Below, one piece after another: positions 1 through 64,000 of a DNA stretch of 64,000 nucleotides (positions are counted from its first letter, which is position 1; every line of letters begins with the position of its first letter). The position numbers and the translations under genes were made by a program. The notes beneath the pieces were generated by a model. It had not been told where the DNA came from. It saw only the letters and a program-made list of their open reading frames with translations, and ran no database searches. Where the stretch lies: positions 1,302,001-1,366,000 of the forward strand of contig JADEYG010000007.1 in assembly GCA_016906335.1 (NCBI GenBank). Direction: 5' to 3'. The DNA comes from Novakomyces olei (lineage: Eukaryota).

Positions 1-1007
1 TATAGTGTACATGTCTCTAATTTCATCAACGAGACCAGCCCGGATCATGGCGTCCACCCTATTATCCAGTCGAGCTTCCAACACTGCGGGATCTGAATAA
101 ACCCAAAAGATTAAAGTGGGATACCTGAATAAAGGCTCTGCCTGCCGCTGTTGTCTTTGCTCCATATAAACATCAGAAGCGCGCCGACCTGACTCAAGGT
201 ATATCTGTAAGCTTCGACGAATTTTTCGACGATCATTCGGGTGCCATTTACTGGCGACTACTGGATCAACTTGCCGTAGATGCTCGAGAAGTTGGCTTGT
301 AGGCCTCTCTAATAGTGACTCATCGTAATCTTTTGTCTCTCTTGACGAGCCAGCAATGAGCGAATTTTCAAATAAAAGGCTTTGTGTAAAGTAATGCGTG
401 CCACCGGCCAACACGGGAACTCTGCCCGATTCATGCAAATGAGATATCTGAACAATTAATATGAAATTGAACAGTGTGCTATAATTAAGCACAAAGCAAA
501 AGCTTTGTTGAAACAATGGCTTGAAGGACAAGGTTTGACCAAAACTAACAAAATTTGTTCGACCAAGTTATACGAAATGAACAAAAAAGATAAAAAAAAA
601 AAAAAAAAAACAAAACAAAAAAATTTGATCAACGTACAATGTTGTCAGCATCTTTTTTGAAATCACCAACTACGTATTTATTACGCTGCGCCAAATTTTG
701 AAACGACATCAAATGATGATAAACAGAACCCCTTTCTTCTTGTGAAACTTTGTTGGTTATAATATCAAGGCCCTTGTAGAATTGCATAGAGTCCCCATTG
801 ATAACATCGCCATCAAACGCCTTGGCCAATTCAATAGCGAGCTTTTATTAGTACGTCTCGTTTTGAAAGAAATACCTGGGACTTTCCGACTCCTGTTGTG
901 CCTTCATATTAGATATCTGAGAATTGAACCAAAAATTGAAGCAACGTGTGGATTTGCTTACCGACAACAGCAAAAACTGCGCGCCGTCGCATCAAGCAGG
1001 ATAGCAT
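1..1007 (-). CDS. MOD5: tRNA dimethylallyltransferase (IPP transferase), 5' part; runs off the window start; multi-exon
   Basis: Spliced translation [55 protein letters not shown] (P-loop plus DSMQ motif); downstream exon VPVLAGGTHYFTQSLLF. Confidence 0.93.
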
Positions 1008-1398
1008 GTATTTAATTCAAAATATGCCATTTCACAGCAAACGAATTGGATCAAGCGTGTTGAAATGTGCAAATTGCTGCTAATCTTTGAGCAGTTTATG
1101 CGCAAAATTAACATTTTTTATGAGTATAAAAGCACCACATTTATTATGTTTATTTGTTATGCGTATTATTTGATCATATTGATTGCTACGTATGATGACA
1201 CGTTTCACGCTGTAATAATTCTAGATTTCGCTATTTCGTATTTATTTTATTTTATTTAAATTTAATTTAATTATTCGTCTTTAATTTTCGTGACTGACAT
1301 GTACAGTACGACACGCGTACTCAAAGAGCACCCGTGACGTGTTTGAAGATATACAACGGCTTTGCGAAATGGTCTGATTGAGTTTCGCATACATAAAG

Positions 1399-1770
1399 AT
1401 GTCACACGGCCGGTTTGGCCGTAGTTCTAATCTGCGTGATCGCAGTATTCTGCCTATGCACAATACACCATCTCCTGCGCCAGGAATGGCTGACGAGCTA
1501 GAACGACAGAACGATGATAAACTCGAAGGTCTGAGTGCCAAGGTTCGGGCCATGAAAGATCTCAGTACATCGATTGGACACGAAATAACTTCTTCTAACA
1601 AGCTCCTTGAGGATATGGACAATGCTTTTCACTCTACGTCAGATTACCTGAAAGGCACGTATGGACGTATGATGAAAATGGCGAAAAGATCAGGAGTCGG
1701 CTGGTTCCATATATTTGTGTTTTTTGCTGCCGTATTTGGTTGCTTCTTCCTTTACTGGCTCATTAAATAA
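1399..1770 (+). CDS. BET1: Qc-SNARE, Bet1/Sft1 family
   Basis: ELERQNDDKLEGLSAKVRAMKDLS..IGHEI SNARE motif and C-terminal TM helix; first ATG at 1399. Confidence 0.85.
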   Translation: MSHGRFGRSSNLRDRSILPMHNTPSPAPGMADELERQNDDKLEGLSAKVRAMKDLSTSIGHEITSSNKLLEDMDNAFHSTSDYLKGTYGRMMKMAKRSGVGWFHIFVFFAAVFGCFFLYWLIK

Positions 1771-2021
1771 TGGAATGGCTCTTGTGGGTGTATATTGTTT
1801 GCGGCGAGATAAACATAATAGAACGATTGTTCAATTTAGACTAAATTGTCTTTGACCTCTACAAACTATACCCATACACCTCCTTTAAATTCACATCCTC
1901 CCGTGTTTTTCCACCCCCTGCATTTCATGTCGACCAGTTAATCCTCTACTCTATCCCATAATCTGTCATCGTGTGCCTGAGTTTCCCTTCAGCAGGCTCT
2001 CGTCAGCAGGCTCTTCGCTCT

Positions 2022-3373
2022 TCATAATGAGGGCAGCGCTTCAACTTCTGATATTAAAAATGCCCTCTCATCGTGGAAACGATCATCGTCTGTACATCAG
2101 CAACCGATTTTCATAAATGGTTATATTACCGCTGCGATCGACTTGAAAGTCGGAGAGAAACGAGATGAGTTTTGCCTTGTTTTTCATCAAGATGTTTTCA
2201 ACGGCCGGCGACTTTTTTGGATTGGCCACAAAGATCTAAAGATGTTTAGAACAAATTGGCATGCAGAAAAGGTGTCAGAATCACTACCTTGAACACATGA
2301 AACGATTCATATTGGATGTTTCGACTTTTGTCCCGTAGCAGATTCATAATGATTTTGAGATTGTCTGCACTTGAAACGAAGCGTGTCATGGCATTGTAAT
2401 TCGTGCGATCAAGCAAAAGCTCGCTCAGTAATTTGAGAGACTGCCTCCGTGTAACATAATTCTCAGAATGAAGCAGTTCCATATATCGCGTGAAAAACTT
2501 GATGAAACGTTATTATATAATAAACAATCCACCTACCTGGTCATAATTGGAATCGAGAAATTCGCAAAACAGTGATTTGTGAGAAGTCAATAGTTCCTGA
2601 TGAAAAGTCAGTATGATAATCAATTCTGAAAATGTATACCTTGAATGTTTGAAATGCGTCACTGGCAACGTCAAACACATCGGCGTCAACGTATCGGAAA
2701 AAGAGCCAAAAACTTGGGCTGTATAGAATAATCCGAGCCAATGGCTCATGCCGTATGCATTCGCGCACAATTTGGCCGTAAATAAGAGCAACGTCATGGT
2801 GCTCGTAACTTGAAGAATATTAATTTATTATTTTCCAATTTAGTTTGCATATACCCTTGAACAAGATGATAAAGGACTTCTTTGTGCTTTGATAAGTATT
2901 CTACAGTCGGGTGCCCTGAAAAGGTAGATCTCCGTAGCATCCCGGAATAATACACTGCTACAATTTTACGAGACTTGATGAATTAGTCACATTTCGTACA
3001 AAACGAACGAGTCTTACCTCGAATTCTAGTAAAGGCAGTTGAAGAGCAAGATCGCTGAGTACATTGCTAACAAAAGTAGCATTTGATAACTGTGACATTT
3101 GCTCTAACTTTTGAACACCGTCTAATTCTGTTAGAAAGTTAATTATAATACACACAAACCTTCACTTTGCAGAATTGCCTTTATGGATGTTAAAGCACGT
3201 AGTAACTCATCTTGTGTCTTTTACATTAGTTTTTGGTGCAATTTCGCGGAAAAAAAATCTCCAACGCGTACCTTGCGCACATCCGTATCTGTAGAAAGCT
3301 TATGGACGCATTCTTTGCACACTTTAACGAGCTCCTGTGGTGAACGCGTCTTTTTGAAAGACCAAAAGGACAT
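2022..3373 (-). CDS. HYM1: Mo25/Hym1/Pmo25 scaffold protein, multi-exon
   Basis: [71 protein letters not shown] are Mo25 signatures. Confidence 0.95.
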
Positions 3374-3412
3374 TGCTATTCGTATTGTTTAGTTCTCGAT
3401 GCACATATACAG

Positions 3413-3646
<234 letters not shown>

Positions 3647-3728
3647 AGGGAGCCATTGCCATTACGACTAATTTTTTATATACTTAATTCTAATGTAATG
3701 GGGATTCTAATCAAGCCTGTGTCACTCT

Positions 3729-4433
3729 TCACTTTTCATTCAAGAGTTCCTTTGTAGCCGCGTCTCGTTTAATAGCATTATCATGCGCAAGCTCTGTCTT
3801 TAGATCGGTCCATAATTTCTGCTCTTCATGCAATTTTCCATCGATGGATTTTAGATGTTGGCGAATAACCAAATTTTGGTGAACTTCTGCCGCCGAAGAC
3901 AAGATAAATCGACCCCAATCTGGGACTAAAGCATTGGCCTCAGACATGACATCGTCGACTTCTGCCTTCATCTCCATTTCAAGGGAAGTGAATTCGGCGA
4001 CCAATCCTTCACCTAACGACCCTAGATCTACAAGCCGATACAATGCCAATTTTTTCTTGTTCATGTCGATCAATCGCGCCACATCTTCTGCAGCTCGCTA
4101 CGAGATTAGCATAAACGTTTCGATTGCCCTCAATGTTGCATTCGATCATATTGTCTGGATTTTACAAAATAAAGAAGTTACCATTAACAAAGCCGATTTT
4201 AGAGTTTGCTCAGGGGGTGTTTGGTCCAAATGCAATAACGAAAGATACACGTCTCTGGCCGGACTCGCACCAAGCCAGCGCTCAATCTGGCTTTGATGTT
4301 CTGTTCATTTGTTTAATATTAAGCTTCAACCCTTAACCTTACGGAGCCTGCTGCGACGGTACACGTGCGAAAAAACGACAAGTGACCCGATCAAAATCGC
4401 AATATACGCTATCGGCGCATATATCGAAGCCAT
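3729..4433 (-). CDS. SEC66: Sec63-complex subunit Sec66/Sec71, 3 exons
   Basis: MASIYAPIAYIAILIGSLVVFSHVYRR (TM); RDVYLSLLH..LKSALLM-RAAEDVARL; EVDDVMSEANALVPDWG. Confidence 0.88.
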
Positions 4434-4802
4434 TGAGGCCGTCTGACTCTATGTCGATCGACTAGTCGTCTGTATTATTTGTGGGCACGTTGCAAATATG
4501 TCGACAAGTGTCATATATTAAATGTATATTAAATGTACATTATGTGTATGTATACGTATGCTATACGAATATTAAATGTATATTATACCCATTTTATACC
4601 CATATTATACGTATACTATACGTATATTGCACTTACGTGTAGCGAAGGTTAAATTAAGGTTAGATGCGATATAGACGTGTCCGCGTATAGGATAACCAAT
4701 GTTTTAATAATAATAATAATTCTACGCGTCCGATGCTAGACGGCCCTGGCAATATGGACATAAGCCGACGTGATTAGTCTGACGGTCAAAAATGGAGACA
4801 AT

Positions 4803-6950
4803 ATGATCGACTGTAGGTAATTTGAATGCGGTATTAGCTGACCAGAGGATAGATCACGCAACTGTGTTGCGCGAGATTGTAATTCGCGCGCACGATGAGA
4901 ACGAGCCTCTGTCGCTTGTGAACCTGCAAAACTCGTTGAATCGCGCCTTTAGGACTTTAGACTTGTCTGAGCGAGACAAGGATGAACTTTTTATTACAAT
5001 ATCTGCTCTTAAAAATGTCAAGGGCGAGTCCTGGGGTCAGCGGCTGCAGAACTATTGGGATGTATGATTTAATTTGTGTCTTTGTATAGTCTAATTTTAC
5101 AGGATCCGACTGCAGCAGATGGGGACAAGACTGTAAATTTTCCGCAGCCTATCACTGGCCGTCGTATATTTTATGCGGGACTAAAGTCGCCTATGCGCGC
5201 GTCAGATGAAAACAATAATCGTTCCAGGTTGAAGAACTTGGCCGATTCTATCTGCAAGACTCGCAACAGGGAATTGCTACAAAATTTTCTCGGCGTTTGG
5301 CGTGAAGCGAGCGCAAGTGCTCAAAGAAAACACAAAAGAATGCTTTTTACCGCAATTGCGCATGACAACAGGACATTAGTCTACCAAACGCTCTTTGATA
5401 TGCATTACGCAGTTGAAAAATCTCGCCGTCTTGATTTGATTGCGGATGAGCAGCGGTTAAAAGTCATGAATCTGCACTACGTGAATGCTTGGAGAATAGA
5501 ATTATTCGAGCGCAAAGTGCGCAACGTAGCTCTGCGTAGAACTATATATTGTTTTGTGAAGTGGCGAAAGCATTACAGAAAACTGCGAGAGCTGGACCGA
5601 AAAGTCTTGGAATTCGGTGAAAATCGAAATATTAAGCAGCTAGCAAACCTATTTTTGCACTGGCAAGGACTCGCTACCGATTTTTATGCTCATGGAAACA
5701 TGCTTAGACAGCAGTCAAACAGCTCGGCATTGGAAAGGTCGTTTTATAAATGGAGAAATTCCACTAATAGGCTACTACAAGACACGGAAATTATTCGAAT
5801 AAAAGTGGAAAAAGGTGTATGCGTTTACACTTTGCATGTATGGCGAATTAATGCATTGTGTCAAAAACAGATCTTGTCCAATCAATCTAAACAAGCGCAA
5901 AAGATTATTTATAACTGGCGACGTCCTCTAGACCTAATAAATACCGGTACTGAGGTTTATGAGAACGGGCTAGTGAGCAAGACTGTCTTAGCTTGGCGAA
6001 AGAACACGAGTATAATGCAGGCACAGAACAAGATCGAGAATATGCGTTTAAGCTCGTATTTTCATCAGTGGAGAATGCTATTAAACTCAGATACAAAACG
6101 TAAAAGCTCAATACTCGTATCTGCTTTGAACAATTGGCGAATGGCATTCACGAGCGTTTTTTGTTTAGAACAGGAGAGTGAAGGGTTCCTGCTTACTTCT
6201 GAATTGCAACAGGCGGCAAAACGTCTTAGAGTTTGGCAAGAAAGATTATCGGAGATACAAAGGCTCGAGCGAGTTGCCTGTGGTCGCGATTTACGGATTA
6301 TTTTTTGTATCATGGCTCGTGAAACAGATCTACGGCGGCATGAGAGAAACGACGAGCGGAAAGCAGACAATTTCTATAGACGATGCATGTCCAAAATGGC
6401 CAATCGATCTGTCAAACAGTGGCGAAGAGCCTTATCTACTGTAGTGGAAATGGAAAGAAAAGCTGAGGAGAATGATGTTGCTGCCACTGCACAGCCAGCA
6501 TTAAATTCATGGTGCTCTGTGCGGAAAATCGTCCTGGATAAAGCGGCATTGGCCAAAGCAACATATGAGAAGAAGCTAGCTAGTGGAGTATTAAAAGGCT
6601 TTTCTCACGTGCAAAGAGAAGCAGAAATGATACGATCCTCACTGAGCTCAACAGTGCGAGAGAAAAATATGATTTTAATTGAGAAGTATTTCAAACAGTG
6701 GCTTAGATGCAATATCCAGTATGCAGCGCCTCCGAAGAAGACTCTGCAGTATTGCACAGCAAGAGGCACTGATAAAGGTCAGACTCGGCACTTTTTACGG
6801 CGCTGGCGCAAAGCGTATAAGCTACGGCTTCAAACCTCTTTTTCCTTGGATTGGTCAGATGCATCGGCGCATATGAACTCGCAGAGTTTTGATGACGATG
6901 AACCAATCGGTAATTATCATTCGCCTCTAGTCAACAAATTTTTGGCGTGA
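4803..6950 (+). CDS. SFI1: Sfi1 spindle pole body half-bridge protein (centrin-binding repeats); start uncertain
   Basis: Long helical ORF with periodic F/LxxW(R/K) motifs (FLGVWR, FVKWR, FYKWR, YFHQWR, LNNWR, YFKQWL); two short 5' introns. Confidence 0.75.
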
Positions 6951-7314
6951 ATGGTTTTCGGCATGATATTGCACCGAAACTTTTATTCGAACGTTCTCTT
7001 AGAACATGTATATATACGATTATAGTAAACAAAATTGTCACCAAAAATAGGACTAGTACCAGATTTTGATGAGCATTTATAGTTGTTTGAAGCAGTCGTC
7101 CACAGAAGGACTTGTCTAACTTGCTTAATTCTTATAAAATGTTCTTTCTCAGAGCAAACTTGAACAAAAAGCTATACAGAACGCAAAGAAAATGCATACG
7201 ATGTGCATAGTATTGAAGCCGTAATGAGCAAAGGTTTGTAGAACATACAAGGCCCATAAGCACGAACTTGCGAGCGCCAAATATGGGGGGCATTCACCGG
7301 ACGATATTGTCTTG

Positions 7315-7328
7315 AACCTAACCCTAAC
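7315..7328 (+). promoter_or_regulatory. Telobox-like element AACCTAACCCTAAC upstream of RAV1
   Basis: About two TTAGGG-type units ~230 nt upstream of the ATG, just before a probable 5'UTR intron; function inferred. Confidence 0.4.
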
Positions 7329-7558
7329 ATCTCTTTATATTAGCACTTACGCGAATGCTCAAGTAATGGTAAGGAGAGGTCGAGTGCGATACCAAGTATC
7401 CAAGTAAATTAACGTTAAATCACTGCGAGCAAAACCACCGGCGCATAAATGATTAGCCATTTTGGCGTATTAAATGGCGCTCGTGGTTCGTTCATGATAG
7501 TCGGATCGGTCGGCTATGTGCTGACGCAAAAAATGCAGTAAAAGCCACGAAATTTCCA

Positions 7559-10500
7559 ATGCTGGAGAGGTTTGCCATTAGCCGATTGAGCATCGGCGTT
7601 AACCCTGTATCGAGCTGTCAAAACGCTCAATTATTTGTACGATAAGCAAAGATCTGCTGGATGATGTCAAAGTTGCTAATTTTGCAATAGACTTTAATTT
7701 CTGGAGACGAATGCTATATAATTGGATACGATGGTCAGCTTAAACAGATCTTGAAAGCTCCTAATACCATTTGCGCTACTTCGATTCAGCCTCTAAAGGC
7801 ATCTGTATGTTTTACACTCAATCCTATTGGACAGCGTTAATCTAACATCACGTTACACAATAGATTGCTATCGGTCATGGCAGCGTCATATCCATTTACG
7901 ACAAGCTGAAGCATGAAAGCCACGTAAGCTTTAACTTTGAGTCGAATTTTGCAGCTTACTTGATGGCTTAATTAGTGGGTCGAACGGTATCAGGTCCCCC
8001 TCGAGAATGGGCAAATACGGTGCTTGGACTGGATTCCAGGTGAGCTTTTAGTCGCGAATGATAAATTGTCCGTGCTCTCAGAAGACCGCTCGTTCTCCGA
8101 AACCTGGTGTCAATTGTATGCTAATCCGAACCCATACAAGAACATTTTCTGATCTAGCGCAGGCTTCCAAAACCCTGTGGGTATGCTGTATTCTCACCTG
8201 ATGGCGGGTATATGGCCACAGCGTCTGAGAACAGCTCTCTAGTCAAAGTTTGGCGACGAATACATAGCAATACCCATCAAGTGGGGGCGGATTTCGAGTA
8301 TTTGAGTTTTGATAATTTTGTGAATGGGCTGGAATGGCGTCAGCCTCACCATCCTGAATGGTACGGTACAATGAAATCTTATATCCAAAATTCCTTTAAC
8401 GCCATTAGGGTCACAAAGGCTATTCTTTACGTTCGAACATTGGATAATGATCTCATTGCTTTTGGGGCGGATGAGATATTCAATGATACAAGACAGGAAA
8501 CACCATTTGTCGCGTCGGATCAGCACAACACTGCGCCACCATTAATTGTATCCGGATACGTTTTTACAAGAGCTCTTGCCAATATGGTACAGCGAGGTGT
8601 TATCCTCAAGCGGGACACACTTTTAGGGACCCTTGCGGATTTTGGTGGATCTGATTTTGATATTGTCTTTTCGCCAAAAGGAAAGGACCTTGTGTCCGTT
8701 ATGTGCATAGAGGTGAGCCAATATTGGATTTGTTTGTTCCAAATCTAATTGTGTATCTAATTGGGCTTTCGACTCGCATAGTCTTTTTTTAATAATCATT
8801 TCTACAATAAAATGTGTTTAATATGTCAAAACTTTGTTTGTTGAGAGGCATTGGGACCATTCTTCGTTTTTTGTTTTCCTTTCTGTGTAGTAAAAAGCGC
8901 ATTCTATTTCATCTAAGTTTAAGACCAAGTTTGTGTCTGCGTTTTCCTAGTCTGATACGCCACGTGAGCTAACAAATATAGTCAGTACAGCACTCTGATT
9001 CTATGAGAAAAACTAATTTGTGTTTTGAGAAACCGCTGAAAGAGTCTATGGCCATTGAGCTTCTCTCTTCTTATAGCAAAGCATTTGTATTCTCATGTGA
9101 TAACCAACACTCAGCACAGGACATCCGACTATTGTTTCTCGCGGTGGACGGCAGTGTGCGCGTAGGCGGCACAGGTTTAGATGGCTTGATGAGCCCTAAG
9201 CCAAAACTGAGGGTTCAAGGGCTTTTGGAGTTGTGCCATAAACACACTCTGCCCGTCAAAGCATTGCAGAGAAATACAAGCGGAAAGCTTTGGACGAGTT
9301 TCAATGACGAAGAGGTCATGTTTTGGTACTACAATGGACGAAGCAAAAGCCTACATATGATGGCACTTGTTCGGGCTCGTGCCGTTTACGCTTTTCATGC
9401 GATGCATGCGTCGTCAAAGAATCCGCCTTTTGGGCTAATTGTAACCGCAAGATCTGTGCTTCTCTACAATTCAAAAACTGGACGCCAAACAGATACGACG
9501 GATCACAGTTTTGAATGCGTTAGCACTGCTTTTATCTGGAGCGTGGATAGTTTAAATGGATCGCGACTAGTTCTAGTTAATTCCAATACTGGCTCTGTGA
9601 GCATTTGGCGGATTAAAGATGAAGCCATCCCACGGCTGGCGTTTGAAGTAAACGAAAAAATATCCTTTGGCCAGTCTCCTACGGTAATTACGCCGTGCGA
9701 TCCCATGGGCTGGGACAATTCACTAGCTACAAATCTCCGCCAGGAAATGTTTACCAGTATTGATGCTAATGGAGTCCTTAAAACTTGGTCAGTCGTGGTG
9801 CCGCAGGCTCAAAAAATACCAAAAACTGTTGAAGTTTCAGCTTTTGAGACTGGCATTAAATCCCCGTCTATGGTGCTGTCTACTACGTCAAAAAAGGTGG
9901 CTATCGGTAGGTGACAGTTTTTAGCAACTGTTTTTGCAATAACTGTATTATTTGTTTAATTTAATTTGTTTTGGTTTCATTGCGTCAACTGTTCGAGCTT
10001 CAACACGTGTGAATTCAATCTAACTATAACCAGTTGACAATTCTAGAACGGCACTTTCTATATACGACTCTAGAGCCTCAAAATTCTTTTTCCAAAGAGA
10101 GTTCAAGGTTCAATTCAACGGTGCTACTGGCCACATTCAAGATTTAGATTGGACGAGTTCAGACGAGCACCATCATTTATTATCAGTGGGCTTCCCGCAG
10201 TCGATTAAAGTCATATCGCGCCAAAGAGGCGGAGTTTATGACGAGCCGGTTTGGGTTCAGATTCGTGAACTCGATTTCTCAAAGTATGACCTAAAGCTAA
10301 TTTCGCGTATTCCATCATTCTTATACTTCTAGGATCACAGAGTCTAGCATATCTGATTCTATATGGTTGCATCGTGGGACACAATGCATTGCTTCCGGCA
10401 GGGAAGTTTATTTTGCCAGCCCAACTTTGAGTCTTAGCGAGCTCAATCGTCTACGATACCCAGATCCTGCTGAAGGATCTAAAAGAAGCGTTTTGGATAT

Positions 10501-12439
10501 TGTCAGAGAGTTGAATGCTCCCTTACCCGTATATCACCCTCAGTTTATCGCGCAGCTATACCTGGCGGGTAAGTTTTAGTGGGTCTACCGAGTGACTGAT
10601 GAAATTGCAGATGAGTACCAAATACTTCGGCAATTGGCTTCAGAATTTTCTGCTCGTCTTAAGGGAGGCGCAAAGATTACCTCCGATCTCGACATTGACT
10701 ATAGTATTTTCTACAAAAAGGTACGGCAAGGTATCCGTTTAATAGTGTTCGTTGTCACTAACTTCAGGCTCTGGATAGTGCTGCTCCCGCCATCGGCCCC
10801 AACGGTCCGCCAATGGATGCAGCCGATAATTTCGGGCAAGAGATTGATTATATTTCAACACAGTGCAAAACTCGGCAAATACCCTATTTGTCACGGCAAG
10901 ATCAAACTTATCTGACCTACACGTTGGAGTGCTTAAAGGAGGTATTGACACAAAATGATTTAATTTCAAGTGCTGACGGCGCCAAGGTTTTCATGCTGAG
11001 ACAGTCTCTGGACGCCAATTCGTGCAGGTACTTTGTTGCGCTTAAAATAGCCGCCGCACGATCTCATTTCAGTGACAAACGATTTTTCCTGAAATCCCGA
11101 GATTTGCTATGGTCCTATCATAGTTCTACACAGGTATAAGCAATTACACTGAATGAAAGCTTTATGTATACTAATATGTGCGAGGACGTTTTGATTGATT
11201 CTGTGTTCAAAGTCATTGGCCCTTCTGCTCTCTGGGATCAAGTAAGAGGCACAAGAGTTGCTTTATTTCTCAGAGAACAAAAGGCAGTAGTCGATATTGT
11301 CGAGAGATTAGGCCGGAACCATTTCAGCTCTCAAGAGCTTAAAGATCCTACAGATTGCTCTTTGTTTTACTTCGCCCTGAGGAAGAAAGATGTTGTAGAG
11401 AAGCTATGGCGAGTATGTGGATCGCATCCTGAAAAGCTTCAAACGGAACGATTCCTGCAGAATGATTTTACAAGTCAGAGATGGAAAACTGCAGCCTTAA
11501 AAAATGCATTCGCGCTCCTTGGGAAAAGAAGATTCGGTATTGTTAAAAGTCCTTTTTAATTTATGATTCCATCCTTTACGCTTTCCGTTGTGATTATGAC
11601 TATGCTTGTATTGTATGCTTTCTTTCATACACACATATATATACGCCGATGCCCGTCTTTTACTCATTTACGTATTCATTCTATCGACATTGCGCTCTTT
11701 ATTTTAATTTATTTTTGAATTTGTACTTTTTTTATCCGTTTGTTGCTTACTAAATTCAACAGCATATGCCGCTGCGTTCTTCCTGCTCGGCGATTCACCA
11801 CGGGACGCAATTACCGTGTGCCTAAAAAATATGCGCGATATCGATCTGGCTATATTGATTTCCCGTACATACTGTGGGGACGAGAGTCCAATAACTCACG
11901 AACTGTTTTATAATGAAATCCTGCCCGAGTCCGCACGCCATTTGGATCGGTGGCTCGTGTCCTGGGCTTTTTGGTTTCTGGGCAAAAGAGACAAAGCCGT
12001 GCGTGCTATAATTTCACCACTAGAGACACTCGTGTCTACCAGCCGGCACAGGGACGTCATTGACTCAGAGAGTGCAGATCCTTCATTGATTGTTTTATAC
12101 TTTTCCCTCCGAGACAAATCACTGCAGACCATCAAGGGAGCTCTTCAAATCGATCCTCAGCTAGAATTCGACTTTGTACTGCACTGCGCCAGAATGTATA
12201 CTAGAATGGGATGCTCTCTTTTAGCCTTGCGACTAGTGGCTAATTGGACGTTTACCAGAGAAGCCGAGAATCCGTTCTTGCCCGAGTCTGGTTCTACAAG
12301 GCGCATGCGCCGTCGCAGTAGTATAGTAATTGCCGATATTCCAAAGGAATCTCTTGACGATCGAAAGATCAACACGGCCAAATTGAAACCTGTCTCTGAC
12401 GTTCCGCCTGCGTTTGATATGTCGGCATTCGATTTTTGA
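7559..12439 (+). CDS. RAV1: RAVE complex subunit Rav1 (V-ATPase regulator), many exons
   Basis: LPVYHPQFIAQL; DPTDCSLFYFALRKK; RWKTAALKNAFALLGKRRF-YAAAFFLLGD; LHCARMYTRMGCSLLAL (Rav1p_C); WD-like N-terminus. Confidence 0.93.
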
Positions 12440-12677
12440 GGCAAGAAATAATAGCTCTGAGCTTGATCAAATCCATGACTCAATGGAATGGTTTTTCGTC
12501 TTTTATAAATCAAATTTAACAGTTGAATTTTGTGAAATTGCATTCAGATTTGATCGTGTATCGAGTCGGCGATGTTGGCACGTGTATCTCCTGTCCTTTG
12601 ATTGATTTGGATCTATTCTGAACTTGTATATTGATCAGTTTTCTATTGGTTCATTGCTTTTTTATTATACTTTATAT

Positions 12678-14774
12678 TTACGCACGGCGTAAGAGACAAT
12701 AACTACCCATGACACGCTTTTCCTTAAAAATCGGAGCATAAAAGGCTCTGCCTAGTAATGGTGAAGCCTTAGCGTCTAGTATATCGAGGCATTGCACAGT
12801 CTCCCACTTTTCGCTTTTAAATAGTGTGATTTCAGGATCGGATTCTTGATCATCCGCAAACTTGGAAGTAACAAAATAATCACAATTCTCTAATGATGTC
12901 TGCATCCATCAGCAATCGGTTAAATCAGAGTAAATAATATAAGTAATTAAATAATCAAATGAATAAATAGATATTTCCAGCTGATTGTCCAACTTACATA
13001 ATGTGCCTCTTCTTCCAAATTCAAATCGTTCATGTGCTCTGGTATTTCAAACATTCCTTTCCGCCAACTATTCCAAGAGTTCGACTGTCGATCAAACTGC
13101 CCAGGTAATATTCCCGTAAACCCACTTTTAACAAATCCGACTTCGGTGTCGCCGGGAAGAAAATACGATGAAGGGAACCTGTACCAGTCGCGACCAAAGC
13201 AAACGGTCTTGCCCGGATTATTTGCAAATTCTTGTTGGTTTTGGATAAACAAATTAATGGGCGCAGAAAAATTTACACTTATCGCAGATATTCTCATGAG
13301 TGATAAGACTGCAAACACTATCACGGAAAACCTTATAAGAGCCTTGCTGACCATTCCAATTATTCGTTTTTCTCCAAAAACTGTAGACGTCAAGGCCTCG
13401 GCTGTAGTGAGAGTAATAGCGGCACAGAAAGAAAGGCAGGAATATGCCGGGAACATAAATCTCTCTTCCTTATGAGGCTGTAACGAGAAAATCACAAACC
13501 ACGAGTAAAACGGGATTGTAAACGTGAGAGATCTTTTCCAGCTATCTCCGTGCTGCCTAGCAATAACTCCATATAAAATCTGAATGTTAGCAAACATGTA
13601 TCAGTGGTTTGACAAATGCATTGTTGATTGCTTGATTTATATTTTGGATTATTGATCAATTGTAGCCATACCAAAATAGGACCCGAGACGTACGCCAATA
13701 TGGAGGCAATATTGAAATTGAGAAACAAATTCTGAATATAATAATACCATGGTTCGACTCCGTAGAGGTCCGGCCCCCTTCCCTTGCTTGCAAATACATT
13801 GTATTTAACAATGTTTAAAGAAACATTAACGAATTTTCTATAGGCCAAAGAGTCAATTGCGGTCACGATAGCCTTCAATCAGTAAGAATTAAACAACAAG
13901 GCTTTACCAAAATGAGTATACAATACGTTGCTCCGTGATACATTCGCCGAACTGCCTGGAAAATTGAACCAAATAACAAAAATTCTTCAATAAACAGGCT
14001 CGAGGAGAGCACAAGGCTGAAAGGCCATCCGAGAACCCCGCCAAGGCAAAAATACGACATTGCCCGAGCAGTTCGTCTAATAGACGTTGATGATATTTGC
14101 TGTGCAATCCCCAGTGTAGTAGTGTACAGGGTAAACGAAGAGGGTAAAAAGGCTAATATTGTTAATAAAAAGTACCAAAAGCCGAGTACCTGGAGCAGCG
14201 AAATACACGCCACTACTGAGACCGGAGATGATTAGTGTATAAACAGCCAGCTTTGGGCCATAGACGTGCAATATGGCTTTAAACAGCTGGGCCTCACATA
14301 GAGCGCAAACTATTGCTGAAATTACACGAATAGCGAAAAACTCTACGACCTAACGACGGTTAGACGCAAAATTTGAAATGCTCAAGACGATTGAATTCAT
14401 TAGAAAAAGAATAAAAAAGCATTTTTAATAAAAGAAATTGAAACAATGCAAGGGCAGACAATTTCCTACCTTGTTATGTCGCCAGGCTGTAATCAGACGA
14501 CCCGGAAGGGCGTAGAGTGCCACAAAAGCCCAGCTTCGAATTGCGTAGACTGGTGAATATTCCCATGTTTGAAGACCTCGGCCAAAGGAAAGATAATGAG
14601 CAGCCTCCCAAAAATTGAAGACTATTAAAGGTTAAGTTCAAGAGGTACACGGGCCTGATTACCTTCGTCGCAGTCCTGTATAATAGGCGCCAAAGCCGAG
14701 TATATCCGCCGAGCCAGTAAAAGCAGTAAGGCCAATCTTGTCAAGCTGAGTGCTCCACTGTGCGAAACGGCCAT
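12678..14774 (-). CDS. ALG9: Alpha-1,2-mannosyltransferase Alg9 (GT22), multi-exon
   Basis: IQDCDE-FNFWEAAHY; QTWEYSPVYAIRSWAF; AFLPSSF; GVEPWYYY; QPHKEERFMFPAY; DWYRFPSSYFLP. Confidence 0.96.
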
Positions 14775-14951
14775 TATGTCTGTCTTTGGTCCATCAATTG
14801 ACGGTATGAAAACTGCGTTTGCCTCGTGATACCATAATAGGCTTATCGTGGTTTTGGCGATGGTATTTATATATAGATCATGAAATAGCTGTATCGTCCG
14901 TCGTACTGCGATTGGAGGAGGACAATCAATAAATCTAATTTATGGTTTATG

Positions 14952-15071
<120 letters not shown>

Positions 15072-15122
15072 GAAAATCAAAAGAAAAAAAAAATTAAAAA
15101 TAAAACGGCCGCCATACATAGT

Positions 15123-16901
15123 ATGATTCAAGAAGAGGAGGCATCGTCATTACGGGGCGACGCGCAACCCGCCCCAGAAAATGAACCGCAAAGTGTACCC
15201 GTGTCAGCGCAAACCAGTACAACAGAATCTGGGCTTGATTCGAACGTACAGAGCCAGGACGCGGAAATGATAAAAGAGACCTTGACGATAAAAGAGACTG
15301 AGACGGAAACTATAGTCGACGGAGCCGATTCAGCTTTGCATGCTGCAGATGGCCATTGCAGGCAACGAGGTACGACTTTTGACAATAATAAAACAGTCGG
15401 AAAAGATAGTGAAAATTCGGAACATTCAGTATCAGATTCAGGTTCCGACAGCGGTTCGAGCAGTTCTAACGACGACTCTGATTCAGATGACGAAGAGTCC
15501 GTTTCGACCTCCGATAGCAGCTCCGAGTCCGGCAGTTCTGATTCTAATTCTGATGTCGAAATGACTGCTGAAGAAAGGGAGCGTTTTCTAGCTATGGACG
15601 ATACGCAAGAAGGCAATTCGGCTGTCCCGCTGGCAACGAGGAACGAGAGGCAAGAACAGGTCCTTGAACCCAAGCAAGGTCTCGTTATTCCACCCGACGC
15701 GTCTATTGAATTATTAGGCAGGATTTCTTCAGTAGCAGAGCTGGTGGTAGTCGTGAGGGCAGAAGCGCCGGCGATGGAGCAAGTAGCAGATCAAGAATCA
15801 CTGGTTGTATTCCAAGATCGCAAAATAATCGGCATGATTGCCGATGTCTTTGGGCCTGTAAAGCAGCCTTACTTTAGCATTCGCTTTAAAAATGAAGAAA
15901 AATTGGCCCAAAGTGGAGTGCAGGTGGGCCAGTACGTGTACCTTGTTCCGGAGTATACAAAGTACGTGGATACAATGCCGCTGAGACTGTTACGTGGTAG
16001 CGATGCAAGCAATGTCAACGACGAGGAAGTGGCAGAGGATGAAGTTGAGTATTCGGACGACGAGCATGAAGCAGAGCATAAGCGTCAAAGGAAACTGGCA
16101 ATAAGAGCAGCTAAAGCTGAGGCTACTACGGCGGCAAGGCATGAACCTAGAAACGCTGTTAAACCTGCACAAGTACCCTCACAGACCCCCAAAGCGAAGG
16201 GAAATAGTACCGGACCGAGCAACGGACCGGGCAGCAGGACCTCTACGCCCGTGCAAAATGTACCGTATACGCCCCTAGAGCGGCCGCATATAGCACGCCC
16301 AAAACTTGATACTGCAGTGGATGAAGAATACGACCCTCACCGGCCGGGGATTGACCCGTTTGCTCAGCGAAGGTACTCTATGGGAAAGACTAGTGGGCAG
16401 CGGAATCCACAGTCTGTCGGGAACTTTACACAGCAAACCTTCAATCAGCAAAGCACTGCCTCTGGCGTTTCCCCAATGGTGCAAGGAATGGCACAGACAC
16501 CTATTTCTTTGGGCCGGTATTTTGCTGGTGGTAGAGCAAATGGAGCGCAGCAACAAGGCCATTTCCCGACTGTACCATCACAAGCAGTGAATGAGTATAT
16601 TCGTCAAAACTACCTTATGCAGCAGCAACAACAACAGCAACAACAGCAACAAATGCAGCAACAAATGCAGCAACAAATGCAGCAACAAATGCAGCAACAA
16701 ATGCAGCAACAAATGCAGCAACAAATGCAGCAACAAATGCAGCAACAAATGCAGCAACAAATGCAGCAACAAATGCAACAGCAAATGCAACAACAAATGC
16801 AGCAGCAAATGCAGCAACGAATGCAACAGCAAATGCAAATTCCTGGTCATATACAAGGCCGACCACAATTTCCTAAACCACAAAACGACGGCCGACGATA
16901 A
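15123..16901 (+). CDS. NAF1: H/ACA RNP assembly factor Naf1 with C-terminal (QQQM)n tract
   Basis: S/D-rich N-terminus; Gar1/Naf1 domain IGMIADVFGPVKQPYFSIRF; RGSDASNVNDEEV..EVEYSDDE. Confidence 0.93.
   Translation: MIQEEEASSLRGDAQPAPENEPQSVPVSAQTSTTESGLDSNVQSQDAEMIKETLTIKETETETIVDGADSALHAADGHCRQRGTTFDNNKTVGKDSENSEHSVSDSGSDSGSSSSNDDSDSDDEESVSTSDSSSESGSSDSNSDVEMTAEERERFLAMDDTQEGNSAVPLATRNERQEQVLEPKQGLVIPPDASIELLGRISSVAELVVVVRAEAPAMEQVADQESLVVFQDRKIIGMIADVFGPVKQPYFSIRFKNEEKLAQSGVQVGQYVYLVPEYTKYVDTMPLRLLRGSDASNVNDEEVAEDEVEYSDDEHEAEHKRQRKLAIRAAKAEATTAARHEPRNAVKPAQVPSQTPKAKGNSTGPSNGPGSRTSTPVQNVPYTPLERPHIARPKLDTAVDEEYDPHRPGIDPFAQRRYSMGKTSGQRNPQSVGNFTQQTFNQQSTASGVSPMVQGMAQTPISLGRYFAGGRANGAQQQGHFPTVPSQAVNEYIRQNYLMQQQQQQQQQQQMQQQMQQQMQQQMQQQMQQQMQQQMQQQMQQQMQQQMQQQMQQQMQQQMQQQMQQRMQQQMQIPGHIQGRPQFPKPQNDGRR
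16620..16838 (+). repeat. Coding 12-nt minisatellite CAGCAACAAATG (QQQM, ~16 units) after a poly-Q run
   Basis: ATG every 12 nt from 16653 to 16833. Confidence 0.97.
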
Positions 16902-17015
16902 CGATAAAGGCACAGGTATTACAATCGATTACGGCAAAGACTAGGTTTAAAAAGGCATGTTATGAAAACCATACTTGTATATTATCTGTATATAATGGGA
17001 ATAAAATAAAGCAAA

Positions 17016-17719
17016 TCACTCTCCCACTATAATGATGTAAGCGCCCATAATGGCCAGCATAGTGTACTTGAGCCAGGGAAAATCGTTTAGCATGATTGTG
17101 AGGTATCCGACGTAAGGCACATAAGCCCGTACAACGCCAACAACGTCCTTTTCGCGTTCGAGGTACAGCTGATGCCGAGCGTATAATTCGACATCGTCAA
17201 CTCGATTATTATCGCCCTTTGTGAGTATTCGCAAATCATCGCCAGACCGGTAAGCTTTCACCACGCGATGGACAATTGGTATCTTGTGCATATCCACATT
17301 GTATACAACAATGTCTCCAATCCCCACGTTTGCGCCGTGTAAGAACGATTGCACTTCCAGACTAGACGCATTGCTCGCGCTAATATAGTCAACAGTGGGT
17401 CTTCGATTATCGAGCAAAAGCATGTCTCCTCGCTTGAACGCTGGTTCCATTGACCCCCTACACAATTAGCACCAATAATTGATTAAAATGCAGTTAAAAA
17501 ACGTACGACAAAACCACGACAATTGGTGATTCCGAGTCTGCTAGCAGGGAGAGTACCTTGTACCCCATGAAAGCCGATGTTAGAACCATGATCAAATTCA
17601 AGGCTTGCAATAAACCCTAATATGTTAGTACGATGCTGCAACAGTTCTGCACATACTTGTCTGATTGTGACGCCAGAGTGCGCCTTGAATTCGCGCTGAA
17701 CAAACTCCATTATTGGCAT
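17016..17719 (-). CDS. SEC11: Signal peptidase catalytic subunit Sec11, 3 exons
   Basis: SESPIVVVL-GSMEPAFKRGD; IPIVHRV; LTKGDNN; VPYVGYLTI. Confidence 0.96.
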
Positions 17720-17787
17720 AGCAACATGAAGGCTTATTTTGCTCGAGCCAAGGGTTAGATTTATGGTAAAAAGAAGACTAAAAAAGT

Positions 17788-17904
<117 letters not shown>

Positions 17905-17928
17905 TATATTCACATTTGTAAGGACCAT

Positions 17929-20382
17929 ATGGAGGATGCGCCGGCAGATGCAACTGCCAAGCCTGTAAACGCGCCTCCCGAATCAACTCCACTGTCCCAA
18001 TTTTTCCAGTATGCACAGTCTGGGAATATTGCTGGAGCAGAGAATCTTTTAAAAAATAACCTAGTCAAAGCCTCGGATGCCGATAGCGATGGCGTAACCG
18101 CTTTACACTGGGCCGCCATCAATGATCAGATATTGTTTTGTCAGTTTCTTGTGCAACAGGGCGTTCCTGTAGACGTAGTGGGCGGTGCCATTAGAGCTAC
18201 TCCGCTGTTATGGGCGGCAAAGTATGATTCTAATAGGATTCCTTCTTTACTTTGACTAACGATTGCAGAAGGGGAAATGTATCGGCCTCACACTTTCTCT
18301 TAACGAGCGGCGCGAATCCTCGCTTTCGTGATTCTCAGGGGTTTAATGCCTTTCACGTTGCTGTGCATTCATCTAATGTGTTTTTAATTGCCTATTATCT
18401 TCATTTGCACGGGGATTTACGTGACGAGGTAGATGAGCAAGGTCACACTGCTCTCATGTGGGCGGCCTATCAAGGCGATCAGCTCACTATATATATGCTC
18501 CTTGAGTTTGGGTGCGATGTTGGCAAAAAGGACGAGACAGGGCTAACTGCACTGCACTGGGCTACGACCCGTGGCCAGGTCTCCTGCCTTGACCGGCTTG
18601 TTCGTGCTGGGGCAAGTTTAGACTCTGTCTCTGACACGGGCAAGACGCCAGTTTCAATGGCCGAGGAATTGAATTGCTTAGATGCTATGCGTGAGGCTTG
18701 CAAGCTCAATAATTTGACTATATACGGTCAAGAACAGCGAGCACTGTTTTCAAAGGTATTTTATTGGTCTATATTGTCTTGCTCGGTTTATATTTTTATA
18801 TTTTTATATTTTTATATTTTTATATTTTTATATTTTTATATTTTTATATTTTTATATTTTTATATTTTTATATTTTTATATTTTTATATTTTTATATTTT
18901 ATACTTTAATGTTTTTATATTTTTATATTTTTTGGTCCATCTTCATGCTGACCTGCTAGAAATGGTCAAAAATTTTAATGTACACGCTGCCATTCCTTCT
19001 TATCGGCTTGGGAGGCACTGTGTTATCGATTTGGCCATCTTTTATTGCATTCCCAGTGATTATAGCAGTTTCCATGATCTCCTTTACGTCGGTAAAACGT
19101 TATTGTCTCTCCTTCCGAGACCAACTAAATATAGCCTTTACAACGGTATGTAAAATGCCTCTTGTCATTTCTTCGCTAATGCTATTGGTAGCCTATAATG
19201 CTGGGCATTTTACACGGAACTTTGTTCTGGCTTATTTTAGTCTTTGTTTTCAGAATTCTACCCGTCTCCCTGTTTATATCACCTTTCTCCACTACATTCT
19301 TGCTGGTGGCCTTTGCGTCTTGTATTTATTTTAATTTGCTGGCTGTTTTAAATGATCCTGGATTTATCAAGCGGTTACCTCTTGAGCAACGGCAGAAGGA
19401 AATAGTGAGTCTAGTGGAGTCTGGCGAGTTTGATGGCTGGCGATGGAGTATCAATGACTTTGTACGCTTGCCATTGCGATCGAAATACTGTCATATATGT
19501 GAGCATGCAGTCGCTAAAATGGACCAGTAAGTTTCATCGTTCTATTTTCTCGCATGTATTAACCGCATCAGTCATTGCGCGTGGACTTTTAACTGTGTCG
19601 GTGTTGGCAATCATCAAGCTTTCGTATTGTTTCTCCTTTCGATCGTGGCAGGGTACCCCTATATGATATATTTGACTTTTATATGTAAGTTAAGTGCATC
19701 CATACATATATGTGCACGTTTTTTCAATTTTTTTGAAATTGATTGCTTTTTGGGCAAAGTCTAGTTTTGTTTAATTCTTCTTGTCTGATCCCTATTTCTC
19801 TTTCGAGTATTAATACTAAATTGTCAAGACCTCGGCCAAGTACGCGTAGAGCCTGTTCAATCATGCATTTTGGCAAGCGAGAGCTTCTGTTCATTTTTGG
19901 AAAAAGATACTTTTACTATCAGCATTGTGTCGTGGGGTTTTGTAAACAGTTTATGGGTCTTATTTCTGGCTTTAACGCAGATTTATCAGATATCAAGAGC
20001 AATTTCTACAAATGAAGTGATTAATGTGAGACGCTTCGGGTTCATGGGAGGCGGATCAAGGATTGATCAGCAAAATAATGGCGGCTCTTCCGGGAGAAGG
20101 AATAATATATCACACTCTGGGATGTTCAAGCGTCTTACACGTCTAATAGGTGTCGACCTAGTGGCAACTAATTTGTCTCAAGGGACCCAAAATCAGCGGC
20201 AAGTCAATCCCTTTGATCGAGGTTCGACTCTGGGAAATTGCACTGATTTTTGGGCAGACTTGTTTTCTCAGCCAGAGCGTCTAGTTCTTGGCAACAGAAG
20301 CGAGCAATGTACGACTATGGGCGTTTTGTTTGGGAAAGCTGTAGACTACGCAAAGCTTCGGGATGTTCCACAGCAAGTATAG
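17929..20382 (+). CDS. AKR1: Ankyrin-repeat DHHC palmitoyltransferase Akr1, multi-exon
   Basis: Ankyrin repeats (GVTALHWAAIN, GHTALMWAAYQG); [32 protein letters not shown] across an intron; STNE; NPFDRG. Confidence 0.95.
18788..18930. repeat. Intronic 8-nt tandem repeat (TATTTTTA)n
   Basis: Read directly, inside an AKR1 intron. Confidence 0.95.
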
Positions 20383-20478
20383 CATTAATGCATTATTTCT
20401 TTCGTAGCATTTATTTTCGTTACAATAATTTGTGCCGTCATGACTAAATTTCATTAAATTTATATACTTACTACAAGC

Positions 20479-22302
20479 CTACCTGAGGCTTCCTCCAACC
20501 TTGGTTTCGATTTTCTTATTTCTGTTTTTAAACCAGGCTGGAGCTGTTGGATTCCATTTCTCCAAAGGGTCTCGCCTGATCTGGATCCCGACTCCGTTTA
20601 TCGATTCAATTTTTAAATTTGCTTCTCCAAACTTGCCGCCTATCGATAGATAGCCGAGTCCGTTCAGCACTATGTCAGCATAGATTTCCGCAGCATTGGT
20701 GCCCCTTAAATGTAAGTCCTCTACTACTTTTAGCGTTGGCTCCACAATAAAGCGCGGTAACGTGTATTGTATTTTATTACTGTCATCCGGGAGCTTCTTT
20801 AATTCTGACCGTATTTTGTCTTCACCTCCGAGCGTCCACGGAAGTTTTGAATTGTTAATCAAAATCATGTGCGCTGATCTTGATCCTGCAGTCTCGTCAT
20901 CCGGTTTCGTAAATGTCAAAAGAGCTAGTCCACCAATACTAACCGTTTGTCCTAGAAAAAACCTGTGTCAGCTAAAGATCCATTTTGTACGGAGTCTTAC
21001 CTGGGAAAATGCTTAATGTCTGTGGTCTCTGGAACTTATCCGGAACGTAAGTCTTCACCTTCGAAGGCCGTATAAACTGAGCCAAAGACTCTAAGGAACT
21101 CTTGCCAGGTGTATCAAACGTAACTCCTGCGTCAGATCCCAATTCATCCTTGAAAATATCGCTCGGGTACGCGATTGGCCGCAGTGTCGTTCCTGGAACA
21201 AAACTGTCTATGGGATAATACGATTTGTCAGGTCTGCACCTCAATCGTTTCATTATTGCCTTCAGCAGAGTAGATTTGCCACTGTTATTCATTCCTGTGA
21301 ATATCAACTTTTGTCCTGACTTTCGTAGACTCTTAATCTCGTTTACAAGAGGCCCAATGCCCCAGCCCTTGATAGAGCTTGCAAAAACAAATGTTTTTGG
21401 TCGGAAAGTGAGCTTTTTAATACCATGCTTGATGAAATAGTCCGCAAACTGTTTTATATGCTCTGGGTTTCGAGCAATTAAATCAATACGATTGAAAACC
21501 ACAATGACTGTCTTGCCCAAAAGTTGTTGTGGCGTAAAAATAAACTGATTCGGCTCAGAACTCTTTGGAAAGTCTAGACTGTCAATAGTCAATACGACAA
21601 GATCATCGCTCGGCCGATCAGTGAGTTCAGAGACGGATGATTCATCAAACGGGATTCGCTCTTTAAACTGATAATCTTTCCCATCAATACTATTTCCTCC
21701 ATGATGTACAAGGCTGTGGCACCGTGCACATAAAACTCGAGCTGGCGGATCTCTAGCAATTGGCTCAAACTTGGATTTATCATCAAATTCAGGCACTACG
21801 AGCTTGCGCACGTCTGCGTCCAAATTTTCTAAAGCTAATTTGTATATTTGATCTTGCATATCTTGCTGCCTTTGTCTCAATTCAGATTTGCTCGCCGCTT
21901 TCACACTTTGCTGTGCTTTCTGTTCCCCGTTTTCATGGCGCCCTTGAAGCTTTGAAAGCTTGGACTGATCAACGTACCCTGGCGAGTCGGGAACTTTGCT
22001 CTGAAACGGAACTCCGCACCCTGAGATGTTAGAAAGAGCCTTAAAAACAATTAAAATCAATTATACAGATCGATAAAGACTTTGAAATGAAATTATTTTG
22101 TACCTGAGCATACGAGCTCTGCTACTGGAGCTGTCGGGACCTGATTGCGCTCGTATCTAGTTGTGCAAATGTACCTGGCACAACCAAGTTTTGCCTTTTC
22201 CGAGCTGAAGCATTTATGTGCTCTGGCTGGAAAAACGGTGGCTGCTCGAAGCACGCTTACTGCTGATCCGCATCGTCTCGGATGAAGAGATCGCCGAAGC
22301 AT
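20479..22302 (-). CDS. GEP3: Mitochondrial circularly permuted GTPase Gep3/Mtg3 (YqeH/NOA1-like), 3 exons
   Basis: Mitochondrial-type N-terminus; C.GCGVPFQ and CARCHSL zinc motifs; NRID (G4), GMNNSGKSTL (G1), PGTT, DTPG in permuted order. Confidence 0.85.
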
Positions 22303-22497
22303 TTGTTTGCCTCGAAGGCGTTGACACGGACAGAAACTGCTAATCACTCGCTATATTATTTTTTATTTTCTAAATTATAATTCTTTTTTATATTCTACGG
22401 ACTCTTCTTGATAAGCCCAATTCAGGGTGGTCGAATTACATGGGAAACACACGTAGAATAAATTAAGCTTCGAAATATAATCAAAATATCGAAAAAA

Positions 22498-22622
22498 ATA
22501 ATTAATTAATTAATTAATTAATATTTATTAATTTTTATATGTTATTAATATTTATTAATATTTATTAATATTTATTAATATTTATTAATATTTATTAATA
22601 TTTATTAATATTTATTTATTTT
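22498..22622. repeat. AT-only compound repeat (TAAT)n/(ATATTTATTA)n in the GEP3/EMC5 divergent promoter
   Basis: Read directly. Confidence 0.9.
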
Positions 22623-22684
22623 TATATCTCAATTAATTATCACAATTCGATTGATATTTCGTGCTGGCTCAGTGAGCGGGCGAT

Positions 22685-23206
22685 ATGATCGCTGCTGCCG
22701 TTTTTGTCATTGGGCTAGGACACATTGTCCACGCTGGGTACTCTGCATACGAACACGTGTCGCGCTGCAAGTTAAATGTGGACAGTGACTGCTCGCTGCC
22801 GTACGATGTAAGATAAAAAATAAAATAAAACAAAATAAGAAAAGAAGAACTGCCTGGCCAGTATATTCGCTCAATTCTTACTCTGGTCACGTTGCTGGTA
22901 CTAATTCATTTACAGATCGTCATCGAGGCTACAAGTGCACTAGTCGTAGCCTGCTGTGCGTTAACGTTCTTCTCAAAATATACTCTACGGCCAATAAACT
23001 GGTCGCAATGGACTGCGAAACAAGAGCGCAACAATGAAAGGTAGGGCACTGTTTACGTCACCCGACAAGATGGAGCTATTACTCACCCGCCTAGTTCATT
23101 ACCATTTCTTCGTTATCGGCCGGGATTCATGGACGTTGCGGCGGAAAGGCAGGAGTACTCGCGAGCAAAGGAGGCAGCGGCTGCTGCTTTAAAAAATGGA
23201 GAATAA
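22685..23206 (+). CDS. EMC5: ER membrane complex subunit 5 (MMgT family), 3 exons; absent from the ORF track
   Basis: Spliced MIAAAVFVIGLGHIVHAGYSAYEH...LPYD-IVIEATSALVV...LRPINW...RPGFMDV. Confidence 0.88.
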
Positions 23207-23551
23207 ATTGGTCAGCAATATAAATGATCGGCATCAATTATGTAGAGCCAGCCAAACGTTCAAGACATCTGTTTTGTAGAGTGTAAATAAAACTTGGCAT
23301 TGGTGTCTGGTTGTGGTCAAAGCCATATTAAAGCTGACAAAGCCGTGACCGAGTTTGGCTCGGCAAATTGAGCTAGAGCCTTTTCGGTGTACAGTATGAT
23401 TATTATTGTGTATTATTTCGCAATACAATAATCATCATCTTTATTGTATGAATTATATTATTTACAAATTGCGTATATAATTAAATTGTATGTAACAAGC
23501 CAGACTCGTATGCCGTAATAGCGCACGCTCTCTGGCGAAACGAGGAGAAGC

Positions 23552-24770
23552 ATGTTTCGTTCACCGCAAAATCCTCTCGAGGCCGATGTCGCAAAGGCGA
23601 CGGATGAAAATCTCACTAGCGAAGACTGGGGAGCCGTTCTTGCCGTCTGTGACAAGGTCAATGCCGACCCGGAGAATGGGTATTCTTATGATGTAAATGC
23701 CACTCTAACCCGCTAGAGCGCGAAATGTAGTGCAAATGATACAGAAACGGTTAGCGCATCGCAGCGCAAACGTTCAGCTTTACGCTCTTACGGTACAGTA
23801 CACACGTGAATTCGAACACTGATCTTCTAACACCTTTAAGCTTGCCGAGTCTGTGCAAAAAAACTGTGGCACTAAAGCTAACCGAGAACTTGCGTCCCGT
23901 TCCTTCTCACAGGCTTTGATCAGGGTTGCTACTGACCGCACCGTACATCGGCAGGTCAAATCAAAGATCGCGGAACTTGTGGATTCATGGGCCAACGAGT
24001 TTAGCTCGGATCCCTCACTTGGTATAATGGAGGAAACACGTACTCAGCTTCGGCTACAGAGTAAGTTTGAAGGACGCGACAGTCGAATTAAATAGATAAA
24101 CCAAATTACAAGCAGATGGCAAAATACTAACAGCCTGTAGACGTTTCTTTTGATCCTCCCTCACGGCCGCAGAAAAAGGCTATCTCTGACGACGACCGCA
24201 GAAGGGAAGAGGAAGAATTACAATTGGCTTTAGCTATATCACTGCAGGAGAGCGAGAAACGCAGTGCAGAGAACAAGACCGTAGATGCTGGCACCAAGAG
24301 CTCTGGTTCGAACCAAGCTTCCAGTGAGCCTGGTCAGCAGCCGCCGACTGTGGCTTCCTTGGTGAGCAGGGTCAAAGCTCTCTATGATTTTACTGCCTCT
24401 GAGCCGGGGGAACTAAGCTTCCGTCAAGGTGATATTATTCATGTACTGGACGCTGTTTATAAGGATTGGTGGCGTGGCTCCTTAAGAGGTGAAGTTGGCA
24501 TCTTTCCAACAAACTACGTTGAAAATCTGCGAGAGCCTACTCAAGCGGATTTACGTAAAGAAGCCGAAGACGAGATATCTGTGTTTGGAGAAGTTAAGAA
24601 CGTCGAGAGGCTTTTGTCTATATTGAGTACCGCTAGTCCTGCGGCTGCTGAAGACGATGAAGTGCAGGTGGGGATGATTTATTCGCTTTGTTCAATTCAA
24701 GAATGATTTTAGTTACGGAATATTGTTTACTTGCCTATATATATACATATATATATATGTGTGTGTGTGT

Positions 24771-24845
<75 letters not shown>

Positions 24846-25595
24846 TTGTCTAACCTCTAGCGGCTATACAACTCGGTCATGGCTGTCCGGCCCAAGCTTG
24901 TTCGTCTCATTGAAAAGTATGCTACGCGCAAGGATGAGCTAATGACGTTGAACGAAAAGTTCCTCCGTGCGCGTCGTGATTACGACTTGATGATGGAGAA
25001 TGTCATGAACCAATATTCTCAGCAACAGCATCCACTACGTACAGGGGAAGACTATCCATCAGAGTATGGCGTGCCGTCTATCCCGAATAGAAATGGAGCA
25101 GTAGACGCACGGTATCCTCCCGTACTTTCGCCGGGTTACGAGGCATCTTTGAGTAACAATAATAAAATATACCCGCAATACTCTGGCAGCACTTACCCAA
25201 CACCCGATCATCATACTTTGTCACAAGCTGGACAGGCAGCACTATCGACACCTCCACCTTCAGCGCCGCCGGTGGCAAACAATTTTCCTGCCGCTCCAAA
25301 TGCACAGAGCATTGGTTACTACTCAAACAGTCCGGCGGCAGCAGCTTCTCAGACAAGCAACCCGGCCTCTTCGCCGGGCCGTACTTCAACAGCAATTCCT
25401 GCCTCAAATTTCACTGGCCCACCTCAGGGATACGGGTACTATCAAACATCGGCACCTACTCCTGCGGCTGCTACTCAACCTGGTCAAGCGTTATGGCCAA
25501 TTAATTCGCCCACCAACCCGTCGATACCACGGCCTAATCTACAGACTCGGCCACGAGCGAGAGGGGACAGTATTGGCACGAGTTCTCAGCACTGA
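23552..25595 (+). CDS. HSE1: ESCRT-0 subunit Hse1/STAM (VHS-UIM-SH3), multi-exon
   Basis: [13 protein letters not shown] (VHS); [16 protein letters not shown] (UIM); [24 protein letters not shown] (SH3); Pro-rich tail. Confidence 0.96.
24739..24846. repeat. Intronic (TA)n(TG)n(TTTA)n compound microsatellite
   Basis: Read directly, inside an HSE1 intron. Confidence 0.95.
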
Positions 25596-26457
25596 TATAA
25601 TTATGATAATAATATGACCACGATATGATTATGATATTACCATAATTACAATGGTTTACATTACATGCAAATGACTATTGTTCACATTTAGTTTTGACCG
25701 TTAAAGCCACGTCTAATGGGTGCTTATTAGAAGTGATCGTATTGTATGGACTCCAAATATTTGAGCGACTGGCATTACTGCAGTTCTTAATATTTAGACT
25801 TCAGCAAATGCTACAAGTCGTGTTTCAAGGAATGGCACGATTGGTGCCGTCTCGCTCAAATCGTGGAGCTAAAAGACACGCTAATTATCTTTACCCGGAG
25901 CTGGAGTTCCTAACGATACGAGTTTATACTTGGAAAGCAGTTTGTAATAATTAAATCTGACAATGATCAATTCATGTCCCACTCGGAAAGCCTGTGACTA
26001 AAGTCTAACGCAGTGAAGCAAATGAGAAAATGATTGAATCAACGCAAACGCAAAGCATCAAGGAAACCGTGAATGGGGGAATAGGAGAGAGATTAGCGGA
26101 ATTCCACCAAGGTTTAAGAGTTAAATGTCATAATGCTCTAAAAGATTGAATCGAGATGTAAGAGTAAGAAAAATATACGAGAGCAAAGCAACAGCAGAGA
26201 GACAAGGGCGACTAAATTATGCAAGCAAACAGGCAGCGTCGCTGAGTGCTTTGTATATGAATCAAACTCTTGTATGCACTCTCTCTATTGTCTTTGGACC
26301 TTGTTTGTATATTTTAAACGAAGGACGATAAAACAGAATTACAAAATTACAAAATCAAATTAAAAAAAGCAAAACTGAAAAACTGAAAAACAATAAAAGA
26401 ACGATAAATGAGAAAACATAATTAAAGAACATCCAAAAATGACCAAGCTTTATTTTC

Positions 26458-28481
26458 TTAATTGTCTTGAACCATGGGAGAATGGTCAGCGCCTCCATTG
26501 TGCGAACTACCATTCTCACCGTCCTCAGACGAAGTCTCACGGCCCTCAGGCTCAACTGGATCATTAAACTCTGTGACCCAACCGCAAGCTCTGTCGACTG
26601 CCCGGTTCCAGCGGTCATAGTTTGCTCGTCGGGACTCGTCTGTGATAGATGGCTTATACACCATCAAAGCATCCTGGTTCAGTTCATATACGGAATCGAG
26701 TCCCTGGAAAAACCCGACGGCGAGTCCAGCGGCAAAAGCTGAGCCAAGGGCGGTTGTTTCCATCATTGCCGGCCGTTCGACATTAATGCCCAGGATATCT
26801 GCCTGCTGCTGCACTAATATTTCAGACTTTGTTAGTCCTCCATCAACTCGCAACCGGTCCAGTGTTTGCCCAGAATCCAAGGCCATTGCGTCCAAGATTG
26901 CTTTAGTCTGGAAGGTGACGGCCTCCACAGCTGCGCGGCAAATGTGTTCCCTGCGCGTGTAAGCAGTCAGACCAAACAGTGAGCCCCGAGCATCGTCCCG
27001 CCAATAAGGCGCAAAAAGACCGGAAAAAGCAGTCACGAAAACTACGCCGGCTGAATCTTCAACACGGGAAACAACGTCGTCCAGCAACTCATCGGGTCCC
27101 ATCACCTTTACTTGGTCTCTCAGCCATTTAATAACGCTGCCGCACACAGCGATAGAGCCCTCGAGGCAGTACACAGGAGGCATGTTTTTAAACTTGTAAG
27201 CACAGCTAGATAAGAGCCCATTGCGTGATTTAACAAGTCTTTCGCCTGTGTTAAAAAGAACAAAGGCTCCTGTGCCATACGTGTTTTTAGCCCCGCCAGG
27301 GAAGACCATACCTTGGCCCATCAAAGCAGCAAACTGGTCCCCTAGGATTCCGGCTACGGGAATATTTGGCAGTGAACTATCTCCCGGCATATGGAAATAT
27401 ACCTCGGAGCAAGTTCTTATCTCTGGCAAGACAAGCTTCTCGCAGCCAAAGAACCGGAGAAGGTAGTCGTCGTACTCGAGTGTATTGATATTGACAAACA
27501 TTGTACGCCCAGCGTTAGTGGCATCAGTTAGATGTAGACCGCCTTTACGGCCGCCCGTCAAATTGTACACTATCCAGCTATCGATCGTGCCAAAGGCAAC
27601 CAGCCTGCGTTCGTACAGATGCCTTATATGCTGATTGTGGTCCAGGATCCATCGTACTTTGACTGCAGCAAAGTATGTGGTAATGGGGAGACCAGAGCGC
27701 TCTGATACCTCTTTGGCGCCTTTGGTTGCGAGCAATTTGTCCACTGTATGAACGGTCCTCGCGTCGCTCCATACTATTGCATTGTACAGAGGTTTGCCTG
27801 TACGCGTGTCCCAAAGTACTCTGCGCAAGTTAGATTAGTGGGTTTGAATCATGATGCACCATCAGGATTGATTGCGGTTTGGCGGTTATGCTGAAAAGCT
27901 TTTTTCAAGTGTTTTTGGACCGTTGTTTGGCTCAAATCCATCTGTACAATAGAGTTTTTCATTGATTTATTTTTGAATTTAATTTTTCTCTCTTGTATTC
28001 TTGATAAAGACTTACGTCGTTTCCCGTTGATTTGTAATGCCAATAGCCGCAATTTCTTCTACCGACAGGCCTTTGTTTTTGAACTGCTCAACGCCCTTGG
28101 CGATGCATTCGTGTACCGTGTCCATGATCTCGTGTGGATCATGTTCAACCCACCTGACGTTAGCTTGCGCATGGCTCAAGAACGCTTACCCTGGGCGACG
28201 GTAGATTTGCTCAAACTCTTTTTGGTAGCTGGCCACAATTTTTGCATCATGATCGAAAATGATTAAACGGGTGCTCGTAGTTCCCTTTGATTAGCGATGG
28301 TTTAGAATTGAACATAATGAAATAAATGAAATCAAAATAAATAAAATGATGAACAGTTAAAAAAGGCGATAGAAGACAAGTGAATTTTTGATGTAATATT
28401 TTTGATGCAATTTAGTGGCCTGCATACCTGGTCGATCGATGCGACATATTTCTTGGGCTTCTCGTCCGATGTGTTGGGCAT
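26458..28481 (-). CDS. GUT1: Glycerol kinase, 4 exons
   Basis: [56 protein letters not shown]. Confidence 0.97.
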
Positions 28482-29026
28482 TGTCTGCTAATCAAATTAA
28501 CTGCTTCAGAACCTAGTTGCCAAATAGCACCAGACAAGGCAGATTGGGCCAGAGACTAAAGTCCAAAAGGGCGCTCTAAGGATGAACGATAGCGGTGGCG
28601 GTATAAGTCTACACCCGTTAGTGTGATCCCCGGATCAGCTCTCGTTATCAGCAAGTCAAATTCGAATAATAGCTGTAAAACAATGGCTAAACTGCGCTTT
28701 CAACTGCCAAGAAAATATTCAGCGTCTTTGGCGTGGACGGCGCCGCTTGAAAAATGCGCCAAAAACTGCCTGCTCTTAAGGCGACGAGGTAATATTTGCA
28801 ATAGGCCAAATCTTTTGACACGAGTGATGCACAATTATATCATACACACTCGTACACAATATTATCCTATTTATTAATTTACATGCGTGCGAAATATCAC
28901 GCGCGCCTCTAACCGTATTTATATTATTAAATGTTTACCTAAAGTCGACACCCTTTCACACTAAGGGATATCAGAAAAAATAAAAAATTTCAGTTTATAT
29001 AAGAAACAAAAAACAGGACGTTGGTT

Positions 29027-29527
29027 CCCCGCTAAGCACAGTTCCGCTGCCAATAAAAGTGGGCACTCGGGCGCCGACTGGGTCTAGTGTTGCTCTGGGG
29101 AAATGTAATACTATAAGAGCCTATTATGGGGTTGCTCCGGGGAATTTTCCCTTACCTTTTTCTTAGGATAATTAATTATATTACTTTGTGCTAACGTGTG
29201 CATAACCTGCAATATTATCGTACTCGCTCAATTTGAATTATTTTTGGACTCGTCACTCTTCGCTTGCATGTCCAGTTTGGGAAATGGGATGGAACATTAA
29301 GGTTCTTTTCACGTGCATTGCGTGGGGAAAAGCGATGCAGACGGAGCTTGATTTGTTTGTCTGCAAGCTGTCTCTTGCCTTCCACATAGAAAATACATTT
29401 ATTATTATTTCTTTGTACACCTTTCAGCCGCTGCTGCAGCTGTTTCTTTCATCTGCAATTTTACTTGTTCGTGTAACGCGTCGCATTCCGCTTAAGGCTG
29501 ATGGCTTGTTGCACCAACAACCTGGGG
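29027..29527. promoter_or_regulatory. Cluster of five SYGGGG boxes (CreA/Mig1/Scr1-type) upstream of GUT1
   Basis: GCGGGG (- strand) 29027, CTGGGG 29095, CCGGGG 29137, GTGGGG 29322, CTGGGG 29522; factor identity inferred. Confidence 0.5.
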
Positions 29528-29772
29528 ATAGTCGGCCGCCTTGGGAATATCTAAAATTCACTCACTCATTGCGAGTGCGCTTAGCTTTGATTATATGGGA
29601 ATATATGTCTGATAAACAAGTAATGCTAGTGTCTGCAAGTAAGCAATATTAGTTGCGTATTTTATCTCGACTGCAAGCAGTTTTTGTCTCAACGCACAAG
29701 TAATACTAATCTGTAATCGAGCACTCATAGTAAACGTAGCCAAACTTTTGACTGCTATATACCAAGTGCCCA

Positions 29773-29796
29773 GCCCTACCCTATACGACAGTCACG
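29773..29796 (+). promoter_or_regulatory. Homol E (GCCCTACCCT) and Homol D (CAGTCACG) ribosomal-protein promoter boxes
   Basis: Near-exact matches to the S. pombe consensus ACCCTACCCT and CAGTCAC(A/G), in E-then-D order, 74-97 nt upstream of the RPL8 ATG. Confidence 0.85.
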
Positions 29797-29869
29797 CAAG
29801 TACCGTGATGCACAACAACAACAGCTACACAGGAAGCTCTGAACCAAATTATTCCCTTATCCCTTCATT

Positions 29870-31086
29870 ATGGTAAGTCAGTCTTCTCTAACAGACTGTG
29901 CGGCGGAAGCAACGGGATTATAAACCGATGCTATCTCTGCAGACTTGCAGCGTGTTATCCTAGTATTACTCTTGCGTTTGCATGAGCATTGCATGAGCAT
30001 AGATGATTATCTTTGACAGGTTTTCAACCTTTGGGTCTTTGGACTGGCAATCGTTTATGTACTGCGCAACTAGGAGCGGTCGGTGACAAATCAGATTTGT
30101 CGCCGACAGGCATTAGGCTTGTTCCTTTTGCAGCCAATGAAGGTTCATCGCTAACCCGAGGCAATGGCTGTGTCTCTTGTGGACCCGTCCGCACAGAGAC
30201 TGTTAGAGATTATCCTATTTTTTTAATTTGAATCTGGGTTAACTCAATGACAGCCGCCCAAGTCGACAAAGAAGACGCCCGCCGCGAACCCCTTCCCCAC
30301 CAAGAAGGCAACGCAGGCCAAGAAGACAAAGAGCCCTCTCTTTGTAAAGCGTCCGAAGAACTTTGGCATTGGTAAGAAAAATAAGCACTAAAAGATTAAA
30401 TCTAACAGACAGGCCAGGATATCCAGCCAAAGCGTGATTTGTCTCGCTTTGTAAAATGGCCCGAGTATGTACAATTGCAGCGCCGCCGCAAGATCCTGAA
30501 CATGCGCCTCAAGGTCCCACCGGCTCTCGCTCAGTTCCAAAACACTTTGGACAAGAACACTGCCACTCAGGTGTTTAAGCTGCTCAACAAGTACCGCCCT
30601 GAGACCAAGGCCGAGAAGAAGGAGCGTCTCACCAAGGAGGCACAGGCTAAAGCTGATGGCAAAGACCCCAAGTCTGTCTCTGATAAGCCTTATGCCGTCA
30701 AGTTTGGGTTGAACCACATTGTTGCCCTCATTGAGGCCAAGAAGCCTTCGTTAGTCTTGATTGCTAATGATGTCGACCCTATTGAGCTGGTTGTCGTGCT
30801 GCCTGCACTCTGCCGCAAGATGGGTGTGCCTTATGCTATTGTGAAGAACAAGGCACGCTTGGGCACAGTCGTCCACCAAAAGAAGGCTACTGCTTTGGCT
30901 CTCGTAGACGTTCGCTCTGAGGACAAGAGCGAGCTGGCATCTGTTGTTTCAGCCCTCAAGGCCAACTACAACGACAAGTTCGAGCAAATCCGCCGCCAAT
31001 GGGGTGGAGGAATTCTTGGACCCAAGAGCGTTTCCCGCACTGAGAAGAAGCGCAAGATTCTGGAAGCGTCGGCTGTGAAGGCATAG
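29870..31086 (+). CDS. RPL8: 60S ribosomal protein eL8 (L8/L7a); coding exons 29870-29872, 30254-30371, 30413-31086
   Basis: M-PPKSTKK...[32 protein letters not shown]...[25 protein letters not shown]. Confidence 0.98.
29885..30209 (+). ncRNA. Structured cis-regulatory RNA in RPL8 intron 1 (long-range helix, hairpin, kink-turn)
   Basis: 29885-29906 pairs with 30185-30209; 13-bp hairpin 30079-30107; k-turn consensus 30133-30162. Confidence 0.72.
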
Positions 31087-31466
31087 GAGAAAATAATTGT
31101 GGAATTATACCTGAGCAATACTGTAGGCGTTGTACGGCTATAATAAATGTCTTGAAATAAAGGTTCGTGTTGTGACAATAGCACTATTGTAGATTCGTGC
31201 AATAGCCTAGTAAAAAGAAACCGTAGATCTTGTTATTTTTTGACTTTAGGACATTGACTCCAGATGTATTGGGGAAATGGAATGCCAACAAAACAAAATA
31301 TAGGAAACATCTTGAAAACAAAAAGATTAGAGTAACAGTCATAATTAAACGGTGTAAACTATTCAAATGTACTCTTGCAGCTATTGACAAACTATTTGAT
31401 TATCAATATGCCAAATTCAAGTGCAAATCGCAAATTTCGATTCCTAACTCTCATTCAATCGACTCC

Positions 31467-32888
31467 TTATGTCTTGTTTTTTTGTTCGGAAGCAATTTGC
31501 TCCTTTTTCAAATCCTTGTCCTCATCATTGACAGCATTAAGAGCTTGTTGCAGCAAAGCCTCACGTCGCTGGTCCAACTCAATTTCTGCATTTACGCGGT
31601 CTCTGTACACGTCAAGAGTCCTATTGTCCTCGTTGAACAAGTGCGTTCTCGGCAGTGCAACGTTGTTTGTGTGCTCACCGGCGGCACGGTTGACTTCCCG
31701 GATCGCTTGGCCCTCTCCAATCCAGCCTTTAACAATTAAAGTGAAAAGGATACTAGTGCCAACGACAAATGTCAAGATAAAACGGTACTGGTGGTACCAG
31801 GCAGGTGCCCAGCCGTTAGCAGCTGCCTGAGCATCAGCAAAGTACATGCCAACAAACCCGAAAAATTGGACGACAAGAGCAATATCCGTATTAAAAAGAA
31901 CAGTCGGCCAGGCCAGTAAGGGAGCAAGTACACCGAGCAAGTAGCGTCGGAACCCAAGGGCTCCACCGTAATTGGCCAGCTCGAGCCCCCAGTGAACAGC
32001 GCCGAGGAAGGAGAGAATGCAGGCACCATAGCCGACTTGGATAGGCTCCAGTAGCGAGAGAAGGTACTGGGCAGTTTCGGGGGAGACTTCCAGCCATTCG
32101 AGCCAATGCGGCAGAGTCACTTGAGTCGAAGGTACACCCATTTCTGTGCCCATTGCACTTCGTGCACCTCGGCTAATGTTCCAAGAAAGATACAAGGTGG
32201 AGGCAGACGTGAAGAGGTAAGGTACGAGTCCAGCAATTCCTATACTGAGAGCCTGAGGAGGGATACCACCAAAGGCAGAGCTAAGAGTTTTGAAGTCCTC
32301 CATGATTTTTTCCGACCCGGATTTAGTGCCCTTTGGGTCGTCGGGCGAAGTCTGCTCTGCATTGACACCAGTGTTGAATGTCGGTACGACAGTGGAACTT
32401 TCCTCCTTTACAAGTTAGCCATAAAAATAGTTGATACAAAATAGACAAATAAAATAAAATAAAATAATAATGATAAAATAAAAATATACTGAAATGAAGG
32501 AGGTTGGGTGCGCTTGTAAACAGTTGTATTCAAAACTTTCAAAGCTCTATCGAATTGAGCTCAACAAACGTCAAACAGAGAAAAGACGCACTCCAATTAA
32601 AGTATAATTTTAACCAATACAAACAAAAGTAGAATGGGCAAATGATTGTGAGTTAAAATGCTCATGAAAAAAGTCAAAACCAGGTCAACATACAGGACTC
32701 ATATGCTTGGAGCGTCGAAAGACGGCACTCGGTCTTGGCAATGCACGCATAAGAGATGCATTCAGTCCTCTGAAAGCAGTGCCTGCGCTGTGAGAGGCAA
32801 ACGGCCTTATAATTGTTGGACAGGCTTTCAATGCCGAGCAGCGAGCGCCATTGATAAGCCCCCCGGGCATATACGTACGCAAAATCAT
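31467..32888 (-). CDS. DUF3429/TMEM69-like mitochondrial membrane protein, 2 coding exons
   Basis: Arg/Ser-rich presequence exon; GIAGLVPY; QVGYGACILSFLGAVHWG; WAPAWYHQYRFILT. Confidence 0.85.
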
Positions 32889-33879
32889 GTCGTGTTCAAT
32901 GTAGTCAAGTGGCCCTCCGCAATTGAATACAAAGGAATTGTTCCTCGTCTCGTACCAAGAGCTTGGCTAGCAGGTGTAAACAAAAAGTATGCTTTCGCTA
33001 CTCAACTATACGAGACGATTGGTATGACGTGAAAGGACCAGACGCTTTGAAAGGCTCTGGTCCACGGTACTCGAAACTAGCGGCGCCTTGCCGATCGAGC
33101 CAAAATTTATGACATCAGAACCTGTACCGGGTTTTCTTTACACAATCATTTGGCGCAAAGAACGGACAAGTAATATCAGGGTAATGTTGCAGTAGCGATA
33201 CTTAAAAGTTGCTTGGAAATTTTACGAGTATAAAAGCGCGTGGAAACATTTTGCTCAGTAGCGTAAATGCGGCATTCTGAACAGTGTTACTCGAGTGGCT
33301 CGTTTCTTTGACCCCACGTCCACAGATGAGTGTCAGTTTCAGAATAGAGTAACGTGGCGTGCTCACCTGCAGTTCGTACCGTCCATACTATAATTGCAAT
33401 CTCTGTGTGGTACGCCGAGCTGCATTAAGGGTGACCCCATAAGGCTGATTTGGCAGGCGTTCTTGGACCATTAGTTGGATTGGGCCAGGAACTGTTGGCA
33501 GGCTACATACATAGACTTTGAATGGAATTGGCTTTAATGCAGACGAATCGATCTAGAGAGACTAGCAATGGAGAGTATAGAGTCTTTTCTGACAGTTTCA
33601 TGATATTTAGCCATTTTATTGTTCATTGGATTTATGTTTTTTACCATTATTTTTTGTTTTTTATTTTTTGTTTTTAATTTTTAATTTTTAATTCGTATTG
33701 AAACACTTCAGTAATTTGTAAAGAGAAAAAAATAATAATAGCAATTTCGAATATTTCCATTGGAAATTTTCCATATAATCCACAGCAGCAACATTACATA
33801 AGCCAGTTTCAAGTATAGATAACTGTCGTTAGGGGAATAGTAGAACTTTGAGATCAAATAGCCTTTAGACGCTTACACG

Positions 33880-34576
33880 ATGATTCGGCTGCTCCAGGAA
33901 GTGGGCCTAAAATCTGTACCGTTTTCGGCACGTGCACTGCACACTAGCACTCGATGTGCCAATTCGCAGCCACGAAACTTGCTTGCATATGATGCTGTAC
34001 GCGGTCGTGTGCAGGCGGCACGGCAATGTAAGCATCGATTTTAATTCGTTCTCATCTTTTTTCAACTTTTCTCATATTAGCAATGGCTTTTATCTAATTC
34101 TTCAGGGTCACGTTCACAAGTCGAAGTACGAAGTGCTGGAGTTTCGCGGTTCAATCAGCCCACATTCGAGACTGGTCAAATTTATACAGCGGAAGATTTA
34201 AATGTACGAAGTATTCGGGAGCGATCACTGGACAACGTTAATGCTACCAATGCCGGTGACATTCTTTCTCATTCCAACATCGATCCAAGCACTCTTTACA
34301 AGGTAAGATTCGCAAGAAACATGTGTTACAAAATTATTATTATTATTATTTAGTTTGCGTTTTCAGAGTTCTAAAGCCCAGCACTACAATATTTTGAGCG
34401 AATTCGTAACACAAATGGGCCGTATCAAGCCGCGGCGAATTACCGGTCTTTCATCAAAAAACCAGCGTCGTATAGCAAGGGCGATTCGGCGCGCTCGCGC
34501 TGCCGGGATCCTACCGGCGAATTCAAAGCATCCGGAGCGTCCGTTGCGTGCAGCTCAAACGAAATTGTCGCGCTAG
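33880..34576 (+). CDS. RSM18: Mitochondrial ribosomal protein bS18m, 3 exons
   Basis: [54 protein letters not shown]. Confidence 0.92.
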
Positions 34577-34610
34577 AAAATATAAATAAAATGATATTTG
34601 AGTGATCATA

Positions 34611-35538
34611 TCACAGTCCATGTTGCGGCATGCTACTTCCTTGCTCTAACTTTATATGATCTTGTGGGTTTGCTGCACTCTGTTATTCGTTAGCCTTTCC
34701 CAGTATATCTCACTTTGATCTCACCTCATAGAGCGTAATAACAGGATCCTTTCGAAGCTCGGTCCAGGAGCCGCGGAAGCCAAGGTACCACATTTCAGTG
34801 GTTTCGTCATCCGCTTCTTCAGCCCAATTTTTATCAAAAAACAACGCTACACTCCGCACATTATTGAACAATTGTGTTTTTAGCGGATACTCCACAATCT
34901 AGAATTAGCTGCAGCCAAATTGAGACAACAAGAGCAGTAAATCACTCAGAATGAGGGCAAACAAAGTAATGAGATGAATGTACATCAGAGGCTGTATCCG
35001 GCACAACCAAATCTAATTGCTGGACTGCCTTTTTGCTTTCAATTGTGTCAAAGTCGATACTGTCATCATTTAAATAGATCTTTAGCGAGCTGGGTGAGGA
35101 TTCTGTTGCAGGCGCCCGTAAAAGAATGCTCTTGAGTTTGCACAGGCCGGTGAAGCTAGATTTGTTAGCAAACTAAACGATAAAAAAGTAGTGAATAAGT
35201 CTTTTATTCCTTCATACGGCACTACAATTATGACCTGCGAGTCCGCGTCGCTTTGTAAACCCTTCGTACTTAGTATCGATTACTAGACAAGTCTAGTGAA
35301 AACGCTTCCTTAAATTGCACAGCTCTGCTCAGCCTATCTTGAAGCAGCCACTTACCTTGTCGGTAGCAAACCTTTCGTCCCACGGCCGCACTATCGCCTG
35401 GCCCATTCCGTCGTCTCGTACATTCAGTGCGCGTATATGTGAATGGTATATATAAGGGTACAGAGACTGTGAAGAAAACGTTTGTTCCGGCGGCGCATCG
35501 TGATCGTGCTCGTGCTCGCAGCGATGTGCGCTGACCAT
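34611..35538 (-). CDS. PITH domain protein (PITHD1-like), multi-exon
   Basis: C.HEHDHD..SLYPYI; SDADSQVIIVVP-FTGLCKLKSILLR; EYPLKTQLFNNV; YLGFRGSW; ITLYE-SAANPQDH. Confidence 0.9.
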
Positions 35539-35953
35539 AATTATACGCGCAAAATCCCAAGTTTATCTGCCCTTCTCTCGTGCGATCGGTGCCCCACGTG
35601 TGACTCGGACTAGTTTTATTAATATATGGGTTTTATTATTATATGGGCTCTTGAGATAATAATAATTGGTCTTCAATTACGATTCCACGCGTATATCTGA
35701 TATTATTTCCTATATTAATATGGAGCGCGAATCATACATATTATGACGGCCACATTTAAGTACTGTAAGCGTGTGGCGCGTCGATATAACGGATATTACA
35801 TATAAATCTATCGACTATACGCCCACACTGACGTCGGTACATACAATAATAAAAAGACGAGTTTGGTGTCGACGCAGAGCCTCTTTGATACTAAAGAGAC
35901 AAACAGCGCAATCGCGACTCTTGAACCGAGCGCTAGCGACGCTGAGGCTCGGA

Positions 35954-38900
35954 ATGTTGGAGTCGCTGGTGGCCGGTAATTTATATTTATATTTATACAC
36001 TCATATCTCTCTCTTTTTCATTTACAAAATAGTGCCGTAATGCTAAACTGCAGGTTTATTGAACCGCTTCTTGGGCGCGTACGTCGAAAATTTTGATCCC
36101 AAGCAATTAAATGTGCGTTGACTGGCTGTGTGTTTGTTGCTGCTGCTTACACTTAATTTAGATTGGAATTTGGAATGGCGATGTGAGGCTCGTGAATCTG
36201 CGATTAAAGAAGGAGGTAATTGGCAGCGTGATTCTGCACAGTATAGACGTCTCCGTCAAGCTAACACTGTACATTAGGCATTGGATAAGTTTCGGCTGCC
36301 TATAGATGTGGTAGACGGGCATTTGGGCGAGCTCAAATTGCAGATCCCGTGGTCGAATTTGAGGGGGAAACCGGTCCGGGTCACAATTACTGACGTCTAT
36401 CTTGTCAGCTCGACAGCAAAGGATAGCGAGGTATGCTGAAATTCGTAAAAGAGAAGCAAAGGGAAAACATATCGTGGTTTTTGGAACCGGATGCACAATA
36501 CTTTGATTGATCATCACCTGCTCACCGCAAATAGTACAATGAGGAAGAGGAGCGGAAGCGTCAGCACGCTCTTAAAATGGAGCAGCTGGATAACGCCGAG
36601 ATTTTGAAACAGGAGAGTGATCTCGCTCCTTCATCTGAGGATGGGAAGGGCAAAAGCTTTACTGATAGCCTTGTCACAAAGGTAAGTTGGCTCCTATCTG
36701 TTTCGAGATCTGGCTCTGTTCTTTATACTGGATAGTTGAATGAAATCTTTTTCTGTTTTGTCTTGCTTTTATATTTCTTTTCTTTTCTTTTTGCGGATTG
36801 GTTACGCTGTTTGGCTTGCTTGCGCGTTCCACCACAAGATGCTATACTAAATTGTGCAGATTGTCGACAATCTTCAGATTACAATCCAAAATATTCATGT
36901 CCGCTACGAGGACAGAACAAGTGTCGAGAACCTGCCTTTTGCGATAGGTTTCACGTTGTCTGAAATTTCAGCCGTTTCGACCGACGAGAATTGGAAACCT
37001 GCTTTTATACACAACGATGTGAACGTTATCAACAAGCTTGCCACGCTCAATTCTATGTCTGTTTATTACCAAACCCACTCACAAATGATTCAAGATAATC
37101 AAAATCGGGAGGCATTATTACGAGATATGAAGAGCATGATTTCGTCAAAAGATTCATCCTTAGCAGTTGGCGAGGTAGCCACCGATCAGCTTGTTCTAAG
37201 ACCAGTTTCTGGTACAGGTCAAATGTCTTTGAGCAAAATAGTGCTGGATCCGAATACGCCAAAGAGTATTGTCAGACTTTTATTTGACGAGTTTGCACTT
37301 GCCCTTGACGACGAGCAGTACTTCAGTGCTCTAAAGCTTTTTGATCATTTTCAAGTTCTTGTGCGCCGCCAGCAATATCGAAAATTGAGACCCACAGGTT
37401 GCACTCCAAAAGAAAATCCTCGAAAATGGATTCAGTATGCAGGAAAGTCTATTCTAAATGAGATTCATGCGCGCAATTACGTGTGGACATGGGAGCATTT
37501 TGCTAAACGCCGGGATCAGCGAAATGCCTATGTAGCGCTATTCAAAAAGAAATGTGTTGGAAGCATATCGCCCGATGACGACAAGAGCCTGTCAGACTTG
37601 GAATGGGATCTTTCTTATCAGGATATACGATTTTATCGATCTATAGCACGAATGCAGTTGCGTAAAGAAAAAGTCAAGCAGCTTCCTGTTATTTCAAAAG
37701 AGGCACAAGAAGCTCAAAAGCCTCCGTCCGAGAGCAATTCCAATGAGCAGTCCCAGCAGCCTCAAAAGCAGCAGCAAAGAAAGCAAGGCTGGGTATCGTG
37801 GGTGTGGAATAGTGTTGGATACGCGGATAATGCTTCTAACCAGTCTGGCAAGGGCGATCCTGATACGGTGATGAACGAAGAGCAACGCAAGGAACTGTAC
37901 CAGGCCATTGAGTGGGATGAGAAGAAAGCTATGATGGGCTCGCTTGATACGTCGCAGCTGGAAACGAAGTTGAAGCTCAGTACTCTACTCAATAAAGGAA
38001 GTTTTACACTTTTACAGAGACACAATAAGGGTCCCTTTGAGAGTCATAACATTAAGACTGACAGCAAAGGTCAAGTAAATTCTGTGCTGCGATCAGAGTT
38101 TGAAAATATGAGCTGTGAATTCTTGCAAAAATCGGACTCCGTGAGAGCTTGCTTGAGTCTGGAAAATATGCAGGTCTTTGATGGGACGCAACAGAATCAA
38201 AAGTACCAGAAAATTCTTCGTGTGCTTGACGGTGCTCGAAAGCAGGGCCAGAGCGGCGAAAAGCAAACGTCCAAACCAGCAGGCCAGCAAGAGTCTGCGA
38301 ATCAAGATCAGCCATTGTTCCTGGCTGTTGTGGAAACAAATCCGGCCGATACCGATGCGGATTCCCGTGTTATAATCGGACTGCGGCCAATGCAAATTCT
38401 GTATAATCCAAGGTGCATTGAGCGGGTTGTCAATTTCTTCAAACCGCCAGCCAGTGAGCTTGAGAGCATTAATGCTCTTGTTGCAATAGCCAACAGCACA
38501 GTGCAAGAGCTATCCAACTACACTCGAGCCGGACTGGAGTTTGCATTAGAGGAACACAAGCAGGTGGACGTTCAGCTGGACATGCAAGCGCCATTGATAA
38601 TAATACCAGAAAATTGCAGTGATGACGTGTCGACTTGTCTCGTGTTTGACGCTGGTCATATAGCGATGAATAGCAAACTAATCAGCAAAGATCAAATCAA
38701 AGAGATTCAGCAGAAACAAAAGCAGCTTTATACAAAAGAGGATTATGAAGCTCTGACGAGTTTGATGTACGACCGCTTTATACTTCAGCTCGAATCGACG
38801 CAGTTAATGCTACTTCCATCCATTGACCATGTTACTACTGATTTGGGCGAGAAGAAGGCAATGGCCGGCCGGATACTGGGTCCAATAAGTGTGGCTTTGA

Positions 38901-41900
38901 ATCTGGAAATATCGATTCTGCCAAAGACGCCATTGCTAGACAGGTTTAGGGTAACGGGGCATCTTCCTAAGCTCCATGCTTCTCTTTCAGACGTCAAATA
39001 CAAGGCCTTTATGAGGATTGTGGATGCAGCAGTGCCAAAATTCGATCAGGTTAATCAGATTGTCAGTGATGGTTCAGATATTAAAGAGCCAGACTCGCGT
39101 GCTGCGCAAAATAAGGCCGAAAAGTCTTCAACTAATCGCTCAAAGTCTCAGGCTTCCCTTAGCAATGCGGCGAGCACGCCTTTTGTATTTCAAAGGACCA
39201 AAGATGATGTTGTGGTGCCCAGTGTGCCAGTAAGTGAGGTCGGCAGTGATGCAGCCAGTGAAGATTCCCCGGATGAAGACGAGTCTCAGTTCGAAGAGGC
39301 CAGTGAAGGCGGGCTCAACGTTGTTCAACAATCCAAGTTTCATTTTATCTTTACTATTGGACAACTGCAGGGCTCGCTATTTAAAGCCGACCGTAAAACC
39401 GGCAAGGACAGCTTGCTTGTTGAGCTTTTCATGGACAAGTTTACGATTGATCTTGATTTCAAAGATTACTTGATGACTGCGAATGTGACTTTGCAGGACT
39501 TTAACATGGAAGATCATATCTGCAACGATGTAAATCCAGAGTTTCGCAATATGATCTCGTCGGGGCAGGGCTCCGATGGTACTAGCCCACTAGTTAGTGT
39601 GAGGTTTGCCAAAGTCGACGAAAAGTCTCCCGATTATATGACGAAATATGAGGGCATCGACACTAATCTCGACTGTGATCTCTCTGCTATTAATGCTGTT
39701 ATCACCAGCACCACAGTCCTGGCATTGCTGGATTTTGTAATGGTGACATTTAACCCCCCGACAGACGAACCTTCCATGAAAGCGGTGGAGGCAAGCCCAG
39801 AGACTCGAGCTGCAGAGGCTGTACAAGAGCCAACGAAGCAGCCTCAGAAGATGCGTATTAGGTTCGAATTGAGTGGGATAAACCTCATTCTAAACCATGA
39901 TGGAATACGGCTGGCAACACTTTCTCTGAGTCGTGGTCAAGCTGCTCTCTTTTTGATGGGTCCAAAGCTACGGATTGGAGCAAAACTGGGTCAGTTGGTA
40001 CTCACTGACGATTTGAACGTTGGAGTCGAAGAGACGTCAATATACAGGCAGTTGGTGAGTATTGAAGGCGATCAGCTGGCCGATTTTCGATTTGAAACGT
40101 TTGACAACGACGATGATTCGGTGGAAGAGCATAAGGACTGTGATGCTTCGGTATACCTTCATACTGGCGTCATGAAGATTAATGTGATTGAGGATCCCTG
40201 GCGCAAGATATTAGAATTTGTTTCAAAGCTGATAAAGCTCAAGGGACTGTACGATTCTGCTAGAAACGCAGCCGTCAGTCGTGCTGGAGAAATACAGAAC
40301 CGGGCGGGTAAAATCAAATTTGACCTGTTATTGCAAGCGCCCAGGTTCGTGTTTCCCCGGGTGATTGGGTTTGGACATGGCGAGAGTGACTTTATTGTGC
40401 TTAATCCCGGTGAGCTTTATGCGCAGAGCAGATTTAGGACTGAGACTGATGAACCTGATTCGCCCGTTGTTAACGAGATCAGTGCGGGTGTACGGTCGTT
40501 TTGTTTATCGTCACAAATCCATAATAACAACGAGCATTTCTGTGAGGCGATGGAGATTATACACAACGTCGATATCGGGTTTGATATCTCTTATTGCGCA
40601 GAGCCGCTGGACAAGGACCGTCCTCTTCTTAATGTAAGTTTGGGAAAATTTGAAAATAAATTAAAAATTAAAATTAAAATTAAAAATTAAAATTAAAATG
40701 TACAATCAAAATGAAATACTAACGCTTATAGATATTTGGATCATTGTCGGATATATCTGTCCGGCTGACTGACGCACAGTACGCGTTTGTTATAGACATT
40801 TTCCAGACAGTTCCAAGGATATTTGACGGGTTGAATAAAGCTGGGGATGATCTTGACGACGACTACTTGCAGCTGGCATCGTCTCTAAACGCGTCCAATG
40901 ATCATGTTGACGAGACGGAGACGTCCGGCGCAAATATGTACCCCGAAATTGAGACTCGTGAAAATGCCAAAGTGGAATTCCTGTTTACGCTGAATGAAGT
41001 TCAGCTAGAGCTCTTTGCATTGCCCAAGCACAGTTCTGCGGATATACAATTGTCGACTGTTTCCCTGTCCCAGTTTTGTTTGAAAAACACGTTTACAAAG
41101 GCCAAAATGTTGAACGACGGCTCGTTGGAAGCCGAGCTCCAAATCAAAGCCTTTACCATCCGAGACTCCCGGCAGAGTAAGGACACCGTTTTCCGCGAGA
41201 TTGTCCCAGAGATTCCTCATGACGGGTCTCAGTTTATGGCGAGCGTCTCAATGACGGGCGGCGCTAATGACAAGACGTTGCTTGCCATCATGTCGGTTGA
41301 TAGTCCAACCATAGTTTTCTCGTTAGAGCACGTGTTTGCTCTCAAAGACTTTTTATCTGCCCCCTTCACTGCTTTGCAAAAAGCGGCGGCGACCAAAGAG
41401 AGTATGATGACGCCCGATAATGCCATGGATCAGCAGGAAGAAGAGGTGGAGGCAGACGGGGTTTCTGGTACAGCGTCCGAGCTGGCTCCTAAAGCAGCCG
41501 CGAAGCCCTCGAATCTTACGCTGAGCTACCGTGTCAATATAGTAGATGCGTCAGTTTATCTTCTTGCCGATTCAAGAAATGCATCAACGAGTGCTGTTGT
41601 AATGACGGTGAAAGAGATAATGATCTCTCACCAACGAATCTTTGCAATGGCGATTAATTCTGTCGGCATATACTTTTGCCGGATGGACGATAGGGGAACA
41701 AAGCTGCGTCTGCTGGACGATTTTAATATTCTGTGTACGATAGAGAGTCGAAATACAAACGAGGCCAATTTCTTGACCAGTTTCCAAGTCGATATCGATC
41801 CGCTCGTGCTGCGCCTGTCCCTGCGTGATATTCTGCTGGCGTCAAAGATTATTGATCGAGCCATTGAGCTGTCAAATGTCCCTACTGCCGACGAAGCTGG

Positions 41901-44900
41901 TGGCAGCAGTGGCAGTCAGCCAGATAAGAAGCAGGTGAGAAAAGGGCAAAACAACGGGTCGACACTGGCGACACGGCTGCGGTCGACGAGTATAGGCAGG
42001 TCAGCTCGGCGTCGAGCCAGCACTGTCCTTAGTCGGCCGCAGTCGCTGGCGGCAAATAGTAGGGACAAGATTGTCGTTGACAATGCCACGTCAGTGGTAA
42101 TGAGGCGGGAAATAGTGAACGTAGATTTCAAAGGCTTCCGTCTGGTGCTTATTGGCGATTTGCAAGAACTGCCGTTGCTTGATTTCAATGTAGACCCCTT
42201 CTCTGTTGGTGTACGGGACTGGTCGTCGGACATGCACGTAAACGCAGACGTGGGCCTTTACGTCAATGTGTACAACTTTGTAAACTCTCACTGGGAACCG
42301 TTGATTGAGCCGTGGCAGTTTGGTCTTCATGTGCACAAGTCTGTCAACCTAGGCAAAGTTTCCGCACGTCTATTCTCCCGGAAAAGGGCAGAGATAACGG
42401 TCACTTCGAACGTGTTTGAAACGTTTACAAAGCTGCATAGGGTCATCAACAGCTCGTCAGACTATATTCTGGAAAAGCCGAGGGGCTCAATCCCACACTA
42501 TCGGATCCGCAACCAGACGGGGTACGAGATATCCGTGTGGACGGACAACGAGACCGCTGAGGACGAGGAGGCTCAGGTCATTGCGGACGGAGAGCAGATC
42601 AACTGGAGCTTTGAAGACTGGGTCAAAATGCGAGAGAATCTCAAGACAGACACGACCCGTAACCGACTGGGGATCAAGCTGCTGGGCACAGACTACACCA
42701 GTGTCACGGGTGTCAGTGTCGACAGGGATCAGCAGAGTTTGTACATCCTTCAGCCTAAAAAGACGGTGCTGCACCGTCTCGCAGTCACCGTCAAACTCGG
42801 CAAGGACTATGTGAAAAACGTGACTATCCGCTCCGCCTTGGCTGTCCAAAACTCGTTGCAAATTGCCATAGAGGCAGTGCTGTGTGACGACGAAGGCAGA
42901 CCCAAATCCAAAGTGTACAAGATTGCACCAAATGACTCGTGTTCTTTTCCCATTGAACTCGCTTACACTTATGCGATACGCGTCCGGCCGGACCCAGAGT
43001 TTGGGTACACGTGGTCCTACCAATCCTCGTTCTGGCGCGACTATTTAACCACACAATCCAGAGCAGTCACGTGCCGCCCATTGCAGGCAGAGTCTACTGC
43101 CTTTAACATTAGGGTTTTCGCCAACTATGACCGTAGCAATCCGCTGCCCCGGGTTTACCCTTACATGACGCTGACGGTTTACCCGCCCATGGAGATCCAA
43201 AACCTGCTGCCTTACGATATCGATTTCCGGATCTTTGAAAAGGGCACAAAGCAGGACTGGAACAGTTCGTTGGCACAGGGCAAGCGGGCTCCAGTGCACG
43301 TGGTTGACCTGGCCAATGTCATTTTGCTCGGAGTAACGCTCAAGGGAACACAGTTCCGGCCGAGTTCTTTTGCCATTGTAAGCACAAATAGCCCAGAGGA
43401 CTATAGACGCGAAACGGTGCTGAACCTGACGGACGAGAGTGGCACAAAACTGACGCTGAACCTGCACTATACCGACCTGTCTCCCGGCGGAGCGGCTTTC
43501 CGTGTAAGCGTGTACTGCCAGCATGTAATCCTGAACAAAACGAGCCACGATATTCAGACGCGATCTAAATCCTTTTTGCAGCAGTCCAAGCTGACAGCGG
43601 GACAGTCAAATTTGTCAAAGGACGCTCCGTACATGTTTGCCTATGATACGGAGGACCGGCGTAATCGTGCTCTTGTAAAAATTGACAATTCGCAGTGGAG
43701 CAAGCCGCAGTCCTTTGAGGCCATTGGCAGCTCTTACGAGGTAGTTGTGCCCTCTGCGGACAAGAAAACGGAGTATTACATCGGCGTCAGTATTGAAGAG
43801 GGCGAGGGCAAGTACAAGCTCACTCGTGTCGTGACAATTGCTCCCAGATTTGTAGTGAAAAACAATTTGGACGAGTCTTTGGACGTACGGCAGCCTGGCA
43901 CTTCTCAGGTCCTGCATTTGGAGCCCAATGGCATCGGCGGCCTCGATGTCTTGCGCTCTGATTCGCCAAGGCAGATTTGTATCTGCTACCCTGGCGTCAA
44001 CAACGAATGGTCGGCTCCCTTCAATATTGAGGACCTCGGCCGAGTCCACGTCAAGCTGCAGCGACCCGGTGAGAGGCAGTGCCTTATCAGGGCCGATATT
44101 TTGGGCGAAAAGGCTACACTATTTATCCATCTAACAGTGGAAAAGAAATCATGGCCTTTCTCCGTGCGAAACGAGAGCGATGAAACGTTTTTGTTTTGGC
44201 AGTCGAACCCGTTTGCTGCTGAAGATGATGATAGGGCAATTAAAGCGGCAGCAGGAGGTGGATCTGGACCAGGGTTAGGGTCAGGATCTGGATCTGGATC
44301 AGGGTTAGGGTCAGGATCTGGGTCAGGTTACCATGCGAAAAGGTACAGGCTGCCGCCCAAGAGTATTATGCCTTATGCCTGGGACTATCCGGCGGCGGGC
44401 AACAAGGAGCTGGTTATTTCGTGCTGCAACAAGGAGCGGCTAATACGGCCAAACGAGATTGGCGTGCTTCCCCCGCTGCGTGTTACGACGGGCTCAGGGC
44501 AGAGCAAAACGTTTAGTCTCGATGTAGTCGGGGACGGCCCTTGCCAGCGAGTCGTGCTTCGAAACTATCGTAAATCTGACAGTATCTACCAGCTGGCCAA
44601 TAAAAGCAGCCGCAATGCTAACGGAGAAGTCGTTTCCACTGACAAGTTTGAGGTTATAGACTACCGTGACGATGTGAAGCTGGAGGCAGAGGTCGATTTT
44701 GAAGGGTTGGGTGTGTCCCTCGTGAACAAGCGCCAGCAAGAGTTGGCGTATTTGACGCTGAGAGGCTTTGATGTTAAATTCAAGGACTCGGACGTCTCGC
44801 AGAGCCTTTCGCTCGTGGTCAAGTGGATCCAGATCGATAACCAGCTGTACGGAGGCATTTACCCCATCGTGCTCTACCCGAGCGTAGTGCCCAAGGACGG

Positions 44901-46509
44901 CAGAGAGATGGATATCCACCCGATCCTGAGCGGCTCAGTGGCCCGACTCAAGGACGATGCTCACGGAGTCGTTTACATCAAGTATGCCTCTGTGCTGCTG
45001 CAGGAATTGACACTGGAAATCGATGAAGATTTCTTGTTTGCCCTGCTTGATTTCTCCAAGGTTTCGGATACCGCGTGGGCGGACGAGAACAACGAGGGAA
45101 AGCTCTGGCAGCCCAACGATGCCGCCTTACCACAGCCAAGTGCCGTTAATTCCGGGGAAGATTTGTACTTTGAAGTGCTGCATTTGCAGCCAATGCAGCT
45201 AAATATTTCCTTTGTACGGACAGAGCGGGTCAATGTGGAGGACAAGACGTCTTCCAAGAATTTCTTGATGTTTTTCCTGAATATTTTGACGATGGCAATC
45301 GGCAATATCAATGACGCACCCGTCAGACTGAACGCTCTGCTCGTGGAAAATATGAGGGTCACGCTTCCGCTCCTGCTGCAGCACATTCAGGGCCACTATG
45401 GCCAAGAGTTTATCTACCAGATCCATAAAATATTGGGCTCTGCAGATTTCTTGGGCAATCCGGTAGGCCTCTTCAACAATCTCAGCTCCGGCGTCGCCGA
45501 TATCTTTTACGAACCCTACCACGGTTTTATTCTGACAGATAGACCTCAAGAGTTAGGGTTAGGGTTTGCAAGAGGTACAGCGAGTTTTGTGAAAAAGACA
45601 GTGTTTGGATTTTCGGATAGCTTTTACAAGGTCACTGGTAGCATTTCCAAGGGGCTCAGTGTTGCTACTATGGACAAAAACTTTCAAGATCGACGGCGCA
45701 TGTCCCGTGCACGCAATCGGCCTCGCCATGCGTTTGTTGGAGTCACGACCGGAGCCGATTCCTTTATGACCAGCGTTGCTTCTGGCTTTGAAGGCCTCGC
45801 CCGGCAGCCCATGGAGGGACTGCAGCGAGGAGGCGCAGCTGGCTTCTTCAAGGGATTTGGCAAGGGCGTTTTGGGGTTTGCCACAAAGCCGATGATTGGT
45901 GTTTTTGATTTGGCCAGCAATGTTTCTGAAGGCATTCGAAATACTACTACCGTGTTTGATGCTGACGGGATCGATAAAGTGCGCCTTACCCGGTTCATTG
46001 GCCGCGATGGCGTTGTTCGCCCTTATTCGCAACGAGAAGGTAAGAAGAGCCGTTTAATTTGCAATAATTACAAAGGAAAAAGCAATATTGTTTTATTGTT
46101 TTATCATTTAACTCTATAATTTAATGTCTTGATTTGTTTATTCTTTCTTTGCAACTCTTGCTGATCTCATCTAGCTTTGGGTCAATTCTGGTTGAAACAG
46201 CTCGATAATGGCAAATACTTCAACGAAGAGTATTTAGCTCATTTATCTGTGATGGATGATTGTGTTGTAATGCTGACATACGAGCATCTTTTGCTTGTAA
46301 AGGCCAAAAATCTGGAGACAGAATGGCAAGTTTCTTTTGAGGACGTGCAAACTATATCTATGGAAAAAACGGGGATCGCAGTAATATTGAGAGGCGGATT
46401 AAGGGGTCCATTTGTGCCTATTGAGCACGCATCTGCACGCAAATTTTTATACACAAAACTGGGAATAGCAGTGAGTGAGTATAATAAGCGCAACAGGCCA
46501 TTGATCTGA
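35954..46509 (+). CDS. VPS13: Bridge-like lipid transfer protein Vps13, multi-exon
   Basis: Chorein_N [68 protein letters not shown]_C and PH-like C-terminus. Confidence 0.98.
44260..44319 (+). repeat. 30-nt tandem duplication encoding a Gly/Ser linker in VPS13
   Basis: GGATCTGGAYCAGGGTTAGGGTCAGGATCT x2 (29/30 identical). Confidence 0.9.
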
Positions 46510-46668
46510 TAGCTCTATGATGCATAATAATTGACTGATTTTAATGCATGGCGCAGGTGTTGCAACACGTTGTAAAATGTTTCAATAAAGTCTTGTTTGT
46601 GTCTGCATTCGGGCAGATGATTAATCTGTTAAATATGTAATATTATAAGTATATTATAATTATATCGT

Positions 46669-46669
<1 letters not shown>

Positions 46670-46711
<42 letters not shown>

Positions 46712-46887
46712 ATCCTCTTCAATTGCGCGTCGTGCTAAGTAGTATACATTATTATTATTATTATCATTATTATTATTATTATCATTATTATTATTATTAT
46801 CATTATTATTATTATTATCATTATTATTATTATTATCATTATTATTATTATTATCATTATTATTATTATTATCATTATTATTATTAT

Positions 46888-46941
<54 letters not shown>
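46670..46941. repeat. Poly-T (~37 nt) followed by (ATT)n with an 18-nt higher-order unit CAT(TAT)5
   Basis: Read directly. Confidence 0.97.
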
Positions 46942-46944
<3 letters not shown>

Positions 46945-46986
46945 CCATACATCCATCGAGTCTCATGTACGGCTGTCGGCCGCTCA

Positions 46987-49287
46987 ATGGCGGACAAGCT
47001 TAGCAAACCATGGCTGGCTGAGCAAATAGCTTCAACATTACGGAAAATTAACCAAGTTGAATCACGCTTGACAAAGTGCAAGATCTGCCAAGTTTCTGGG
47101 GTATACTGCTGAAAGGATCGCTTATAGAATGCAATACAATTAACGCGAATTTAAAGTATTTATCGTACAATGCCCCAACTACGATCGTTCTTTCCGACGC
47201 ATATTTCCAGGTGGCTACTCGGCTGAGCCCCGAATGCGTTACAGAATTTCAAAAGTATGTGGCGCTGAAAGAGATTAATCCTGACTGGCAATAGGCGGTA
47301 CAACAGATCTGTCACTAGTATAAAGGCAGCATTAGTCGTACCTATTGGCGCTAGTGTTCGCCTTGTTGGCAGACCAAAAAACACACTCGGAGTCGAATTA
47401 CACGTTGATAGTCTGAAACTGATCGGTGCGGAACACGAGGCTTTGTTTGGCGATCCACATGATGTTCAAACAAGCACAGAGGTGGCCAGAATGCTGCAAA
47501 GCCCAGCTCTGAAGGAGTAAGTTTTGTATAGGCACAATAAAAATATTACGTGCACCATCGTCTAGCCTGCTTGTGATTTGCCACGTTTGTTCTTCAAACT
47601 TTGTTACCAGGTCTTACTCGCTAAGGTCTTACTTGCTAACTGTTGCGATCGTTTTTATTCTATCTTATTGTGTTTGGTTTGCTTTTAGTCTTTGGCTTCC
47701 TTTTGCTTATTGGCTATCGGGTCTTCTAATTAAGTATAGAATCTATCAGGCCTCTCAGTCAAACGCAATACAATTTGGACAACTGCATGCAAGCTCCGGG
47801 CAGTCAAATTCAACAGACCCGCAGAGTGGACGGGCGGTAAGTATTGGTCTTTTAAAGTTCAATGCACAAAAATAAACGAAAATAAAATAAAGAAATAAAA
47901 TAAAATAAAACAAAATAAAGTAAATAAATAAATAAAGAATGAAAAAGAAAACATCAACCAAGGGAGATGAAATATTAAATTTAAGCTGTGAGCAATCGAT
48001 AAGAATAAATGCTAATAGACACAGCAAAACGGCCCAGGCTTCGTGACTCAGTCACCTTTGCAAACACAGCAGTCTTCTGCTCATCCGCCGCAAAGGCCTC
48101 CCTCTCAAGGACACCAGCATAAAAGGCCTCTTCATCCTGGATGGCGTTCCTTTGATCACGCAACTACTCGCGATGTCCGTATCCCGCGCCAGCAGCAGCG
48201 TATGCTAGCAGAAACAAATTGTTGGGCAGTAGTGGGAGGCTTGGAAAATGAGGCAAATGAGGCAAATGAGCCTGCGCTAGAGCTACGTACGAGTGAAACG
48301 AAAAAGGCAGCTGCTGCTACTCCAAACGTCATCGCGCAACCGGCGATTGAGGATATTTGTGCTCCAGCAGTTTCGCCCATACAAGCACCTCGTATCGAAA
48401 CTGACAATGATGATGTTCCAATGCTGGATGTAGGACAAGCTGAGAATACGGAAAGGCTGGACGAGCATGCAAAAGAGCAAAGTGATTGGGTGAAAATGGG
48501 CGAAAATGATAAGAATAAAGGCGGCGACGAGAAGAGCAATGATCAAAATAACCAGCCTAGTGCTATTTATGGGCAGAGAAATAGCGACAGTGTTGAGAAT
48601 AAACAAGATTCTGATGATGCTGAGGGGAAATCTGGTGAGAACACGAGCAAAATTGATTCCAAAGCTGATCAGGCGGAGGAAAGTGCGGAAACAGACTCGC
48701 AATTGTCGTGGGAGGCCTCACCTGAACCGGAAAAAAGGCAGGAGCCGGTCAGTAAAAAGCCTTCAGGCTTACAGAAACCAGATGCGTCGACTGAGCCCAG
48801 CGAGCCGGGCGAGATTAGCAATATTTTGAATGAAATACCGCCAGAATCTCCCGGCGCAGATGATATGGGCTCTGATGCCAGCAAAGTGGCTGAGCGGCCA
48901 GCTGATTCTAGTACGACAGATAGTGGCAACAGTGAGGAGAAGGCTAATCAAGATTCAGCCGAGTTTAAGATTATGCCGATCGACAACAAATGGCAGCAAT
49001 CCTCACCTTCTGAAACAAAGTCTGATACCCCACAATCGCGGCACGAAACGGAGTCCGCAGCAGCTAATGAAAAAGTCTTGTCTGAGCTTTTGCCGATATT
49101 CAGTCGCGCAAAGCGTCGGCTGCCTAAAATATCTTTTGATTCTTATGCTAGTGCTTGCTCAGTGAAGAGTATACGCAGCTTTTACATGCATTTAAAAGAC
49201 GAGTGCATAAGGCAACATCAAGCGAATTCTACCACTCCTGCCAGTTTAGGTCCGAACGTGAAAAGGCAGAGACGGACGAGATTTTGA
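46987..49287 (+). CDS. TPP1/Est3/Tpz1-like telomere OB-fold protein, multi-exon
   Basis: N-terminal KPWLAEQI; IVLSDAYFQVATRLSPECVTEFQK; LHVDSLKLIGAEHEALFGDP resemble the TPP1/Est3 OB fold; long disordered linker and short helical C-terminus. Confidence 0.7.
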
Positions 49288-49786
49288 ATTTAAACAGTAT
49301 TAATAAACGGAAATTAATAGAATTTTAATAAAATAGAGGGTAAAAAATGAAATACAACAAATCGAAATAACCTTAATAAAAAAATTAATTTTAATAAAAT
49401 GAAATATAATAAAGTGATAATATAAAGATTCATAATACTAGCAAAATCAAGATTGCTTGTTATCTTACTTTCACATTGGATCCATTAGATATTATAGAGA
49501 TATTGTTATATTGTATTTGTGAAATTTGGTAGGATTAAATGGTTAAATGGGGTCTGTCGTCTTATTTTTGGGAAATAATTTGGCCTTTTGGGCACATATT
49601 AAAACTGCGCAGTAGTGTAAATAATAATCTTTACGCGAAGTCTGAGTTTACTTGTTGACGCGGTACGTGTCAAAGACGGACGGGCACCGTCCATATTTTG
49701 CTTTTTAGTCTGTCCAATTAATAAGGGCGAATTTGTACGGTCGACGAGATTGGGCGGCACTACCGATTCATGTATTGGCTGCTTTA

Positions 49787-51158
49787 ATGGCGGGGCCAGA
49801 GCAGTCGGTCGTCACATTGCCTCTAGCTGCGTTATTAAACAGTGGCAACAATGACAAAATCTATCAAAATTTATCAGGGCGAAAACGAGCACGCCAAGAG
49901 GTCGAAACCAACACGTTTGATGATAGTCTTTATCGGCAACTTTTAGTGTCGTCTGTACTCGTGGATTCGCAGGATTTTGGAACACTGAAATTGGAAGAGT
50001 TTGATCAGTACAAAAGGGTAAGCTCCAAAGGACGTGACCTGACTAGAAATAATAAAGCAGAAACTGTGACTGTGACTGTGACAGAAATAACAAGACAAAT
50101 AAACAACATTCTGCGGACAATATTGTGGGAATCCCATGGCCTAACAGTCCAGGATTTGGCGTTTTGTGAAGCAAAATTACAGGCGACATATCGGCAATTG
50201 GCTCTAGGAACACAGATAAAGCGTGCTCAGGACGCAGTACTTCGGTTAGGTAATGTCGCTGTGGATGAGAACCGGCTTGATGCTTTAGCTCTACAGGCGT
50301 GGGAGCTTACATGGCGTCGAAATAAGCTTAAAAACGCGATATACGAGCATAGTCTCGCCGTGCTTGGTAGCGTGGTGGATGCTGGTACAAGAGTGGGAAG
50401 GAGTAAGGATAATACGTACAAAATTTGTGGCATTACTCTAGACAATGAATGGAATGAGCAGTGTTCAAACGAGGACACCCAGGCTGCGATTGGTGGTGAA
50501 CGGGAGCTGGTAGGATCGAAAATAGAGAAAAACGAGCAAAAAGAAATGGAATATTTGGCGAAAATTGAGCATTTAACTCGGGAAAACGAGCGATTAGAGG
50601 CAGTGTTGGAGGACGAACGGCTTTTATCGCAAAAGAGTCTACAAGAATTGAAGGATTCACATTCTGCACAGGTCACAAGGCAAGTTAATTCCCTCGAGAG
50701 CACCAAGGATACGCTTGCGGAGACACAAGGTCGCACTACTGCGTTGGAACGCGAACTGCGGTCACTGACAGATGATATTCAGCAGCTGCAGGAGGAATTG
50801 AGGAAACGAGAGCGGAGTCTGCACGAAAAGGATGCGGCTATAAGGTCTCTAGAGCTACGCGTCAATAGTCAAAGGCTGCCCAATAATTTTGCAGAGTCAG
50901 TGACGTCTTCTGACAAGGAGCTGGAGGCAGTTGCAAAGCTGCGACGTGAATTTCGTGCCATAAGTAAGTGTGGTTTTTCAAATATTTATGTCATCCATTT
51001 CTCCCCCCTAAAAATGAATACTGCGTCTTTTACTCATCTCTGTTTGCATTCCTTTTTCACAGATCTTTTGTCAATATTTTAACTTTTTAGTGAAACAAAC
51101 CAATCACGATCATGAAGCGGAGTTGGAAAAATTACGGCAGCAAGTGGCAAGTCTCTAA
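49787..51158 (+). CDS. Uds1 (up-regulated during septation) domain coiled-coil protein, 3 exons
   Basis: LVDSQDFGTLKLEEFDQYK; KLQATYRQLAL; KNAIYEHSLAVL, followed by a long coiled coil. Confidence 0.72.
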
Positions 51159-51661
51159 CCGTCTAAATGTACACCTGTTTGGCAGTTGTATTCTGTATGC
51201 TTTGAATTTTTTCGGTCTAGCAATATTTGCTCTCATAGTTTTGCATTAATTATATTTCTCTGCATTTCGAATTCAAGAAAGTCGAGGTTTGGCGTATTTT
51301 TCATGTAGTCGGTAGCACTTAGTATGGTTAAAAAGAGTGTGGTCAAATGTTATTTTATAATATTTTATAATATTTTATAATATTATGTATACTCTACTTT
51401 ACTTGTTAATTCAATTTTCGCATAATTAGAATCTTAATACTATACTTTTATACACGTTTACTGCATCGATATTCTTATTATATTTCCCCTGACTATATTC
51501 TGGTTTAACGCGCTATTCGAATACCTAATCTCGCTTGAAGGCAGCAATAAACCCCTAATAGAAGGTTGTGCAGCCGTGCGAATTAGATGAGGATCGCGAG
51601 TGAGTAAAATAGCGCGATTGTGTAAAAGGCGCGCGAGCGGCACTTAGCGCGCACACATACA

Positions 51662-54600
51662 ATGGCCGTCACAGAACCGCGTGGTAAGAAAATAAACAAA
51701 AAAGAACTGAGGGCAAAGTGCACTTATTGACCGATCTTTTAGAATCTGATGCCGCCGCATTAACTGGGCCAGGGGTATGCTCGATTGCAAATACTAAATC
51801 TAACTTTTCAAAGCCTCCAGAAGCGCATTTTGTCAGCATAAATTCGCGGCCGCAGTCTAAAAAATCGCTTTTCCAAGTCTGCCGATTGCTGAAAATTCGG
51901 CTCAGTCGTGTTCCTGGTCTGGAGGAATATATTCATCAGGCAGAGAATTCGTATGGTGTTGCACAAGTCGGAGCTAGCGATCCTGTTACAGAATTATGGC
52001 GGCTGTTTCGTCTTGGTTCGAGTCTTTGTGCGCTTTATAATGCGTATCGGGCCGAGCCTAAACTGCCAACTGTTCACGAGTTAAACCCAAACATCAATGC
52101 CTGCAAAAAATGCGTCTACCGTTTCATATCTGCTTGCCAGTCGGAGCTAAAACTCCCGAGTGAACAGCTTTTCAGTATCTCGGAGCTTTATCAAGATGAC
52201 ACAAATGGGTTTGTAAAGGTGATTGAGACTATACAAACAGTTATGGATATCATGAAAGTCCCTGAAGTTGGTGCAGACGAGGATCAGTTTGGTATAGATC
52301 CTTCCGACAATCGTGCGCGGGTTATTATGGAATTGCTTTCAACGGATCAGATATACGTAAATGATATGGAACTGTTGCAAAGATACATGCGGGATCTACG
52401 GCTGCACGAAATCCTGTCAGCCGATGAAATACATCTAGCCTTTGCCAACTTGGACGCGTTAGTCGATTTTCAGCGCAAGTTTCTCATTGGCCTTGAAGCG
52501 CGGGCTCGCTCCTCGTGGAGTCAGCAACATATTGGCGAGTTTTTTACTGTGATGGTATGTGCAGCAATGATTTTTCTAGTATTTACTGTATTTGGTAATC
52601 ATGTTTGGACATTATTTTAGATATGCTCATTTATTGTTTTTTTCTTTTTATTCTTTTATTCTTTTATCCATTTATCCATTTATCCATTTATTCACTATGC
52701 TATATTTCTGCTATTTTTTAGTTCTAATCAAAAGGAACCCGGCTTTGCTGTTTACGAACCCTTTTGCACGAACCATTCGTACGCTTCAGATTTGGTAGCA
52801 GAACGGAGTCCCGAACTTTCACGGCTTAATATGCGCAATAGCGATCCCGCATACGAGCTGCATTCTCTCTTGATCAAGCCTATTCAGAGAATTTGTAAAT
52901 ATCCTCTTTTGATTAGAGAAATTTTACGTTTCACAGACGTATCCGATTCTCAATACGAAGAGCTGCAAAATGGACTTGCGTCTATTGTGCGCGTTGTTGA
53001 TCGCATCAACGAAACTCGAAGACGACAGGAAAATGCTCAAATGATCGTTGACTTGGAGAAACGTATCGAGGATTGGAAAGGTCACTCGATCACTGAATTT
53101 GGAGATTTATTGCTCGTTGACCAATTTTCTGTGTATAAGGGCGATGTCGAACGGGAGTATATGGTTTACCTATTTGAAACTATATTATTATGCTGCAAGG
53201 AGACCACTGTAAATCGAAAATCGTCTCGTAGTATTTCTATTTCAAAAAAGGCTAAAAAGCGGGCAAGTTTGCAGCTGAAAGGAAGAATATACGTGAGCAA
53301 TATTGAGAGCGTTCAAATTTTATCAAAGTCGAGTAAGTATTTTATCTGGTTCAAAATTTTCATTATTTTTCTAATTAATATTTTGTTGAATAATAATTTC
53401 TTTATGATTTTCTTAATTAGTGATTTTGTTTTTTAATTATTTTTCTTTAATTATTATTTTTAACAAATTTTTGGCTTCTTGACTGTGGATGATTACTGTC
53501 TGCCCGTTTTCTTCATTTAAAATCGTCTACAATTTCTTATTCCAATGTGCCATTTCGCAATTAATTTCCCTTATTTATGGGCTGTTCCCACTAATTTATC
53601 TTTTCTCCACCATTGAGCATAGTATTATCGATTATACTATCGTATCTTCTTTCCTGTTTGACTTTTCCTTATTTTCCCCATTTGTATCTTGTAATTTACT
53701 TTTCTTTCAAAAGAGAATGTCTCCTTACTTACACGCCGGCAGAAGACTACACGTTACAGGTCACCTGGTTTGGTGATACGAGGGACGATTCTTTAGTTTT
53801 ACGCTGTCGAAACGAAGAGCATTTACGTCAATGGCATTCAGCAATGTCGCGTCTCATCGAGGCGTGTCGAGAAAGCGCGGGCAATGGCGATGGTCGGATT
53901 GGATCGCTCAACAAGATTTCCGATACGGAATTTATATCAATGCAAAACATGGCAGCGGCGGACGGCAATGGCCGGACTTCTCTGGCGAGCTTCTCCGATA
54001 CTACAGAAAACGATGAGTTTTACGATAGTTACAGTATCTCTGGCAGTGTTTCCATGTCACGAAATGCCTCGCAAACAAGCCAAAAATCTCGAGGCGAGTC
54101 AATTCCAAATTTATCGCAGATATACCCTTGGTCTTCAGCAAACGGTGGTGCAAACAAAAAGTCATTGTCTTCCGCTCAACTGCCGTCCTCCACAGTGCAC
54201 ACGGGCAGTCTTCCAATGAGGTCAGTGAGCAGCCGGTCTTCATCGGCAGCTGCTGCCGATGTTTCAATGGTCCGATCTCTGTCAAAGGACTCTTATACCC
54301 ATCACCATTACCCTCAGTCTCCTCCGACAGCAAGAATTCCTTTAAAGCACCCACACATGCTGGGCCATGTGCGGGAACGGAGTGCAAGCTCGCCAAACAT
54401 TCATCAGTCGCCTATCTTCAACAGTCCTGCACAGAGCAGTTTTAGCGCTAATACCAGCATTAGTATTAATACTCATACAAATGCCAATATCAAGAATGGC
54501 ACTAGTACTAGTCCTGGCGCGGTTCCTCCAGTAGGCGCTGCCAAGCTCAAAATTCAACTCATTTGTGGCGACGATACGTTGTTAATTATCGTTCCTCGAG

Positions 54601-54809
54601 ATTTGCCTTTTGCTGCACTGCACGATCGTGTCTGTAAAAAGCTGCGGCTCTGCGGACTGGCAAAGGACAATGAGCGAACAAGGCTACGCTATGAGGACGA
54701 AGACCGGGATATGATCACAGTCTCGTCAGACGAAGACTTGGCCATGGCTTTGGAAGATTTGGAGGGAAACACGTATTTTGGAGGCGCCTACAAGTTCTTC
54801 GTCGACTGA
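51662..54809 (+). CDS. CDC24: Cdc42 GEF Cdc24/Scd1 (CH-DH-PH-PB1), 4 exons
   Basis: DPVTELWRLFRLGSSLC; DDTNGFVKV; LIKPIQRICKYPLL; EDWKGH; YLFETILLCCKE; PB1 RYEDEDRDMITVSSDEDL. Confidence 0.96.
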
Positions 54810-55254
54810 GACCAGTTTAAGGCTGGTGGTAAGCGTTTACGTGTGGAACGTTACACATTAGTCGAATAGGACATGGCAGTTGGAGCAAGCACGAGCCTGT
54901 TTATTTTCAGTTCTTTACTGTACCTAACTCTACCGTGCTATTTTACCCTGTTTTTACCCATTTTCCCATCTTGTTTTTATCCTGTTTTCCTACCGTTCCA
55001 ATACTACTTTATCGTTTTACCGTTTCTCTTACACATCTATCATTTGTTTGTCGTTTATTCGGCAATATTAAACTTTGTTTTCGTCGGACAGGCCGAGGTG
55101 GAGGGCCAATTAAAGGGAGAAGAAGCGGGTACACTGTATACTTGTTCAGCAGACTCGGACGTTTATGTACATAGAATACCATTCTGCCAAGATGTGTGAA
55201 TATGATTTGATTGGATTGTACAATTATCGCGATAAGCGTCGACCCTTCGCTGTG

Positions 55255-57014
<1,760 letters not shown>

Positions 57015-57075
57015 GCTCCACACTGACCTGTGTGCTATTCTGTTTTATTCGGTTTATTTTTATTTATTATATTTA

Positions 57076-57260
<185 letters not shown>

Positions 57261-57970
57261 TATTCAATCTTTCTTTTACTGTAAAAAGGTGCGATACAGT
57301 GTCCGCCTGCCACGCATGTTTGCACGAGCCAATTAGTGCGCCTCAATGCTCAAAATCAAGGCTCAGTTGCTGCGTGTAAGAAGCTGTGGGAGACAGTGCC
57401 GCTACATGCGCTCTATACAATAATGTAATTGTTACTATAATTAATTGTTTTCTATAATTTTTATTAATTCAATTGTTTACAATAATTTAATTGTTTGCCT
57501 ACCACAGTTACACGCTGCACTACTACGTACCGATACATACTGCGCTCCTAATCTGGCACTTTGCACGTGCCTACTTCTAGTCATATTATCATACTATCAA
57601 TCATACTTTATAATCATACTCTATAATCATTCAATTAAACATTCATTTAAACATTCATTATAGTCTACCAATATTCTACTACTTTTATACCTACTTTGTA
57701 TGCATAATGTGGCCTATTACCCCTTTTATTATTCGATTGAATTGAAGGCTGCTTTTTTTTATTTTTCAACATTTACATTGGAGACGGCAGATGGGATTAT
57801 TTGCTAAAAGGCAAAAGTGCGCTTTTGCCTGATCTCGAGACAAGACATCTTTACTTTTGCTCAGGACTATTGTCTCACATAATACGCCATTTCCCAGTAC
57901 TCACTGTGGCCGCCGGGGTGGCGGTATTGACGGACGGCAAGGCAGAAAACGTGCGCGTTCCCTGTGGGCC

Positions 57971-59268
57971 ATGTATTACGGCAGCCAGGAAGGACAGGCT
58001 ACAGCGGACGAGATCGAAGAAGATGTCCTTGAAGGCGACTCTTACGACTCGCAGTCGAGCTCTGGAACTGAGCCAATGTCCTGGATTTCGTGGTATGTCT
58101 CGGGCATAGGCAAAGAGTTTTTCACCGAAGTTTCCGATGAGTTTATCGAGGACGAGTTCAATCTTACCGGGCTAAGCGGTATGGTGCCGTTCTACAAGGA
58201 GGCACTAGAAATGATACTAGACATTGAACCGGGTAAGTTTCAAACAATTGGAGAAGATTTGGGGGCAAAAGTTAGGCATTATTGAGGAATAGTAGGTGGA
58301 TAAATAAGGGCAAAAGTATGGACGTGGTGGAGCGGCTGTTGCTAGACTTTTGAAAGCGGACGTGTATAATTAAAGAATGCGAAACAGCCGTACAAAGTCG
58401 CCCAGTCCTGCCTGCGCAAGAAAGAATATTGAAAAAATTAATACTGAAAATTAAAACCTATAAATTTAATTAAAAAGACGGGTATACTTACTTTACAGAG
58501 CACAGCTACAACAACGTGCCCGACGCAGCGTTAGTAGAAGACTCGGCAGAGCTGCTCTACGGCCTCATTCACCAGCGGTACATTATCTCCCGCAACGGAA
58601 TATATCAAATGGCCAAAAAATACGATGATGGTCATTTTGGGTACTGTCCCCGTGTATACTGTGAGGGCTGTGGCGTATTACCCTGTGGCCGGTCAGATCT
58701 CCCCGGCTTGGAAACGGTCAAGCTCTTTTGCCCGTCGTGTCTCGATATATACGTGCCACCAAACAGTCGCTTTCAAAACGTGGACGGTGCCTTTTTTGGT
58801 ACTACATTTCCGCATTTGTTCTTTCAAACGTACCGTGAATTGAAACCTTCCAGGCCACGGAACAGCCTGCCTGTATATACGCCAACTATCTATGGCTTCA
58901 AGGTCTCTGAAAAGTCAGAAATAGGATCACGAATGCGCTGGCTCCGATCGTGCCTGGATGGCAGTGACGATGAGGTGGAATCTCAGGTAGCCGAGGCAGC
59001 AGACGATAATATACTACGCGATGAGGGCGAAGAGGAGGAGGAAGATACGGCTGGTGCTGCTGCAAAGTCTGAAAGGAGCACTCAACCGGCACCGACACCA
59101 GCAACTGCTACGGAAGACCGGGAGCTTGATACTGCTAACGGCAGACCAGCACAGGCTGTCAACCCTAAGACTGGTTCTAGTGCTGGTGCTGGGACGGGTG
59201 CCGCAGAACGTGCGAGTCCAGAGTCTGATTTGAACTCGCAGCAAATGGTCGATGTAGAAAACGAGTAG
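57971..59268 (+). CDS. CKB1: Casein kinase 2 regulatory beta subunit, 2 exons
   Basis: SWISWY; FIEDEFNLTGL; AELLYGLIHQRYI; FGYCPRVYC; VKLFCPSC; VDGAFFGTTFPHL. Confidence 0.96.
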
Positions 59269-59537
59269 CAGCTACACATTCGTGGTTCCTTGTATCCTCA
59301 TATACATGAAGGCAAATGCCGAAATTGCGTGGATATGTGTGTATATGTATATGTGGCCTGTAGTTATGATACCTATGTTTATCCGTTTATTGTGCTTTAC
59401 TGAATCAATTACTTTTTTGATAAAGATTGTGGATTAGAGATTGCTTGGCTTTTCACTGTTTAATTTATGCTTTTCACACTGCCAATGCGTTCAGATACAG
59501 ATATACATTCAGGTAAAGGTAACTTTTCGCTGCCAAC

Positions 59538-60630
59538 CTATTCCTGCATAGTATTGTCTTGTTCACGTTCAATTTGCCGTTGTAAAGCACGTAAAAACGC
59601 CATTACTCCATGCTCGCCTTGAGCGTCAGACGGATCAAGGCCTAAAGCAGTGATAACCTCAGAGGCATTGCCTTGCACAAGAGCGTAGGAAAGGGCCTCC
59701 AAGCCCTGGTGAAACTGGGGCGAGGAAATAAGAGACGCAATATCAGCCTCTGTCATATTCTCTGGCGTCAATTCTGGAGGCAGGTAAGGGAACAGGCCAC
59801 GTCGAATTTGCTCATCTGCCAATAGGGGCCGTAACTCATCCGGAGTCAGTACATTTCTCAGTGAGACTGGTGTGTGCCTGGTTTCTGCACTCTGAACACT
59901 GCGGCTCAGCCCCTCAACGAGGCTTCTGATTCGTTCAGGGTTGCCTAGAGCGTGTGAATCTTGTTCTGCCTCAAAAGGCACGTCCTGCACGTCATCCGCC
60001 GGGTACTGGCCCAATGATTCGGCGCCAGCTTCATCAGTGGGCCGGGTGGGGTTGCGGATAGAAGGCGACCAGTCCATGTTCGGGTTAGACCCCTGATTGA
60101 ACAAGTGCATGAGTCGTTCATTAGATGCTCCGAGCTGGCTTTGAGCCCGAGCGGAAGCAGATTCTTCTCCTTCACCTTCTTCGTCATTGTCGTCTTGTGC
60201 AGATGTTGGGTCGGCAATAAGGTCGTTTACTCTTTTGCGCAAAACCTCGTCCCGCACGGATGTCCCAGACTGCATCCAAAAGAAGACGATTTGGTTTGAA
60301 GAGTTGAATTTAAGCGCGTACACGCGTCCCGTAGTACACTGAGGAATCTTTATGAATTCCGCATCCTCTGGAAAAATAATCAGATCCTAACATTTGTTAG
60401 TACTGCTGGTCTCAAAGGCAGTGTTACATCTTCCGCCTCGCTGGCACCTCGTTCCTTCCAGCACAGGTGTAGCAATTCGTCGTCCATTATCTGTAAAAAG
60501 ATCGTTCTTTTCGCGTGTCAGTGCCAATACAAAAAGTTTGATCGTACCCTTTGCGAGGATCAGCACGGACAGTGCGCGTGCCGGGCACACGGTTCATGCG
60601 GCCCGCTTTGAATTCGAGAAGAGCCGCCAT
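59538..60630 (-). CDS. RPN13: Proteasome ubiquitin receptor Rpn13/ADRM1 (PRU domain plus UCH-binding domain), 3 exons
   Basis: MAALLEFKAGRM..VRADPRKG; DLIIFPEDAEF..TTGRVYALKFNSS..FFWMQ; SPQFHQGLEALSYAL. Confidence 0.93.
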
Positions 60631-60969
60631 TTCGGATTGCACAGTGCTCTAGCGCTGGTCCGTTTGTATTAATGTTACGTAGTGCACTATAATGTTAAAC
60701 CCTGTACAGATTCGTACGGTTTTGCTGAGCCTAAGTTGTGGTTAGGTTTAGGGTTAATTAGGGCTAGTTAAGAACATGAATAAATATTGGAGCAGAGTAC
60801 ATCATACATGTACGGCCTACATTGTGTAATAGAAACAAAGTTACTCCTGCTAATATTGCCTACTTTCTCACTACTATTCCAGCGAGTATAATTTTAACGT
60901 TAGATACGGGTCGGCCCTGCGCGTACATATATCCCACTAGTGGCTTGCAGAGCGAGAGCAAAGGCCGAA

Positions 60970-62172
60970 ATGAAGTCGGCAAACCCGGCGCAGGAGCAGC
61001 ACAAGCGGGAAAAAAAAGCCGCTCAGCGGAAACTGCGGAACGAGCGTCAGAGGCAACGTGATGAAAGGCTCTCACGGCGAAACCCTACACGGTTACAAGA
61101 ACAGGTCGATGAGTTGCGGCAAGTTGGTAAGTCAATCAATACTGTTCGGCTTTGCATTTTCGATTTTTTTTAGTATACATCTCAAGCTGATATTCTACTC
61201 TTTTTATGTTCTTTTAATTGCTTCTTGTTCAATTGCTTCTTGTTTAATTGCTTCGTTGATTGCTTTTGTTTAATTCTGTTTGTTAAAATAGTCTTTGTGG
61301 CAGTCTTTGTTGAATAATCATTGTTGCATGGTCTTGCTGAATAGCCTTACTGATTTGTTACTAATTGCAGCTTCGAGTGGACATTTGAACGCGCATGACG
61401 CAAAGTTACTGCAACAACTAGAGTCTGATCTAGAACGCATTAAGAAATTAAATATCCCTGTCATCGACTCTGATCGTACGCGGCAACGCGATAAAGAAGA
61501 GCATGAGCGTGAGGAACGAGCGCGCAAAAAATTCAAACCTCGTGATCCTACACGAAGCGTATTCTACGATCCTGTTTACAACCCAATGGTAATTTTACAA
61601 AAAGTCACAAGACTATTCACATAATAACTACAGTTACAAGACCAATAACTCTAGAATGACTCAAATGTTTGGCTTCAACATTGCATGCTAATATGAAGGG
61701 CGCTCCTCCTCCAGGCCAAACTTATCGTGAATGGTCTGATCATGAATCCGATGACAGTGGCGGATCAACTGACGAAGAAGTGCGTAAAATCCCAATGCCG
61801 CCAGGAAATCCACCTCTCTTGCGCAAAGATATTGCACAGCATGAGAAGCCCAACTATGAGCAACAAGACAAGGCGCAGCACCCATCATCGCAAGAGCATG
61901 TGCAAACAGCGAGCGATCCTGGATCAGTGCCAGCGCAGCCGTTGGTGCAAAAGACAACGTATGAAGCGAAACCAGTGCTGAGAGATTTGCGTAAAGATGC
62001 GGTGCAAATGGTGCCCGCTGCGCTTCGAAGAAAGGGAATACAAGAGAGAAAAAATACAGCACAAGACCGAAATGATGGACATGAGCAATCTCAAACGGAC
62101 AAAGAAAAAGACGCAAAGCCGGATAATGATGAATATTCCAAATTTATTCAAGAGATATCCGGCTTGAAATAG
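60970..62172 (+). CDS. WW-domain-binding protein 11 (Wbp11/Saf1-like splicing factor), 3 exons
   Basis: KSANPAQEQHKREKK..RNERQRQRDERL.RRNP; RSVFYDPVYNP-GAPPPG; IPMPPG; YEAKPVLRDLRK..MVPAALRR. Confidence 0.85.
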
Positions 62173-62278
62173 TACTCTTTGGTTTCTATACTTTGGGGAT
62201 AAATTGGCATAAAAATTCGTACTTTAATGTGCACTTTTCACTTCAAACCGGTGTGATTAAGGAGGATCTTTGTACCAT

Positions 62279-64000
62279 TTAATACCGGCCATTGGAGTTG
62301 TATGTCTGCGAATTGTATGGCGGGTACATTTGCCCCGGTGGTGGGTAATTTTGATAGTTCGGATCGTACCCTCCTTGGGGCGGTCCTTGGCTATACTGAC
62401 CCCCATACTGGTCGTACGGATTGCCCTGTTGAGGATACTGGCCAGGCGGGAATTGTTGTGGTGGTGGAGGATTATACCCGTAATTTCCTCCAGACTGGTA
62501 CCCATAAGGAGGCTGCCCGCTCTGCACAGAGTAGGAATACTCTTCCGTCTGAGAATAAGCCTGATACCCTTCGTTACCAGACGACATTGATCCATAACCT
62601 TGATTTCGATCTGGCTCTCCATACGGTGGCTGGTAGCTTTCGTTGGGTGGTCGATAGCCTTCGTTGGGTGGTCGGTACGCTTCACTTGGCGGCTGATACC
62701 CTTCGTTGGGTGGTCGGTAATTTTCGGTAGGCGGAGGATAGCCTTGTTCCAAATTGCTTGGAGGGTTATTAGACTGCTCATATGCGGCCAAAGACGCGTT
62801 GCCATATCGTAAGTTTTGCGGCTGCTGAGGTTGGTGTTTGTAGGCAGAGTCTGGCTGGGGATTTACGTATCCCGTACTTTGATTAGACGGATAATTGAGA
62901 CTTGGATTATTATTATTGTGAGAGTAACTTTGGTCTTGTCTTCCTTGACCGGGTGAAGAGCCAGTATTTGCACCGAAAAAGTTTTCTCCCACTAATCGTC
63001 CACTGTGCGAATGACCGTGGCCTTCTCCTGAGTGATGACGGCCATTTTGCACTGCCTCGGCCGTCAAACAGCTCATGATTTGCCGTCTTTTAGAGCCATC
63101 AAGGCCGTTCAACCATCTGCTCACCTGGTCAGCCATGTCTCTGTGAATGGGCAACTGTGCCAGTGCTGGATGGTGGAAGACGCTGACAATATCGTTGACA
63201 GCTCGGTTAGGATCTATGGAAACGTCATTCCATGCAGATGAGATAATATTGGTTGCATACTTTATGACTGCAACAGCGACCATACCAGCCGGCTCGTTCA
63301 AATAACAGGTAAAGTGATCCTTGCTTAGCATAGAGTGTGTAGGATCTGAAGCATTTGGGTCTTTAAACACCTCCATTTGTGCTTCACTCGAGGTCACTAG
63401 GGAAGATCCGGAGCCCACTGAGCTATCAATCTTTGTCAATATCGGCGTGATGAAGGGCTCTATTTCTTTAAGAACAAACGCGGTTACCGAATCTGTGATT
63501 TTCTCCACGATATCCGCGATCCCGAGGCTTTCAAGAACAGAGTCACAAAATTTGACCACCTTGTCTCTGAATACGAGCAAAGGGTAAATCCGTCTAATGA
63601 CTTCATCAGCGTCCATGGAGTCAGCGTTTGAGACCGGCATGCTTCTCACTCCCTGTGCCTGTGATTCAAATTCGTCCAGGTCTCTAGATGAGATTCCAAA
63701 GGACGAAAAGCTCGGGACGAGGTTAAATAGTTTTCTAATCTTGCCAAAATCAAAGTAAGACGATTGCTGATTCGTAAGCTGCCCATTTAAATCTGAAATT
63801 TGTGTCTGTGACAAATGGTCAGATGCCTCACCCAGCATTGAGTGAACGAAATCTAAACCCCCAAAGGTCCCAGTGACCAATGGCCACACCCGTTTGCCCT
63901 GAATGTTCACCATTGTATTTGCTCCAACGTGCGGGAACACGTCCCGCTCACCGAGCTGCAAAAGGCAAAGCTCAACAAAATTGCTGTGAGCTGAAAAATC
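62279..64000 (-). CDS. Het-C domain protein (HET-C/TinC family), 3' part; 5' end outside the window
   Basis: DFSAHSNFVEL; DVFPHVG; PLVTGTFGGLDFVHSMLGE; DPTHSMLSKDHF; VFHHPAL; G/Q/Y/P-rich tail. Confidence 0.93.
   Translation of the reverse strand, partial: DFSAHSNFVELCLLQLGERDVFPHVGANTMVNIQGKRVWPLVTGTFGGLDFVHSMLGEASDHLSQTQISDLNGQLTNQQSSYFDFGKIRKLFNLVPSFSSFGISSRDLDEFESQAQGVRSMPVSNADSMDADEVIRRIYPLLVFRDKVVKFCDSVLESLGIADIVEKITDSVTAFVLKEIEPFITPILTKIDSSVGSGSSLVTSSEAQMEVFKDPNASDPTHSMLSKDHFTCYLNEPAGMVAVAVIKYATNIISSAWNDVSIDPNRAVNDIVSVFHHPALAQLPIHRDMADQVSRWLNGLDGSKRRQIMSCLTAEAVQNGRHHSGEGHGHSHSGRLVGENFFGANTGSSPGQGRQDQSYSHNNNNPSLNYPSNQSTGYVNPQPDSAYKHQPQQPQNLRYGNASLAAYEQSNNPPSNLEQGYPPPTENYRPPNEGYQPPSEAYRPPNEGYRPPNESYQPPYGEPDRNQGYGSMSSGNEGYQAYSQTEEYSYSVQSGQPPYGYQSGGNYGYNPPPPQQFPPGQYPQQGNPYDQYGGQYSQGPPQGGYDPNYQNYPPPGQMYPPYNSQTYNSNGRY

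Follow-up and report, generated by a model that had tools for sequence, protein, structure and literature searches.

The first intron of the eL8 gene contains a hairpin, at 30133-30162 of the window (the whole 64,000-nucleotide stretch of DNA that was analysed), which is in sequence a standard kink-turn (k-turn) with every feature of that motif and which resembles the k-turn of U4 snRNA letter for letter over much of its length. The intron belongs to a family of structured eL8 introns, shown by comparison of their sequences to be conserved across Ascomycota and Basidiomycota, with UAGAG, a covarying helix P3 and the motif CUC-N-AUGA in common. We put at only a little under even the chance that the hairpin is a site at which eL8, or Snu13, would switch off splicing, as a U4-type k-turn built into an ancient regulatory intron of the eL8 gene.

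The k-turn hairpin in intron 1 of the eL8 gene

Joining the ATG at 29870-29872 to 30254-30371 and 30413-31086 gave on translation a 264-aa eL8 protein with a match to Pfam Ribosomal_L7Ae (E = 1.7e-20). This bore out the claim of the earlier note that the hairpin lies inside an intron of a gene for an L7Ae-family protein, and it places the k-turn in that protein's own pre-mRNA. The fold of the intron (29875-30253) had a z of -4.72 relative to 100 shuffles. Comparison contigs X2 were identical to the window wherever they overlapped it, with 0 differing letters; the overlap of contigs X3 and X4 with the locus consisted of 38 nt of exon 2 only. The features of the locus are as follows.

29870-29872, plus strand: exon 1 of the eL8 gene, the start codon ATG alone (from the spliced-ORF translation)
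29873-30253, plus strand: intron 1, structured, 381 nt, GTAAGT...CAG, phase 0 (from sequence and fold)
29885-29903, plus strand: 5′ strand of the zipper, UCUCUAACAG at 29885-29894 and CUGUGCGG at 29896-29903, with partners at 30200-30209 and 30189-30196
30116-30121, plus strand: GGCUUG, which resembles the Pezizomycotina UGGCUUGAG strand but is without GA (from the family comparison)
30130-30136, plus strand: GCAGCCA, 5′ strand of a helix incompatible with the k-turn (from folds)
30133-30162, plus strand: k-turn hairpin with C stem GCC/GGC, bulge AAU, tandem GA/GA, A.C at 3b.3n, NC stem GGUU/AACC and 7-nt loop (from the k-turn scanner and the U4 comparison); the 5′ half is GCC 30133-30135, AAU bulge 30136-30138, GA 30139-30140, A 30141 and GGUU 30142-30145, the loop is CAUCGCU 30146-30152, and the 3′ half is AACC 30153-30156, C 30157, GA 30158-30159 and GGC 30160-30162
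30165-30171, plus strand: UGGCUGU, a shared strand predicted to pair either with 30130-30136 or, through GGCUGU 30166-30171, with ACAGCC 30250-30255 across the 3′ splice site (from folds)
30172-30200, plus strand: local hairpin GUCUC...GAGAC at the place of family helix P1, its 3′ half doubling as the zipper 3′ strand (from the MFE fold and the k-turn-forced fold)
30203-30208, plus strand: UUAGAG, containing the family-invariant UAGAG (from the family comparison)
30206-30245, plus strand: family helix P3, GAGAUUAUCC at 30206-30215 with GGGUUAACUC at 30236-30245, and the likely branch point UUAAC at 30239-30243 (from folds)
30243-30253, plus strand: CUC AAU GA CAG, the family-invariant motif, legible as the bulged strand of a k-turn, with the 3′ splice site at its end (from the family comparison)
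30254-31086, plus strand: eL8 exon 2 (30254-30371), intron 2 (30372-30412) and exon 3 with the stop codon (30413-31086)

When the hairpin was set against the definition of a standard simple k-turn (PMC5061560), we found the bulge AAU at 30136-30138, GA at 30139-30140 and again at 30158-30159, a C helix GCC:GGC in which -1b:-1n is C:G, an A.C at 3b.3n, and then GGUU:AACC. The letters and coordinates that the earlier note had given for a canonical k-turn proved correct on re-reading of the sequence, and a purpose-made k-turn scanner returned the same hairpin, as the single k-turn hairpin in 29701-30500. It lies 91 nt upstream of the 3′ splice site of intron 1. Its position 3b is not C and its 3n is not G, and by a published rule k-turns of this kind fold poorly without protein, as do the k-turns of archaeal l7ae leaders (PMC6298567); the prediction that this k-turn would not fold alone suits a protein-operated switch.

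Comparison with the strands of human U4 printed in PMC2952850 confirmed the likeness to the U4 k-turn that had been claimed: AGCCAAUGA, GGUU and CCGAGGC are common to U4 and the window hairpin, the C stem, the AAU bulge, the GA/GA pairs and the flanking letters of the U4 5′ stem-loop being the same in both. The window hairpin differs from U4 in having an extra A.C pair at 3b.3n, a longer NC stem (4 bp) and a 7-nt loop.

Loose k-turn-like hairpins are frequent by chance; the scanner counted 345 on both strands of the whole window, and 57 with an NC stem of at least 4 pairs. The pattern CCAATGA N6-30 CGAGG is expected 0.17 times per window on both strands (16 of 100 shuffles contained at least one) and about 5e-4 times in the sense strand of the 381-nt intron 1. 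The fold energy of the local 52 nt was unremarkable (z = -0.79), as would be expected, since the energy model gives G.A pairs no score.

The family of structured eL8 introns

The locus was compared with 80 metagenome eL8 loci, none of them from a close relative of the window organism (the best protein identity was 79%). On the sense strand, CUC-N-AUGA occurred upstream of the main exon in 63 of the 80 loci and in the 900 nt downstream in 1 of the 80. UAGAG preceded it by 12-135 nt in 56 of the 63 motif loci (42 unique sequences), and in 42 of 46 loci 2-19 nt separated the end of the motif from the AG opening the PPK exon. This family-invariant motif reads like the bulged strand of a k-turn, and its sole varying position was loop position L1 (A 45, U 8, G 6, C 4); variation confined to L1 is what would be expected of a k-turn loop. 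The antisense control matched in 21 of the 80 loci, and, among the matches listed, all but one were the exon-2 codons P-L-I-E, so that this control was contaminated by coding sequence. Coding constraint does not explain the sense motif itself, since in loci L009 and L012 the intron lies in the 5′ UTR. Proteins of family members were 95-97% identical to Penicillium and 92-93% to Agaricomycetes.

We define the element as the first intron of an eL8 gene, placed in the 5′ UTR or immediately behind the ATG, with CUC-N-AUGA no more than about 20 nt upstream of the 3′ splice site, UAGAG 12-135 nt upstream of that motif, and GAG:CUC closing P3. In the window the ATG at 29870-29872 is followed by UAGAG at 30204-30208, 39 nt before CUC, by CUCAAUGA at 30243-30250 and by CAG at 30251-30253; P3 is present in the folds though weak (-4.2 kcal/mol without GAG:CUC, rank 5 of 32). 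A second CTCAATGAC in the window, at 41247, lies inside a 1791-aa ORF and was taken as chance.

MAFFT alignments A1 and A2 had UAGAG out of register in 3 to 9 rows, and RNAalifold on the group alignments returned almost no consensus structure (-11.6 and -0.4). Helices were judged by tests of cognate against non-cognate duplexes, in place of an alignment-based model. Helix P3, which encloses the branch point, is backed by covariation across the family: cognate duplexes had an energy of -13.65 kcal/mol versus -7.81 kcal/mol for non-cognate ones, with 0 of 2000 permutations reaching the observed value. For zipper-type pairing the values were -17.69 cognate and -15.52 kcal/mol non-cognate, reached by 4 of 2000 permutations. 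Family-wide pairing of the upstream strand across the 3′ splice site gave no such signal (-8.48 cognate versus -8.51 kcal/mol non-cognate; 1030 of 2000 permutations reached it), and no specific enrichment of k-turn hairpins was detected in the family introns (45 sense versus 35 antisense; shuffles, 20.0 ± 5.2).

A GGCU(N)GAR strand 40-55 nt before UAGAG was present in 19 of 43 unique sequences, compared with 3.7 ± 1.8 (maximum 10) in shuffles; loci of this Pezizomycotina type have, as their letters read, a full GA/GA k-turn core with GA-Y-AGCC at the 3′ splice site. That strand, which carries the second GA, is absent from the window, where GGCUUGUU and GGCUGUGU stand with no GA. Opposite CUC-N-AUGA, the non-bulged strand has UA instead of GA both in the window and in loci of the Agaricomycete type; k-turns without that GA exist (Kt-23; PMC5061560), and in these loci a plain helix UAGAG:CUC-[AA]-UG is predicted to fit as well as a k-turn. 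A second k-turn, with the GA of UAGAG as the non-bulged strand and GGC-RAU-GA upstream as in Agaricomycete-type loci, was dropped as a general feature because it was not significant: GGC-RAU-GA plus UAGAG occurred in 13 of 35 loci versus 8.8 ± 2.6 in shuffles, and 23 of 300 shuffles reached 13. An intron found across the Dikarya with a k-turn-like invariant 3′ end makes feedback by an L7Ae-family protein plausible for the whole family.

Competing folds and a possible splicing switch

The 7-bp helix that the earlier note had described as a competitor of the k-turn, GCAGCCA 30130-30136 with UGGCUGU 30165-30171, is real in the sense that it is present in the MFE folds of both the local 52 nt and the whole intron. 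With exon 2 included, the MFE of the intron RNA was -138.0 kcal/mol. Forcing the k-turn cost 3.4 kcal/mol and released UGGCUGU, which then paired across the 3′ splice site; in that fold the family junction with a paired 3′ splice site arose without any added constraint. In the plain MFE fold the 3′ splice site was also paired, with UGUUA 30201-30205; a contrast of open versus closed is therefore valid only relative to the zipper state. The window zipper was the best cognate duplex among the 23 introns tested (-36.2 kcal/mol) and appeared in the MFE fold of the intron alone; with exon 2 included it cost 4.4 kcal/mol. The branch point and the 3′ splice site are unpaired in the zipper fold.

We propose that, when eL8 is in excess of the demand of ribosome assembly, free eL8 would bind the hairpin and keep its C stem GCC:GGC closed; Snu13, a related nuclear k-turn protein, is a possible alternative binder. 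[quoted passage not shown] With the branch point and 3′ splice site buried, splicing would drop and the unspliced RNA would be non-productive. Without protein the rival helix would form, and so could the long-range zipper, in which the UAGAG region pairs with the 5′ end of the intron; that fold would leave both the 3′ splice site and the branch point open and draw the intron ends together.

A different reading, unlikely in our judgment but deserving some weight, is that the variable P1 arm was elaborated into the hairpin in this lineage without functional effect and that any regulation resides only in UAGAG, P3, CUC-N-AUGA and the zipper. A U4-type GA/GA hairpin was found in 0 of the 80 loci, which include no close relative, other members differ in both the sequence and the length of the arm that separates the upstream strand from UAGAG, and the chance frequency of loose k-turn-like hairpins also speaks for this reading. 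A 20-letter match to the U4 k-turn (PMC2952850) at the low expectation calculated above for intron 1, and in the gene for a k-turn-binding protein, is, however, hard to credit to drift. Moreover, the C stem overlaps the strand 30130-30136, and since the partner of that strand is also able to pair with the 3′ splice site, the hairpin stands at the switch point.

As a nuclear protein, Snu13 (15.5K) would encounter the RNA while it is being transcribed. We consider it quite unlikely that the hairpin is a site for this protein and not for eL8, a mimic of the U4 5′ stem-loop nucleating a small intronic RNP that would slow or block excision of the host intron whatever the level of eL8, as intronic K-loop RNAs of mammals are reported to do. 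In the three segments listed above, the likeness to the site of Snu13/15.5K in human U4 does exceed a minimal k-turn (PMC2952850), and the mammalian RNAs are, like the window hairpin, intronic k-type motifs; they are described as bound by an L7Ae-family protein, 15.5K, and as suppressing excision of the host intron (bioRxiv 10.64898/2026.08.03.742641). [quoted passage not shown] Against the Snu13 reading, too, stands the identity of the host, the eL8 gene itself; the k-turn-like invariants across the eL8 intron family point to a gene-specific loop; intron 1 also lacks the C/D boxes, as given next.

No box C/D sequence of the form CUGA (CTGA) or UGAUGA (TGATGA) occurs anywhere in 29873-30253. 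Rfam 15 gave 0 matches in the whole window at the gathering score, and local scans of 29700-30500 and 30122-30176 at E up to 10 gave nothing beyond one sucC match on the minus strand (E = 2, 16 bits against a gathering score of 50), which was noise. No snoRNA or Rfam entry covers the hairpin, an existing Rfam entry being a possibility that the earlier note had left standing: there was no snoRNA match at the locus in the window scan or in the scan of 29700-30500, and no match to the whole U4 molecule (U6-pairing stems, Sm site) in the window scan or the local scans, in agreement with the earlier statement that no other U4 element surrounds the hairpin. Introns of ribosomal protein genes are often hosts of snoRNAs. 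That background and the letter-level resemblance to the U4 k-turn (PMC2952850) count in favor of the hairpin being a fragment of an inserted U4 snRNA copy or a piece of an intronic box C/D snoRNA, but this is close to refuted by the empty Rfam scans, by the lack of both boxes in intron 1, and by the confinement of the resemblance to a 30-nt hairpin with an extra A.C pair and a different loop.

Relation to known regulatory RNAs

Control of eL8 splicing by eL8 itself would have counterparts in other systems. In yeast, splicing of the pre-mRNA of RPL30, which encodes the L7Ae-family protein L30e, is blocked early via a k-turn (PMC6298567, PMC4695336). As in the window, the gene is that of an L7Ae-family ribosomal protein and the k-turn lies in its own pre-mRNA; in RPL30, however, the k-turn includes the 5′ splice site and binding of L30 has been shown, whereas the window hairpin is a candidate site upstream of the 3′ splice site, and the branch point and 3′ splice site are where the conserved core of the eL8 intron family lies. 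In eukaryotic ribosomes the counterpart of archaeal L7Ae is eL8 (PMC5539422, PMC6298567), and the k-turns of the archaeal l7ae leader and of the window are both predicted, from 3b and 3n, not to fold without protein (PMC6298567). They differ in that the archaeal element is in a 5′ leader and controls translation, whereas the window element is intronic and would act on splicing (PMC5539422, PMC6298567), and in that -1b:-1n is C:G in the window and in 0 of 6 archaeal sequences (PMC6298567). In 25S rRNA, eL8 has its site at the equivalent of Kt-15, a complex k-turn in which 3b.3n is C.G (PMC5061560). Unproductive splicing of L7A/eL8 genes is listed for human and C. elegans in a review (PMC8047918).

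The intron of RPL7B is described as having a zipper stem and a mutually exclusive conserved structure that mediates autoregulation (PMC12311795), the same logic of zipper versus alternative as in the window. Its protein, uL30, is outside the L7Ae family, the RNA is different, and the opening part of the abstract does not mention a k-turn (PMC12311795). Pezizomycotina-type members also resemble k-junctions, in that their non-bulged strand is interrupted, right behind GA and across from the AAU loop, by a hairpin (PMC10573300, PMC4005666); the window and Agaricomycete-type loci, in contrast, have no GA on the non-bulged strand. As archaeal L7Ae failed to fold either of two known k-junctions (PMC10573300), the k-junction topology of the Pezizomycotina core is a point against the explanation by eL8 binding.

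A structured RNA in introns of fungal L7/L8/S3 genes, the rpl7-l8-s3 motif, was described by Li and Breaker in 2017 as a pair of long hairpins in which a purine-rich stretch (in P2) is conserved, with 29 examples in 25 species (PMC5640933). It shares with the present element its conserved structure and its place in fungal L7/L8 introns, and, to judge from a comparison by text description only, it is probably the P1/P3/UAGAG part of the present eL8 family (PMC5640933). The words k-turn, kink and L7Ae do not appear in the text of PMC5640933, in the literature searched the motif was named by the original paper alone, and Rfam 15 gave 0 matches, to this motif or any other, in the window and in 20 family loci. 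The novelty suggested earlier for the element has to be qualified: no Rfam entry covers the hairpin, and a structured motif in introns of these fungal genes had been published, in a description that carries no k-turn reading (PMC5640933).

More tentatively, and at a chance well short of even, we suggest that eL8 senses its own surplus via a k-turn RNA in intron 1, a device that would be at least as old as the common ancestor of Ascomycota and Basidiomycota and in which a three-way junction, built on a k-turn core and engulfing the branch point and 3′ splice site, would compete with a zipper that enhances splicing. The loop of archaeal L7Ae would then have been kept across two domains, passing from control of translation to control of splicing, and would have been rebuilt here with a U4-mimicking hairpin.

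To our knowledge, autoregulation of ribosomal proteins via structures in their own pre-mRNA is known for a handful of genes only, and the L7Ae-family cases we know of are yeast L30e and archaeal L7Ae. If eL8 were regulated likewise, an intron motif known since 2017 without a function would gain a candidate ligand and a mechanism, and the k-turn feedback loop would be among the oldest conserved regulatory devices. It would also provide a compact natural protein-operated splicing switch for study and engineering; L7Ae/k-turn pairs are already in use in synthetic biology (PMC5539422). The invariant CUC-N-AUGA at the 3′ splice site offers a direct experimental handle in model fungi, among them Aspergillus, Neurospora and Coprinopsis.

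The k-turn hairpin and its host gene

Read directly from the window, the plus strand carries a U4-like k-turn hairpin with the same letters and coordinates as reported in an earlier note, and it was the sole match in 29701-30500 of our own k-turn scanner (C stem of at least 3 pairs, 3-nt bulge, GA, NC stem, GA, and C-stem return strand). The hairpin lies in intron 1 of the eL8 (RPL8) gene, which was modeled as follows:

29870-72, plus strand: start codon ATG
29873-30253, plus strand: intron 1, 381 nt, directly after the start codon
30133-30162, plus strand: k-turn hairpin, GCC AAU GA A GGUU CAUCGCU AACC C GA GGC
30254-30371, plus strand: exon 2
30413-31086, plus strand: exon 3

The ATG and exons 2 and 3 together encode a 264-aa protein in which Pfam recognizes a Ribosomal_L7Ae domain (E = 1.7e-20), bearing out the earlier placement of the hairpin in an intron of an L7Ae-family gene. 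Among named proteins the closest were the eL8 sequences of Schizosaccharomyces japonicus (82%), S. pombe (77%), and Saitoella (75%), which makes Novakomyces olei a probable member of the Taphrinomycotina, with no close relative among the sequenced species of the protein collection.

The letter-level likeness to U4 also held: AGCCAAUGA, GGUU, and CCGAGGC are common to the window and the human U4 k-turn construct, both strands of which are printed in PMC2952850; compared with those strands, the window hairpin has an extra A.C pair at k-turn position 3b.3n, an NC stem of 4 bp, and a loop of 7 nt. Hairpins loosely resembling k-turns were frequent, with 345 in the window on both strands, including 57 whose NC stem had at least 4 pairs; the pattern CCAATGA N6-30 CGAGG had an expectation of only 0.17 per window and ~5e-4 for intron 1. 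These results demonstrated a k-turn sequence with U4 likeness in the eL8 gene. By the rule given in the text of PMC6298567, folding in metal ions alone needs 3b = C or 3n = G; with A at 3b and C at 3n, the hairpin should depend on protein for folding, as is likewise expected there for archaeal l7ae leader k-turns.

Rfam 15 gave no family at gathering score across the window, and at E up to 10 nothing relevant around intron 1 or on the hairpin alone. The Rfam comparison thus detected no known snoRNA or motif on the hairpin and, as the earlier note had said, no other U4 element around it. As CUGA and UGAUGA were also absent from intron 1 by sequence search, the hairpin is neither a box C/D snoRNA nor a U4 gene or pseudogene.

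Intron 1 folds far better than shuffled copies (29875-30253, z = -4.72). Midway it contains a perfect 13-bp hairpin with a 3-nt loop (GUCGGUGACAAAU CAG AUUUGUCGCCGAC, 30079-30107), present in every predicted fold, and upstream of this a direct repeat of GCATGAGCAT (29980-89 and 29991-30000), followed by a 3'-splice-site-like UCUUUGACAG ending near 30019 that could be an alternative acceptor.

A conserved family of eL8 introns

A protein-guided scan of metagenome contigs yielded 80 eL8 loci. The 7-mer UCAAUGA occurred upstream of the main exon in 47 of the 80, and ended 2-19 nt before the AG opening the PPK... exon in 42 of 46 loci examined. With loop position L1 left free, CUC-N-AUGA was found on the sense strand in 63/80 loci versus 1/80 in the 900 nt downstream; among these 63, L1 was A (45), U (8), G (6), or C (4), and AUGA was invariant. 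UAGAG lay 12-135 nt upstream of it in 56 of the 63 (42 unique sequences). The antisense control (21 loci) was spoiled by coding sequence, as all listed matches except one were exon-2 codons for P-L-I-E; CUC-N-AUGA is itself no by-product of coding, since in L009 and L012 the intron lies in the 5' UTR. Among the other 17 loci are yeast-type genes lacking introns, spliced copies, and genes in which the N-terminal exon was not located. Members have 95-97% protein identity to Penicillium and 84-91% to other Pezizomycotina, and one group has 92-93% to Agaricomycetes. The window carries every family mark:

30203-08, plus strand: UUAGAG
30206-15 paired with 30236-45, plus strand: P3, the helix around the branch point
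30243-53, plus strand: CUCAAUGACAG

By these sequence comparisons, intron 1 belongs to an old, Dikarya-wide eL8 intron family.

Several loci differed in detail. The UAGAG/CUC-N-AUGA pair of L022 and L058, and the CUC-N-AUGA of L057, which has no UAGAG partner, lie 75-200 nt before the 3' splice site, not adjoining it. In yeast-type L016, L030, and L033 the AUG of a (C)CAAUGAC motif is in frame with eL8 (MTQP...), so that unspliced RNA could yield near-normal protein. In exon 2 of L012, L014, L040, L067, and L080 the P-L-I-E codons are CUCAUUGAG (other loci, CUCAUCGAG), within which UCAUUGAG is a perfect complement of CUCAAUGA ~100-160 nt upstream; the match may reflect chance or an additional alternative pairing. 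A second CTCAATGAC copy in the window (41247-41255), within a 1791-aa ORF (40744-46119), was taken as chance (9-mer expectation, 0.61 per window). Many ~1-kb contigs (L008, L009, L012, L038, L051, L065, L066, L068, L071, L078) contain the eL8 coding region plus unspliced intron 1 or only its 3' part; if these are assembled transcripts, eL8 RNA retaining the intron is abundant in nature.

An rpl7-l8-s3 motif, consisting of two long hairpins with a purine-rich region, was reported by Li and Breaker 2017 (PMC5640933) from intronic sequence of the fungal genes for L7, L8, and S3. Their paper uses none of the words k-turn, kink, and L7Ae, and our literature search found the motif named in no further paper. 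The list in the text of Gao et al. 2021 (PMC8216456) does not include an RPL8 structure. The earlier note knew of no such element described for this lineage, and our literature search found no paper on the present one, although a fungal L7/L8/S3 intron motif was published in 2017; supplements and figures of the cited papers may bear on novelty.

Pairings within the family and at the 3' splice site

P3 begins with GAG of UAGAG paired to CUC of CUC-N-AUGA and encloses the branch point (GCUGAY or similar). We tested pairing between the 22 nt that follow UAGAG and the 22 nt that precede CUC, leaving out invariant letters, in a set of 32 unique sequences to which the window belonged (duplicates and loci lacking an exact UAGAG were excluded). 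Same-locus strands paired at -13.65 versus -7.81 kcal/mol for cross-locus strands, and 0/2000 permutations reached the same-locus value. Together with the motif counts, this demonstrated a conserved family with P3 and invariant motifs. In 23 introns with a mapped 5' end, the first 60 nt paired with their own UAGAG region (the zipper) at -17.69 versus -15.52 kcal/mol with others' (4/2000 permutations), the window being the strongest case (-36.2 kcal/mol). A CUCGAC(C)UC... stretch ~30-45 nt into the intron, common to L001, L002, and L011, pairs with the UAGAG region and looks like the conserved 5' half of the zipper in Pezizomycotina. A helix of an upstream strand with the 3' splice site had no support in the same-locus versus cross-locus test (1030/2000 permutations).

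In Pezizomycotina-type loci we found a specific strand, GGCU(N)GAR, at a distance of 40-55 nt upstream of UAGAG; it was present in 19 of the 43 unique sequences (shuffles 3.7 +/- 1.8, maximum 10). Together with CUC-AAU-GA-Y-AGCC it supplies all k-turn parts:

C helix: GAG:CUC plus P3
Loop: AAU
Core: GA opposite GA
NC helix: GGCU:AGCC, across AG|CC of the 3' splice site

P1, the hairpin arm upstream of UAGAG, is inserted here in the non-bulged strand right after GA, matching the k-junction topology described in the text of PMC10573300. The window and Agaricomycete-type loci have no GA on the upstream non-bulged strand; the partner of G1b and A2b would be UA before GAG, a reading of the type of Kt-23, a known non-standard k-turn with U at 2n (PMC5061560). 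Their letters fit a plain helix with a two-A bulge equally well. The finding reaches beyond the hairpin and points to a Dikarya-wide eL8 intron element whose 3' splice site carries a k-turn signature.

Alternative folds and a possible switch

The hairpin occupies the variable arm upstream of UAGAG, and its C stem overlaps GCAGCCA (30130-36). The 7-bp helix of this segment with UGGCUGU (30165-71), noted earlier as a rival to the k-turn, is real and was the fold of minimum free energy for the local sequence as well as for the whole intron. Alternatively, six letters of UGGCUGU (GGCUGU) can pair with ACAGCC (30250-55), bridging the 3' splice site.

Predicted states of 29873-30275
Minimum-free-energy (MFE) fold: -138.0 kcal/mol; rival helix 30130-36:30165-71 forms
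K-turn stems forced: MFE + 3.4 kcal/mol; GGCUGU:ACAGCC, local hairpin 30172-30200, and GAG:CUC/P3 arise unconstrained
Zipper forced (29885-94:30200-09, 29896-903:30189-96): MFE + 4.4 kcal/mol; branch point and 3' splice site unpaired

These folds demonstrated the alternative pairings and their predicted energies, and the junction arising in the k-turn-forced fold is the predicted three-way junction of the family; the 3' splice site is also paired in the plain MFE fold, with UGUUA (30201-05). In the model the three states are ~4 kcal/mol apart at most, which matches the need of a protein-operated switch. No U4-type hairpin occurred in the 80 loci, the closest of which has only 79% protein identity to Novakomyces olei, and k-turn hairpins in general were not specifically enriched in family introns.

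The earlier observation is thus confirmed and its interpretation, control of splicing by eL8 or Snu13 bound to the hairpin, partly supported; a function of the hairpin itself is suggested by sequence, context, and modeling. An L7Ae-family protein would bind it. Snu13 is a real alternative as binder because of the U4 likeness. Archaeal L7Ae is reported to have failed to fold two known k-junctions (PMC10573300), which counts against eL8 binding the Pezizomycotina-type junction. We favor eL8 as binder of the hairpin because of the host gene. Unproductive, NMD-coupled splicing of L7A/eL8 genes is described for human and C. elegans in the text of a review (PMC8047918). We propose that upon binding the intron would leave the zipper or rival-helix states and adopt the junction state, in which the branch point and 3' splice site would be buried, and that the outcome would be negative feedback.

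Follow-up and report, generated by a model that had tools for sequence, protein, structure and literature searches.

The window analysed here is a 64,000-nt stretch of Novakomyces olei contig JADEYG010000007.1, and the gene under study lies on its forward strand (Table 1). By its sequence, this gene is eL8 (RPL8 in yeast, RPL7A in human), with a long first intron for which two folds are predicted to be possible. The identity of the product was given by matches to the Pfam family Ribosomal_L7Ae (1.7e-20) and to eL8 in the PDB (2e-103). Intron 1 is strongly structured (z = -5.4 on folding) and, as the initial annotation had remarked, is not AT-rich (GC 0.45, against 0.27 in the 41-nt intron 2). 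The eL8 first intron spans 174-482 nt in the 24 relative loci with a complete intron. A regular-expression survey of intron lengths in the window performed no better than it did on shuffles. DNA sequencing run X2 was identical to the window over the part that it covered and thus offers no variation with which to test compensation, and runs X3 and X4 touch only 38 nt of exon 2.

Table 1. Features of the eL8 locus, in window coordinates
Feature	Position	Strand	Comment
eL8 start codon ATG	29870..29872	+	intron 1 follows directly; relatives share the ATG/GTAAG layout
Intron 1 of eL8, 381 nt, GTAAGT...ACAG	29873..30253	+	boundaries by exon 2 homology (PPK...)
5' splice site GUAAGUC	29873..29879	+	alternative fold: predicted pairing with GACUUGC 29942-48 (MFE, intron + 9 nt)
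Local hairpin CAGUCU / AGACUG, 8-nt loop	29879..29898	+	mutually exclusive with 5' arm
5' arm of long-range (zipper) helix	29885..29906	+	
14-bp hairpin within intron 1	30079..30107	+	single G.U pair valid only in plus-strand RNA
CAGCCAAUG, look-alike of 3' splice-site region	30131..30139	+	can pair with CAAUGGCUG 30162-70; seen in MFEs
Candidate k-turn hairpin GCC-AAU-GA-A-GGUU / AACC-C-GA-GGC	30133..30162	+	consensus CUAAC (30151-55) in loop and NC stem
GGCU, H1 5' strand	30166..30169	+	pairs with AGCC 30252-55
Hairpin H2	30172..30200	+	12 bp, one bulge, CCCG loop, -15.7 kcal/mol
3' arm of long-range helix	30185..30209	+	H2 loop end, H2 3' strand (30188-200), junction UGUUA, GAG of H3
UAGAG junction block	30204..30208	+	every one of the 36 parsed sequences has UAGAG or UACGAG
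Hairpin H3 around presumed branch point	30206..30245	+	GAG 30206-08 / CUC 30243-45; inner AUUAUCC / GGGUUAA
Presumed branch point UUAAC (A30242)	30239..30243	+	11 nt before 3' splice-site G; homologous to CURAY in relatives' H3
AAUGAC, strand between H3 and H1	30246..30251	+	nearly invariant
AG/CC, H1 3' strand	30252..30255	+	3' splice-site AG and first two exon bases
Exon 2 of eL8	30254..30371	+	
Intron 2, 41 nt	30372..30412	+	CUAAC branch point, GC 0.27
Exon 3, coding part including stop codon	30413..31086	+	

The initial annotation had proposed that a 21-bp helix brackets this intron, and the complementarity is present: 29885-29906 can pair with 30185-30209 within the 381-nt intron 1, and all of the pairs are Watson-Crick. 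Within it, UCUCUAACAG (29885-94) pairs with CUGUUAGAGA (30200-09), CUGUGCGG (29896-903) with CCGCACAG (30189-96), and CGG (29904-06) with CCG (30185-87), with interruptions at a 1x3 internal loop (A29895 opposite AGA 30197-99) and at one bulge (U30188). The arms were also listed by an inverted-repeat search of the window, and the arms alone gave -33.6 kcal/mol in duplex folding. The end-to-end duplex energy of the helix was reached by none of 2,000 dinucleotide shuffles of the intron and was found in only 2 of 1,312 381-nt segments of the window, one of which was the eL8 locus itself. The spacing that had been described holds as well, with 12 nt from the donor to the helix and 29 nt from the helix to UUAAC (30239-43). 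Counted to the presumed branch A30242, the second distance is 32 nt, giving a total linker of 12 + 32 = 44 nt.

A predicted three-way junction occupies the 3' end of the intron, and 35 fungal metagenome loci have the same element in this part of their eL8 first intron. Eighty eL8 metagenome loci were kept, 46 of these had the 3' block, and 35 were parsed together with the window. The order of the element is GGCU, H2, UAGAG, H3 (with the branch point) and CUC-AAUGA-C-AG/CC, the hairpins H2 and H3 lying between the blocks. The domain was analyzed by anchor-based parsing and covariance models; MAFFT followed by RNAalifold misaligned its variable hairpins and yielded nothing beyond H1 and small stems. 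After two near-duplicates of L014 were dropped to leave 34 sequences, all three helices were predicted in 29 of the 34 domains when each was folded alone and unconstrained, as compared with 12 of 680 in which the hairpin interiors had been shuffled.

Covariation was assessed in alignments fitted to the model's own structure. Among 16 relatives, both-side changes were found in 22 of 36 pairs, and 90.4% of cells were paired in this model-fitted alignment, compared with 76.2% in shuffles (none of 500 reached the observed value) and 41-52% in slid controls. Both sides varied in 33 of 36 pairs in a 29-row alignment, fitted in the same way, with 87.5% of cells paired. In alignment A6, row L002:161-264 is probably false. 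A covariance model built without the window (R2) had a single match in the 64 kb, at 30164-30258, which was full length (23.6 bits, E = 0.0032). H1 comprises only 4-6 bp; in wider sequence context, 4 of 24 relatives had a predicted H1 probability above 0.5, and the values for the window were 0.00-0.41. Here, CAGCCAAUG can pair with CAAUGGCUG and would thereby compete with H1 for GGCU.

The two structures draw on the same bases. Of the 25 bases of the helix 3' arm, 22 belong to the H2 3' strand, the junction or the GAG of H3, so that the long-range bridge and the conserved junction would exclude each other. Housing this conserved structured element is also the simplest reason for the length of intron 1, and a need to collapse a long intron is therefore not the sole explanation of the helix. 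Complementarity of the 5' arm stood out both against the 3'-arm target (z = -7.5, 0 of 60 shuffles) and against the whole domain (z = -5.8, 0 of 25) in scans run with 25-30-nt windows; duplexes of entire 5' regions with entire domains were loose and uninformative. None of the 24 relatives with a complete intron carried a stretch complementary to the H2-3'/UAGAG target to a similar degree, the best being L027 (z = -3.5) and L029 (z = -2.7). Scanning against the whole domain, only L044 stood out: a 5'-proximal segment of its intron (nt 18-44) is complementary to its own H3 5' strand (-32.1 kcal/mol, 0 of 200 dinucleotide shuffles), a result that is borderline after correction for 24 tests. A weaker 5'-proximal complement was present in L050 (6 of 200 shuffles). 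Judged by predicted pairing, the long-range helix lacks a conserved counterpart in 22 of the 24 relatives; with protein identities of 58-80%, all 24 are distant.

Predicted occupancy of the helix depended on sequence context. When the intron was folded alone (29873-30253), the mean pair probability in the ensemble was 0.987; it was 0.063 with 9 nt of exon 2, 0.00 with flanks of -33 and +47 nt, and 0.026 when 29800 to the end of exon 2 was folded. Since predicted occupancy collapses to 0.00-0.06 on the addition of exon flanks, the helix is not the stable ground state that the initial annotation had implied. In four sequence contexts, the difference in ensemble energy between bridge and junction was -4.1, +0.7, +5.2 and +0.5 kcal/mol, and the two folds are thus near-isoenergetic in the folding model. 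The local hairpin at the 5' splice site that had been put forward as the mutually exclusive alternative does exist (CAGUCU 29879-84 with AGACUG 29893-98), but it is weak (-5.5 kcal/mol). Five of its six pairs were found in the MFE of the junction state, and the hairpin arises only within that alternative fold. An exclusive alternative to the helix is therefore present as proposed, but its main form is the conserved three-way junction on the 3' arm rather than the 6-bp hairpin. Likewise, the earlier suggestion of a splicing-enhancing bridge or conformational switch was the right class of idea, and the helix lies where a zipper stem should, but the key competitor had been missed.

The presumed branch point UUAAC is non-consensus, while intron 2 has CUAAC and a consensus CUAAC also occurs at 30151-55 within intron 1. 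If the latter were the true branch point, the junction (30166-30257) would be a "downstream stem" that returns to it a 3' splice site lying at a distance of 99 nt, and some other role, or none at all, would fall to the long-range helix. The upstream motif matches the consensus perfectly, as UUAAC does not, and H1 would set the AG about 12 nt from it. However, all parsed relatives have a CURAY inside H3, near the 3' splice site and homologous to UUAAC, and the 3' splice-site AG would be base-paired under this arrangement, which we regard as quite improbable.

eL8 belongs to the L7Ae family of k-turn-binding proteins, and the intron has k-turn features, which makes the hypothesis that eL8 is the sensor directly testable. 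By sequence, 30133-62 conforms to a standard k-turn, with a 3-bp C stem closed by a C-G pair, an AAU bulge, GA/GA and a 4-bp NC stem; a shuffle contained at least one such motif with P = 0.05, and taken by itself the candidate in the window reaches only P of about 0.05-0.2 by shuffling. In some lineages, namely six of eight "group 2" loci and the window, a k-turn hairpin, canonical by sequence, adjoins the junction; in the six relatives it has covarying stems and lies 12-19 nt upstream. In the "group 1" relatives, motif scans of the region upstream of the junction found no k-turn. These relatives have a conserved GAUGA or GAAGA 3-5 nt before GGCU, for which no consistent partner strand was found. 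By eye, L065 (a loop-closed form) and L074 (one mismatch) are k-turn-like, and neither passed either scan.

Three further k-turn assignments were rejected. The internal loop of the long-range helix (A opposite AGA) is not a k-turn, the bases after its 3-nt side being C-U paired to A-G rather than G.A. The junction strand CUC-AAU-GA with UA-GAG is not a standard k-turn either, as position 2n is U, not G, in all 36 sequences. Nor does it have the topology of a k-junction, in which the non-bulged strand is described as carrying the third helix, placed between A1n and the C helix and facing the loop (PMC10573300); here, H2 enters 5' of U-A and not between A1n and GAG. An A.U at position 2n is described for the k-turn Kt-23 (PMC2790904), and the CUC-AAU-GA strand may work like a k-turn though off consensus.

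We put the chances at about even that eL8 intron 1 is an autoregulatory splicing switch like that of yeast RPL7B, with eL8 as its likely sensor. In the bridge fold of such a switch, 29885-906 would pair with 30185-209 over 21 bp and unfold H2 and H3. At the 5' splice site, at the branch point and at the 3' splice site, the RNA would then be unpaired or weakly paired, and the 5' splice site would be brought within 44 linker nt of the branch A. In the junction fold, H1 (GGCU/AGCC, with the 3' splice-site AG), H2 and H3 (with the branch point) would form, and the 5' arm would fold on itself as the local hairpin, which would stack on a helix in which the 5' splice site is paired. The bridge would act as a structural splicing enhancer and the junction as the repressed state. 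Excess free eL8 would stabilize the junction and so inhibit splicing of the gene's own transcript, a form of autoregulation. Candidate eL8 sites are the k-turn that is canonical by sequence (30133-62) and the k-turn-like CUC-AAU-GA of the junction. Any consequence for splicing, the identity of the active fold and the role of eL8 as ligand are inferred here. More tentatively, fungal eL8 first introns in general might carry a conserved eL8-binding three-way junction with CUC-AAU-GA as a k-turn-like platform, so that an excess of eL8 would lock the RNA and bury the branch point and the AG. The 21-bp zipper and the look-alike at 30131-39 would then be competitors that set the threshold in this species, within an L7Ae-family circuit conserved across fungal classes; this broader proposal is possible but doubtful.

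Other readings of the helix were weighed against the switch. The helix may be a non-functional by-product, with the junction alone mattering and the 5' arm being an inverted duplication or templated repair copy of H2-3'/UAGAG that pairs rarely, if at all, in vivo. An inverted duplication of recent date in the DNA would also produce pairing of the kind observed (21 of 21 pairs Watson-Crick, no G.U), and the helix is missing from 22 of 24 distant relatives. In addition, H2 can form once transcribed, the 5' arm being some 280 nt off, and the occupancy of 0.00-0.06 predicted with exon flanks means that the helix may rarely form. We nevertheless consider this reading rather unlikely: the 5' arm occupies the very position that steric limits leave to a zipper stem (12 nt from the donor, with a 44-nt linker), the arms differ by the 1x3 loop and the bulge and so are not a pristine copy, unrelated sequence does the same job in L044, and near-isoenergetic states are a requirement of a switch. 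We give still less weight to a purely constitutive zipper, which would shorten a long intron with neither alternation nor sensor, its overlap with the conserved element being incidental. The helix is placed as the positional rules for zipper stems require, and such stems are described as common in long ribosomal-protein introns of Saccharomyces cerevisiae, with sequences poorly conserved from species to species (PMC12350175); but a constitutive helix would do away for good with an element that many fungi conserve, and relatives splice introns of 174-482 nt without it.

Two further readings of the helix appear far less credible. Inverted repeats of about 21 bp flanking about 280 bp would suit a small transposon (MITE) in the intron. 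However, no target-site duplication was found at the arm ends, the window has no second copy of an arm at up to 3 mismatches, and the 3' arm belongs to an element conserved in other fungi. Further, only one contig of sequencing run X1 (131,496 records, 17.8 Mb, probably from the source genome) matched 29300-31200 at 80% or more, in a search that reported pieces down to 38 nt for other runs. We regard this origin as extremely improbable. Vertebrate eL8/RPL7A genes host snoRNAs, and a GC-normal, strongly structured intron (z = -5.4) could suggest that the intron hosts a snoRNA or another stable RNA, with the helix as its terminal stem. This too is very unlikely: an Rfam search of 29000-31500 with E up to 10 gave chance-level matches only and no family of snoRNA character, the plus strand of the intron has neither CUGA (box D) nor RUGAUGA, and the 14-bp hairpin, as reasoned from its sequence, has no pseudouridylation pocket.

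In yeast, about ten ribosomal-protein genes are known to autoregulate by way of intron structure. To our knowledge, it was not until 2025 that a zipper stem was shown to compete with a conserved structure that binds protein, and this in a single gene. Intron 1 of S. cerevisiae RPL7B is described as containing an enhancer in the form of a zipper stem, a conserved structure that binds Rpl7 and excludes that stem, and a branch point off the consensus (Granas et al. 2025, PMC12311795). The eL8 intron resembles it in being the long first intron of a ribosomal-protein gene in which a zipper would join the region of the 5' splice site to that of the branch point. As in RPL7B, the conserved structure is exclusive with the enhancer stem, here through 22 of 25 shared bases; and the two folds are similar in predicted energy. 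In a switch of the RPL7B type, a suboptimal branch point makes the enhancer necessary; the branch point here would likewise be off consensus if it is the presumed UUAAC, but not if it is the CUAAC at 30151-55. It differs in that the protein is eL8, of the L7Ae family, and not uL30, the RNA element is unrelated, and both binding and regulation are predicted. Here, too, the presumed branch point lies inside the conserved structure, which also takes the 3' splice-site AG into a helix, whereas the authors of the RPL7B study argue that repression does not act through a block of the branch point (PMC12311795). Zipper stems are defined as stems of at least 6 bp that link the 5' splice-site side to the branch-point side (Rangan et al. 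2025, PMC12350175). The present helix has 21 bp and -33.6 kcal/mol, and its 44-nt linker agrees with the linker rule if A30242 is the branch A. Compared with the S. cerevisiae zipper stems, such as that of RPS17B (PMC12350175), it occurs in a different fungus with mostly short-intron signals, borrows its 3' arm from a conserved element, and is known from sequence. If the switch exists, it would be a second case of a zipper opposed to a conserved structure, outside Saccharomyces and for a different protein. If only the ordinary reading holds, the intron is long as the host of a conserved element, and the helix is one lineage's addition.

The autoregulatory site of yeast RPL30 is a k-turn, and this L7Ae-family protein resembles eL8 here in having a k-turn or k-turn-like site near an expression signal in its own transcript. 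RPL30 is named among splicing-autoregulated genes (PMC12311795). The 5' leader of archaeal L7Ae is described as having the same arrangement (PMC5539422, PMC6298567). Unlike in both of these systems, eL8 binding here is only predicted, and the junction strand is off consensus (U at 2n). The candidate at 30133-62 shares with the k-turn of the U4 snRNA 5' stem-loop the core GCC-AAU-GA / CC..GA-GGC and the C-G pair closing the C stem, but its C stem has only 3 bp, it has an extra A.C at 3b.3n, and its context is an intron rather than an snRNA (PMC2952850). Regulation of human and Caenorhabditis elegans eL8/L7A genes via unproductive splicing is noted in a review (PMC8047918). Our literature searches found no report of a k-turn or autoregulation in a fungal eL8/RPL7A intron and, for L7Ae-family autoregulation via a k-turn in the protein's own mRNA, returned archaeal L7Ae cases only.

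The element of H2 and H3 agrees with the published description of the fungal rpl7-l8-s3 motif (Li and Breaker 2017, PMC5640933). The paired purine-rich stretch described for P2 of that motif fits AAAGAAGAU in H3 of L002 and L004-L006, and the copy in the window is without it. The text of that report mentions no third helix bearing the 3' splice site, no k-turn and no link to L7Ae (PMC5640933). Rfam 15 does not contain the motif, and the Rfam search of the locus gave no match to it. Compared by description only, rpl7-l8-s3 is probably the same element as H2 and H3, and, if so, the eL8 intron would suggest a mechanism for a fungal intron motif that was reported in 2017 without one.

The gene encodes ribosomal protein eL8 (yeast RPL8, human RPL7A); exon 3 matched Pfam Ribosomal_L7Ae at 1.7e-20 and, as its best solved chain, 8esq_G, the 259-residue 60S ribosomal protein L8 / eL8, at 2e-103. 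Boundaries placed by homology would give the first intron the length stated in the initial annotation. The sequence was identical across the covered part in the only other sequencing run that carried the locus. At the end of exon 2 (30338-30375), contigs of another organism from runs X2, X3 and X4 match 38 nt with 6 differences and then diverge; they represent a different eL8 gene, whose coding sequence is conserved here. Elsewhere in the window, long (AAT)n / (ATT)n microsatellites at 3408-3650 and 57064-57283 make up an inverted repeat of 220 nt whose arms are 53 kb apart, and many further AT-rich microsatellites lie in intergenic DNA. A 21-nt unit (GGTGG..CG.TAGC.TTCGTTG) that is possibly a coding repeat occurs five times in tandem at 62604-62745; its copies resemble the reference copy at 62-74%.

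Features of the eL8 gene and of the conserved element in its first intron (window coordinates; the slash in AG/CC marks the splice site)
Feature	Position	Remark
Start codon	29870-72	GTAAGT directly 3'
Intron 1	29873-30253	381 nt; boundaries by homology
GGCU (H1 5' strand)	30166-69	
H2	30172-30200	
UAGAG	30204-08	
H3	30206-30245	
AAUGAC	30246-51	
AG/CC (H1 3' strand)	30252-55	
Exon 2 start	30254	CCG CCC AAG (PPK...)
Intron 2	30372-30412	41 nt
Reading frame end	31086	

The initial annotation had described a long-range helix across intron 1, here called the bridge, and all of its pairings were recovered (10, 8 and 3 Watson-Crick pairs, interrupted by a 1x3 internal loop and one bulge). Folded alone, the arms reached -33.6 kcal/mol. 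The end-to-end duplex energy of the intron was reached by 0 of 2000 dinucleotide shuffles and by 2 of the 1312 381-nt segments of the window, one being this locus. The local hairpin at the donor (CAGUCU 29879-84 with AGACUG 29893-98) is also present but weak, at -5.5 kcal/mol.

The intron was compared with 80 eL8 loci kept from metagenomes, which show 58-80% protein identity across their best segment. Upstream of exon 2, these distant fungal relatives likewise have a long first intron. It either follows the ATG immediately or sits in the 5' UTR, and it spans 174-482 nt in the 24 loci whose donor is clear. These introns have sequence blocks in common, and a 3' block, TC[A/T/C]ATGA[C/T]...AG, was found in 46/80 loci. 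After duplicates, three truncated records and one false match were dropped, 35 loci and the window were parsed, in the order GGCU, a variable H2, UAGAG (or UACGAG), a variable H3 with a CURAY branch point, and CUC-AAUGA-C(C)...AG/CC. The 3' arm of the bridge (30185-30209) consists of the H2 loop end, the entire H2 3' strand, the junction UGUUA and the GAG of H3; thus, 22 of its 25 bases lie in the conserved element.

Several lines of evidence indicate that this element folds as a three-way junction. When 34 domains were folded individually without constraint (L015 and L079 being left out as near-duplicates of L014), H1, H2 and H3 all formed in 29, compared with 12 of 680 controls in which only hairpin interiors were shuffled. 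The stems are built from differing sequences across lineages, including GAGC/GCUC, AGAGUG/CGCUCU, GUCUC/GAGAC and GCCCGCAC/GUGCGGGC for H2, frequently capped by GNRA or UUCG loops, and AAAGAAGAU/AUCUUCUUU, CAAAGCA/UGCUUUG, GAACAG/CUGUUC and CGAGG/CCUCG for H3. A covariance model was seeded with five similar loci, rebuilt on 16 confident hits and used to align further sequences. Both sides had changed in 22/36 pairs of the 16-row alignment and in 33/36 pairs of the 29-row alignment, with 90.4% and 87.5% of cells paired, although both alignments were fitted to the structure, which biases them in its favour, and row L002:161-264 is probably false. In the 16-row controls, 76.2% of cells were paired after shuffling (0/500 reaching the observed value) and 41-52% after sliding. 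The second model, built with the window excluded, found 30164-30258 as its sole match in the 64-kb window, at full length (23.6 bits, E = 0.0032). Two further elements, L013:217-307 and L052:2344-2447, were detected by covariance model but not by the regular expression used to find the 3' block.

H1 is the least secure helix of the junction. It is short, GGCU and AGCC are invariant in most sequences, and the conservation of AG/CC is due in part to the splice site and the Pro codon. With flanks of -20 to +30 nt, H2 and H3 were each predicted above 0.5 in 18/24 relatives and H1 in only 4/24. In favour of H1, CC is retained where the exon is 5' UTR (L012, L045, L048, L066 and L069), the eight group 2 loci have a shifted GCUGG/CCAGC, and the fifth pair covaries (A-U, G-C, G.U).

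Since the 3' arm is unable to sit in the bridge and in H2/H3 at once, the bridge and the junction are mutually exclusive. Their predicted energies are close and vary with the sequence folded.

Predicted occupancy of the competing folds of intron 1 and their ensemble energy difference
Sequence folded	Bridge	H2	H3	Bridge minus junction (kcal/mol)
Intron alone	0.987	0.002	0.002	-4.1
Intron + 9 nt of exon 2	0.063	0.90	0.78	+0.7
-33..+47 nt	0.00	0.97	0.88	+5.2
29800 to end of exon 2	0.026	0.94	0.77	+0.5

In the predicted junction fold, the 5' arm adopts the donor hairpin with 5/6 pairs, stacked on a 7-bp helix that joins the 5' splice site GUAAGUC with GACUUGC 29942-48, and the junction would cover the branch point and the 3' splice site. 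On paper, all three splice signals would be free in one fold and paired in the other. The segment CAGCCAAUG (30131-39) resembles the 3' splice-site region (..CAG/CC, AAUGA) and pairs with CAAUGGCUG (30162-70), making it a competitor of H1 for GGCU. A separate 14-bp hairpin (GUCGGUGACAAAUC / GAUUUGUCGCCGAC), whose loop gap is 1 nt, lies at 30079-30107; its one non-Watson-Crick pair is G.U on the + strand and A.C on the opposite strand, which hints at RNA-level structure inside the intron. The proposal of a bridge or switch, with the donor hairpin as the alternative, is partly supported and sharpened: the mutually exclusive alternative is the conserved junction, and in the preferred reading the helix is one arm of an intron with two states.

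Other accounts of the helix were weighed against this reading. A MITE with terminal inverted repeats is unlikely, given that there is no target-site duplication and no second copy in the window, that the probable source run has a single contig on the locus at a likeness of at least 80%, and that the 3' arm is ancestral sequence. An intron-hosted snoRNA is similarly unlikely, with no Rfam match and neither box D nor box C on the + strand. It is possible that the bridge is a constitutive zipper without regulation.

As defined in the available part of the source (PMC12350175), a zipper stem has at least 6 bp and a total linker of 42-85 nt; the bridge has 21 bp and linkers of 12 nt and 32 nt, 44 nt in total, with the branch A taken as 30242. 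That position, in UUAAC, is assumed and is homologous to the CURAY of relatives; the perfect CUAAC at 30151-55 is a possible alternative branch point.

The serious rival is that the 5' arm arose by inverted duplication and is a by-product without function, as every pair is Watson-Crick, helix occupancy is low with flanks included and the helix is not conserved. Against the H2 3' strand plus UAGAG as target, the window reached -34.9 kcal/mol (z = -7.5); among 24 distant relatives the bridge was not conserved, only L027 (z = -3.5) and L029 (z = -2.7) showing signal. Zipper stems are likewise reported to be poorly conserved between Saccharomyces species (PMC12350175, as excerpted), so that the lack of the bridge from distant fungi argues only weakly against a function. 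When whole domains were scanned, a segment 18-44 nt past the donor of L044 paired with its own H3 5' strand (-32.1 kcal/mol, 0/200 dinucleotide shuffles), a result that is borderline after correction for 24 tests; 6/200 and 23/200 shuffles reached the observed values of L050 and L014. The best upstream partner lay inside the first 60 intron nt in 15/25 sequences, window included, a 5'-proximal placement that is suggestive and no more. In L029 (889-1027 and about 20 nt upstream), UACUUUCAGUGUCGU immediately precedes the domain and is complementary to AACGAUACUGUAGAG (H2 3' strand plus UAGAG; -16.4 kcal/mol, 0/60 shuffles); it is a counterpart, at short range, of the anti-junction arm in the window.

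The function, switch direction and ligand of the two-state intron are what we infer. eL8 is a member of the k-turn-binding L7Ae family, and one possibility is that it senses its own level through a k-turn-like RNA. The junction strand CUC-AAU-GA is shaped as the bulged strand of a k-turn (a C stem ending in C, the bulge AAU, then GA), and by sequence the A in UAGAG might serve as the 1n adenine and GAG/CUC as the C stem. The same strand occurs in the U4 5' stem-loop, as far as the excerpted account goes (PMC2952850). However, position 2n is U in 36/36 sequences, and the entry point of the third helix differs from that of the k-junction in the available description; this strand therefore does not qualify as a member of the k-turn family.

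Just upstream of the junction, the sequence of the hairpin 30133-62 (GCC-AAU-GA-A-GGUU ... AACC-C-GA-GGC) fits the k-turn consensus. The probability that a shuffle of that region contains one or more motifs of this kind is 0.05, or about 0.2 under looser criteria. The 30131-39 arm overlaps this candidate, so that the k-turn fold, the 30131-39/30162-70 helix and H1 vie for the same bases. Among the eight group 2 loci, six (L042, L044, L050, L051, L055 and L063) carry a k-turn hairpin that lies 12-19 nt before the junction (GCUGGGCU), L055 (CCACU-GA-GC-UUCG-GC-GAU-GA-AGUGG) being one example. In all six the closing pair is C-G, the C and NC stems covary and the strand order is opposite to that of the window. 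By eye, k-turn-like forms were also seen in L065 (loop-closed) and L074 (with one mismatch). No consistent k-turn was found in the scanned group 1 relatives, those outside group 2. A conserved GAUGA or GAAGA lies 3-5 nt upstream of GGCU, directly before UUU-GGCU, in L004-L007, L011 and L012; L002 and L004-L006 share a conserved GAAGCAAUUCCG block at a greater distance upstream. For neither block did a pairing partner emerge.

In the literature, no report of a k-turn or of autoregulation was found for fungal eL8 introns, and L7Ae autoregulation was found for archaeal L7Ae only. Human and C. elegans eL8/L7A genes are regulated via unproductive splicing, according to the excerpted part of a review (PMC8047918). 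Compared by description only, as given in the available part of Li and Breaker 2017 (PMC5640933), the conserved junction element is probably their 'rpl7-l8-s3' candidate motif. The closest system is S. cerevisiae RPL7B intron 1, which, in the accessible portion of its report, combines a zipper-stem enhancer, a mutually exclusive conserved Rpl7-binding structure and a weak branch point, and in which repression acts through loss of the enhancer (PMC12311795).
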